From Mycobacterium sp. (GTDB lineage: Bacteria; Actinomycetota; Actinomycetes; Mycobacteriales; Mycobacteriaceae): a stretch of DNA of 64,000 nt. The position numbers and the translations under genes were made by a program. Numbering within the stretch: the stretch's first letter is position 1; every line of letters starts with the position of its first letter. This document shows positions 1 through 64,000 of this stretch, piece by piece. Below the pieces are notes generated by a model that saw only the letters and a list, made by a program, of their open reading frames with translations, searched no databases and had not been told where the DNA came from. Where the stretch lies: assembly GCA_965229105.1 (NCBI GenBank), contig OZ245858.1; one strand, given 5' to 3'.

Positions 1-879
1 GCGGTCCAACGATCGTTACCGCTTGCCCCCGGTGACACCGTCGTGGTCCTGGACTGCGAATACTCGTCGGTCATCCGCGGCTGGCAGCGACGCTGCGATG
101 ACGTCGGAGCCCGGCTGTGCATCGTGCCGGTTGCCCTGCCGCTGCGCGACGACGCCGAACTGCTCGATCATCTGTCGCGAGCGGCCGGCGATGAGGCGAC
201 CATCCTGCAGTTCAGCGCGATCACGTCGTCTGCTGCGCTGGCACTGCCGGTCGACAAGCTGGCCCGCTGGGGCCACGAGCGCGGCGCAACAGTGGTTGTC
301 GACGCCGCTCATGCGCCGTTCCACATCGACGTCGGACACTGGCAGGGCGTCGACGCGGCCTTCGGAACTCTGCACAAATGGCTTCCGGTCCCCCGCGCGG
401 TCGGCATCATCTGGGCGACCCCAGCAGTAGCGCCCCGGCTGCAGCCCGCCGAGACGTCACTGACCGTGGACGAGCCACTTCTGGCCGAACGCTTCGGTTG
501 GCCAGGCACATTCGATCCCGCATCGCGACTGGCCGTCCCGGCCGCGATCGGCATGCACAGGGAATGGAATTCAGTTGGCGCGATTGCCCATTGCGCGAGA
601 CTGGCCGACTACGCCGACGAGGTGTTGTCGGCGATCGGCGCCGTCCCCACCGGCGGGGTCGGTCTGCGTCCGCCGCGGCTGCGGGCGTATCTACTGCCGC
701 ACGCCAACCTCACTGAGCTGAAGCAGACACTGCTGGACAACAACATTCGCGCCTGGGCAGGTCAATACGACGCATCCTCATGTCTCATCCGGGTCGCCTC
801 GCATGTGTACAACGATGACGACGATATCGACCTGCTCGCGCGCACCCTGCGAGGGTTGATGTCCGGCCATCGCGCGTAA
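1..879 (+). CDS. Class V PLP-dependent aminotransferase (cysteine desulfurase / epimerase-like), 5' end outside the window
   Basis: The frame is open from base 1 (..LAPGDTVVVLDCEYSSV..) into listed ORF 43..879. VVVDAAHAPF and GTLHKWL (PLP-lysine context) look class V. Confidence 0.6.
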   Translation, partial: AVQRSLPLAPGDTVVVLDCEYSSVIRGWQRRCDDVGARLCIVPVALPLRDDAELLDHLSRAAGDEATILQFSAITSSAALALPVDKLARWGHERGATVVVDAAHAPFHIDVGHWQGVDAAFGTLHKWLPVPRAVGIIWATPAVAPRLQPAETSLTVDEPLLAERFGWPGTFDPASRLAVPAAIGMHREWNSVGAIAHCARLADYADEVLSAIGAVPTGGVGLRPPRLRAYLLPHANLTELKQTLLDNNIRAWAGQYDASSCLIRVASHVYNDDDDIDLLARTLRGLMSGHRA

Positions 880-902
880 TAACCTGACCGACCGGCTTTG
901 CC

Positions 903-2363
903 GTGAGAAGGTGGGCCTGGATGGACAACGCATCGCACGACATGAACCGCGCCACCACAAGCGCCGGGCACACCGTCCTCGCCGAGGCCGACAGTGGGTC
1001 CTACCGCTCCTTGCGGCAACGGCCCGTCACCAGGGCCGAGCGGTACGCGCTGGGCAAGCGCCTGCGCAAGAAAGTACCGCGCAGTTCGTTGGCGGACTGG
1101 ACTCCCCCGGTGGATCGGCCCGACCCCGTTGACCTGATCAATGTCAGTCACCAGGGCAGAGTCGATCGACTCATCCCGGTCCGGGTGGGCCGGATGATCG
1201 CCTCTCCGTACGGTTTTCTGCGTGGCACCGCCGTGGTGATGGCCGACGATGTGGCCCGGCTGCCGTCCACGGGGATCACCCCGGTGGTATGCGGTGACGC
1301 GCATCTGGGCAACTTCGGTTTCTACGCCTCCCCCGAGCGGGATCTGGTCATCGACCTCAATGACTTCGACGAAGCGCACCCCGGTGGCTGGGAGTGGGAC
1401 CTGCGGCGGCTGGTGGCCAGTATCTGGGTCGCTGGCCGAGAGAACGGAGCCTCGGAGCAGCACTGTGAAGACGCGGTCCGGTCATGCGTCAAGGCCTACC
1501 GTCTGGAGCTGCGCAGGCTGGCCGACCTGCCCCTGTTCTCGCGTGCCTTCGTCCGCTTGGACGTCGACAGATTGGCCGCCGAAACGGCAGGGTCGCTCCA
1601 AGCAGAGGTGGCTCGTTCGGCCGAGCGGGCACGTCATCGAACCGGTGACCGCGCGTTGCCCCGCTTCACCCGCGAAGTGGCGGGCGTGCGCACGATCGTC
1701 GAAGAGCCGCCGCTCATCACCCGACTGCCGGAATACGAGGCCGAGTTACTCGCACAAGCGCTCGACGACTACCTGGAAACGCTGTCCCCCTATTGGCGTC
1801 GGGTGCTGGGCGGCTACACCTTGGTTGATGTCGCGCACAAGGTCGTCGGGGTCGGCAGCGTCGGCTTGCGCGCCTATGTGGCGTTACTGGAAGGCTCCTC
1901 GCCGGAGGACGTCGTGTTCCTACAGCTCAAGCAGGCCCGCCGGTCAGTACTCGCCCGTTACGTGCACGGCGAGTCGGCGTGGCATGCGCATCAGGGGCAG
2001 CGGGTGGTGGAGTACCAGCAGTCTCTGCAGACGGTGAGCGATCCGCTGTTGGGCTGGACCAGCATGGCAGGCCGGCAATACTACGTGCGGCAATTCCGAA
2101 ATATGAAGGGCCGCATCCCATTAGATGCAATCGATGCAGCCACGCTGTCAGATTATGCCGCCGTCGTGGGCGCGCTGCTTGCCAAGGGGCATGCCAGAAC
2201 CAGCGGTGCCTCGATGATCGCGGGCTATCTGGGTGGTTCTAGTCGCGTGGACAAAGCGCTGGCGGTATTTGCGCGGCGGTACGCCGACCAGACCGAAGCC
2301 GACCACGGCGCCCTGGTCGCCGCCGTCGACCGGGGATTGCTACCGGTCGAGCGCGGGGTCTGA
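903..2363 (+). CDS. DUF2252 domain protein
   Basis: 486-aa ORF with the VCGDAHLGNFG motif and a length typical of DUF2252. GTG start; in-frame ATG (MDNASH) a few codons downstream. Confidence 0.6.
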   Translation: MRRWAWMDNASHDMNRATTSAGHTVLAEADSGSYRSLRQRPVTRAERYALGKRLRKKVPRSSLADWTPPVDRPDPVDLINVSHQGRVDRLIPVRVGRMIASPYGFLRGTAVVMADDVARLPSTGITPVVCGDAHLGNFGFYASPERDLVIDLNDFDEAHPGGWEWDLRRLVASIWVAGRENGASEQHCEDAVRSCVKAYRLELRRLADLPLFSRAFVRLDVDRLAAETAGSLQAEVARSAERARHRTGDRALPRFTREVAGVRTIVEEPPLITRLPEYEAELLAQALDDYLETLSPYWRRVLGGYTLVDVAHKVVGVGSVGLRAYVALLEGSSPEDVVFLQLKQARRSVLARYVHGESAWHAHQGQRVVEYQQSLQTVSDPLLGWTSMAGRQYYVRQFRNMKGRIPLDAIDAATLSDYAAVVGALLAKGHARTSGASMIAGYLGGSSRVDKALAVFARRYADQTEADHGALVAAVDRGLLPVERGV

Positions 2364-2393
2364 CACGCGAGGCCGCGCAGGGCCGGCCCCAGG

Positions 2394-3305
2394 GTGTCGC
2401 GGTACCGTCCACCTGTGAGCCAAGGGCCCAATCCGCATGCCGTCCGCTGGCGGCTCGAAGAGCGTTACCGACAGTTGGCCGCGGCACGCCAGGTCCGGCC
2501 CATCGCGGCGATCCTCACCCGTTTCAGCGACATCGATGGGAGCACGCTGGGCATCTTGGTGTCGGTTCAGCTGTTCACCACGGTCATCCCGTTGATCATC
2601 ATCGGATTCAGCTACCTCACTGGCTTTGCCGACAATGCCAGTCCCGGAACGGTTTTCACTCGCGCCCTCGGCCTGGTATCGCCACTGACGGACCATGTCC
2701 GCGACGCCTTCGGGCATTCGTCAGGATTGCGGTCCAGCTGGACTTTCATTGGTGTCGCAGGCTTTCTGGTGTGGGTGATCCCCATGGGGATGAGCATCGC
2801 CAGCATCTTCGCCAAGGCATGGCGCCGTGAACAATTCGGGCTCTTCGGCAAGGTCTGGCGCGGCGTAGCGTGGTTCGCGTTGTATCTGGCGATGATCGGC
2901 GTACGTGAACGGATCGCGTTCGGCGGTGATCACCACGGCGCCATGCGGGTGCTCCGCTTCACCGCTTCCCTTCTGCCATGCTGGATTTTCTGGTCGCTGA
3001 CGCCCATCCTGCTGGTCCGCGACGGTGGTCACGGCCGGAAATATGTGGTGTTCGCCGGCCTGGCCGGCGTCGTCATCGATGGGACGATTCTGCCGATCGC
3101 CACCCGAATTCTGTTCCCGCCGCTGCTCAACGGATGGGATGAGTTGGGCGCGATGGGCGTGGCCATGGCGTTGTTGACGTGGTGTGGGGTGATCGGCACC
3201 GGATGGGTGGTCACGGCATGCGTGGGGGCCGTGTTATGGGAACGATCCGCCCCGCCCACGACTGTCATCGAGTCCCAGGAAGATGACATCAAGGACCGGG
3301 ATTGA
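2394..3305 (+). CDS. Integral membrane protein, loosely YihY/BrkB-like
   Basis: 303-aa ORF with several hydrophobic helices (LGILVSVQLFTTVIPLIIIGFSYL, WTFIGVAGFLVWVIPMGMSIASIF). The family call is weak. Confidence 0.4.
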   Translation: MSRYRPPVSQGPNPHAVRWRLEERYRQLAAARQVRPIAAILTRFSDIDGSTLGILVSVQLFTTVIPLIIIGFSYLTGFADNASPGTVFTRALGLVSPLTDHVRDAFGHSSGLRSSWTFIGVAGFLVWVIPMGMSIASIFAKAWRREQFGLFGKVWRGVAWFALYLAMIGVRERIAFGGDHHGAMRVLRFTASLLPCWIFWSLTPILLVRDGGHGRKYVVFAGLAGVVIDGTILPIATRILFPPLLNGWDELGAMGVAMALLTWCGVIGTGWVVTACVGAVLWERSAPPTTVIESQEDDIKDRD

Positions 3306-3380
3306 GCGGTCAGGGACGACTCCCTACGTTACGGTCCGGTCAGCGGATGATTCGGCAAACGCGAACGGAGTCTGGTTGGT

Positions 3381-5411
3381 ATGGGGGCAGCGGCGCATAT
3401 CGGACGGGTCGGCGGGCTGGCGGCGGCGTTGGGCATCGGCGTCGCGGTGCTGTACGGCTGCGGTGCGGCGTCCGCGGATACGGCTGGGCAAACCACCTCC
3501 ACATCGTCGTCGGCGAATGCGCCCTCGCCCGGCCCATCGGCCAAACACACCGCGCCACGATCGCACTCAACCGCCGCGAAAACGGCATCACCCGGAAAGC
3601 GCCGCGCTGCAACGCTGTCCACAGTCAGCACGGCGGTACCCGGCACCCCGGTGACGCCAGCCCTTGATGTACCGGCGGCATTGGGCTTGGCCGTGGCGCG
3701 TAAACAGTCCGCGCCGGCCACGACACCGACCGCATCGGTATCAGCGACACCCGCCTTCACCCCCGGCGTGGCTGTCACACAAACTCCGCCGTTGGCTTTC
3801 CTGCAGGAAATCCCGGTACTGGGCCCGACTTTCGTGACCCCCATCGTCACGGCCATCCACCAGATTCCGATCTTCGGCGACCTGATCCACCCGCTGGTCG
3901 GCTACCCCGTCCTACCAGGGGCGCCGGCCAACGCGCCCGTCGCGCGCGACGTCAAACTCACCTCGTTCGACGGAACGCAGATTTACGTGCACTTCATGCC
4001 GGCCGCCGGCCTCCTGGACGGGCAGCAGGCGCCTACCATCTTCGAGGGTCCCGGCTTGGGGATGCCAGGCAGCACCAGCCTCAACGGCACCCCGCTCGAC
4101 GGCATCTTGACCGACTTCCTTGGTGCGGTACAGGTGGGGACACTTCGCAATGCCGGTTACAACGTCGTCACCTGGGACCCGCGCGGCGAGTTCAGTTCCG
4201 GTGGCCAAGCTGAACTCGACTCCCCCGAGTTCGAGGCGAAGGACGTCTCGGCCATCATCTCCTGGGTCGCCACGCAACCCGAAGTTCAGCTCGACGGTCC
4301 CGGTGACCCACGGTTCGGCATGGTCGGCCCGTCCTACGGCGGCGGTGTTCAGTTGGTGACCGCGGCCACCGACCACCGGGTCGACGCCATCGTTCCCGCT
4401 ATCGCTTGGAACTCGCTGAACACCTCGCTCTACAAAAGTGAGGCGTTCAAGACCGGCTGGGGCTCGCTGTTGACCCTCGCCCTGCTCGCCACCCTGGCGC
4501 GGCCGAACCCGGCGATCTACCCGGCAGCGATCTACGGCGCCCTGACCGGAACGTTGACGCAAGCCCAACAAGACCTCCTGACCGAGCGCGGCCCCGCCGA
4601 TCTGCTCGGCGATATCACCGCGCCGACTCTGCTCATCCAGGGCACTGTCGACACGCTGTTCACCCTGCAGGAGGCGAACCGCAACGCCTTGACGCTGATC
4701 GGCAACGAAGTCCCGACGAAGGTGGTCTGGTTCTGCGGCGGTCACGGCCTGTGCACGAACAATCTGCTCGACGACACCGACGGCAAGCTGATCACCGCAG
4801 ACACCCTGGCCTGGCTCGCGCGCTACGTCAAAGGCGACCAAAACGCAGACGTCGGACCGCAATTCGAGTGGGTCGACCAGAATGGGCAGTACTACTCGTC
4901 GACCACTTACCCCGCCCCGGCCGGCAGCACCATCGTCGTATCGAGCAATACCGGCGGCGTACTTCCCCTGCTGCCCTTCCTGGGTGGCTCGGGGCCACTG
5001 CTGGTGGTCCTACCCATCGGCGGGACGAAAGCGCTGAACGCCTACAACCTGGCGATCCCCGCTGCCACCAACACGACGTACATCGTGGGCACACCAGAAC
5101 TCAGCCTGACCTACTCCGGCGAGGGCATCAGCACCCACGTTTACGCCCAGCTTGTCGACGACACCACAGGTCAGGTGCTCGGCAATCAGGTCACCCCCAT
5201 TGCGGTCACGTTGGATGGGCAAACCCACAGCATCACCGTTCCGCTGGAACAGGTGGCACAAACTCTCAACCCAGGCCAAAGAGTGACTCTGCAGCTGGTC
5301 GCCTCGGCCGCAGATTACGGAACACTATGGACGGCAGGAACACTCAGGGTGTCGAGCATCCAGCTGACGTTGCCGACGATCACCGGCGCGGCGCCCCTGG
5401 CAACTGTGTGA
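3381..5411 (+). CDS. Secreted alpha/beta hydrolase, CocE/NonD (peptidase S15)-like
   Basis: N-terminal export signal GRVGGLAAALGIGVAVLYGCGAASA, Ser/Thr/Pro linker, GPSYGGG nucleophile elbow, long C-terminal beta-rich region. Confidence 0.6.
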   Translation: MGAAAHIGRVGGLAAALGIGVAVLYGCGAASADTAGQTTSTSSSANAPSPGPSAKHTAPRSHSTAAKTASPGKRRAATLSTVSTAVPGTPVTPALDVPAALGLAVARKQSAPATTPTASVSATPAFTPGVAVTQTPPLAFLQEIPVLGPTFVTPIVTAIHQIPIFGDLIHPLVGYPVLPGAPANAPVARDVKLTSFDGTQIYVHFMPAAGLLDGQQAPTIFEGPGLGMPGSTSLNGTPLDGILTDFLGAVQVGTLRNAGYNVVTWDPRGEFSSGGQAELDSPEFEAKDVSAIISWVATQPEVQLDGPGDPRFGMVGPSYGGGVQLVTAATDHRVDAIVPAIAWNSLNTSLYKSEAFKTGWGSLLTLALLATLARPNPAIYPAAIYGALTGTLTQAQQDLLTERGPADLLGDITAPTLLIQGTVDTLFTLQEANRNALTLIGNEVPTKVVWFCGGHGLCTNNLLDDTDGKLITADTLAWLARYVKGDQNADVGPQFEWVDQNGQYYSSTTYPAPAGSTIVVSSNTGGVLPLLPFLGGSGPLLVVLPIGGTKALNAYNLAIPAATNTTYIVGTPELSLTYSGEGISTHVYAQLVDDTTGQVLGNQVTPIAVTLDGQTHSITVPLEQVAQTLNPGQRVTLQLVASAADYGTLWTAGTLRVSSIQLTLPTITGAAPLATV

Positions 5412-5476
5412 AACAACCGCTTCGGGCCGAGCTGAGCCGGGTCGCCGAGGGGGCAGGGCCCGCGTCGGCTGATGCT

Positions 5477-5749
5477 ATGACTGCCCTCGGCGACGGACCG
5501 GTCGAGAGGCGCCTGCGTGCGGCGATGTGTGCGTTGGCGCGGCACCGAGGCAGCGACAGCAGCACCTGCCCGTCTGATGCGGCCCGGGCAGTCGGCGGCG
5601 ACAACTGGCGCGAGCTGATGGCCGGTGCCCGCGACATCGCCCGCGACTTGGCCAGCTCCGGTGACGTCGAGATCACGCAGCGGGGTGAGGTCCTTGATCC
5701 CGACGCCACCTGGCGCGGCCCGATCCGCATCCGGATCAGGGCCTCTTGA
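5477..5749 (+). CDS. DUF3253 domain protein
   Basis: C-terminal 90 aa of listed ORF 4751..5749 (MTALGDGPVERRLRAAMCALARHRG..CPSDAARAV..WRELM..ITQRGEVLDP). ATG at 5477; alternative GTG at 5408. Confidence 0.5.
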   Translation: MTALGDGPVERRLRAAMCALARHRGSDSSTCPSDAARAVGGDNWRELMAGARDIARDLASSGDVEITQRGEVLDPDATWRGPIRIRIRAS

Positions 5750-5770
5750 TCAGATGTCGGTCTGCGAGCA

Positions 5771-6481
5771 CTAGCTTGCGACGTAGACCGTATTGGTCGA
5801 ATATCCGCCGGTGAGCGGGTTGGGGAAGCGCACGATCGTCGCCTCGGAACGGTCGAAGACCTCGGCGAGGACCGCCTCGAAGTCGGCGTCGGGTGGATCA
5901 TCGGACCACAGCGCGAAGACTCCCCCGGGATGCAGGTGCCCGGCGAGCCTTCGCAGTCCCGCAGGCGTGTAGAACGTGCCGTGGCTCGGGTGCAGGAGGT
6001 GTCGCGGCGTGTGGTCGATGTCGAGCAGGACGGCGTGGAAGCGGCGGCCCGGCGCCTCCGGATCAAAACCGACGTCGCTGTCGGCCATCGCGAAGAAGTC
6101 GCCGTGTTGAAGGCGGACCCGCGGATCCGACACCAGTTCGGCGGTGTCGGGAAGTAACGCACGCTGGTGCCAGCCGATGACCTCTGCCAGTGCGTCGATC
6201 ACGACGAGTGAATGAAGGCGGGAATCGTTGAGCGCCGTCACCGCCGTATAGCCGAGTCCCAATCCCCCGACGACGACATCCAGGTCGGCATCGACCGCCT
6301 CCGACAACCCGAGGCGCGCAAGTTCCACCTCGGCCACCGTGAACAGACTCGACATCAAGAACTCGTCGCCGAGCTTGACCTCATACACCTCAACGTTCAG
6401 CGATGGCTCGATACGCCTGCGCAGGCTGATGACACCCATGGGAGTCTGCGCCCAATCGAGTTCCACGAAGCGTGCACTCAC
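5771..6481 (-). CDS. Spermidine synthase-like (SAM-dependent methyltransferase fold) protein
   Basis: 236 aa with glycine loop VVVGGLGLGYT and FHAVLLDIDHTP, typical of spermine/spermidine synthase-like proteins. Confidence 0.55.
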   Translation of the reverse strand: MSARFVELDWAQTPMGVISLRRRIEPSLNVEVYEVKLGDEFLMSSLFTVAEVELARLGLSEAVDADLDVVVGGLGLGYTAVTALNDSRLHSLVVIDALAEVIGWHQRALLPDTAELVSDPRVRLQHGDFFAMADSDVGFDPEAPGRRFHAVLLDIDHTPRHLLHPSHGTFYTPAGLRRLAGHLHPGGVFALWSDDPPDADFEAVLAEVFDRSEATIVRFPNPLTGGYSTNTVYVAS

Positions 6482-6578
6482 GACCCACCACCGATCCGCC
6501 CGCGATATCGCTCGCCGAGAAGGCTCGGCTAGTGAACCCTACAGACAGTCAGCGGGTTGGCGCCGGGACCGTCGACGA

Positions 6579-10010
<3,432 letters not shown>

Positions 10011-10027
10011 CGGGCCTTCGGCCAGAC

Positions 10028-10417
10028 TCAGGCGGCTTCCCCGGACGGCGCGTTGACGTCCTCGGGCAAGGCGGCCTTGGCGATCTCGACGAGCGCGGTG
10101 AACGCAGCGGGATCGCTGATGGCGATCTCCGAGAGGTTCTTGCGGTCGACCTCGACGCCTGCGAGCTTGAGGCCCTGGATCAGGCGGTTGTAGGTGATGC
10201 CGTTGGCCCGGCCAGCAGCGTTGATCCGCGAGATCCACAGCTTGCGGAAGTCACCCTTGCGGGCCTTCCGGTCGCGGTAGGCGTAGGTCAGTGAATGCAG
10301 CTGCTGCTCTTTGGCTTTGCGGTACAGCCTGGAGCGCTGGCCGCGATAGCCCTTAGACGCCTTGAGGACTGTGCGCCGCTTCTTTTGCGCGTTGACTGCG
10401 CGCTTCACGCGTGCCAT
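10028..10417 (-). CDS. rplT: 50S ribosomal protein L20
   Basis: [38 protein letters not shown].. is a canonical L20. Confidence 0.97.
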
Positions 10418-10469
10418 GGGGTGTTCCTATTCTTCAGGTCTCGTTCAAACTACAAATCGGGGTACGGGA

Positions 10470-10664
10470 TTAACCGTTCAGCATCTTGTTGACGCGCTTG
10501 GTGTCGTTCGCAGCCACAACTTCGCGGCCGTCGAGACGGCGGGTACGCCTGCTCGACTTGTGCTCGAGCAGGTGGCGCTTACCCGCCTTCTGGCGCACGA
10601 TCTTTCCCGTACCCGTGCGACGGAACCGCTTCGAAGCGCCGCTGTGGGTCTTGGCCTTGGGCAT
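10470..10664 (-). CDS. rpmI: 50S ribosomal protein L35
   Basis: [36 protein letters not shown].. is a canonical L35. Confidence 0.97.
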
Positions 10665-10707
10665 GTGTCCTCAGTTCTTTGTCTTGATTCAGTGGTTCTT
10701 CGGTGAA

Positions 10708-11346
<639 letters not shown>

Positions 11347-11430
11347 GGGGCCTCCCGGGTTGTTCCTCTGGTCATGACCGACCACGGGAAACAACGAAGA
11401 ACAGCCTGAGGAAATGCCGCACCATCAGCA

Positions 11431-11472
11431 TTTTCTGTTCCATAGAACAGAAAAGCCCTGCAGTTGCAGGGC
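11431..11472 (-). promoter_or_regulatory. Two adjacent perfect hairpins in the infC-rpmI-rplT leader (terminator/antiterminator-like)
   Basis: Read on the minus strand: GCCCTGCA-AC-TGCAGGGC followed directly by TTTTCTGTTC-TATG-GAACAGAAAA. The U-rich tract after the GC hairpin is itself the 5' arm of a 10-bp hairpin. Lies about 85-125 nt upstream of the infC start. Confidence 0.5.
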
Positions 11473-11637
11473 CCAATGCCGACCGGTCGCGGATAAACCG
11501 CCTGCGTAACACGCAGAACAGGCACCGTTAAGATGCCTATGACCGGACCGTTGAGCCGTAAAGCCAACGGTGGGAGTGGGACTCCACTTGCTGTCCTGGC
11601 GTTAGCCGGGACGGTCGCGCATGCCAGTCTAGCAGGC

Positions 11638-12012
11638 ATGACCGATGATCCCAGAATCGCGCCAGACGATTCCGTCGACCCTGATGAGCTCCCGCTGCGG
11701 GAGCTCGCTGACATCCCTGCCATCGAGGTGATCACCAGGGCTGCGGTGATGTTGATGAGCGCAACCGCCGAGAAGCTCGGGTTGTCGTCACCAGACCCCG
11801 ATGACAGCCCACACCGCGATCTCGACGAGGCTAGGCGCCTGATCGTCGCACTCGCCGGTCTGGTGACGGCATCCGTCGAATATCTGGGTCCACATGCGGG
11901 CCCGGTCCGCGACGGACTGAAGACGCTGCAGTTGGCCTTCCGGGAAGCCAGCGCCGCCCCAGATGAGCCCGGTCAGGGTCCGGGCGAGAAATACACCGGC
12001 CCAGTCTGGTAG
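11638..12012 (+). CDS. DUF1844 domain protein
   Basis: MTDDPRIAPDD..IEVITRAAVMLMSATAEKLGLS..DLDEARRLIVALAGLV. Acidic small protein; ATG 11638 within listed ORF 11533..12012. Confidence 0.5.
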   Translation: MTDDPRIAPDDSVDPDELPLRELADIPAIEVITRAAVMLMSATAEKLGLSSPDPDDSPHRDLDEARRLIVALAGLVTASVEYLGPHAGPVRDGLKTLQLAFREASAAPDEPGQGPGEKYTGPVW

Positions 12013-12056
12013 GTCCCACACCCATTCCCAGGTTCTAGCGAATATCCTCGCGGCCT

Positions 12057-15000
12057 ATGACCCTCGCTACCCGCTCGACGAGCAGGCCGACATCTCGGTA
12101 TCGGTGGGTACCTGCCGCCGCCGGCTGGACCATCGGCGTCATCGCGACCCTGTCGCTGTTGGCGAGCGTGTCACCGGCAGTGCGCTGGGTCATCAAGATC
12201 CCGCGGGAATTCGTCAACGATTACATCTTCAACTTCCCCGACACGAGCTTCGCCTGGGCGTTCGTGCTGGCCCTGCTCGCGGCCGCGTTGGCGGCCCGCA
12301 AGAGCCTCGCCTGGTGGCTACTGGTGCTGTACATGGTCGCGGCCAGCGTGTGGAACATCGGCGACCTGATCACCGGCGACGTGTCGGTGATGGACGATGT
12401 CGGCGAAGTCATCGGCCTGGTCTTCCACGTCGCGGCGATCGCCTTCCTGGTGCTGGCCCGCAAAGAATTCTGGGCCAGGGTCCGCCGCGGCGCTCTGTTC
12501 AAGGCAGCCGCTGTCCTGGTGGCCGGGATGGCGGTCGGGATCCTGGTCGGCTGGGGTTTGTTGACGATGTTCCCCGGCTCGCTGGATCACGATGAGCGGC
12601 TGCCGTACGCGGCCAACCGGGTCGTGGTGTTCGCCGGTGTCGATGCCGACGCCTTCTCCGGGCACCACCCGCATGTCTTCGTCAACGCGCTACTCGGCCT
12701 GTTCGGCGCGCTGGCCCTGATGGTCGCGGCGGTCGTGTTGTTCCAGTCGCAGCGCGCCGAGAACGCGCTGACCGGTGAGGACGAGTCGGCCATCCGCGGG
12801 CTACTTGAGCTGTGGGGCAAGAACGACTCCCTGGGCTATTTCGCCACCCGCCGCGACAAGTCGGTGGTGTTCGCCCCCAACGGCCGGGCCGCAATCACCT
12901 ACCGCGTCGAGGCGGGTGTCTGCCTGGCCAGCGGTGACCCCGTTGGTGATCCGAGGGCATGGCCCGCGGCGATGGCCGAATGGCTGGCGCTCTGCCAGGA
13001 GTACGGCTGGGCGCCGGGGGTGATGGGTGCGAGTTCGGCCGCGGCGCAGGCTTTCCGCGAAGCCGGCCTCAACGCGATCGAACTCGGCGACGAAGCCATC
13101 CTGTATCCCGACAGATACAGACTGTCCGGGCCGGATATGAAACCGGTCCGCCAAGCCGTGACCAGGGCCAGGCGCGCCGGCCTGACGGTACGCATCCGTC
13201 GCCACCGCGAGCTCTCCACCGAGGAGATGGCCGAAGTCACCAAGCGGGCTGACCGCTGGCGCGATACCGAGACCGAGCGCGGCTTCTCCATGGCGCTGGG
13301 GCGCCTCGGTGACCCGGCGGACTCCGACTGCCTTCTGGTCGAGGCCGTCCGTGCCGCAGCCGATGGCGACGGCGACGGCACGTCCGAGGGCGACGTCGTC
13401 GCTATGCTGTCGCTGGTGCCGTGGGGCACCAACGGGGCCTCCCTCGACCTGATGCGCCGCGCGCCGGATTCCCCCAACGGCACCATCGAATTGATGGTCA
13501 GCGAGCTGGCATTGCAGTCCGAAGGCATTGGGGTGAATCGGATTTCGCTGAACTTTGCGATGTTCAGGTCCGCCTTCGAAGAGGGTGCGCAGCTGGGTGC
13601 GGGTCCGGTGGCCCGGCTCTGGCGGGCACTGCTGGTGTTCTTCTCCCGGTGGTGGCAACTGGAGACGCTCTACCGGTCGAACATGAAGTACCAGCCCGAG
13701 TGGGTGCCGAGGTTCGCCTGCTACGAGGATGCGCGGCTGATCCCGCGCGTCGGCGTCGCTTCGGTAATCGCCGAGGGTTTCTTGGTGCTGCCGTTCAGTC
13801 GTCGCGGTAAACAGCACACCGGTCAACACTCGGCGGTACCGCAGACCCTGGTGGAGACTGGCCTGCTACATGAGGACGGCTCCACTCCCGACGTCAGCGG
13901 GCTCAGTGTCGACGGTCCCGAGGAGAATCGGGCACCCCGCCTTCCCGAACAAGTCCGGGTTCGGATGGCCAAGCTGAAGTTGCTGCAGGACAACGGGATC
14001 GACGCCTATCCGGTTGGCAAACCGCCGTCGCATACCGTGGCCCAGGCCCTGGAGAGCCCCGATGGTACGACCGTGAGCGTGTCGGGTCGGATATTGCGCA
14101 TTCGAGACTACGGCGGGGTCCTGTTCGGACAACTGCGCGACTGGTCCGGTGAAGTGCAGTTGCTCCTGGATAACACATCGCTCATCGAGGGCGACACCGC
14201 CGGCTTCACCGCCGCCATCGACCTCGGTGACCTGGTCGAGGTGACCGGAGCGATGGGAGTCAGCAAGAACGGCACCCGCTCGGTGCTCGTCCACAGCTGG
14301 CGGATGATCGGCAAGTGCCTACGGCCACTGCCAGATAAGTGGAAGGGGCTCACTGATCAGGAGGCGCGGGTGCGTACCCGCTACGTCGACCTGGCCATCA
14401 ACACCGAGGCCCGCGATCTGATCAGGGCCCGCAGCCACGTCCTGCATGCGATCCGGGAAACGTTGTTCGCCAAGGATTTCCTCGAGGTCGAGACGCCGAT
14501 CCTGCAGCAGATCCACGGCGGTGCGAACGCCCGGCCGTTCATCACCCACATCAACGCCTACGACCTCGCGCTGTACCTGCGGATCGCACCGGAGCTCTAT
14601 CTCAAGCGGCTCTGCGTCGGTGGGGTTGAGCGGGTGTTCGAATTGGGCCGGGCCTTCCGCAACGAAGGGGTGGACTTCAGTCACAACCCGGAGTTCACCC
14701 TGCTGGAGGCATACCAGGCACACGCTGACTACAACGTCTGGATCGACGGCTGTCGCGAGCTGATCCAGAACGCCGCGCTGGCCGCCAACGGTGCACATGT
14801 CGTCATGCGACCGAGGGAAAACGGCAGCCTTGAGCCCGTCGACATCTCGGGCCAGTGGGCGGTCAAGACCGTGCACGGCGCCGTCTCGGAAGCCCTCGGC
14901 GAGCACGTCGACACCGACACCGACCTTGCGACCCTGCGACGGTTCGCCGACGCCGCCCATATCCCGTACCAGACCCACTGGGATCCCGGTGCCGTGGTGC

Positions 15001-15395
15001 TGGAGATGTACGAGCACCTCGTCGAGGACCGCACGGAGAATCCGACGTTCTACAAGGACTTCCCGACCTCGGTGTCACCGCTGACCCGACCGCATCGCAG
15101 CCTGCCCGGTGTCGCCGAGCGCTGGGATCTGGTGGCCTGGGGTGTCGAGCTCGGCACCGCCTACAGTGAGCTCACCGACCCCGTCGAACAGCGGCGCCGG
15201 CTGCAGGAGCAGTCCCTGTTGGCGGCGGGTGGTGACCCAGAAGCGATGGAACTCGACGAGGATTTCCTGCAGGCGATGGAATACGCGATGCCTCCAACAG
15301 GCGGTCTTGGCATGGGTGTCGATCGTGTCGTCATGCTGATTACCGGCCGCAGCATCCGCGAGACATTGCCGTTCCCGCTGGCGAAGCCACGATGA
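12057..15395 (+). CDS. lysX: Bifunctional lysylphosphatidylglycerol synthetase / lysine-tRNA ligase
   Basis: 1112 aa. N-terminal multi-TM MprF-like domain fused to a class II LysRS ([38 protein letters not shown]). Same position as Rv1640c. Confidence 0.95.
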
Positions 15396-15467
15396 GAAAC
15401 GTTAGCTGGCAATCACCGGGACGGGTGACAGCTCCCTCACAGTGACCGGTAAGCAACGCCGTCCACG

Positions 15468-17006
15468 ATGGAGCCCGTGACAGCTTCGCTGCCCCCGGTT
15501 GTGCTGGGCCACGCCACCTCTGTACTGGCCGATCCGGCCGGGCCCGCACAACACCGAATCTCGTTGATGCACGGCTGGATACCGATCACGGTCCAGGTGC
15601 TCGCCATGCTCCTGTTGCTGCTTGCTGTCGGCTGGCGCTCACGTCGCTGGCGTGTGCTGTGGGTGCCCGTGGCCGCCGGTATCGGTATCGGACTCGCCGG
15701 GTGGACGCACTGGTATATCGCCTCGGACGGGTTGGCTGATGATCCCGCTCCGAAACAGTTGTGGGTGTGGGTCGCCCTGACCGGCGCCGCGGCGGCCATC
15801 TTGCTGCTGGGGTGGCGCAGTGCCCGGTGGTGGCGCCGCGGAGTGTCCGTACTGGCGCTGCCACTGTGCCTGCTCAGCGCGGCCCTCGCCCTGAACCTGT
15901 GGGTCGGGTACTTCCCGACGGTGCAGACCGCGTGGAACCAGATGACCGCCGGGCCGCTACCTGATCAGACCGATCGCGCCACCGTCACCGCGACAGTGGC
16001 GCAGGTCCAGGCCCAGCATGTCCTGCCCGCCAAGGGCAGCGTCATCACCGTCACGATCCCGTCCACCGCATCCGGCTTCAAGCACCGCGATGAACTCGTC
16101 TACCTGCCGCCGGCCTGGTTTGCCACCAGTCCCCCGCCCAAGCTCCCGACAGTGATGATGATCGGCGGCGAATTCAACACCCCGTCGGACTGGCTGCGTA
16201 CCGGCAACGCCATCAGCACCGTCGACGCCTATGCCGCCGCACACGGTGGCAACGCACCGGTACTGGTGTTCGTCGATGCGGGCGGCGCGTTCAACAATGA
16301 CACCGAATGCGTCAACGGACCCCGCGGCAACGTCGCCGACCACCTCACCAAAGACGTTGTGCCGTATATGAGTGCGAGCTTCGGGGTCAGCACGAACCGT
16401 GCCAACTGGGGGGTCGTGGGCTGGTCGATGGGCGGCACGTGCGCGGTGGATCTGGTCTCGATGCATCCCGACATCTTCAGCAGCTTCCTCGACATTGCCG
16501 GTGACCTGACCCCCAACGCCGGTAACAAAACTCAGACGATCGACAGACTCTATGGCGGCGATTCCTCGGCCTGGGCGGCCTTCGACCCTGCCACCGTGAT
16601 CGCCAAGCACGTTCCCTACCAAGGGGTGTCGGGGTGGTTCGCCATCTCGGGCACCCAGTCGACCCAGCCACACCGCAACGAACAGGCCGCGGATGCTGGT
16701 GCCGTCGGTCTTGGCGGCCGGGATGCCACCGGTAACCCCGGTGATCAGACGACCGCGGCCACCACCCTGTGCGGGTTGGGCCGGGCCAACGGGTTCACCT
16801 GTGCGGTCGTCGCGCAGCCCGGTAAACATGACTGGCCCTTCGCCGAGAAGGCTTTCGTCGCGGCACTGCCCTGGTTGGCCGGGGCGCTCGCCACGCCCGG
16901 CGATCCGGTGGTCACGCTGCCGGGTGCGACCGCGGGGATTACGGTGCTGCCCACACCGGTGGGTCCGACCAATCCGACCTTGCACGCCCAAGGCGCCGGT
17001 CCGTAG
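15468..17006 (+). CDS. Membrane-anchored esterase-family (esterase D / antigen-85 fold) protein
   Basis: N-terminal TM helices followed by an esterase domain with GWSMGGTCA. Position matches Rv1639c. Confidence 0.6.
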   Translation: MEPVTASLPPVVLGHATSVLADPAGPAQHRISLMHGWIPITVQVLAMLLLLLAVGWRSRRWRVLWVPVAAGIGIGLAGWTHWYIASDGLADDPAPKQLWVWVALTGAAAAILLLGWRSARWWRRGVSVLALPLCLLSAALALNLWVGYFPTVQTAWNQMTAGPLPDQTDRATVTATVAQVQAQHVLPAKGSVITVTIPSTASGFKHRDELVYLPPAWFATSPPPKLPTVMMIGGEFNTPSDWLRTGNAISTVDAYAAAHGGNAPVLVFVDAGGAFNNDTECVNGPRGNVADHLTKDVVPYMSASFGVSTNRANWGVVGWSMGGTCAVDLVSMHPDIFSSFLDIAGDLTPNAGNKTQTIDRLYGGDSSAWAAFDPATVIAKHVPYQGVSGWFAISGTQSTQPHRNEQAADAGAVGLGGRDATGNPGDQTTAATTLCGLGRANGFTCAVVAQPGKHDWPFAEKAFVAALPWLAGALATPGDPVVTLPGATAGITVLPTPVGPTNPTLHAQGAGP

Positions 17007-17049
17007 GTGTCGGACCCTGGTGTCGGAGGCCGGGCGTAGCGTGGCGACC

Positions 17050-17406
17050 ATGCCTGAGGAATCGCGCGGCCGACATGCACGCCCCGACGAACCAGACGAT
17101 GCGCTCGAGGTTGTCGATGCCGAGGTGCTTCCGACGGAGCCCGCGACATCGGTTCACACGCTGACCGTGCCCGACGCCGGATACACCGACCGCGGGGTGC
17201 CCACCTTCGATTCGGTGCGCGAGAAGATCGAGACCCGCTACGGCGCCTCGCTGGGCGCTGCCGAACTGGACGCCGAGACGCCGGAAGGCCGCACCGTCGA
17301 GCAGCAGTACGAGGACAGACATCAGGCAGCGGCGGCGCGTCTGGCTCAGATCCGAGCCGAGATGCACCCCGAACAGGCGCCGTCGGGAGAACACCGAAAG
17401 CCCTGA
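17050..17406 (+). CDS. Hypothetical acidic protein
   Basis: ATG 17050 within listed ORF 16693..17406 (MPEESRGRHARPDEPDD..EKIETRYGASLGAAELD..). No family recognised. Confidence 0.4.
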   Translation: MPEESRGRHARPDEPDDALEVVDAEVLPTEPATSVHTLTVPDAGYTDRGVPTFDSVREKIETRYGASLGAAELDAETPEGRTVEQQYEDRHQAAAARLAQIRAEMHPEQAPSGEHRKP

Positions 17407-17409
17407 CAC

Positions 17410-18606
17410 GTGCGCTCATTCAGTGTTGAGGAACGCCGTGCACGTCTGGCGCGTCGGCACTTTCTGTCCGACGGCGCCCTGGGTGCATCCATCCCCGACC
17501 TGACCGGCGCACTCGTCGGCTGGCACGCCACCGACCCGGCTACCCCGTACCTCTCGCTGTGGGCGAGGCTGCCGGGTTTCACCATCGCCGATCTTGATGC
17601 CGAAATCTATGACCACCGCACCGTGGTCAAGCAGTTGGCGATGCGTCGCACGCTCTGGCTGGTCCAGACATCACACCTGACGATGGTTCAGCCCGGCGCC
17701 AGCGACCGGGTTGCTGACGATGAGCGTCGCCGGCTGATCGCCGATGTCGAGAAGGCCGGTGTCGCCGATGATGGCGGCCGCTGGCTCGATATCGCCTGCG
17801 CGCGAGTGCTGAGCTATCTGCGCGAACACGGGCACGGCAGCAGCACGGAACTGCGGGCCGCGATCCCTGAGTTGGCGGGCACGTTCGATCCCGCACCCGG
17901 AAAGCGTTGGGGCGGAGCCACACCGCTGGCGCCGCGGGTGCTCACCGTGCTGTCGGTCCGCGGCGATATGGTCCGCGGACCCAACGACGGGTCATGGACC
18001 CATTCGCGGCCGCGTTGGGTGGGCACCGCGGACTGGTTGGGTGCCGACATCGACGTGATGTCCGCCGATGCGGCGCGCGCGGCGTTGATCACCACGTGGC
18101 TGCGGGCTTTCGGGCCCGCCACCCTCACCGATATCAAATGGTGGTTCGGCAGCACGCTCACGGCTGTCCGCGCGGCACTGTCGACCATTGATGCCGTGCA
18201 GGTCGATCTGCACGGCTCACCGGGGTACGCGCTACCGGATGATCTGGAACCCGAGCCCGACGCCGAGCCATGGGTGGCGCTGCTACCCGGCCTTGACGTC
18301 ACCACCATGGGGTGGTCGGAGCGCGACTGGTATCTGGGCGAGCATCGCAACCAGGTGTTCGATACCAACGGCAACGGCGGACCGACCGCCTGGTGCAACG
18401 GTCGGATCGTGGGCGGCTGGTATCAGGACGCCGACGCCCGGGTGCAGCTTCAACTCCTCGAAGATCCCGGGCGGGCCGGCATGAAGGCGCTTGCCCGCCG
18501 AGCCGACGAACTGACGGCGTGGGCCGGCGGCGTCCGGGTCAGCGCCAGATTCCCCTCGCCTTTATCGAAGTCTCAGTCCATAGCTGGCGCCGCCGCTAGG
18601 CGCTGA
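17410..18606 (+). CDS. Winged-helix DNA-binding protein, YcaQ/AlkZ-like DNA glycosylase family (DUF1006)
   Basis: 398 aa. N-terminal [15 protein letters not shown] and the overall pattern are typical of YcaQ-family proteins. GTG start. Confidence 0.55.
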
Positions 18607-21511
18607 CTTTGCGTTTACGCGGAGCCCGCTTCTTCTCAGGCGCCGCCGGTGTTTGCTTGCCGAGCACCTCGGCGAGGAACTTCCCGGTGTAACTGGCCGG
18701 CACTGCGGCCACATCCTCCGGGGTGCCCTCGGCGACCACGGTGCCGCCGCCGGCACCACCTTCGGGACCCATATCGATGATCCAGTCCGACGTTTTGATG
18801 ACATCAAGGTTGTGTTCGATGACGATCACCGAATTGCCTTTGTCCACAAGTCCATTGATGACCTTGAGAAGCTTGCGGATGTCTTCGAAGTGCAGACCGG
18901 TGGTGGGCTCGTCGAGGATGTAGACGGTGCGCCCGGTCGACCGCTTCTGCAATTCGGCGGCCAGCTTGACGCGCTGCGCCTCACCACCGGAGAGCGTCGG
19001 GGCCGGCTGTCCCAGCCGCACATAGCCGAGCCCGACATCGACCAGAGTCTTCAGATACCGGTGGATGCTGGTGATCGGCTCGAAGAACCCCGATGCCTCT
19101 TCGATCGACATATCGAGCACTTCGGAGATGGTCTTGCCTTTGTAATGCACCTCGAGGGTTTCCCGGTTGTACCGGGCGCCGTGGCACACCTCGCACGGGA
19201 CATACACATCCGGCAGGAAGTTCATCTCGATCTTGATGGTGCCGTCACCTGAACACGCCTCGCAGCGACCACCTTTGACGTTGAACGAGAACCGCCCCGG
19301 TTGGTAGCCGCGGACCTTCGCTTCGGTGGTGGCTGCGAACAACGTGCGGATCTTGTCGAACACCCCGGTGTAGGTGGCCGGGTTGGAGCGCGGTGTCCGC
19401 CCGATCGGCGACTGGTCGACGCGCACCAGCTTGTCGAGTTGGTCCACCCCGTTGATCCGCAGGTGCCGGCCGGGCACCTGCCGCGCACCGTTGAGTTTGT
19501 TGGCCAGCACCGAGGCCAGAATGTCGTTGACCAGGGTGGACTTACCGGAGCCAGACACCCCGGTGATCGAGGTGAGCACACCCAGCGGGAACGCCACGTC
19601 GATCTCGCGCAGGTTGTTTTCGCGCGCACCCACCACGGTGAGCTGACGACGACGGTCGATCGGCCTGCGGATCGCCGGAATCTCGATGCTCTCCCGACCC
19701 GAAAGGTAGGCGCCGGTGATCGAGTTGGGGTTGGTCAGCAGATCCTTGTAGGACCCACTGTGCACCACGGTGCCGCCGTGTTCGCCGGCCGCAGGTCCGA
19801 TATCGACCACCCAGTCGGAATGGGCGATGGTGTCCTCGTCGTGTTCTACGACGATCAGCGTGTTACCCAAATCCCTTAGGCGCGTGAGAGTTTCGATGAG
19901 CCGACGATTGTCACGCTGGTGCAGTCCGATCGATGGCTCATCGAGGACGTACAACACTCCGGCGAGTCCCGAGCCGATTTGGGTGGCCAGCCTGATCCGT
20001 TGCGCCTCACCGCCGGAGAGCGTGCCCGCGGCCCGCTCCAACGACAGGTACTCCAATCCGACGTCGAGCAGGAACCCCAACCGTGACTGGACCTCTTTGA
20101 GCACCTGCCCGGCGATCGCCGCTTCACGGTGACCGAGGGTCAAGGCGTTGAGGAAGTCGGCGCAGTCTGCGATGGACAGGGCGCACACTTCGGCGATTGA
20201 CTTGTCGCCGCGCTCCCCTCCGGACAGCGTGACGGCGAGGATCTCGGGCTTGAGGCGGGTGCCGTTGCAGACCGGGCATGGCACGTCGCGCATGAAGCCG
20301 TCGTAGCGCTCCTTCATCTGCTCGGACTCGGTCTGCTCCATCCGGCGGTGCAGAAACGGCATGACGCCCTCGAAGTCGGCGTAGTACGACCGGGTGCGCC
20401 CGTAGCGGTTCTTGTACTTGACGTGCACCTGCTCGTCGGAGCCCTCGAGCAGGGCCTTGCGAGCCTTGACGGGGAGCTTCTTCCACGGTGTGTCGACATC
20501 GAATCCGAGCGCCTCACCCAGGCCCGACATCATCCGGGTGAAGTACTCCGATGTGTGGCCCATCGACCACGGCGCGATCGCGCCCTCGGCCAGGGTCAGC
20601 TCGGGGTCAGGGACGACGAGTTCCGGATCGACCTCTTTGCGGATGCCAAGTCCGGAACATTCCGGGCAGGCACCATAGGGCGAGTTGAACGAGAACGATC
20701 GGGGCTCAAGGTCATCGACGGCCAGGGCGTGACCGTTGGGACAGGCCAGCTTCTCGGAGAAGCGCTGCTCGCGGTGCGCGGCGCCTTCTTCCTGGTCGAC
20801 GAACTCGAGCACGACGATGCCGTCGGCCAGGTTCAGTGCCGTCTCCACCGAATCGGTGAGGCGCTGTTTGGCGCTCGCCTTGACGGTGAGGCGGTCGACG
20901 ACGACCTCGATATCGTGTTTTTCCTGCTTCTTGAGCTTTGGCGGATCGGTCAGCGAATGGACGACGCCGTCGACGCGGACCCGGCTGTAACCCTGAGCGT
21001 TGAGCTTTTCGAAGAGGTCGACGAACTCACCCTTGCGGGTGCGCACCACCGGCGCCAAGACCTGGAACCGGGTGCCTTCTGGCATCACCAGAACCTGGTC
21101 GACGATCTGTTGGGGTGACTGTTTCGCGATCCGCTCGCCACACACCGGGCAGTGCGGGCTGCCCGCGCGGGCATAGAGCAGACGCAGATAGTCGTACACC
21201 TCGGTGATGGTCCCGACGGTTGACCGTGGGTTGCGGTTGGTCGACTTCTGGTCGATCGACACCGCGGGCGAGAGCCCTTCGATGAAGTCGACGTCAGGTT
21301 TGTCCATCTGCCCCAGGAACTGCCTGGCGTACGCCGACAACGACTCCACATAGCGCCGTTGTCCTTCGGCGAAGATGGTGTCGAACGCCAGCGACGACTT
21401 ACCCGACCCGGACAGTCCCGTGAAGACGATCAGCGAGTCGCGGGGCAGATCAAGGTCGACGCCGCGCAGGTTGTGTTCACGCGCTCCCTTGACGATCAGG
21501 CGATCAGCCAC
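18596..21511 (-). CDS. uvrA: Excinuclease ABC subunit A
   Basis: 971 aa: [60 protein letters not shown].. with two ABC modules and zinc-finger cysteines. Confidence 0.98.
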
Positions 21512-21593
21512 CCGGCCCCTTCCAAAAACTCGTTCATGCAGTACACAAGGCGGTCAGTGGCGGCCATTCGGGCCACCACAGACGTCGCCGTCC

Positions 21594-21616
21594 ATGCTAG
21601 GTGTCCCCACCGACAA
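21594..21616 (-). promoter_or_regulatory. RecA-independent DNA-damage promoter motif (RecA-NDp / PafBC-type) upstream of uvrA
   Basis: The minus strand reads TTGTCGGTG-gggacacc-TAGCAT, an exact fit to tTGTCRgtg-N8-TAnnnT. The -10 element ends about 83 nt upstream of the uvrA GTG. Confidence 0.6.
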
Positions 21617-21646
21617 GAAATCCCCGGCAGCGATAACGTGACCACC

Positions 21647-22324
21647 ATGACTGTCGTCGACGATAAGTACACCGGCCACGTCGAGCCTGGTAGCGGCGCA
21701 CGCCGCGTCCTGCCCGGCGCGTCGATCGTGAAGGTGTCGGTGGGCCCGATGGACAACAACGCCTACCTGGTCACCTGTTCCCGAACCGGCGAATCCCTAC
21801 TCATCGACGCCGCCAACGATGCCGAGACCCTGGTCGATGTGGTGCACCAATACGCCCCCACAGTCTCCCTGATCGTGACATCACACCAGCACATGGACCA
21901 CTGGCTTGCCCTCGAGGCGCTCGCCGCGGCGACTGGGGCACCGACCGCGGCACATGAACTCGATGCCGAACCGCTCCCGGTCAAGCCGACGCGGATCCTG
22001 GCCGGTGGCGACACCGTGACTGTCGGCGACCTGTCCTTCGACGTCATCCACCTACGCGGGCACACCCCGGGCTCGGTGGCGCTGGCGTTGTCGGGAGACG
22101 CCGTGGGCGGGATCACTCAACTGTTCACCGGCGACTGCCTCTTTCCCGGTGGTCCTGGACGGACAACACGCCCGGAAGATTTTCAAACGCTGCTCGGTGA
22201 CCTGGAAACAAGGGTCTTCGATCGGTACGACGACGCCACGGTTGTCTATCCCGGTCACGGCGACGACACCACGCTGGGCAACGAGCGTCCACACCTCGAT
22301 GAATGGCGCGCGCGGGGCTGGTGA
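21647..22324 (+). CDS. MBL-fold metallo-hydrolase
   Basis: MTVVDDKYTGH..; metal motif SHQHMDHW; HLRGHTPGS; C-terminus YPGHGDDTTLGNERPHLDEWRARGW. Position matches Rv1637c. Confidence 0.85.
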   Translation: MTVVDDKYTGHVEPGSGARRVLPGASIVKVSVGPMDNNAYLVTCSRTGESLLIDAANDAETLVDVVHQYAPTVSLIVTSHQHMDHWLALEALAAATGAPTAAHELDAEPLPVKPTRILAGGDTVTVGDLSFDVIHLRGHTPGSVALALSGDAVGGITQLFTGDCLFPGGPGRTTRPEDFQTLLGDLETRVFDRYDDATVVYPGHGDDTTLGNERPHLDEWRARGW

Positions 22325-22528
22325 GATTCGAAACTCAATTTTGGCGTTACGGGTTCAGTCGCTGCCGACCACGCGTGACGAAGAACTGCCGGTGGTCTTG
22401 ATCCTCGATGGGGACGGCCATGGCGGTCGCGGACGGTTTCGACGCCGTACAAACCACCAACACGTACTTGAGCGCAGCGCGGGAGCCCTAACCTTGGCAC
22501 GGCATAGGACCGTCAAGGGAGACACGAA

Positions 22529-22954
22529 ATGAAGATCAAAGCAATGCTCGCTCTGTCGGTGGTGTTGGTGGGGTCCGCAGCACTTGCACCACAGGTTGCC
22601 GCCAACCCTTATTCCGGGATGGATGACGCGCATGTTCAGATCTTCAGATCCCCGTCGGGCAATATCCACTGCGAGATCGACTTCCAACGCGACCCGCGCA
22701 TTCCTGACGGTGCGTACTGCATGTCGTTGAACCCCTTGCAGAATGCCCAAATCCGGGCTGATGGGTCACTGGCGAGTGTCTGCACCGATGGCGTAAGTTG
22801 CGGCAGTAATGGCCCGCAAGATGAAGGGGTCCTTGCCTATGGTGCGAGCGCCGTCCTCGGGCCATTCACCTGCTTGTCGGAGCAATCCGGGATGACCTGC
22901 ACCGCCAACGGCCGGGGCTTCAAAATCTCGACAGCCGGTATCGCGCCGGTCTAA
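22529..22954 (+). CDS. Small secreted cysteine-rich protein
   Basis: Signal peptide MKIKAMLALSVVLVGSAALAPQVAA; GGGAGA Shine-Dalgarno upstream; six Cys; FRSPSGNIHCEID motif. Confidence 0.6.
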   Translation: MKIKAMLALSVVLVGSAALAPQVAANPYSGMDDAHVQIFRSPSGNIHCEIDFQRDPRIPDGAYCMSLNPLQNAQIRADGSLASVCTDGVSCGSNGPQDEGVLAYGASAVLGPFTCLSEQSGMTCTANGRGFKISTAGIAPV

Positions 22955-23043
22955 CCGGAAGCCACTCCCATCAGGTGTAGTTGTCGCGCCGCAAGATCTC
23001 GTACCGGAGTCGCTTGATGATCGCCTTCCCCGGCTATCCGTTC

Positions 23044-23226
23044 TTTCCAGGCGGTCCTGGACGGACAACACGCCCAGAGGAGCTCGAGTCTCTGATGAGC
23101 GACCTCACGGCACGGGTGTTCGACACATACGACGACGCTACGGTGATCTACCCCGGCCACGGTGACGACACCAAGCTTGGCGCTGAGCGACCGCATCTGG
23201 CCGAGTGGCGCGAACGAGGCTGGTGA
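23044..23226 (+). pseudogene. Displaced 3' fragment of an MBL-hydrolase gene (copy 2)
   Basis: FPGGPGRTTRPEELESLMSDLTARVFDTYDDATVIYPGHGDDTKLGAERPHLAEWRERGW aligns with the last ~60 aa of the gene at 21647..22324. The 23-nt string ggtcctggacggacaacacgccc is shared (22151 and 23053). Confidence 0.8.
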
Positions 23227-23367
23227 TTCCATCCGAGGGCTGCCGACTACGGGAGATCAGGCCCGTGACCATCACCGAAGTAACACCAGTTCTGGCCAAC
23301 GTGCCTGTACCAGTCGGCGCTACACACCGCACATGGCTTGAAGGTCCTGCGAGACTGCGCCTTTCAC

Positions 23368-24027
23368 CTAGGCAGGACAGACCTCCAGGTCCAGATTCCA
23401 CTCCGTCGTGACAGTAAGAAGCGGATCGGGTGCGGGGTCTATCAATGGAATGATCTCGCCCACGAGGTCCGCATCTCCGCAGCCCTCAAATAGGGCCACA
23501 CACGGTTGAGCGTCAAGCCGAGACAAAAACCTCACGGCAGCCACACCGCTGTCGTAGAGGTCACCAGCAATCGTCTGGGTAACCACGCGACGACTCGTCG
23601 TGATTTCGTGCAGATCAAGGTGTTTCATGTCGTTTTCGATCAGAAGCGGGGCGTGCCTGTCTTCTATCTGTTGACGCACTGCCCCGTCCGTTAGGTCAAT
23701 CATCGGGCCGTCAAGTCTCAGTAGCGCTGGAACTAGTACGTTCTGGCGGCGCCAGCTTGCAGTCACCGGCTCCGAGGCGAAGTCTTCAGCCGCTTCGGGC
23801 CCGTATCGCTCGATATGCCTGAGCTTGGCACCGAGATTTGGCCGGAGGTCTGCCAGCACTTCGCGGAGGCAGGTTTCGGGCAAGTCCGCCAGATAGAGAG
23901 TGCGGAAGCGGTGGTGAAGGTCGTCGAAGCGATGGTTGAAGCTGTATAGCTCGAGCGGCGTGAATGCAAGTGGACTTGCGTGGTAGCCAACTCTCCACAG
24001 CAGCAGTTCGGAGCCGACTTTGGTCAC
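23368..24027 (-). CDS. RES-domain toxin (MbcT-like NAD+-degrading family)
   Basis: 219 aa. NHRFDD..FRTLYLADLPETCLREVL (Arg, Glu) and AAVRFLSRLD (Ser) fit the R-E-S signature. GTG start overlaps the antitoxin stop (GTGA). Confidence 0.8.
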   Translation of the reverse strand: MTKVGSELLLWRVGYHASPLAFTPLELYSFNHRFDDLHHRFRTLYLADLPETCLREVLADLRPNLGAKLRHIERYGPEAAEDFASEPVTASWRRQNVLVPALLRLDGPMIDLTDGAVRQQIEDRHAPLLIENDMKHLDLHEITTSRRVVTQTIAGDLYDSGVAAVRFLSRLDAQPCVALFEGCGDADLVGEIIPLIDPAPDPLLTVTTEWNLDLEVCPA

Positions 24028-24419
24028 GCCTGAAAGCTAGCGACCTGTCTAGCCGCTTGCACGACCATCGCGAAATCAGCCGTGTCGGACGCGTCGCCGA
24101 GAACTTCGACTGGCGCACGATCGTCGAGACGTGTATTTGTGCCAAACAACCAGGCTCGAGCAGTCTTGTCGTCGTACGCATCAACAAGCATTCGGACAAC
24201 TTTGTAGCCCTCACGCAGCCTGCGTTCGGCTACATCGTGCGGTTCCGGGCCGCCTGCCCGCGCGTATCGGCCGATCTGTTTAGCATCCGCAAGTCCTGCG
24301 AGGGCTGCGGTGATTCGTTGTCCGACCGTTTCCTGCAGGTAGCCGGCGATTTCACGAATTGAGCGGGTTGTCGCCTCGAAATCGAGCCTCTCAGCGGCGC
24401 TGGCTGTTAGAACAGACAT
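24024..24419 (-). CDS. Xre/MbcA/ParS-like antitoxin (DUF2384 toxin-binding domain)
   Basis: MSVLTASAAERLDFEATTRSIREIAGYLQETVG..WLFGTNTRLDDRAPVEVL. ATG 24419 with GGAGG 7 nt upstream. The listed ORF extends spuriously to 24659. Confidence 0.75.
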   Translation of the reverse strand: MSVLTASAAERLDFEATTRSIREIAGYLQETVGQRITAALAGLADAKQIGRYARAGGPEPHDVAERRLREGYKVVRMLVDAYDDKTARAWLFGTNTRLDDRAPVEVLGDASDTADFAMVVQAARQVASFQA

Positions 24420-24510
24420 TCTGGGACCTCCGGACGGGCTGTATCCAGCCACAAGGCTACCACTAGACCCACTACAAACAACACCTATAACAACACCATA
24501 AATCACCACG

Positions 24511-24689
24511 CCCGGTGGTATCGGCAAGACCTGGCAGCCCGGGGACTTCGAAAACTGCTCGACGACGTCTCCACCCGGTTGTTCAGCGTCTACCCGGACT
24601 CCACGGTGGTGTATCCGGGCCACGGCGATGACACGACCCTCGGCGCTGAGCGGCCGCACCTGGCGGAGTGGCGCGAACGCGGCTGGTAA
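24511..24689 (+). pseudogene. Displaced 3' fragment of an MBL-hydrolase gene (copy 3)
   Basis: Translates to PGGIGKTWQPGDFEKLLDDVSTRLFSVYPDSTVVYPGHGDDTTLGAERPHLAEWRERGW*. No upstream catalytic part. Confidence 0.8.
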
Positions 24690-24830
24690 CAGCTATCGTG
24701 CCCACCCCCATTATTAACTAGGGCGTTAAATTGTATTCATCCTGCTGCGGTCAGATGAACTTTCAACGCCTCGATGACTCGCGTGGGTTTTCCGCGTGGG
24801 GTTCTGCGGGCTCACGGACGGGGTGGGGCG

Positions 24831-32909: not shown

Positions 32910-34463
32910 ATGGTCGTCACACCGGCCCTCCCCCGTGTCGAAACCCTGCGCAGGCCTCACGGGTGGCACCAAGGCCCGTTGGACCCGGCCGTTATCGCGG
33001 TGCTGGCGATGGCGATATCTGCCATCGGCGCCGACCGCCCATCACTGTGGTACGACGAAGCCGCGACACTGTCAGCGGCCTCGCGATCGATACCCGAGTT
33101 ATGGGCGATGGTGCACAACATCGACGCCGTGCACGGCCTCTACTACCTGCTGATGCACTGCTGGCTTGGGGTGTTCCCTCCGACGGAATTGTTCCTCCGC
33201 TTGCCGAGCGCCGTGGCGGTGGGCCTTGCCGCAGCCGGTGTTGTCGTTCTCGCCAAACAGCTTTCGACACGGGCGGTGGGTCTGACCGCTGGGGTGATCT
33301 TCGCCTTACTCCCCCGGGTGACGTGGGCGGGCATCGAAGCCCGTTCGTACGCGGTGACGATGGCGGTCGCGGTCTGGTTGACCGTGTTGTGCGTGACCGC
33401 GCTGCGGCGCCGGATCGCGGTGCTATGGCTGCTCTACTCGCTGGGCATCGTGGTGGCCACCGTGGCCAATGTGTATGTGCTCCTGATCATCGCGGCGCAC
33501 GCCGTCTTGGTCGTCGTGGTGGCCCAACGCAGGCCCGCGGTGACCGTCCCGTGGGTCCTGGCCGTGAGCGCCGCAGTCATCACGGTCACGCCGTTTCTGG
33601 CCTTCAGCAGAACCCAGATCGGCCAGGTCCGATGGATATCGCCGCCCGGCTGGCACAACGTCGCCGACGTGCTGCGCGAGCAGTATTTCGACGACAGCAT
33701 CCCGTTCGCGGCGATGGCGGGCACCATCGTGTTGGCGGCCGCGCTGCTCCGCAGGCCGAGTCGACTGCTACCCGAGAACGCGGGCTGGCGTCTGGTGCTT
33801 GTCGCCATCGTGTGGATGGTCGTTCCGACCGCGGTGATGCTGGGCTATTCGGTTCTGGGCACACCGGTCTACTACCCGCGCTATCTGAGTTTCACCGCAC
33901 CCGCGGCGGCCCTGTTACTCGGGGTCAGTGTTGTCGCGGTCGCGCGCTCCACGGTGCCGGTGGCCGCCGTGCTCGCTCTGCTCGGAGCCGCCGCCCTGCC
34001 CAACTATTTTGTCGTACAACGTGGTCCGTACGCCAAGGAAGGGATGGACTTCAGCGAAGTGGCCGATACCATCGGCGCAAGGGCCGCAGCCGGTGACTGC
34101 CTGGCTTTGGATAACACCGCGACGTGGAAGCCAGGCCCGATCCGTGCGCTGACCGCCGCCAGGCCACAGGTGTACGACAAGCTGGTGGATCCCGGCAGAG
34201 GGATGCGTGCAGTCGAACGAAATATGTTGTGGGACAGACATCTTTCCATTTGGAGCTGGACCGATCGGCTGCGCAGGTGCACCGTGGTCTGGATCGTGTC
34301 GGATCGGGATAAGGCCCAACCCGACCATCACACCGGCGATGCGCTGGCACCGGGGTTGCGACTGTCCTCCGCACCTGCCTACCAAGCGGTCGCCGGCGCC
34401 GGGTTCCGCATCGTCGAGCGTTGGCAGTTCAATTTCGCGCAGGTGGTGAAGGCAATACGCTAG
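32910..34463 (+). CDS. GT39/PMT_2-type membrane mannosyltransferase
   Basis: Multi-TM protein with RPSLWYDEAATLSAASRSIPELWAMVHNIDAVHGLYYLLMH. ATG 32910 preceded by GGAG. Matches the position of Rv1635c. Confidence 0.75.
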   Translation: MVVTPALPRVETLRRPHGWHQGPLDPAVIAVLAMAISAIGADRPSLWYDEAATLSAASRSIPELWAMVHNIDAVHGLYYLLMHCWLGVFPPTELFLRLPSAVAVGLAAAGVVVLAKQLSTRAVGLTAGVIFALLPRVTWAGIEARSYAVTMAVAVWLTVLCVTALRRRIAVLWLLYSLGIVVATVANVYVLLIIAAHAVLVVVVAQRRPAVTVPWVLAVSAAVITVTPFLAFSRTQIGQVRWISPPGWHNVADVLREQYFDDSIPFAAMAGTIVLAAALLRRPSRLLPENAGWRLVLVAIVWMVVPTAVMLGYSVLGTPVYYPRYLSFTAPAAALLLGVSVVAVARSTVPVAAVLALLGAAALPNYFVVQRGPYAKEGMDFSEVADTIGARAAAGDCLALDNTATWKPGPIRALTAARPQVYDKLVDPGRGMRAVERNMLWDRHLSIWSWTDRLRRCTVVWIVSDRDKAQPDHHTGDALAPGLRLSSAPAYQAVAGAGFRIVERWQFNFAQVVKAIR

Positions 34464-34493
34464 GTGGCCCCACCCCGTGACAAGATCATCACC

Positions 34494-34898
34494 ATGGGGC
34501 CGTTTCTCATCCGTACCGCGCTGACCGGATTCGCACTCTGGGTCGTGACTCTGATCGTTCCCGGGATCGATTTCGTCGGTGGCGAGACCACGCTGCAACG
34601 AGTTGGCATCATCTTCGTCGTCGCCGTGCTCTTCGGTCTGGTCAACGCGATCATCAAACCCGTCGTGCAGGTGTTGTCGATCCCGCTCTACATCCTCACC
34701 CTCGGGCTGTTCCACATCGTGATCAACGCGTTCATGCTGTGGATCACGTCGTGGATCACCGATGAAACCACCCACTGGGGTCTGCATATCGACGAATTCT
34801 GGTGGACAGCGATCTGGGGTGCGATCGTGTTGTCGATCGTCAGCTGGGGACTGTCGATCATCGTTCCGGATGCCAGGACATCGGCCCGCTCGACCTGA
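34494..34898 (+). CDS. Phage-holin-4_2 family small membrane protein
   Basis: MGPFLIRTALTGFALWVVTLIVPGI..LFGLVNAIIKPVVQVLSIPLYILTLGLFHIVINAFMLWITSWI with four TM segments. Confidence 0.65.
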   Translation: MGPFLIRTALTGFALWVVTLIVPGIDFVGGETTLQRVGIIFVVAVLFGLVNAIIKPVVQVLSIPLYILTLGLFHIVINAFMLWITSWITDETTHWGLHIDEFWWTAIWGAIVLSIVSWGLSIIVPDARTSARST

Positions 34899-34958
34899 TC
34901 GATCGGCCACATCAGCAGATCTGAGCCGGGTCGCCGCCGGCTGGGCGATCATGATCTG

Positions 34959-35828
34959 GTGCACTCGCCAGCTGGTCGGACGCTAGAGCTCGGTGACGGG
35001 CGTGCTCTTGGTTGGGCTGAATACGGCGACCCCCTCGGTTTCCCGGTGGTCAATGCGCACGGCGGGCTGGCGTGTCGACTCGATGTGGCCGCGGCCGCAC
35101 AAGCCGCGACCCAGACCCGCATCCGGCTGATCTCCCCCGATCGACCCGGCATCGGACTGTCCGACGCTCTGCCGAATCGCACCATTCTCGACTGGGCCGG
35201 CGATATCTCCGAACTCGCCGATCACCTTGAGATCGACCGATTTGCGGTCATGGGATGGTCGATGGGCGGTCAATATGCGGCGGCGGTCGGCTATCTGCTG
35301 CCACCTCGGGTGACCCGCGTGGCGATCATCGCCGGCGCGCTACCGCTCACCGAACACGGTGTCTTCGAACAGCTTCCACTGATGGACCGGGTATACACCC
35401 GGTTGTCGCAGCGGGCTCCGTCGCTCGCGCTCGGTTGCTTCAGGGCGATGAGCGGGGTGGCCAGGTATGCGCCGCAACGATACGGACGGTTGGCCGCCAA
35501 GGAGCTGGGACCCGCCGATGCGGCGGTGCTGCGCCGAGAAGGCTATGGGGCCTTCGCGCAGATGTCGGCCGAAGCGTTACGGCGCCCCGACGGCGTCGTA
35601 GAGGATTACCGGGCGTGGATGCGGCCGTGGGGTTTTGCTCCTGAAGACCTGACAGTTCCCGTCCACGTCTGGACCGGTACCGAGGACGCATTGGTGAATC
35701 GGGAATGGCCGCATGCGTTGGCGCGGCGGATACCCGGGGCCAAGCTGACGATGCGCAGCGGAGGACATTTCGTGGCGCACCTGCACTACCCGGAACTGTT
35801 CGAAACGTTGCGCGCCGACCCGCAGTGA
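34959..35828 (+). CDS. Alpha/beta hydrolase
   Basis: 289 aa; nucleophile elbow MGWSMGG; C-terminal GGHF. GTG start. Confidence 0.7.
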   Translation: MHSPAGRTLELGDGRALGWAEYGDPLGFPVVNAHGGLACRLDVAAAAQAATQTRIRLISPDRPGIGLSDALPNRTILDWAGDISELADHLEIDRFAVMGWSMGGQYAAAVGYLLPPRVTRVAIIAGALPLTEHGVFEQLPLMDRVYTRLSQRAPSLALGCFRAMSGVARYAPQRYGRLAAKELGPADAAVLRREGYGAFAQMSAEALRRPDGVVEDYRAWMRPWGFAPEDLTVPVHVWTGTEDALVNREWPHALARRIPGAKLTMRSGGHFVAHLHYPELFETLRADPQ

Positions 35829-35837
35829 GCAGTGAGA

Positions 35838-37469
35838 TCAATCCCGATGCCGCGGGTCGAAGTTCGACGGTCTAGCTTCCTCGACATTCACCGCAAAGTC
35901 GCTGTCGGAGAACGTATAGCGATACCACGGCTCGTCATCACACCGCCCGAGTTGGTGCCGCAGATTACTGAATGCGCCGTAGACAGTGCGATACGGCTGT
36001 CCGATGAAGTGTTGCAGAATTTCCTTCCAGGTTCGCGGCGCGTCGCGGACAAACGCGGCCATCTCCGTCGTCAACTCCTGCTCCGTCAAGATGACGACAT
36101 CGGCTGGCGGATCGCCGAGTTCGAACACGGTGCTGCGGTCGAAGTGCGACGGCGTGAACTTCGGGCTGATCGGGATGGTGCAGTCCAGACCGATCTTGGA
36201 CGCGGTCCCCGGCGGGGCGTCCTCGGCGATCATCGGGTCCACGGTCATGGTGTTACCGCTCGGCAGGGTCACGGTGTCCAGGTGTGGCATGTACCGGAAC
36301 GCCATCGCGAATTGCACCGCGTTGTCATCCCAGATGTCGACGTCTTCGTCGAACACCATGGCGATCTTCGGCAGTCCCTGCTTCGAACAAGTCAGCATCA
36401 CCCCGAGCGCCTGTTTCGAGTCGCCCGCTCCCCTGGTCTTGATCTTGGCGTAGGCGATATTCGACAACCCGCCCAGCGGGGCCCGGACCTCTTTGACGTC
36501 GATCCCGGCCATCGCGAGCCCGCCGTAGAGATCGGACTCGATCATGGGCAGTTGCAGCATGTTGTCGGTGTACCAGGGGTGTAGGCCGCCGATCGTCGCG
36601 TGCTGGAAGATGCCGCCCTTGCGGAACGTCATCGCCTTCACGACTGCCCGGAAGTTGTGTTTGATGCCGCCGCCGTACATCCCGGTGAACTCACCGTACG
36701 GGCCCTCGTCGTGGGTCAGTCCCTCGGTCGCCATCAGTTCGCATTCGATGACGATCTCGGCATTGGCCGGCACCAACAGGTCGATGGTCTCGCACTTCAC
36801 CAGCTTCGCGGGGTGCCCGTAAAAGTTGCCGAGCACCTCGAAATCGTCAGTGCCCGGCGGCACGCCCGTCAGGGCAGCCACCTTGTCCACCAGCGGACCA
36901 CCGATCACGATGGCCAGCTCAAGGTTGTGCCCCTTGGCTTGCGCCGCTTGGGCATTCAACCGGGCACGGTGCGACGTGCACGTCATATCGAACATTTTCT
37001 CGGTCTTCGACCGGAACATGCTTCGGTAGATGCCCCAGTCGTAGACACCGGTGTCCGGGTGTTTGGTCACCACCAGGTTGTCGTTGGTGTAGGCATGCCC
37101 GTCCCGGTCGTGGTGCAGGAACAGTGGCAGCCGGGTCAGGTCGACCTCGTCGCCAGTAAGGATGACTTCTTTACACGGCGCGGTCTCGACGATCTCCGGT
37201 TTGATCCGGCCCTTGCCGAGTTCCACCATCCGGCGGCCGGTTTCGCTCTTCTCGCAGCCGAGCGCCCAGGCCGTCTGGTCCTGATTCGAATAGGCGTTGG
37301 CCAGGAACTGGAACTCGCAGTCGGTGACCTTCTCCACCAGCACCGCAGTCAGCGGATGGGCCTCCATGACGGCGGGCAGCTCGTCGACCCGCTTCTCGTC
37401 GGTGATGCGAACCAGCAGGCCCGCCTTCTCCATATCGTGGACGAAGTCACTGAGGCTCTGTTGTGGCAT
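35838..37469 (-). CDS. UbiD-family (prFMN-dependent) decarboxylase, paralog A
   Basis: MPQQSLSDFVHDMEKAGLLVRITDEKRVDELPAV.. 543 aa from ATG 37469; EGPYGEFTGMYGG motif typical of UbiD. Confidence 0.85.
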   Translation of the reverse strand: MPQQSLSDFVHDMEKAGLLVRITDEKRVDELPAVMEAHPLTAVLVEKVTDCEFQFLANAYSNQDQTAWALGCEKSETGRRMVELGKGRIKPEIVETAPCKEVILTGDEVDLTRLPLFLHHDRDGHAYTNDNLVVTKHPDTGVYDWGIYRSMFRSKTEKMFDMTCTSHRARLNAQAAQAKGHNLELAIVIGGPLVDKVAALTGVPPGTDDFEVLGNFYGHPAKLVKCETIDLLVPANAEIVIECELMATEGLTHDEGPYGEFTGMYGGGIKHNFRAVVKAMTFRKGGIFQHATIGGLHPWYTDNMLQLPMIESDLYGGLAMAGIDVKEVRAPLGGLSNIAYAKIKTRGAGDSKQALGVMLTCSKQGLPKIAMVFDEDVDIWDDNAVQFAMAFRYMPHLDTVTLPSGNTMTVDPMIAEDAPPGTASKIGLDCTIPISPKFTPSHFDRSTVFELGDPPADVVILTEQELTTEMAAFVRDAPRTWKEILQHFIGQPYRTVYGAFSNLRHQLGRCDDEPWYRYTFSDSDFAVNVEEARPSNFDPRHRD

Positions 37470-37479
37470 TGTGCATCCT

Positions 37480-37902
37480 TCACTCGAACGCCGGTGCAGC
37501 GTTGCCGGTCTCGACGTAGTCACGCAGGTGATGCAGCAGCACGCCCCAGGTGGTGTTGCACTTACGGAAGTTGCCATCCGTACCGGGCCAGCCGGCGTGC
37601 ACATGTTGAACGAGTGTGCGACCGTCGGAGGTCGGCGTGAGGGTGAAGGTTGCGGTGGTGCCAGGAGAATCGCCGGGTCCGCGGGTGCAGCGCCAGCCGA
37701 CTCTCCTCGGCTGGTCCGAAGCGGTTATCTCCCAACCAAATTCGGAGTGATTCGCAAATTCGAAGCGCCACTCGGTGCCCAGCCCACCGGTGCCGCACGC
37801 TGTGGGCGTGTGCCAGCCCTTGACGCCCTCCAGCGTCGTCAGGGCAGCATAGACCTGTTCGGGGGTGGCGTTGATCTTGAGTTCGTGCTCGATCTCGGGC
37901 AT
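37480..37902 (-). CDS. SRPBCC (AHSA1/START-like) family protein
   Basis: MPEIEHELKINATPEQVYAALTTLEGVKGWHT.. 140 aa, located between the two UbiD genes. Confidence 0.7.
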   Translation of the reverse strand: MPEIEHELKINATPEQVYAALTTLEGVKGWHTPTACGTGGLGTEWRFEFANHSEFGWEITASDQPRRVGWRCTRGPGDSPGTTATFTLTPTSDGRTLVQHVHAGWPGTDGNFRKCNTTWGVLLHHLRDYVETGNAAPAFE

Positions 37903-37911
37903 GTGTGCTCC

Positions 37912-39354
37912 CTATTTCGTGTCGAGTTCGGGGAAGTCGTAGTCACGCCAGCCAGGTACGTCGGCCACTTCGACGAACTCTTTGCCGTGCTCGGCCAGCG
38001 CCGGTCCACAGACGTCGCCGACCGTCTTGATGACGGTGCCGTACGGGTAGGTGGCGTCAATGCCCAGTGCCGATCCGGTCCGTCGATCCGGCGGTAGGGA
38101 CTCGTCGGCAGTCGGGTCCAGAGCTCCCCCGGGAAGGTCGTCGACGATGATCACATCGCGGGCCGGTTGGGTGCGGAACGCCAACGCCCACTCCACTTCC
38201 TCGGAGTCGTGGACGTCGATATCGGGATCGACGACGATCACCGTCTTCGGTCGCATGTTGCTGCCCATCGCGGCCAGGATGGCGCTCCGAGCCTCGCCCG
38301 CGTAACGCGGCCGCATGGCGATGACGACACGGAAGAACACCCCGCCCGACGGTGGAATCGACACCCGCTCGATCGACGGGAACTGTTGGCGCATCATCTG
38401 GGTGAACGATGCCTCGAACGGCAGCAGCTTGAGGATGTGGTTTTCGGTGGTCGGGCGCCCGGTCAGGAGCGCCTGGAAGTAGGCGCCGTCGCGGTAGGTG
38501 ATAGCGGTGGGGCGCACGACCGGCTTGGCAGACGCCGGGGTGTAGTAGCCGGTGTATTCACCAAGGGGTCCCTCGGAGACGGTCTGGGTGAAGTCGACTT
38601 CGAATTCGATGACCACCTCGGCATGGGCGGGTACAGCGACGTCGTTGGTCAGGCACTTGACCAATTCCACCGGGGCACCGCGCATGCCACCGACGACCTC
38701 CCAATCGTTGGTATCGTCGGTGGTCTGGATGGGGCAGGAGTATGCGATCATCGGATCGACACCGACCACCAGTGCGCCCCGAAACATCTTGTGTCCCAGA
38801 CGTTGTGCCTTGGCCATATTCTTCGCGAACCGATGACCTGGAGCGGCCATCATCGACATCGTCTTGTTGTCGATGATCTCGCACCGGTAGTGGCCAATGT
38901 CGGGAACCCCGCTTTCGGGGTCGTGGCTCACGACGAATCCCGAGGTGATGTACGGGCCGCCGTCATCGGGGCTGTACCTGGGGACGGGCAAGATGGAGAG
39001 GTCGATATCGTCGCCGATGACGACGTTCTGGTGCACCGGCCCATCCGTGACGTAGCTCGGTGGGATGCGGTTGCTCAACCCCGCGATGATCTGCTCATAC
39101 GCGCTGTCCTCGTCGCACCCGAATGCGATGAGCGCCTTGGCTCGCGAGTTGTAGACGCCGCCGACCAACGGGAAGTCGGTGCCGTTCTGCTGAAAAACGA
39201 TGGCCGGCCCAGCCAGCGAGGCACTTTTGCGCAACGCCTTGGCGACCTCGAGGTCGAGGGCTACCGGGCGGTCGACGTCGATGAGCTCGCCGCACGAACG
39301 CAACGCATCGAGGAACTCACGAAAATCCTGGAACGGCACAGTTCGATGCCCCAT
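37912..39354 (-). CDS. UbiD-family (prFMN-dependent) decarboxylase, paralog B
   Basis: MGHRTVPFQDFREFLDALRSCGELIDVDRPV..; EGPLGEYTGYY motif. ATG 39354 within listed ORF 37912..39429. Confidence 0.85.
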   Translation of the reverse strand: MGHRTVPFQDFREFLDALRSCGELIDVDRPVALDLEVAKALRKSASLAGPAIVFQQNGTDFPLVGGVYNSRAKALIAFGCDEDSAYEQIIAGLSNRIPPSYVTDGPVHQNVVIGDDIDLSILPVPRYSPDDGGPYITSGFVVSHDPESGVPDIGHYRCEIIDNKTMSMMAAPGHRFAKNMAKAQRLGHKMFRGALVVGVDPMIAYSCPIQTTDDTNDWEVVGGMRGAPVELVKCLTNDVAVPAHAEVVIEFEVDFTQTVSEGPLGEYTGYYTPASAKPVVRPTAITYRDGAYFQALLTGRPTTENHILKLLPFEASFTQMMRQQFPSIERVSIPPSGGVFFRVVIAMRPRYAGEARSAILAAMGSNMRPKTVIVVDPDIDVHDSEEVEWALAFRTQPARDVIIVDDLPGGALDPTADESLPPDRRTGSALGIDATYPYGTVIKTVGDVCGPALAEHGKEFVEVADVPGWRDYDFPELDTK

Positions 39355-39489
39355 ACTCTTCTGCGATACGCGCTCAGCGCATATCAGAACACTTCGAGCG
39401 GCGGCCCGCAGCAAAAGCGATAATGCCATGAAAGTTCTCGATGCGGTCGCCGCGACGGCGGTATCGGATTCGGAATCGGGAGGGCAGCC

Positions 39490-40026
39490 ATGAGCGTTGA
39501 AAGCCGCGACGATCTTCGACGTTTCGCGCTGGCCGTCTACGCCGCCGACGGCGTTCCCGCGGCTTGTCTGCTCCTGCAGAATCGCCTTGACCTTGACGTC
39601 AATTTAGTTTTGTTTGCCGCCTACATCGGGGCCGCGCATGACCGAAGCCTCACCGAGACCGCACTGACGATCGCACAGGAACGGGTCCGAGACTGGCATT
39701 CCGAGGTGGTGCGACCGCTGCGTGCGGTACGTCAGCGTCTCAAGAATGGGCCGTCTCCCGCCCCCACTCCAGCTACCATCGAGCTGCGCAGGAAACTGCA
39801 CGATTTGGAAATCGAATCCGAGCTGATCGAACTCGACGAGCTCGACGATGTTGCGGCCAATGTCGGCGGCCCGACAGTCACCGGTGAGCCGGCCCAGCGG
39901 GCGGCGGCAGGCATCACCGTCGTCGCTGTGGCGGCGGCAGAGCGGGACCTCGATGACACCGAGCTGGAGGCTGTGTCGGTGATCGCCGCCGCTGCCGAGC
40001 GAGTGCGACCCTTGGAGGGCAGATGA
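39490..40026 (+). CDS. TIGR02444/DUF2390-like protein
   Basis: LRRFALAVYAADGVPAACLLLQNRLDLDVNLVLFAAYIGA..VVRPLRAVRQRLK fits my recollection of the DUF2390 pattern. Stop overlaps the ubiX start (ATGA). Confidence 0.55.
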   Translation: MSVESRDDLRRFALAVYAADGVPAACLLLQNRLDLDVNLVLFAAYIGAAHDRSLTETALTIAQERVRDWHSEVVRPLRAVRQRLKNGPSPAPTPATIELRRKLHDLEIESELIELDELDDVAANVGGPTVTGEPAQRAAAGITVVAVAAAERDLDDTELEAVSVIAAAAERVRPLEGR

Positions 40027-40643
40027 AACGTCTGATCGTTGCGATCACGGGTGCATCCGGCGCGCTGTACGGAATACGGGCACTTCACATGCTTCGGGCT
40101 GTAACGGATGTCGAAAGCCATCTGATTCTGACCAGCTCCGCGAACAGGACGATCCTGCATGAGACGTCGTACAAACCGGATGAGGTTCGCGCGCTTGCCG
40201 ACCGGGTGTACAGCCCCCGCGATATCGGTGCCGCGGTCTCGTCGGGATCATTTATCACCGCCGGGATGCTGGTGGCGCCGTGTTCGGTGAAGACGATGAG
40301 CGGAATTGCACACTGCTACAACGAGAATCTGGTGGTCCGCGCAGCTGACGTCTGCCTCAAGGAGCGGCGGCGGGTGGTGCTGATGCTGCGCGAGACACCG
40401 TTACATGCCGGGCATATCGAGCTGATGGCGCAGGCCACGCGCAACGGCGCGATCATCATGCCCCCGGTGCCGGCGTTCTACGCGCTACCGACAACCATCG
40501 ACGATATCGTCGACCAGACCGTGGCACGCGCCTTGGAACTGTTCGATATCGAGGTGGCCGGCATCAAGCGCTGGGACGGCCTCGGCGCCAATCGCACTCC
40601 CCCGCCCGAGGAGCTGGAACGGGCCTATAACCCCACCGCATGA
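40023..40643 (+). CDS. ubiX: UbiX-family flavin prenyltransferase
   Basis: MKRLIVAITGASGALYGIRALHML..VAPCSVKTMSGIAHCYNENLVVRAADVCLKERRRVVLMLRETPLH. Confidence 0.92.
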   Translation: MKRLIVAITGASGALYGIRALHMLRAVTDVESHLILTSSANRTILHETSYKPDEVRALADRVYSPRDIGAAVSSGSFITAGMLVAPCSVKTMSGIAHCYNENLVVRAADVCLKERRRVVLMLRETPLHAGHIELMAQATRNGAIIMPPVPAFYALPTTIDDIVDQTVARALELFDIEVAGIKRWDGLGANRTPPPEELERAYNPTA

Positions 40644-40659
40644 ATGCGATCATCGGGCG

Positions 40660-40825
40660 ATGACGGCATGGGGTCATTTCGAACAAGCGGAGCCTGATTT
40701 CGCGCGACGGGTTCCACGCCGACATCAGCGATGTCGTCCACACCCACTTGAACGACCAGGCAACCCTGCTGGTCGTCGAATGGTGGACGCCCGCAATCGG
40801 TCCGCGGCGCGTGGAGCGTGAGTAG
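40660..40825 (+). pseudogene. Possible remnant of a pyridoxamine-5'-phosphate-oxidase-family gene (internal deletion/frameshift)
   Basis: ATG 40660 gives MTAWGHFEQAEPDFARRV, then the frame degenerates. A +1 shift reads ..FHADISDVVHTHLNDQATLLVVEWWTPAIGPRRVERE*. Both ends resemble N- and C-termini of PPOX-class proteins. Weak. Confidence 0.3.
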
Positions 40826-40827
40826 AG

Positions 40828-40974
40828 TTACCTGCCGCGGGCCTCGCAGGCCGAGCAGCATCGCGTCTCGACCTCGATCGACGGATCGCCGTTCGCGAAA
40901 TGGGTGGTCACCTCGCGCTCCTCGACTGGTTCGCCGTTCTTGCAGAGGGCCCCGGTCTTCTTCCATTCGGACAT
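40828..40974 (-). CDS. Unlisted 48-aa cysteine-containing small ORF
   Basis: MSEWKKTGALCKNGEPVEEREVTTHFANGDPSIEVETRCCSACEARGR*. Third-codon positions are almost all G/C, as in real genes here. Below the 60-aa cut-off of the ORF track. Confidence 0.4.
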   Translation of the reverse strand: MSEWKKTGALCKNGEPVEEREVTTHFANGDPSIEVETRCCSACEARGR

Positions 40975-41078
40975 CGTCGTCACACGTCGGCACGCTACGC
41001 CGAGACACGCGTCTGTTTGACCGAATTGCTACCTCAGCGGGCGCGAGGGCAGGTTAACGCGCGTCTCCGGGTGACGAA

Positions 41079-41109
41079 GCCCACCGCATTCACACTCTCA
41101 CCTAAGGTG
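41079..41109 (+). promoter_or_regulatory. MerR-type promoter with 19-bp spacer and a 9-3-9 palindromic operator
   Basis: TTCACA-ctctcacctaaggtgagag-TAGGGT. Perfect palindrome ACTCTCACC-TAA-GGTGAGAGT at 41084..41104, about 80 nt upstream of the SulP start. A MerR regulator is encoded at the 3' end of the operon. Confidence 0.6.
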
Positions 41110-41189
41110 AGAGTAGGGTTGGCCCCGGTCCGAAGGTTCGCATTGACGCGACTGCCTTATCGTCGTGCACACCTATCGAACGGAATACC

Positions 41190-42713
41190 GTGTCTTCGCA
41201 ACAGATTTCACCCGAACTGAACGTGCGTGAGGCCGGCGACCCCAGCACGTCGGTCATGGCTGCGCTGCGATCGCCCTCGCGACTCAAGACCGAAGTGCTT
41301 GCGGGCCTCGTGGTCGCGCTCGCGCTCATCCCGGAAGCGATCTCGTTCTCCATCATCGCCGGGGTCGATCCCCGGGTCGGCCTCTTCGCGTCATTCACCA
41401 TGGCGGTGACCATTGCCGTCGTCGGTGGCCGGCCGGCGATGATTTCCGCCGCGACCGGCTCGGTCGCCCTGGTGATCGCCCCCCTGGTTCGCGAGCACGG
41501 CCTGGACTATCTGATCGCGACGGTGCTGCTGGCCGGCGCATTGCAGATCGTGCTCAGCCTGCTGGGAGTGGCCCGCCTGATGCGGTTCATCCCACGCAGC
41601 GTGATGGTCGGATTCGTCAACGCGCTGGCAATTTTGATCTTTCTATCGCAGCTGCCCTATCTGATCGGCGTGCCCGCACTGGTCTACCCGTTCGTCGCGG
41701 TCGGCCTGTTCATCATGGTGTTTTTACCTAAGCTGACCACCGCGATCCCCGCTCCGCTGATCGCCATCGTGATCCTCACCGCCGCCGTCCTTGCCTTCAA
41801 AGTGCACATCCCCAATGTCGGCGACGAAGGAGAACTGCCCACCAGCCTGCCCTCGCTACTACTGCCGCACGTGCCCGTCACCCTGAACACCTTGTCGATC
41901 ATTGCCCCCTACGCGTTGGCGGTGGCGTTGGTCGGGCTGTTGGAATCGTTGCTAACCGCCAAGCTGGTCGATGACATCACCGACACCCACAGCAACAAGA
42001 CCCGGGAGAGTTGGGGCCAGGGCGTCGCCAACATCGTCACCGGCCTGTTCGGCGGCATGGGTGGCTGCGCCATGATCGGTCAGACCATGATCAACGTGAA
42101 AGTCTCCGGTGCCCGGACGCGCATCTCGACGTTCCTTGCCGGTCTCTTTCTACTGGGACTCGTTGTGGGACTGGGTGATATCGTCGGCCTGATCCCAATG
42201 GCAGCTCTGGTCGCGGTGATGATCATGGTGTCGGTCGGAACGATGGACTGGCACAGCGTCTCGCCCTCCACCTTGCGTCGGATGCCGCGCAGCGAGACGC
42301 TGGTGATGATCGGCACGGTGGCGGTCACCGTCGCCAGCAACAACCTCGCCTACGGCGTCATCGTCGGCGCGCTCACCGCGATGGTGTTGTTTGCGCGCCG
42401 CGTCGCCCACCTGGTCACCGTGCAGAAGGTGGAGCAGACCGACGAAGGCACCGTCGTCTACCGGGTGACCGGCGAATTGTTCTTCGCGTCCAGTAATGAC
42501 CTGGTGTATCAGTTCAACTACACCGACGACCCGGCGAACATCGTCATCGACCTGTCTGCGTCGCATATCTGGGATGCCTCGACGGTCGCTGCGCTCGACG
42601 CGGTGACCACGAAGTATCACGCAAAGGGCAAGCACGTCGAGATCATCGGCCTCAACACCGACTCGGCTGATCGCCACGATCGACTCTCCGGGAAGCTCGG
42701 CGCCGAACAGTGA
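41190..42713 (+). CDS. SulP-family anion transporter with C-terminal STAS domain
   Basis: 507 aa; multi-[23 protein letters not shown]-terminal STAS ([17 protein letters not shown]). GTG start. Confidence 0.9.
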
Positions 42714-43132
42714 GCGACCAGCAAATGCAGATCGGACAGGTTGCCGCCCGCACCGAGTTGTCGATCACCACGGTGCGCCACTACGACGAGGTCGGACTGG
42801 TCACTCCCTCCGCCCGCTCGACCGGCGGCTTTCGCCTGTACACCGAAGCCGACATCGAACGGCTGCTGGTCATTCGGCGGATGAAACCCCTCGGGTTCAC
42901 GCTCGCCGAAATGAAAGACCTGCTCGACGCACTCGACGTCCTCGCCGACGACGATGCGGCCGAAGAACAGCGCACCACCGCAGCGGGCTATCTCCAGGAA
43001 TGCCGGTCAAAGGCAGGAGAGAGCGCCGTGAAGCTGAGGAAACAACTCGCCTACGCAGAGGAGTTGGGCGAGCTGCTCGAGGTCCGCGCCGCTACCCGAG
43101 CTCCCGCTGCGCCGCGAGAGGTGCCCCAGTGA
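42710..43132 (+). CDS. MerR-family transcriptional regulator
   Basis: MQIGQVAARTELSITTVRHYDEVGLVTPSARSTGGFRLYTEADIERLLVIRRMKPLGFTLAEM. GTG 42710 overlaps the SulP stop (GTGA); alternative ATG at 42725. Confidence 0.9.
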   Translation: MSDQQMQIGQVAARTELSITTVRHYDEVGLVTPSARSTGGFRLYTEADIERLLVIRRMKPLGFTLAEMKDLLDALDVLADDDAAEEQRTTAAGYLQECRSKAGESAVKLRKQLAYAEELGELLEVRAATRAPAAPREVPQ

Positions 43133-43164
43133 TGGTCGCCATCATCGAAGCAATGGCGACCATC
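43131..43164. terminator. Hairpin between convergent genes (putative bidirectional terminator)
   Basis: GATGGTCGCCAT-catcgaagca-ATGGCGACCATC, a perfect 12-bp stem. No U-tract. Confidence 0.4.
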
Positions 43165-43201
43165 GAGGCCAGCAATGACGCTGGTTTGGGTATCAGACCG
43201 G

Positions 43202-44215
43202 TCAGAGTCCGATCAGTTTCCAAGCCGCGCCACCGAACTTCGTCCCGACGAACTCGAAGTCTGTCCCGTCGAGCTTGAATTCGGCTCCGGTGGCTTCGTC
43301 GATGTAGCTATAGGCGGGCACGGTGAGCGTGATTGACCTCGCCGCGCCGAAAATCCCTACCGCTGGGATATGCAACTGCACAGCTGTTCCCGTTTCCGCG
43401 AGTTCGAACGGCACTGTCACCGTCTGATCGCCGAACAGAAAACCACTGATGAATTGCGGGGCAGCAGTGGTGAAGGCCAGCAGCGCCCCCACCACATCGT
43501 TGTTCTGCAGCGCGGTGATGAGCGCGTCGGCGGAGCCCGACGCGGATAGTCCACCGGCGAGGATCGCGCTTGCCGCACTTCCCAGTAATGCGGCCTGGGG
43601 CGATGTGACGACCGTCCCGCCGGTGAACGCGACCTCATTGCGCAGCGGGGTGGTGGTGAAGGTCTGCGCGCCGGCCACTGAGAACGCCAGCTCCCCCACC
43701 GGGGTGGACGCGTTCACATTGATGGACAGCGGACCGCTGGTGCCCACGTCCGGAGAGTTCACCGTCGTCACCACCGTGATGGGACCGAATGGCGTTTCGA
43801 CCGTCTGGGTGGACTCCTCGGTTTGAGCGGCGGTCACGCTGGCCGCAGCGAGGCGGCTCGCCCGGGCCGGGCTCGGCCGGGAAGCCGCCGCGGCGGGGCG
43901 CACAGAATCGTCGCTGACCGCCGCCAGCTTGACCGAGCGTGAACCCGCTTGGTTGACCGAGGCCGCCGCAGCGTTGGCCGGACCGCGCTTGGGTCCGGCC
44001 GATGTGGCGGAGTGTTGCTTGTTCGCCGAGGACGACGTCGTGCCGTGATCGCCAGTGTCGGCCTGGGCAACGCCCGAGGCGCCTGCAATGGCAGCACCCA
44101 CACCCACGGCAAGCGCACCCGCACCCAGCCAGGTCTTGACGCCCAGTGTGCGATGCGCTCCGCGCTCAGCAGGCCGAGTCGATCCCGATTTCTTATGTCC
44201 GTTAGTCATGTACAT
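43202..44215 (-). CDS. Secreted protein of unknown function
   Basis: Signal ..KTWLGAGALAVGVGAAIAGASGVAQA followed by a Ser/Thr/Ala linker (TTSSSANKQHSATSAGPK). The leader resembles those of the genes at 24831, 27886 and 3381. Confidence 0.6.
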   Translation of the reverse strand: MYMTNGHKKSGSTRPAERGAHRTLGVKTWLGAGALAVGVGAAIAGASGVAQADTGDHGTTSSSANKQHSATSAGPKRGPANAAAASVNQAGSRSVKLAAVSDDSVRPAAAASRPSPARASRLAAASVTAAQTEESTQTVETPFGPITVVTTVNSPDVGTSGPLSINVNASTPVGELAFSVAGAQTFTTTPLRNEVAFTGGTVVTSPQAALLGSAASAILAGGLSASGSADALITALQNNDVVGALLAFTTAAPQFISGFLFGDQTVTVPFELAETGTAVQLHIPAVGIFGAARSITLTVPAYSYIDEATGAEFKLDGTDFEFVGTKFGGAAWKLIGL

Positions 44216-44375
44216 CCCCCGTTAGCGTGAAGCGACCCCCGTAATTGGGCTGACCGCCCTCGACTTCCGGGTAATAGTCGCAATCGTAAATTACCAACAA
44301 ATTCCCAGTTCAGTGCGGCAATGCGGTGAATTGAGCGACGCGGGGGTGGCCGCGGAATCGATTCTGGGACGCAAG

Positions 44376-44408
44376 AAGCGGTGTCTTGATTGCGTCAAGA
44401 CACCGCTT
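44376..44408 (-). terminator. Hairpin immediately 3' of tRNA-Cys
   Basis: AAGCGGTGTCTTGA-ttgcg-TCAAGACACCGCTT, a perfect 14-bp stem with outer gcaag/cttgc pairing. Confidence 0.5.
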
Positions 44409-44428
44409 TCACCTTGCGTACACACGCG

Positions 44429-44499
44429 AGCGAGTGGCGGGATTCGAACCCGCGTGAACGGCTTTGCAGGCCGGTGCCTGACCACTCGGCCACACCCGC
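44429..44499 (-). tRNA. tRNA-Cys (anticodon GCA)
   Basis: Hand-folded 71-nt cloverleaf: acceptor GCGGGTG/CACTCGC (one G-U pair), anticodon loop CUGCAAA, T-arm GCGGG-TTCGAAT-CCCGC, discriminator U73 (a Cys identity element). CCA is not encoded. Confidence 0.85.
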
Positions 44500-44538
44500 G
44501 TTGTGTCTACGAGGATGCCAGCGCGGAACCATGCTGCC

Positions 44539-44568
44539 CAGGTTTTGAATCGTCCTGATCCAAGCAGC
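44539..44568. repeat. 30-bp direct repeat, left copy
   Basis: caggttttgaatcgtcctgatccaagcagc is identical to 46271..46300. Both copies are followed by (a)tcagtg and sit just 3' of a minus-strand gene. Confidence 0.95.
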
Positions 44569-44575
44569 ATCAGTG

Positions 44576-45832
44576 TTATTCGCCGCTGATGGCACCCAGC
44601 CCAGCGCAGCTCCGTTGAGCCAGTGGCGGTGCGCATGCGACGCGGTCGCGTCCGCTGCTTTTTGCCTGGTATATCGCCATGTCGGCCCACTGAATCGAGG
44701 CGGCAAGTTCTTCGTCGATGCACACTTGGGCGACTCCCATGCTCACCGTGCCCTTGAGGATGGTGCCGGTGACATCGAACCCGGTCTCACCGAATGCCAG
44801 GCGGAGTCGATCGGCGATATCGACAGCTTGTGATTGATTCACACCCGGGAGTAGCGCGCAGAACTCCTCACCCCCGATCCGTCCCAGGACGTCTTCGTGA
44901 CGCAGGTTGCTCTCCGCTATGGATGCGAAGCCCGCAAGAAGTAGATCGCCGGCGGCGTGCCCATGATGATCGTTGACGGCTTTGAATTCGTCGAGGTCCA
45001 TGACGATGACCGAACACGGTTGTGAAAGTTGCTCGCATGCATCCGCCACCCGCTTCGCTTCGACCAGAAATCCAGCCCGGTTCAATGTCCCGGTTAGGCC
45101 GTCCACCACCGCAGCGCGTGCCAGTTGGTTGCCCAGCCGCTCACGTCCCACCAGTAGGAGGCAGATATTGATCACCGTTGCCGTGATGAATAACGCCACC
45201 AGGGGTGTGGCAGCCGATGCCGAGTTCCCCATCAGATCGTATGTCCCGCTGTGCAGTTGGGCGCTGACGGACCGCCAGATCACAGAAATGGCCGCGACGA
45301 TGCATACGACAGCCATCACTCGCCTTATGGTCAGTCGTTCGGTGCGCTCGGCCCGAAGACAGTCCTTGGCAAGCAGCAGCAGATATGCGACGAGAACTAT
45401 CGACACCAGATGAATACGCATCACGATGTTGCTGGTAAAAGGCGGGATGAATAGGCACCCGATCACGGGTAACAGCGGACCGGCCACCACGATCGCCCAG
45501 GGAATCGGTTGACCGGCGAACTCCCGCATCCCCGCCCAGACCAGGCTGAAGCAAAGGGCAAGGAAGCCGTCCGCAGCAGCCTCCGATAAGACATAGGGCA
45601 GTACGCCCTGGGCACTCAACAGGCCGGCGCCCACCCCGGCGGCGAGATTTGCGCAACCCCACAGGACCATCGCTGTATCACGCCGTTTGCCATAGCCGAC
45701 CAAAACTTCGATCATCCCGAACAAGAACCCGGTGGTCGACAAAACCATCCACAAGGTCCGGACGTCAGCGATCATGCTTTCGTGACCATAGGTCGACGGG
45801 CCGTCCGGTCGCGGCAGCGGTACAGGCCGCAT
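44576..45832 (-). CDS. Membrane-anchored GGDEF diguanylate cyclase
   Basis: N-terminal multi-TM sensor region; GGEEF active site with an RxxD I-site (RHED) five residues upstream. The start codon is uncertain. Confidence 0.85.
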   Translation of the reverse strand: MRPVPLPRPDGPSTYGHESMIADVRTLWMVLSTTGFLFGMIEVLVGYGKRRDTAMVLWGCANLAAGVGAGLLSAQGVLPYVLSEAAADGFLALCFSLVWAGMREFAGQPIPWAIVVAGPLLPVIGCLFIPPFTSNIVMRIHLVSIVLVAYLLLLAKDCLRAERTERLTIRRVMAVVCIVAAISVIWRSVSAQLHSGTYDLMGNSASAATPLVALFITATVINICLLLVGRERLGNQLARAAVVDGLTGTLNRAGFLVEAKRVADACEQLSQPCSVIVMDLDEFKAVNDHHGHAAGDLLLAGFASIAESNLRHEDVLGRIGGEEFCALLPGVNQSQAVDIADRLRLAFGETGFDVTGTILKGTVSMGVAQVCIDEELAASIQWADMAIYQAKSSGRDRVACAPPLAQRSCAGLGAISGE

Positions 45833-45894
45833 TGAGCTGGCCCATAGATCAGCGTGTTATTCATCTGCCTCGCTAATCTTCCATCCCGTCGGAC

Positions 45895-46259
45895 GTGACC
45901 CTACCGTTGAATGACATGAAGTACGTCGGGGACATCACCTACCTGCCGTTGCCACCGGCGGGAACTTGTATTTGGCGACGGCGATCGACTGCTGTTCGCG
46001 GCGGGTGGCGGGTTGGGCGATCGCCGATCACATGCGCACCGAACTCGTTGAGAATACGCTCGAAGCCGCCGACGGCCTGCGGGGTGGTTTGACCTGCGCG
46101 GTGTTCCACTCGGATCACGGAAGCCGTTACAATTCAATGGATTTCGCTATTCGCGCGCCGCGATCTGAGTATCGCCCAGTCGATGGGTGCGGTGGGAATC
46201 GAGTACGGACAACGCGCTCGCCGAATCGTTCAATGCCCGCTACCGGCGCTGAATCTTAG
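45895..46259 (+). mobile_element. IS3-family transposase (OrfB, rve domain) remnant, 5'-truncated and frameshifted
   Basis: ..KYVGDITYLPL.. then, in a second frame, YLATAIDCCSRRVAGWAIADHMRTELV..AVFHSDHGSRYNS.., then a third frame with ..DNALAESFNA... No intact ORF and no inverted repeats seen. Confidence 0.7.
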
Positions 46260-46270
46260 TTGACCCTGCG

Positions 46271-46300
46271 CAGGTTTTGAATCGTCCTGATCCAAGCAGC
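46271..46300. repeat. 30-bp direct repeat, right copy
   Basis: Identical to 44539..44568. Confidence 0.95.
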
Positions 46301-47068
46301 TCAGTGGCAACTGCCGTCGGAAGGCACACCCGCGGCCACCCCGTCCTGCGGCCAACCGGCCGGCGCGTCCTCCCAGGCCTCCTGTCGGCCGTACGGCGTC
46401 AGATCCAGGAAGGGGTAGCCGACCGACGCGTGGTCCAGTCCGCGGGCGTAGGCGGAGTAGGTGTGGAAGACCTCGTCACCGCGGCGCAGGAAGACGCTGG
46501 CCCCTGGCATATCACCGCGTAACTCGTCGTCGGTGAAACCGGCGCTGTGCAGTTCGTCGAGCGAACGGTAGTTGTATTCGATCGGTGCCCGCGCAGGATC
46601 AAGGGTGACCTGGTAGTCGTAGGTGAAATCGCTGTCCCGCGACGAATACCAGGGGAACGTCCAACCGTGGCACTCCTTGTAGCGGGCGATGCTGGCATAG
46701 GGGGCACGAGATACGCAGGCGAGACTGAGATCCCTGGCGTGCAGCATGGCCAGCGTCTGCTCGTTGAACTGCAGATCGCCGGCGACAGTGCAGCTCGGGC
46801 AACCGGCATCGATGGCGTCGATCCACATGAAGTGATGGATGTAGAGCTGGCTGCGACCCTCGAACATGTCGATGAGCCGCACCAAACCGTCGGGACCTTC
46901 GAAGACGTAGTCCTTGTCCACCTTGACCATTGGTAGACGTTTCCGGTCGGCGTTGACGGCGTCACGCAGGTGGGTCACTTCGCGTTCACGGGCCAGCAGT
47001 TTCTTGCGGGCGGCCAACCAGTCTTCCCGGCTGGCAACAGTGGGATAGGCGGCAGAGTTCTCAGGCAT
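46301..47068 (-). CDS. DUF899 (thioredoxin-like) domain protein
   Basis: REDWLAARKKLLAREREVTHLRDAVNADRKRLPMVKVDKDYVFEGPDG..LYIHHFMW is typical DUF899. Confidence 0.8.
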   Translation of the reverse strand: MPENSAAYPTVASREDWLAARKKLLAREREVTHLRDAVNADRKRLPMVKVDKDYVFEGPDGLVRLIDMFEGRSQLYIHHFMWIDAIDAGCPSCTVAGDLQFNEQTLAMLHARDLSLACVSRAPYASIARYKECHGWTFPWYSSRDSDFTYDYQVTLDPARAPIEYNYRSLDELHSAGFTDDELRGDMPGASVFLRRGDEVFHTYSAYARGLDHASVGYPFLDLTPYGRQEAWEDAPAGWPQDGVAAGVPSDGSCH

Positions 47069-47154
47069 GGTGTGTCCTCACATCGGCGTTACTCAGACAG
47101 ACTGTGGTGCGTGTCAAAAGTCATCGCGAGCCCGATCCCGGTTAGCTTGTTGGA

Positions 47155-47880
47155 ATGGAGATCTGGCTTGCAGACCCGCCCCTGTTCGGTGGTGCTGGGC
47201 AGGGCACCCGCCAGATCATCGAGCTGTTTGTCGCGTTCGGCCTGACGGCACTGATCGGCCTGGAACGGGAGATCCAGGGCAAGAGTGCCGGCCTGCGTAC
47301 GCAGACAATCGTAGGTACTTCGGCCGCTCTTATCCTGTTGATCAGCAAGTACGGTTTCGCCGACGTCCTGGTCCCCGGCACGGTCATGGTGGATCCGTCC
47401 CGCGTTGCGGCCCAAATCGTCTCGGGCATCGGCTTTCTCGGCGCCGGGCTGATCATCACCCGTCGCGGCGCAGTGCACGGCCTGACCACGGCTGCGGCAA
47501 TCTGGGAGTGCGCTGCCATCGGGATGGCGGCCGGCGCGGGGCTACTGCTGCTGGCGGTCACGGTGACCGCGATGCACTTCCTGATCATTCTCGGATTTGC
47601 CCCGTTGGCGCGTCGACTGACCTCGCGCCTGAGCGGAACTGTCCGGCTGCATATCACCTATCAGGACGGCCACGGCGCGATGCACCAGATCCTGCAGATC
47701 TGCGACCGGCATCGCTGGCAGCTCGCCGAACTGTCGTCCGATGCACCGACATCTGAAGGAGACGGACAGGTCGGAGTGCTCCTGACCTTGAGTGGCACGT
47801 CAATTCTGCAGGCCCCAGGACTGTTGGCCGAAGTCGCCGGTGTGACGTCGCTTCGTCAGCTCGACGATGAACCCGAGTAG
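47155..47880 (+). CDS. mgtC: MgtC/SapB family protein
   Basis: FGLTALIGLEREIQGKSAGLRTQTIVGTSAALILLISKYGF plus a C-terminal ACT-like domain. Confidence 0.85.
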   Translation: MEIWLADPPLFGGAGQGTRQIIELFVAFGLTALIGLEREIQGKSAGLRTQTIVGTSAALILLISKYGFADVLVPGTVMVDPSRVAAQIVSGIGFLGAGLIITRRGAVHGLTTAAAIWECAAIGMAAGAGLLLLAVTVTAMHFLIILGFAPLARRLTSRLSGTVRLHITYQDGHGAMHQILQICDRHRWQLAELSSDAPTSEGDGQVGVLLTLSGTSILQAPGLLAEVAGVTSLRQLDDEPE

Positions 47881-47885
47881 CCAGA

Positions 47886-48755
47886 TCAGCGATGCTGTCC
47901 GTGCCGCGGGCCGAAGGCACCTGTCGGAAAAACGTTGCCAGCCTGGACCGCCGACTTCAGGGCTACGGCCATGCGGGTGAGTTCGGCGGCCTCGTCATCG
48001 GACAATGTGCGCCACGGCGCATAGGCCAGGTCATCGGTGCGGTCCTCCATGGCGGCGCGCAGCTCGAGCCCGGCCGGAGTCAGGCCCCCGTCCTGATCGA
48101 GCAGGCCCCGACGGCGCAGGACCTCCACGGCGTCGTCCCACTGCTCACGCGACCAGCCGCGTAACCGGCGCCCGAACTCAGGATCGAAGCCGATACCCGT
48201 AGCGGTGTGGGTGATCAGCGCTTCCACACCGGACAGTCCGTTCGCCACCAGTACAGCGATATGGCCGTCGCCGCGGTACTCGCGCAGCAACGTAATGGCA
48301 TGCCACACTTGCCCGTACGCTTCATCCGGCCAATCCAGTTCGGCGTGGCCGGCGTAGAGCGGTCGACCGTCGGCGGCCGGAATTGCCTCGGCAGTGCGCC
48401 GCAACAACACCGCCGCGCGCGCGAGCTCAGCGGACTGGGTGAGTTCCGGGCCGAGCAGTCGCGGCACGGCCTGCGCTACCACGTCGTAGCGGACCCGGGT
48501 GACGGCCTCGGGGGTGGCCACCTCCCACGCTGCAGGGATCATCGTGGCGATCAGCTCAGGGCTGAAGTTAAAGAAGGTGGCGGCAACGACTTTCGCGCCG
48601 ACGGCCCCCATAGGGGCGGACCTCGCGGCGAAATAGGCCATCCGGCCCGGCAGTCCCAGTGCCCCGAATCGCTCACCCGCCTCAGGGACGAAATAGCTGG
48701 CCGAATGCAGCGGGTCCAGGGATCGGCTCAACTGGCCGGCGGCGAATGCGTCCAC
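47886..48755 (-). CDS. Conserved hypothetical protein (SCO6745-like family, tentative)
   Basis: LDPLHSASYFVPEAGERFGALGLPGRMAYFAARSAPMGAVG..ATFFNFSPE. GTG 48755 lies 11 nt after the MFS gene stop; the listed ORF runs to 48854. Confidence 0.45.
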   Translation of the reverse strand: MDAFAAGQLSRSLDPLHSASYFVPEAGERFGALGLPGRMAYFAARSAPMGAVGAKVVAATFFNFSPELIATMIPAAWEVATPEAVTRVRYDVVAQAVPRLLGPELTQSAELARAAVLLRRTAEAIPAADGRPLYAGHAELDWPDEAYGQVWHAITLLREYRGDGHIAVLVANGLSGVEALITHTATGIGFDPEFGRRLRGWSREQWDDAVEVLRRRGLLDQDGGLTPAGLELRAAMEDRTDDLAYAPWRTLSDDEAAELTRMAVALKSAVQAGNVFPTGAFGPRHGQHR

Positions 48756-48766
48756 GGCTATCGACC

Positions 48767-50203
48767 CTAACCTGCGGCATCCCGGCCGCGGCCGGCGCGA
48801 TAGGAGGCGATGCAGCCGAGCGCCGCCAGCACGGCAAAGATGCCGAACAGCCAACGCGGTGCGGTCACGTCGCCCCTGTCGGTCATGTTCACGATGACAC
48901 CGGCAAGACCGGCACCGAACGCACCGCAGATCAGTTGCACGGTGCTGATGGCCGCGGCGGCGGTGCCACCCTCAGCCGGATCGTCCACGCCGCCCATCGC
49001 CCATGCCGACAGGTGTGGCCATGCCATGCCCACCCCGGTCCCGGCGATCACCAGCGCAACCGCCCAGACGATGATGGCGCCCAGCGGCGCGTGATTGAAC
49101 TGACTCAGCGCTGCCAAGCCGAGTCCGACGGCCATCACCAGCGGCGCGACCGCGACCACCCGAACGGTCAGCGCGGTCTTCTTGATCGAGGCACTGACCA
49201 ACTCCCCCGTCGTCCATCCGATGGAGATGGTGACGCCGAGGAACCCGGCCACGACCGGTTGCAGATGGGCGAGGCGTTGACCGAAGAGCGGCACATACAT
49301 ATCGGCCATCGTCGCGGCCATCAACAGCCCCAGTGTCACGTACATCCATTTCAGCGGGCCGGGGCGAAAAGCCGTGGCCGGCAACACCGATACAGTGGCG
49401 CGCCGGTCGACCACCAGGAACACCAAAACCAGCAGCACACCAAGGATCAGCAGGCAGGCGGTGATCGCCGGGTTGCGCGGAATGCCGGCCACCGATACGG
49501 CGAACGCCGCAGAACCCAACAGCAGTAGTGACCAGACGGGGATACGCAGTCCGGTCCCGATGGCTGCGGCGGCTTCTTCGGCGCTACGTCCGGGCAGCGC
49601 GATCGGAACCAGCGCCGTCATCGCCACCGTCAGGATCGCCAAAGCGCCGAACGCCCAACGCCACGAACCGAACTGGGCGAACAGACCACCGGTCGCGGGA
49701 CCGACGAGAATGCCCACCCCCCACATCGCCGAGACCAGCGCCGAACCTTTGATCCACAGTGATGGCGGCAGCGCGGCGTTGATCACCGCATACCCCAGTC
49801 CGGCGACCAGGCCGCCGGCACCGCCCTGTACGGTTCTGCCGACCAACAGGATCTCCATGCTGGGCGCGATCGCGCACACGACCGAGCCCGCGACGAGCAC
49901 GCTCAGTGCCACCAGATACGACCACCGCGGACCGAGCCGAACGAGGATCGGGTTGACCATGGTGGCGGTGACCACCGACGCCACCAGGTACACCGTCGTC
50001 ACCCACGCATAGAGGCGTTGACCGCCGATCTCGGACACCGCGCTGGGCAGCAAGCTGACGGTGAGGAACTCGTTGGTGGAATACAGTGCGACGCCGCCGG
50101 CCAGAACAGTGGAGGCGCCAAGGTGCTTCGGACCGAGAAGCGCCCGCCAACTGGCGGTCTCGGTAGCAGCGGTCTCGGTCACCGCACTACCGTACGAGCT
50201 CAA
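48767..50203 (-). CDS. MFS transporter (14-TM drug:H+ antiporter-like)
   Basis: 478 aa, highly hydrophobic. Position matches the Rv1634 efflux protein next to uvrB. Confidence 0.85.
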   Translation of the reverse strand: MSSYGSAVTETAATETASWRALLGPKHLGASTVLAGGVALYSTNEFLTVSLLPSAVSEIGGQRLYAWVTTVYLVASVVTATMVNPILVRLGPRWSYLVALSVLVAGSVVCAIAPSMEILLVGRTVQGGAGGLVAGLGYAVINAALPPSLWIKGSALVSAMWGVGILVGPATGGLFAQFGSWRWAFGALAILTVAMTALVPIALPGRSAEEAAAAIGTGLRIPVWSLLLLGSAAFAVSVAGIPRNPAITACLLILGVLLVLVFLVVDRRATVSVLPATAFRPGPLKWMYVTLGLLMAATMADMYVPLFGQRLAHLQPVVAGFLGVTISIGWTTGELVSASIKKTALTVRVVAVAPLVMAVGLGLAALSQFNHAPLGAIIVWAVALVIAGTGVGMAWPHLSAWAMGGVDDPAEGGTAAAAISTVQLICGAFGAGLAGVIVNMTDRGDVTAPRWLFGIFAVLAALGCIASYRAGRGRDAAG

Positions 50204-50236
50204 CCGTGGTTGAGATCAACTGCGTTTCACTTGGGG

Positions 50237-52399
50237 TTACTTCAACCCGGCCGCGTCCATCCCGCGCAGTTCCTTCTTCAGGTCGGCGATCTCGTCGCGG
50301 ATCCGGCCCGCCAGCTCGAATTGCAGATCGCGGGCGGCGGCCATCATCTGCGCCGTCATGTCCTTGATCAGGTCCGCCAGCTCGGCACGGGGCATGTTGG
50401 CGGTGTCGCGCCCTTCGAAAACTCCGGCACTGACCGCGCGACCCGGTTCACCCGCAGCCCGACGTCCCCGCGACGAGTTGCGGCCGGAGCCACCGACTTC
50501 CACGGTGGCATCGGTGTCATCAGCTTCGCGGTAAACCTGATCGAGAATGTCGGCGATTTTCTTGCGCAGCGGTTGCGGATCCACCCCGTGCGCCTCGTTG
50601 TAGGCGATCTGCTTGGCACGGCGCCGGTCCGTCTCGTCGATGGCCTGGGCCATGGAATCGGTGATCTTGTCGGCGTACAGATGAACCTCACCCGAGACGT
50701 TTCGGGCGGCGCGACCGATGGTCTGGATGAGGCTGCGCGCCGACCGCAGGAAGCCCTCTTTATCAGCGTCGAGAATCGACACCAGAGACACTTCGGGTAG
50801 ATCCAGTCCCTCGCGGAGCAGGTTGATACCGATCAGCACGTCGTACTCACCGAGCCGGAGCTGCCGCAGCAGCTCGACCCGTCGCAGCGTGTCGACCTCG
50901 GAGTGCAAGTAGCGCACCCGGATACCCAGCTCCAACAGATAGTCGGTCAGATCTTCGGCCATCTTCTTGGTCAGCGTGGTCACCAGCACCCGCTCATCGC
51001 GTTCGGCCCTGGCGCGGATCTCGCCGATCAGATCATCGATCTGGCCCTTGGTCGGTTTGACGATGACCTGCGGGTCGATGAGCCCGGTGGGTCGGATGAC
51101 CTGCTCGACGAATTCACCGCCGGACTGGCTGAGCTCGTACGGGCCTGGGGTGGCCGACAGATACACAGTCTGGCCGATCCGGTCGGCGAACTCTTCCCAG
51201 GTCAGTGGTCGGTTGTCGACCGCGGACGGCAGCCGGAAGCCGAAGTCGACCAGGTTGCGCTTACGCGACATATCGCCTTCGTACATGCCGCCGATCTGCG
51301 GCACAGTGACGTGCGATTCGTCGATCACCATCAGGAAGTCGTCGGGGAAGTAGTCGATCAGGGTGGCCGGCGCCGTTCCCGGTCCGCGGCCGTCGATATG
51401 GCGGGAGTAGTTCTCGATGCCGGAGCAGAACCCGACCTGCCGCATCATCTCGACGTCGTAATTGGTGCGCATGCGCAGCCGCTGCGCTTCGAGCAGTTTG
51501 CCCTGACCCTCGAGCTCGGCCAGCCGCGCTTCCAACTCCTGCTCAATGCTGGAAATGGCCACCGCCATGCGCTCCGGCCCCGCAACGTAGTGCGTAGCCG
51601 GGAAGATTCGCAGCGAGTCGACCTTCCTGACCACGTCACCGGTCAACGGATGCATGTAGTAGAGCGACTCGATCTCGTCGCCGAAGTATTCGATCCGGAC
51701 CGCCAGCTCTTCATAGGACGGAATGATCTCGACGGTGTCACCGCGGACCCGGAACGAGCCGCGGGTGAACGACATGTCGTTGCGGGTGTACTGCACGTCA
51801 ACCAGCAGGCGCAGCAGCGCGTCCCGCGGCACCTCGGCGCCGACCTGGAGTTCGACCGAACGGTCCAGATAAGACTGCGGGGTGCCAAGACCGTAGATGC
51901 AGGACACCGAGGCGACCACGACGACGTCGCGACGAGACAGCAGGCTCGATGTCGCCGAATGCCGAAGCCGCTCGACATCGTCGTTGATGGAGCTGTCCTT
52001 CTCGATATAGGTGTCGGTCTGGGCGATGTACGCCTCAGGCTGGTAGTAGTCGTAGTAGGAGACGAAATACTCGACGGCGTTGTGCGGCAACATTTCCCGT
52101 AACTCATTGGCCAACTGGGCGGCCAGTGTCTTGTTAGGGGCCATCACCAAAGTGGGCCGCTGCAGCTTCTCGATGAGCCAGGCCGTGGTGGCCGACTTGC
52201 CGGTGCCGGTGGCACCCAACAGCACCACATCACGCTCCCCCGCGCGGATCCGGCGTTCGAGGTCTTCGATGGCTGCGGGTTGATCTCCGGCGGGCGAAAA
52301 CTCACTGACCACCTCGAAGCGGCCACCTGAGCGCACCATGTCCTCGACAGGGCGGTGCTCTGAATGCGCGAGCACCGGGTGTTCGGTAGCGAAAGCCAT
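50237..52399 (-). CDS. uvrB: Excinuclease ABC subunit B
   Basis: [60 protein letters not shown].. The start is set at ATG 52399 because the promoter motif occupies 52407..52429; the listed ORF start is 52423. Confidence 0.97.
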
Positions 52400-52406
52400 G
52401 TTCACC

Positions 52407-52429
52407 AGGGTAGGCGGAGGCACCGACAG
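52407..52429 (-). promoter_or_regulatory. RecA-NDp / PafBC-type promoter motif, apparently driving a leaderless uvrB mRNA
   Basis: The minus strand reads CTGTCGGTG-cctccgcc-TACCCT (TGTCGGTG-N8-TAnnnT). The -10 element ends 7 nt before the A of ATG 52399. Confidence 0.55.
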
Positions 52430-52589
52430 ATTTCATTTCCAGGGACACACGCAGGGACTGCCGCCCTATGCTGGCACCATTCACGCTCCCAAACACGAGA
52501 CGTTCGACGTCGGCGCCCGCACCAATACCGATCCCAAGGGGATCGTGCGGGCTGTGGACGTCTACACGCAGCGACCCTGGGGCCTGTAC

Positions 52590-52979
52590 ATGGCCAGGCC
52601 CACACCCGGCCGGGTGCAGTTCCACTACCTGGAGTCGTGGCTGTTACCGACCCTGGGGCTGCGGGCCAATATCTTCCACTGGACCCCCGGACACGAGCGC
52701 GAACAGGACTTCTATCTCGATATCGCCGACATCACCGTGACCGGTGATCTCTGGCACACCGTGGACCACTACCTCGACCTGGTGGTGCACACCGGACAGC
52801 AGACCGATCTCCTCGACGTCGATGAGCTGCTGGAAGCCCATCACATGGGCTTGATCACCCCAGAGGCGGCCGAGGGGGCGATCCTTACGGCGGTGACCAC
52901 AATCGCGGCTCTGGCCAGGCACGATCATGACCTCCACCGGTGGTTAGCTAGTAACGCTATGGACCTGTCCTGGCGATAG
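52590..52979 (+). CDS. DUF402 domain protein
   Basis: ..WGLYMARPTPGRVQFHYLESWLLPTLGLRANIFHW..DFYLDIADITVTGDLWHTVDHYLDLVV. Position matches Rv1632c. The 5' end is uncertain: conserved-looking residues (HAPKHETFD..) lie upstream of ATG 52590 without an obvious canonical start. Confidence 0.65.
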   Translation: MARPTPGRVQFHYLESWLLPTLGLRANIFHWTPGHEREQDFYLDIADITVTGDLWHTVDHYLDLVVHTGQQTDLLDVDELLEAHHMGLITPEAAEGAILTAVTTIAALARHDHDLHRWLASNAMDLSWR

Positions 52980-52985
52980 GAACTA

Positions 52986-53528
52986 GTGTCTGCGAACATG
53001 AGGGCCTCGACACGTGCAGCGACCGCTGTGGCGTTGATACTCGCCGTTTGGGCGTCGCTTGCCCCCGTCACCGCGACGGCTGAACCGGAACCCCTACCGC
53101 CCGCGCCCACGCCACCGGCTCCGGAGCAGGGACTGCTCGCCAACATCACCTACCGTGCGCGGATCGACGGAGTCTCCCGCGGCGCGACGATCACCTATGC
53201 GGCCGAGGGCAACCAGCAGCAGACGGCCAACCCGACGATGATTCCGGGCCGGATATTCGAGGCGCAGACGGTCTTACCGGAATCGGCAACCGCCACCATG
53301 CGGGTCTCGATCCAGTGGCCCTATTCGGCCAACCTGCACTGCGAGATCCTTGTCAACGATGCGGTGGTCGCCCAAGCCGACGATTTCATCTCCCCGCGGG
53401 CCCTTCCCGTCAAGGACGACCCCGACTACGGCGCATTGACCTGCGAAGCGCCGGTGGCCGGTGTTCCAATCCCCGTCGATGCACCCGCTGACGCGCCGCC
53501 GGCGGATGCGCCGCCTCCGTCGGCCTGA
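52986..53528 (+). CDS. Secreted proline-rich protein of unknown function
   Basis: Signal RASTRAATAVALILAVWASLAPVTATA; Pro-rich N- and C-terminal tails (PADAPPADAPPPSA). GTG 52986 or ATG 52998. Confidence 0.55.
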   Translation: MSANMRASTRAATAVALILAVWASLAPVTATAEPEPLPPAPTPPAPEQGLLANITYRARIDGVSRGATITYAAEGNQQQTANPTMIPGRIFEAQTVLPESATATMRVSIQWPYSANLHCEILVNDAVVAQADDFISPRALPVKDDPDYGALTCEAPVAGVPIPVDAPADAPPADAPPPSA

Positions 53529-53611
53529 GTCGTGCCGGCAGGCAACCCGGATCGAGTAATTGATTTCGGGATTGCCGTTTTCGTGGTTGCCCTTGCTTCT
53601 ACATTGGGCGT

Positions 53612-56233
53612 GTGCGCCTACATTGGCCGCTCACCGGCCGCGCAGAGGAACTACGACTGATCGCCGCCGCGATAGCAGATCGCAATTCGTCGGGAGTGAT
53701 TGTCCGCGGTTCTGCCGGCGTCGGGAAGAGCCGCATCGTCCGAGAAGCGCTCGCCGGCTTTTCCTCTGGCGGCGGTGAGGCCCGCTGGATAGTGGCAACA
53801 ACCTCAGCGCGTGCACTCCCGTTGGGGGCGCTGAGCGACTGGGTCGAGTCCACCGATACCGGCGATCTTGGGGTGGTCCGCGAAGTCATCGATGCTCTCA
53901 CATCTGCATCGGGTGACTCCCGCGTCGTCATCGGGGTGGACGATGTGTTTCTTCTCGATGACCTGTCCACCTTCGTCATGCACCAGATCGTCCAACGCGG
54001 TGTCGCCAAAATGGTGTTCACAGTCCGTGACGGCAGCCCGATTCCGGTTGCGACACAGGAGTTGTGGGAGGCCGGTCAGTTTGACAGCCTCGTTCTGCAA
54101 CCCTTGTCGCGCGAGGAGAGCACCGCGCTGGTGTCTGCCACGCTGGGAGGTCCCCTCGATCCGGATGCCGCGCAGCGACTATGGCTGCTGACTCGCGGCA
54201 ACGTGTTGTATCTGCGCAATATCGTCGAACAGGAAGTCGCCGACGGTCGGCTCGCGCAGCACGGTGGTCATTGGCGCTGGACCGGCGAACCTGTGATGCC
54301 TGATGGATTGGTGGAGTTGATCGAATCGCGGATGGGCGCTTTGCCGAATTCGGTCACTGATGTCATCGATGCGCTCGCGGTCGCCGAACCGATTGATCTT
54401 GCGGTGCTTGGCAGCATCACCGGCTCATCAGCGATCGAAGACGCTGACGAACGCGGCCTGATCACCGTCGAACCGACCGACCGCGGGATGGATGTGCGGG
54501 TGGCGCATCCGCTCTACGCCGAAGTCCGCCGCAAACGAGCGGCACCGACCCGACTTCGACGACTTCGGGGTTTGATCGCCAACCAGCTGGCCACTGTCGA
54601 CAACGCCGAGGACATTCACACTGTCGTGCGGCGTGCCGCACTGAGTCTGGACTCCGACCTCGCCCCGGACGCCGCTTTACTGGCCAGAGCCGCACAGGGT
54701 GCCGTGTCGCTGGCAGATATGCCGCTGGCCGATCGCCTGGCCGGTGCAGCAATCTGCGCCGGTGCCGGGGTGGATGCGTACTTCACCCGGTCATGGGCGC
54801 TGGCCTGGATTGATCCGCAGCAAGCCGACGCGGTGTTGGCCAGCATCCCGACAAGCGGTTTCACCGAACACGACCGCGTGTTTCTTGCCTGCTTCAGAGC
54901 TAGCGGTCTGCTGTGGGGGCTTGCCGACCCCGACGGCGCGAAGAGGGTGATCGATGACGTCGCGCGGATAGCGGCATCGGAGCAGGCCCGCACCGTCTTA
55001 GACGCGTGGAATGTCATGTACCTGGCGTCGATGGCACAGCCGCTGGCGGCCAGCAGATTGGCGGCAGGAGTCGACTTTGAGCAGCTGCCCCCCGTAACGG
55101 GTGCAGCGGCGAGTTGGGCGCTCGTTGTCGCCCACGGAGACTCCGGTGCTACCACGGACGCTGTGGCCGCAGCACAGCACGGCTACACCATTGTGGCCCG
55201 TGCCCGCGAAGCTCCACATATGCATCTGGTGATCGGCGACCGGCACGTCGGCGCACTTCTGCAGTCCGGACGAATCGCGGAGGCACGGTCGGTGGCCGAC
55301 GCACTCCACACCCAGACAGCGGATCTGCCTGGGGTCGCTGAATTGCTCAGCACAGCCGTGGAAGGGCGAGCCGCATTAGGGGCTGGGCGGCTTCTTGAGG
55401 CGCATTCGCTGCTGCAGCCAGTGCTTGAGATGTTCTTCGCGACTGGGGATGTCAACGGTTTCGGCTATCGCTATCAAATCGCCGACGTCACTGCGCTGGC
55501 GATGTGCGACTTGGTCGAGGAAGCCGGTGCCGGGCTCGCCCACCTCGAGCAGCATCGCTACCCGAGTTGGCAGTTTGTCGACTACGAGCGCTCGATGGCT
55601 CAGGCGTGGGTGGCCGCGTGTGAGGGTGCGGTCAGCGAAGCGCGCGCAATCTGCTTGATGGCCGCCGAGACATCAAGAGCCAATGGACAATTCGCGGCCG
55701 AGGTGTGGTGCCTACAAACCGCGGTCCAGTTCGGCGACCGCTCATGTGGGCCGCGTCTGGGTGAGTTGGAAGCGGTGGTCGAGGGGCCTCGGGTCGGTGT
55801 GGCGGCACGGTTTGCCGCGGGGCTCCATGATGGTGACGCAGCGAAGCTTGCCGTGGTGTCAAGACAATTCGAGGATATGGGTGATCTGGTCGCAGCCGTG
55901 GATGCCGCCGCGCACGCTGGGATCGAATATCGGCGGCAGGATCTTCGTGGCTCGGCCTTGGGTTGTTCCACCCGCGCCGATGAGTTGGCCGAGCACTGTG
56001 GTGCGAGCACACCGGCGCTGCGCCATGCCAGTGAGAGAGTGCCCCTGACTGTTCGGCAACGCGAAATCGTCGAACTGCTCGGACAGGGTTTGTCCAACCC
56101 CGCTATCGCTGAGCGTTTGACGCTGTCCCGCCGCACCGTCGAAGCCCACATTTATCGCGCCATGGCCAAGACCGGCACCGCCAGCCGTGCTGAGCTCGCG
56201 GCGCTGATCCCCCGCCGTGATCCGGTGCGCTGA
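53612..56233 (+). CDS. LuxR-family large ATP-binding regulator (LAL type)
   Basis: Walker A GSAGVGKS near the N-terminus, long helical middle region, C-terminal HTH LTVRQREIVELLGQGLSNPAIAERLTLSRRTVEAHIYRAM. Confidence 0.85.
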   Translation: MRLHWPLTGRAEELRLIAAAIADRNSSGVIVRGSAGVGKSRIVREALAGFSSGGGEARWIVATTSARALPLGALSDWVESTDTGDLGVVREVIDALTSASGDSRVVIGVDDVFLLDDLSTFVMHQIVQRGVAKMVFTVRDGSPIPVATQELWEAGQFDSLVLQPLSREESTALVSATLGGPLDPDAAQRLWLLTRGNVLYLRNIVEQEVADGRLAQHGGHWRWTGEPVMPDGLVELIESRMGALPNSVTDVIDALAVAEPIDLAVLGSITGSSAIEDADERGLITVEPTDRGMDVRVAHPLYAEVRRKRAAPTRLRRLRGLIANQLATVDNAEDIHTVVRRAALSLDSDLAPDAALLARAAQGAVSLADMPLADRLAGAAICAGAGVDAYFTRSWALAWIDPQQADAVLASIPTSGFTEHDRVFLACFRASGLLWGLADPDGAKRVIDDVARIAASEQARTVLDAWNVMYLASMAQPLAASRLAAGVDFEQLPPVTGAAASWALVVAHGDSGATTDAVAAAQHGYTIVARAREAPHMHLVIGDRHVGALLQSGRIAEARSVADALHTQTADLPGVAELLSTAVEGRAALGAGRLLEAHSLLQPVLEMFFATGDVNGFGYRYQIADVTALAMCDLVEEAGAGLAHLEQHRYPSWQFVDYERSMAQAWVAACEGAVSEARAICLMAAETSRANGQFAAEVWCLQTAVQFGDRSCGPRLGELEAVVEGPRVGVAARFAAGLHDGDAAKLAVVSRQFEDMGDLVAAVDAAAHAGIEYRRQDLRGSALGCSTRADELAEHCGASTPALRHASERVPLTVRQREIVELLGQGLSNPAIAERLTLSRRTVEAHIYRAMAKTGTASRAELAALIPRRDPVR

Positions 56234-56289
56234 TTTTTGAGTATGCGCATACGTAGTCGTGCCCTACAGGGCGGGGGCACGCTGGTGTC

Positions 56290-56502
56290 ATGGACAACCT
56301 CAGCGCTCATGAGGTCGCGTTACGGCGACTGCCCTTGCCGTATTCGCTGGCTCTGCGACTGCGTGACGCCGGCGTGGCGCCCGAGGTGGTGTGTGAGTAT
56401 CTCGGTGTCGACGAAGCTGCTCTGAGTAGCCTGTACCGCCTTGCCGAAGGAAAACTGGCCGCCGCCGCCGCCGAAACAGCGACCCGTCCCGGCGATCACT
56501 AG
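56290..56502 (+). CDS. Small hypothetical protein (possible HTH)
   Basis: 70-aa ORF MDNLSAHEVALRRLPLPYSLALRLRDAGVAPEVVCEYLGVDEAALSSLYRLAEGKL.. with moderate GC3 bias. Lies downstream of the LAL regulator. Confidence 0.4.
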   Translation: MDNLSAHEVALRRLPLPYSLALRLRDAGVAPEVVCEYLGVDEAALSSLYRLAEGKLAAAAAETATRPGDH

Positions 56503-56506
56503 CCCC

Positions 56507-57706
56507 TCAGCCGGTCGAGTCAGCCGGCCAGTTGGTGGCATCCGCCCAATGCCACGCGCGCCGATAGGCGTCGGCGAACCACGGTTCTTTGGCGTCGGTG
56601 TCTTCGACCGTGCGCTCGAGCTCTAGGTACTCCGCCTGCGCATCGGCATTGGCTGTCAACCAGTCGACGAACAGCAGCGCGAACTGCTGGTTGGGGTGGC
56701 CGTCCACCCGGAGGTGGATATTGGTCGGCCGGCCGGGGTCCGCCGAGCCATGAAACCTTTTGCCCCAGAACGTCGGATCATTGTTGCGGTCATAAGCCGG
56801 CACCGAACTGCGGGCCTCGGCCTTGGCGATATCGGTGGTGATCGACGCCACCCGCGGGTAACCGACGGCCAGCAATGATTCGGCCAATTCGTCTGCGGTA
56901 TCCAAGGAATCGACCGTGACCTGGATATCGATGACATTCTTGGCAGCCAAGCCGGGGACGGCCGTGGAACCGATGTGATCGATGCGGATCGCGCGATGCC
57001 CACAGGCCGTATTCAGTCGGGCCAGGATGCGGCGCGCCTCGTCCGGCCATGACGGGTCGGACGGAACCACCTGCGGTGCACTGGGTGCGGGTTCGCGGGC
57101 CTCAATGTTGTGCGCGAACGGGATGATTCGGTGCTCCCACAGCGTGCGGGCCTGCTCTTTGAGATCGTCGGCGCTGCCGTGGTTGTCCAGCCAGACGTCG
57201 GCAACTAAGCGGCGGTGCTCCTCGGTCGCCTGGGCGGCGATCCGTGCGCGGGCGTCGTCCTCGCTGAAGCCGCGGTGCTCGATGAGGCGTTTGACCCGTA
57301 GCTCGGCATCCGCGTTGACGATGATGACCAGCGGGAAGAACGGTGCCATCTGGGACTCCACCAGAAGCGGAATATCCTCGACGACAACATCATCAGTACG
57401 TGCGGCGGCGACCAGTTCCTCGCGGCGGGCACCGACCAGCGGGTGCACGATGCCGTTCAGCGTCGCACGTTTGTCGTCATCGCTGAAGGCGATGGCCGCC
57501 AGCGCCGGTCGATTCAGCGCCCCGTCGGGCAGCAGGATGCCGGGACCAAAGGCCTCGACGAGCTTGGCCAGACCGTCGGTGCCCGGCTCTACCACCTCAC
57601 GGGAGATGACATCGCCGTCGACGATGATCCCGCCGAGCTCCGAAAAAGTCGATGCCACGGTCGATTTACCCGCACCGATACCGCCGGTCAATCCGATCCT
57701 CAGCAT
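56507..57706 (-). CDS. coaE: Dephospho-CoA kinase fused to a C-terminal GrpB/UPF0157 domain
   Basis: MLRIGLTGGIGAGKSTVASTF.. 399 aa, the long mycobacterial form as in Rv1631. Confidence 0.95.
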   Translation of the reverse strand: MLRIGLTGGIGAGKSTVASTFSELGGIIVDGDVISREVVEPGTDGLAKLVEAFGPGILLPDGALNRPALAAIAFSDDDKRATLNGIVHPLVGARREELVAAARTDDVVVEDIPLLVESQMAPFFPLVIIVNADAELRVKRLIEHRGFSEDDARARIAAQATEEHRRLVADVWLDNHGSADDLKEQARTLWEHRIIPFAHNIEAREPAPSAPQVVPSDPSWPDEARRILARLNTACGHRAIRIDHIGSTAVPGLAAKNVIDIQVTVDSLDTADELAESLLAVGYPRVASITTDIAKAEARSSVPAYDRNNDPTFWGKRFHGSADPGRPTNIHLRVDGHPNQQFALLFVDWLTANADAQAEYLELERTVEDTDAKEPWFADAYRRAWHWADATNWPADSTG

Positions 57707-57732
57707 GGGAAGTCCTTACGACGTATACAACG

Positions 57733-57770
57733 AACAACGCAGCATGTCCTCACGGACATGCTGCGTTGTT
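57733..57770 (-). terminator. rpsA terminator hairpin
   Basis: AACAACGCAGCATGTCC-tcac-GGACATGCTGCGTTGTT, a perfect 17-bp stem 26 nt after the rpsA stop and before coaE. Confidence 0.65.
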
Positions 57771-57795
57771 TCACTCGGCGAATGAGTGGTTCTTG

Positions 57796-59250
57796 TTAGG
57801 CGTTACCCGCGAGCTTCTCGCGCAGCGCTGCCAACTGTGCGTCGCTGGCGAGCGATCCGCCTGCGGACTCACCCGAAGAGGACGAGGTCGACGAACCGTT
57901 CGACGAACCGGCAGGCCTGCTGGCTTCCTCGGCCTCGGCAGCGGCGAACTTCTCCATCTGCGCGGTGTGCATCTTGTGCCGGCGTTCGGCCTCGGCGTAC
58001 CGGGCCTCCCATTCCGTGCGCTGCTTGTCGAAGCCTTCCAACCATTCGTTGGTCTCGGCGTCGAAGCCCTCGGGGAAGATGTAGTTGCCCGCCTCGTCGT
58101 AGCTGTCGGCCATGCCGTACTTCGACGGGTCGAACTCCTCGGTGTAATCCTCGTTGGCCTGCTTGAGGCTCAGCGAGATCCGGCGACGCTCCAGGTCGAT
58201 ATCGATGACCTTGACCATCGCGTCGTCACCGACGGCAACAACCTGATCGGGCACCTCGACGTGGCGCTCGGCCAGCTCGGAGATGTGCACCAGGCCCTCG
58301 ATACCCTCTTCGACGCGGACGAACGCACCGAACGGCACCAGCTTGGTGACCTTGCCGGGCACGATCTGGCCGATGGCGTGGGTGCGGGCGAAGTGACGCC
58401 ACGGATCTTCCTGGGTGGCCTTGAGCGACAAGGAAACCCGCTCGCGATCCATATCGACGTCGAGCACCTCGACGGTGACCTCGTCGCCAACCTGCACGAC
58501 CTCGGACGGATGGTCGATGTGCTTCCACGACAGCTCGGAAACGTGCACCAGACCGTCGACGCCACCCAAGTCCACGAAGGCACCGAAGTTGACGATCGAG
58601 GACACGACACCCTTGCGGATGGCGCCCTTCTGCAGCTGGTTGAGGAATTCGCTGCGCACCTCGGACTGAGTCTGCTCCAGCCATGCGCGGCGACTCAGCA
58701 CCACGTTGTTGCGGTTCTTGTCCAGCTCGATGATCTTGGCTTCGATCTCCTTGCCGATGTACGGCTGAAGATCGCGCACCCGACGCATCTCGACGAGCGA
58801 GGCGGGCAGGAAGCCGCGCAGACCGATGTCGAGGATCAGGCCGCCCTTGACGACCTCGATGACGGTGCCCTTGACGGCCTCGTCCTTCTCCTTGAGCTCT
58901 TCGATCGTGCCCCATGCGCGTTCGTACTGCGCACGCTTCTTGGACAGGATCAGACGGCCTTCTTTGTCCTCTTTGGTGAGGACCAGGGCTTCGATCTCAT
59001 CGCCGACGGACACAACCTCATTGGGGTCGACGTCGTGCTTGATGGAGAGTTCGCGAGAAGGAATTACACCTTCGGTTTTGTATCCGATGTCGAGCAAGAC
59101 TTCATCGCGGTCAACCTTGACGATTGTCCCTTCGACGATGTCACCATCGTTGAAGTATTTGATGGTCTTGTCGATTGCGGCCATAAAATCCTCGGCCGAG
59201 CCGATGTCGTTAATGGCTACTTGCGGCGAGGTGATGGTGGGACTTGGCAT
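57796..59250 (-). CDS. rpsA: 30S ribosomal protein S1
   Basis: MPSPTITSPQVAINDIGSAEDFMAAIDKTIKYFNDGDIVEGTIVKVDRDEVLLDIGYKTEGVI.. with four S1 repeats. ATG 59250 within listed ORF 57796..59673. Confidence 0.97.
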   Translation of the reverse strand: MPSPTITSPQVAINDIGSAEDFMAAIDKTIKYFNDGDIVEGTIVKVDRDEVLLDIGYKTEGVIPSRELSIKHDVDPNEVVSVGDEIEALVLTKEDKEGRLILSKKRAQYERAWGTIEELKEKDEAVKGTVIEVVKGGLILDIGLRGFLPASLVEMRRVRDLQPYIGKEIEAKIIELDKNRNNVVLSRRAWLEQTQSEVRSEFLNQLQKGAIRKGVVSSIVNFGAFVDLGGVDGLVHVSELSWKHIDHPSEVVQVGDEVTVEVLDVDMDRERVSLSLKATQEDPWRHFARTHAIGQIVPGKVTKLVPFGAFVRVEEGIEGLVHISELAERHVEVPDQVVAVGDDAMVKVIDIDLERRRISLSLKQANEDYTEEFDPSKYGMADSYDEAGNYIFPEGFDAETNEWLEGFDKQRTEWEARYAEAERRHKMHTAQMEKFAAAEAEEASRPAGSSNGSSTSSSSGESAGGSLASDAQLAALREKLAGNA

Positions 59251-59488
59251 ATTGTTGGGTTGCTCCGGACAGGCTTGATCGTAGGGACAAGTTTGACGAG
59301 ATTTGGGTGTATACCCGCGATGACGCACACAGGTACGTCCCAAGGTTACTCGACGGGGTACACGCAGGACAAACCCGGTCTGTTTGGTGCTCACCCGAGT
59401 ACTCGAACAGGGGTGCCGGCCGCTGGGCCGAGACGAGCATCTGCGGCCTGTTTTCCCTTCGATTAGCGTCGTGCGGGTGAATGCGCCG

Positions 59489-60655
59489 ATGCCATCCTCA
59501 GCAGCATTGCCCTGGCTGCCGATCGGCCCGCTGCCGAAGAAAATCCGCAAGGTCGGCGCGCCACTGGGCGTGATCATTGCGCTGGGCACACTGGCCGGGC
59601 TGGTCGTTATCTTGCTGACCGCGGTCAACCCGATCGGTACCGCGATCGGGTTTCTGCTGGCCAGCGTGGCCATGGCACTGGTGGTGCTGGCCTATATCTG
59701 GCTTGATCGGTGGGAGCCGGAGCCGCCGCGGCTGCTGGTGCTGGCCTTCCTCTGGGGTGCCTCGGTGGCCATCGTCGTATCCATCGGACTGGAGCTGTAT
59801 TTCGGATCGGTGCTCGCCACCGGCGACGAGGCGACGGACAACTTCGTCAGCACCGGAATCGGCGCACCCCTGATCGAAGAAGCGCTCAAGGGCCTGTTCC
59901 TGCTGGTGATGATGACGGGTCGGCGCCGCAACGAGCTCAACTCACTGACCGACTGCCTGGTGTACGCAGGCCTGACCGCGGCGGGTTTCGCTTGGGTGGA
60001 GAACATCGCCTACATCGCCAACGGTGAATCACTGGGCGACTCGCTGGTGGTGGCGGGGATGCGGTTGATCATGGGGCCTTTCGCTCACCCGCTGTTCACC
60101 ACCATGACCGCAATCGGTGTGTACTTCGCGCTGAATCGACGCAATGTTCTCGCCAAGACCGGCTGCATCCTGCTCGGATATGCCGGTGCGGTGATCATGC
60201 ACGCGCTGTGGAACGGCTCCGCGCTCTTTGGGATCGGAACCTATTTCCTGGTCTACCTGTTCTGGATGGTTCCGGTCTTTGCGCTGGCGATCTGGCTGGC
60301 GATCCGCAGCCGCCGTCGGGAGCAGCACGTCGTCGCGGCCACGCTGCCCGGCATGGTGGCCGCTGGCCTCATCACCCCAAACGAGGCGACCTGGTTGGGC
60401 TCGATCCGCCACCGCAAGCTCGCCGCCGCGGCCGTCGGCCGCATCGGCGGCAAGCCGGCGACCAAGGTGGTCAACCGGTTCAGCGCGCAGGTGGTCGAGC
60501 TGGCCTTCGTCCGTGACCGCATTGATCGCGGGTTCGGCGATCAGCGGGTGTACGCGCTGCTCGACGACGAGACGCAGGCGCTGCGGGCCATCCGCGCGGC
60601 GGCCGCTCAACCCACCTTGCAGTGGTTGGCGGGCTACCGCATCCCGGCCGCTTAG
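59489..60655 (+). CDS. PrsW-family intramembrane protease
   Basis: Multi-TM protein with APLIEEALKGLFLL (EExxK) and MHALWNGSA (HxxxN). ATG 59489 or GTG 59471. Confidence 0.75.
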   Translation: MPSSAALPWLPIGPLPKKIRKVGAPLGVIIALGTLAGLVVILLTAVNPIGTAIGFLLASVAMALVVLAYIWLDRWEPEPPRLLVLAFLWGASVAIVVSIGLELYFGSVLATGDEATDNFVSTGIGAPLIEEALKGLFLLVMMTGRRRNELNSLTDCLVYAGLTAAGFAWVENIAYIANGESLGDSLVVAGMRLIMGPFAHPLFTTMTAIGVYFALNRRNVLAKTGCILLGYAGAVIMHALWNGSALFGIGTYFLVYLFWMVPVFALAIWLAIRSRRREQHVVAATLPGMVAAGLITPNEATWLGSIRHRKLAAAAVGRIGGKPATKVVNRFSAQVVELAFVRDRIDRGFGDQRVYALLDDETQALRAIRAAAAQPTLQWLAGYRIPAA

Positions 60656-60666
60656 CGCGCTTGCCG

Positions 60667-64000: not shown

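Follow-up and report, generated by a model that had tools for sequence, protein, structure and literature searches.

In a Mycobacterium sp. contig (OZ245858.1), of which 64,000 nucleotides were analysed (in the following the window), the last 60 codons of the MBL-fold hydrolase gene adjoining uvrA are present three times, all on the plus strand. These three copies are probably the scars of phage-like elements carrying a serine integrase, which inserted at the codons F-P-G-G of the gene, and we extend this explanation to the history of the window itself. The event is of a known kind, at a site not described before. Serial integration into the 3′ end of the gene, as the first-pass annotation had proposed, is supported by a common boundary, by related loci and by phage-borne fragments.

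Three copies of the MBL 3′ end

The positions and C-terminal peptides given for the three copies in the first-pass annotation were exact. The region contains the following features:

18596-21511, minus strand: uvrA, divergent from the MBL-fold hydrolase gene
21647..22141, plus strand: 5′ part of the MBL-fold hydrolase gene (165 codons), probably host-derived; Pfam Lactamase_B, E 5.4e-15
22142..22153, plus strand: crossover zone, codons F-P-G-G (TTTCCCGGTGGT), apparent switch from host-derived to element-derived sequence
22142..22324, plus strand: copy 1, live 3′ end of 60 codons and stop, probably element-borne, "GPGRTT" type
22427..22966, plus strand: cargo module 1, gene for a small secreted protein (22529-22954) and the region upstream of it
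22971..23033, minus strand: HNH-endonuclease remnant, first ~20 codons with a premature stop; phrog_14314, E 1.5e-4
23026..23043, plus strand: left flank of copy 2, weakly similar to phage P arms and to the upstream sequence of the gene itself; start of repeat family D8 at 23026
23044..23226, plus strand: copy 2, orphan 3′ end whose 60-codon frame is intact, probably element-borne, "GPGRTT" type
23044..24509, plus strand: unit Z, a single conserved block of copy 2, spacer, RES, Xre and promoter region
23368..24027, minus strand: RES-domain toxin gene; Pfam RES, E 1.2e-10
24024..24410, minus strand: Xre-type antitoxin gene, 4-nt overlap with RES; weak Xre_MbcA_ParS_C match, E 0.0045
24477..24497, plus strand: direct repeat AACAACACC-N3-AACAACACC, upstream of Xre
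24511..24689, plus strand: copy 3, orphan 3′ end, host "GKTW" type, frameshifted

Copies 1 and 2 share 74% of their nucleotides and 46/60 amino acids (BLASTP E 5e-36), and weaker similarity (family D8) extends 18 nt further upstream, 22124 versus 23026. Their differences are distributed 11/6/30 over codon positions 1, 2 and 3, so that both have evolved as coding sequence and are no product of local slippage, in agreement with the first reading. Copy 3, which matches copy 1 in 33/47 amino acids (E 2e-24), carries a 1-nt deletion near 24552, has ACG in place of the first codon TTY and is in frame with the stop only over its last 47 codons. GC content drops to 0.58-0.60 over 22200-24800.

The 5′ part of the gene agrees with that of the closest relative (locus L001) in 144/165 amino acids. 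Copy 1 matches the live end of this relative in only 43/60 amino acids versus 47/60 for gp38 of mycobacteriophage Larva, and its nearest nucleotide neighbours are GRTT-type ends, including those of Larva (77%) and of the IMG/VR contig L083 (78%). Copy 2 matches Larva gp38 in 44/60 amino acids. Copy 3 agrees with this relative's live end in 55/60 amino acids and shows 82.8% nucleotide identity to the distal orphan of Mycolicibacterium agri. If each insert supplied a replacement end, the live gene should combine a host 5′ part with an element-type 3′ end and the distal orphan should be of host type, and this arrangement was found in the window. Judged by these similarities, copy 1 appears to be an element-derived end from the most recent insertion, copy 2 an element-derived earlier live end that was later displaced, and copy 3 the displaced original end of this genome's own MBL gene.

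A common boundary at F-P-G-G

The switch between the two kinds of sequence can be placed to about 12 nt, and F-P-G-G is also the start of nearly all full-length orphans and of all phage-borne fragments. To the left of it, live genes carry B-type flanks, and orphans and attP carry P-type flanks. A shared core, which serial integration would leave at the boundaries, is present: the left edges of copies 1 and 2 share TTTCC(C/A)GG(T/C)GGTCCTGGACGGACAACACGCCC, and copy 3 begins at CCCGGTGG in the same register. A single crossover point is thus indicated for copies 1 and 2 at TTTCC(C/A)GG(T/C)GG, and the register is the same in most orphans of other genomes and in every inspected attP. The F-P-G-G start was seen at the junctions of L026, L049 (fragment 3), L052, L060 and both M. 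agri orphans; exceptions are the orphan of L005, which starts about two codons later, and that of L053, where similarity extends about 30-60 nt upstream.

A P arm motif, ggtATTCAC..GAnCCTACGGTA|TTCCC, is common to the phages Larva and Collard, attR of the IMG/VR contig L085, fragment 3 of L049, fragment 3 of M. agri and L060, and in the last four it stands clearly to the left of the orphan. In the window the P arm is weak beside copy 2 and absent beside copy 3, to the left of which about 110 nt of the M. agri counterpart are missing. Inspection of the Larva attP by eye for dyad symmetry around a central dinucleotide revealed none.

Phages and elements carrying the fragment

A tblastn search with copy 2 detected the 60-codon fragment in 12 phage records, all of them subcluster K5-type mycobacteriophages (Larva, Kratio, Collard, AlleyCat, Edugator and others), with 73% amino acid identity and E about 1e-24 (7e-25). 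In Larva the fragment (gp38) lies 19 nt from gp39, whose Resolvase and Recombinase domains identify it as a large serine recombinase. The first-pass annotation had suggested searching for MBL fragments next to a recombinase, and such an arrangement, with a large serine integrase adjoining, was found in Larva and in IMG/VR elements. The integrases of the IMG/VR contigs L086 and L088 are 45% and 38% identical to that of Larva, each with the fragment directly after it. The complete integrated form, comprising attL, element, integrase and attR, is present on the single contig L085, where the MBL 5′ part with a GRTT-type end spans 18-476, the integrase 8314-9792 (minus strand) and the orphan host end 9835-10014. 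In all, the integrase adjoins the junction in Larva, L083, L085, L086 and L088, and at least three integrase lineages, 38-68% identical to Larva gp39, are represented. The integrase probably acts at the MBL site. Every attP copy in phages and elements is of the GRTT type. The genome announcement for the Larva group does no more than relate gene 38, a protein of 43 residues, to hydrolase C termini, and draws no link to attP (PMC5679794). In the literature searched, no paper was found that places K5 integration at this MBL gene.

Related mycobacterial loci

The comparison comprised 80 related mycobacterial loci and M. agri (L089). The MBL gene is present in all 80 loci, and the majority state is an empty site. 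The live end is of the FPGG(V/I)GKTW type in 63/80 loci, and among these, where there is no insert, a conserved USP gene lies within about 200 nt 3′ of the MBL end; it is of the FPGG(P/L/V)GRTT type in 17/80, in a sample biased towards GRTT. Besides the window, orphan 3′ fragments occur in L005, L026, L049, L052, L053, L060, L067 (a 22-residue remnant only) and M. agri. Host-type orphans were found in L005, L026, L052, L053, L060, L049 (fragment 3) and M. agri (fragment 3). The two end types sort by position and not by host, and in two loci (L004, L064) a GRTT-type tail is present without anything else of an element. Many of the inserts between copies are small and integrase-less, with sizes of about 0.55, 0.7, 1.3, 2.6 and 2.7 kb.

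Full-length tandem paralogs, which would have turned the fragments into decayed gene copies, were not detected in the window or in any of the 80 loci, as the N-terminal 165 amino acids match once per site.

Cargo between and after the copies

The interval between copies 1 and 2 had been described as containing only a small secreted-protein gene. The gene is indeed present, and next to it lies a 21-codon HNH-endonuclease remnant (PGKAIIKRLRYEILRRDNYT*), which matches phrog_14314 (HNH endonuclease) at profile positions 2-18. Cargo module 1 is 93% identical over 541 nt to the metagenome contig L093, where the context is non-MBL; its secreted-protein gene shows a weak DUF6636 match, and no match was obtained in the phage collections PHROGs, INPHARED and IMG/VR.

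Of the RES/Xre pair assigned to the second interval, RES is secured by its Pfam match, its homologues being named RES family NAD+ phosphorylase, and the antitoxin domain match is weak. The pair has the organization of a RES-Xre type II toxin-antitoxin system, a conserved gene pair in one operon with overlapping genes, and Xre is the conserved upstream partner of RES in L049, L089, L091 and L095. The direct repeat upstream of Xre, present in all RES/Xre copies aligned (window, M. agri, L049, L104), is likely an operator. The RES gene is 92.9% identical in nucleotides to that of L049 and 89.8% to that of L104, both directly 3′ of an MBL end. In L104 the live end before the cassette is of host type and no orphan was detected, so that the cassette can either arrive without a duplicated end or has lost the orphan by decay. 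A short host-type fragment suspected 3′ of the Xre promoter in M. agri and L104 was discarded, with local alignment scores of 18 and 25 against shuffled nulls of 18.7±3.1 and 25.1±4.1; the remnant in L049 was upheld by the same comparison (58 against 21.9±3.5). Searches with the cargo genes in PHROGs, INPHARED (tblastn) and IMG/VR yielded no homologues. The tandem after copy 3, which the first-pass annotation had called toxin-like, consists of two large beta-propeller repeat proteins with no Pfam toxin domain, and that label finds no support.

M. agri has an independent three-copy array in the order live GRTT end, RES/Xre, GRTT orphan, IS elements and host-type orphan with a clear P arm. Unit Z matches M. 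agri L089 10954-9519 with 84.0% nucleotide identity over 1472 nt, and there the block begins with the 3′ end of the live gene; the whole MBL gene (21631-22322) shows only 76.9% identity to M. agri. Copy 2 and RES/Xre travel as one unit. The M. agri insert measures about 1.55 kb and consists of the GRTT end, RES/Xre, about 110 nt and a partial P arm (tcgacggta) that borders directly on the copy after it.

Absence of the integrase from the window

That no integrase or recombinase remains in the window was borne out, as tblastn with the Larva integrase gave a best E value of 2.5 at an unrelated place; the same search of the 80 related loci returned nothing. Motif scans of the window and the 80 loci revealed no integrase remnants, and a motif scan for a tyrosine recombinase at the site was negative as well. 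Tblastn with 13 further Larva proteins (from gp31-gp44) found no K5 gene at the site, in the window or in the 80 loci. Integrase, repressor and virion genes are absent from the window and from most related islands. Without an integrase gene, the window holds remnants and not an element. An integron-type cassette array was considered and rejected, since there is no tyrosine integrase and the cassettes are bounded by gene-end copies and not by attC hairpins, no such inverted repeats being found in the repeat scan; the likeness is functional only.

Proposed mechanism and alternatives

We propose that the F-P-G-G codons of the MBL gene beside uvrA serve as attB for temperate phages and phage-like elements of one family, whose recombinase would be a large serine integrase and whose attP would lie where the phage-borne copy of the 60-codon gene end begins. 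Integration would cut the host gene at F-P-G-G and fuse its 5′ part to the phage-borne end, so that the gene stays intact. The original end would become an orphan at the opposite border of the element, immediately past the integrase gene. At least two rounds would have taken place in the window. In round 1, an element with copy 2 as its left end and RES/Xre may have displaced the native end, now copy 3; in round 2, an element with copy 1 as its left end and the secreted-protein gene would have displaced copy 2. Later deletions would have removed the integrase and nearly everything else from both elements, leaving the cargo genes, the HNH remnant and the two orphan ends. This is the probable order of events, and integration probably occurred in this lineage, as opposed to the array arriving by homologous recombination.

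The phage-type HNH remnant beside copy 2 and the drop in GC content count in favour of this explanation. Against it stand the lack of integrase, repressor and virion genes, the cargo without phage homologues, the weak or absent P arms of copies 2 and 3, the L104 cassette without a duplicated end and the missing literature on K5 integration here. A further objection concerns the enzyme. Serine integrases are reported to recombine only attP with attB (PMC5499577), so that insertion into a converted junction, with a host left half and a phage-type right half, is not expected; the arrays of the window and of M. agri both require such re-use.

This difficulty would disappear if the array had been built elsewhere, an old scar from another mycobacterium having been imported by homologous recombination through the conserved uvrA/MBL gene on one side and the orphan end or downstream genes on the other. 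As a variant, the middle copy could be an unrecombined attP, a second element having joined the resident one by homologous recombination; in formal terms, a P-type left flank next to a right half of phage type constitutes an attP. The higher identity of the copy 2-RES/Xre block than of the adjoining MBL gene to M. agri fits an import, as does a RES/Xre that is 93% identical to that of L049, where the MBL protein agrees to only about 77%. Copy 3, however, is orthologous to this lineage's own gene end, so that at least the first displacement hit this lineage's gene, unless the right-hand crossover fell inside copy 3. Import moreover alters only the route of arrival, since duplicated ends still need site-specific integration, and we regard it as distinctly unlikely. 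Decayed tandem paralogs or by-products of illegitimate recombination, with no site-specific integration at all, have nothing in their favour beyond the mere repeats and some upstream similarity in L053. Yet no locus has a second N-terminal part, the inspected junctions share one boundary (L005 and L053 excepted), the end types sort by position and the fragment lies beside integrases in phages, which makes this reading hardly credible. The constant boundary, the divergence at third codon positions and the linkage of attP with an integrase led us to reject slippage duplication, tandem paralogs and homology-facilitated illegitimate recombination alike.

The small size of the cassettes might instead be explained by miniature, integrase-less mobile units, each with a P arm at one border and a gene end of phage type at the other. 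A visiting phage would supply in trans the serine integrase that excises and re-inserts them. Cargo would then accrete at the gene like integron cassettes or like CIMEs beside ICEs. The whole M. agri insert, from GRTT end to partial P arm, has this form; the window repeats this minimal content, hardly to be expected from independent decay of two large elements, and many other inserts are similarly small. In at least four lineages RES/Xre is found directly 3′ of an MBL end, with 84-93% nucleotide identity, well above the host gene. Nevertheless, the HNH pseudogene is real decay, unit Z of the window has no P arm, L104 has the cassette but no duplicated end, and unrelated loci (L091, L095, L093, L094) likewise harbour RES/Xre or the secreted-protein module. 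A single decay in an ancestor, with later spread by homologous recombination, accounts for the minimal unit equally well, and no excised circle or free form was seen. On balance we hold such units to be unlikely, and give an equally small chance to the wider idea that the MBL 3′ end is an accretion platform across Mycobacteriaceae, with cassettes moved in trans and with integrases, or diverged integrase lineages, that accept converted junctions. The 1.5-kb RES/Xre unit of M. agri and the window may be an example of such a cassette. If true, this would break the usual restriction of serine integrases to attP and attB.

Under the preferred explanation, scars of serine-integrase elements, the data provide attB and attP at sequence level for a family of mycobacterial large serine integrases, and Larva-type integrases become candidates for new integration vectors that keep their target gene intact. 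The GRTT tail in about a fifth of the sampled MBL genes, a sample enriched for it, would be phage-derived sequence fixed in the chromosome, and the site would act as a landing pad for small cargo such as secreted proteins, RES/Xre and a TIR-like protein. How a converted serine-integrase site is re-used is the question raised by the double and triple arrays.

Comparison with known systems

Like the window, the K5 mycobacteriophages carry the 60-codon MBL 3′ end; the phage version is GPGRTT, as are copies 1 and 2, with which it agrees in 44-47/60 amino acids. The phage P arm recurs beside orphans in mycobacterial chromosomes, whereas the window holds no K5 gene. RES-Xre modules of the MbcT-MbcA type resemble the pair in the RES toxin and the upstream, overlapping Xre-type antitoxin, with activity predicted; this likeness concerns the cargo only and implies no role in the duplication.

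In Escherichia coli, e14 and phage 21 integrate in icd, as reportedly described by Hill et al. 1989 and Campbell et al. 1992. As at the MBL site, integration occurs inside the 3′ part of a conserved gene, a diverged replacement is brought for the last ~50 codons, and the displaced original end remains at the far junction as the pseudogene icdC. These elements use tyrosine integrases and a common core, in contrast to the large serine integrase family at the MBL site, and tandem arrays of displaced ends are not known at icd. Tandem accretion has reportedly been described by Pavlovic et al. in 2004 for CIMEs and ICESt1/ICESt3 at the fda 3′ end of Streptococcus thermophilus, where integrase-less remnants with att-type sites likewise pile up in tandem with newer elements. 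This likeness fits the accretion picture and also mobilisation in trans, the latter being putative for the MBL cassettes; the streptococcal elements differ in being conjugative and in using a tyrosine integrase and a 27-bp repeat. Large serine integrases with an attB inside a protein-coding gene are known from Bxb1 in groEL1 and from the M. abscessus MabI and MabJ prophages, whose integration is described as disrupting the target gene (PMC8092301). The element at the MBL site differs in that it would bring along the 60 codons that rebuild its target.

Three diverged copies of the gene end

The window is mycobacterial, and the features that bear on the repeated end of its MBL-fold hydrolase gene are the following.

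18596-21511, - strand: uvrA
21647-22324, + strand: MBL-fold hydrolase gene, divergent from uvrA (Pfam Lactamase_B, E 5.4e-15)
22142-22324: copy 1, last 60 codons of the MBL gene, live end, GRTT type
23044-23226: copy 2, the same 60 codons, orphan, GRTT type
24511-24689: copy 3, the same 60 codons, orphan, host type
30676-32091: amine-oxidase gene, right of copy 3
32088-32534, - strand: universal-stress-protein (USP) gene, ~9.8 kb from the MBL gene

The triple occurrence of the MBL 3' end reported in the first-pass annotation is real. DNA identity between copies 1 and 2 is 74%, and 46 of 60 residues are common to both (E 5e-36); their differences are distributed 11/6/30 over codon positions 1, 2 and 3. 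This distribution excludes a recent local duplication and bears out the view that the copies are diverged alleles, each of which evolved as coding sequence. Copy 3, which has lost its first codon and carries a 1-nt deletion near 24552, shares 33 of 47 residues with copy 1 (E 2e-24). The best match to the window's MBL protein in a scan of species-representative genomes was found in locus L001 (83% identical). The live end of this closest relative agrees with copy 3 at 55 of 60 residues, a level comparable to that of the remainder of the gene (144/165), and with copy 1, the window's own live end, at just 43 of 60. The sole tRNA gene of the window, tRNA-Cys (GCA) at 44428-44499 on the - strand, has no relation to the repeats.

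Two end types sorted by position

The same scan with the MBL protein yielded 80 loci, nearly all from Mycobacterium and related genera. In genomes without an insert, a convergent USP gene follows within ~200 nt of the MBL gene. Two types were distinguished by the C-terminal 60 residues of the live genes: a host type, FPGG(V/I)GKTWQPGDF... (63/80), and a GRTT type, FPGG(P/L/V)GRTT(R/K)P... (17/80). In L005, L026, L049, L052, L053, L060 and L067 the live gene is followed by further orphan fragments; that of L067 is a remnant of 22 residues only. Wherever its type was readable, the distal orphan was of host type, and in L052 it directly adjoins the conserved USP gene. The window, with copies 1 and 2 of GRTT type and copy 3 of host type, fits this sorting. 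In none of the 80 loci does the N-terminal part of the MBL gene occur a second time at the site, and decayed tandem paralogs are therefore ruled out.

Two loci (L004, 9136-10092; L064, 10496-11670) combine a GRTT live end with a USP gene only ~340-550 nt further on and no orphan; here the replacement end has outlasted all other traces of the element. Mycobacterium sp. SMC-11 (L049, 10487-15584) carries four gene-end pieces in a row. The first, of host type, is the live end; the second is a decayed orphan of GRTT type whose left flank is gene-like; the third is a host-type orphan preceded by a P arm (the phage-side flank) like that of Larva; and the fourth is a short remnant. Between pieces 2 and 3 lies a gene for a 530-residue protein whose N-terminus appears TIR-like by eye. 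Simple serial integration does not account for a GRTT orphan lying downstream of a live host-type end.

Phage-borne ends beside serine integrases

A tblastn search of phage genomes with copy 2 matched 12 records (72-73% identity, E about 1e-24), all of them subcluster K5-type mycobacteriophages (Larva, Kratio, Collard, AlleyCat, Edugator, Psycho, Dadosky, Agent47, InvictusManeo). In Larva the gene-end fragment is gp38 (VFPGGPGRTTHPDQFNSLMNDLETKVFDRFDDRTVVYPGHGDDTTLGTERPHLEEWRERGW), separated by 19 nt from gp39, an annotated serine integrase with Resolvase and Recombinase domains. The genome announcement likens gene 38 to hydrolase C termini and says nothing further about this gene (PMC5679794).

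IMG/VR, scanned with aligned GRTT-type ends, yielded four more informative contigs. L086 and L088 are arranged as in the phages, with integrases 45% and 38% identical to that of Larva and the fragment directly after each. L083 shows an attL junction, then virion-type genes and an integrase (68% identity to that of Larva) that is truncated where the retrieved sequence stops. L085 holds a complete integrated element:

18-476: MBL 5' part with GRTT-type end
~9 kb: element interior, including a WhiB-like gene and a DUF3854/DUF3631 protein
8314-9792, - strand: integrase
9835-10014: orphan host-type end

This geometry is exactly that expected if attP lies at the start of the phage-borne fragment. 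The ~9.4 kb element (UViG_3300031473_000041, 476-9835), in which a capsid gene was not recognised, may be satellite-like or plasmid-like and integrative instead of a phage; with an MBL 48% identical, its host does not rank among the close mycobacterial relatives.

All phage copies and nearly all full-length orphans start at TTCCC(C/G)GG(C/G)GG, the F-P-G-G codons. The exceptions are the L005 orphan, starting about two codons later, and L053, where gene similarity extends upstream. To the left of this boundary, live genes continue with their own sequence (...ggcgactgcctg) and several orphans with a phage arm; a host-type site resembling that of the window reads ...GGCGACTGCCTGTTCCCCGGCGGCGTCGGCAAGACCTGG.... 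The putative attP of Larva centres on position ~31,122 of its record, and the converted junction of the window lies within 22112-22172. The constant start and the switch of the left flank place the crossover within ~12 nt at F-P-G-G. The arm motif ggtATTCAC...GAnCCTACGGTA is common to Larva, Collard, the L085 attR, fragment 3 of L049, L060 and the distal orphan of M. agri. The arms of L086 and L088 differ from it, consistent with diverged integrase lineages using the same target.

Cargo between and beyond the copies

Between copies 1 and 2 we found the predicted small secreted-protein gene, in a 540-nt module 93% identical to a metagenome contig of unrelated context. It is not the sole content, as had been claimed, since 21 codons of an HNH-endonuclease gene, cut off by a premature stop (phrog_14314, E 1.5e-4), survive there as a remnant. 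A homologue of the secreted protein (72% aa) on a 21-kb contig of JGI sample 3300056388 (genes at 1433-5403) has a DNA methylase and small genes of unknown function as neighbours, right beside groEL/groES; the surroundings of groEL are known to be targeted by a serine integrase in M. smegmatis (Bxb1).

The RES/Xre pair annotated between copies 2 and 3 was recovered: the toxin gene matches RES with E 1.2e-10, and the Xre-type antitoxin gene that overlaps it gives a weak match. Window 23044-24509 is 84.0% identical to Mycolicibacterium agri over 1472 nt, compared with just 76.9% for the whole MBL gene (21631-22322), and in M. agri the RES/Xre block starts with the live gene's own 3' end; copy 2 and RES/Xre are one unit. 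The pair recurs in L049 (92.9% identical), flanked by a host-type orphan and a decayed remnant, in L104 (89.8%), after a host-type live end and with no detectable orphan beside it, and at unrelated loci. Upstream of the Xre gene, each of the four RES/Xre copies compared retains a direct repeat, AACAACACC-N3-AACAACACC (24477-24497 in the window), which probably serves the antitoxin as operator.

M. agri has a three-copy array of its own, independent of the window's (L089, GCA_010722915.1, 505-11443, - strand): live GRTT end, RES/Xre, GRTT orphan, IS elements and, last, an orphan of host type whose P arm is clear. Transposase genes (IS481, IS256, rve-type, IS110) are clustered between its second and third copies. 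Inserts between copies elsewhere measure about 0.55 to 6.9 kb, compared with 0.9 and 1.5 kb for the window remnants. None of these inserts contains an integrase; a TIR-like protein and an arginase-family enzyme are among their cargo.

To the right of copy 3, the window has in common with L001 the amine-oxidase gene, which is probably native, but not the two beta-propeller genes. These tandem genes (24774-27677 and ~27800-30642) encode secreted repeat proteins of ~970 residues each, in which Pfam finds no toxin domain, so that the label "toxin-like" is not upheld. The two genes show 82.8% identity over 2777 nt (24899-27656 versus 27909-30621); close to the 5' ends, identity rises to 100% over a stretch of at least 300 nt (24899-25198 = 27909-28208), a pattern suggestive of gene conversion in the recent past. 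Among the loci examined, only L063 has a homologue (67% aa).

History of the array

Most likely, the array arose through displacement by two elements followed by deletion. A serine-integrase element whose left end was copy 2 with RES/Xre would have displaced the native end, now copy 3; a later element with copy 1 and the secreted-protein gene would then have displaced copy 2, and the integrases and almost all other genes would have been lost through deletions. Two end types sorted by position, a single boundary and phage-borne GRTT ends beside integrases support the serial integration proposed in the first-pass annotation.

One feature fits this history less well. According to PMC5499577, serine integrases recombine attP with attB only. 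In both the window and M. agri a phage-type end is present as an orphan, with a weakly P-like left flank, which implies that a converted junction served as target. Perhaps the converted right half is accepted by another integrase lineage, or the middle copy may be an attP that never recombined and stayed behind after homologous recombination had joined related elements. A third possibility is import of the array by homologous recombination through its conserved flanks. Given the recurrence of the same minimal RES/Xre unit, integrase-less cassettes may also have been mobilised in trans.

Relation to known systems

In the literature searched we found no paper naming an attachment site in the MBL gene; this candidate site is newly recognised, the kind of event being already known. 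The elements e14 and phage 21 integrate in icd of E. coli, and the logic of the window is theirs; the recombinase class differs. Tandem accretion likewise resembles the CIME/ICESt1 case, again with a different recombinase class. M. abscessus serine-integrase prophages and Bxb1 are described as disrupting their target genes (PMC8092301), whereas the element family considered here would rebuild its own.
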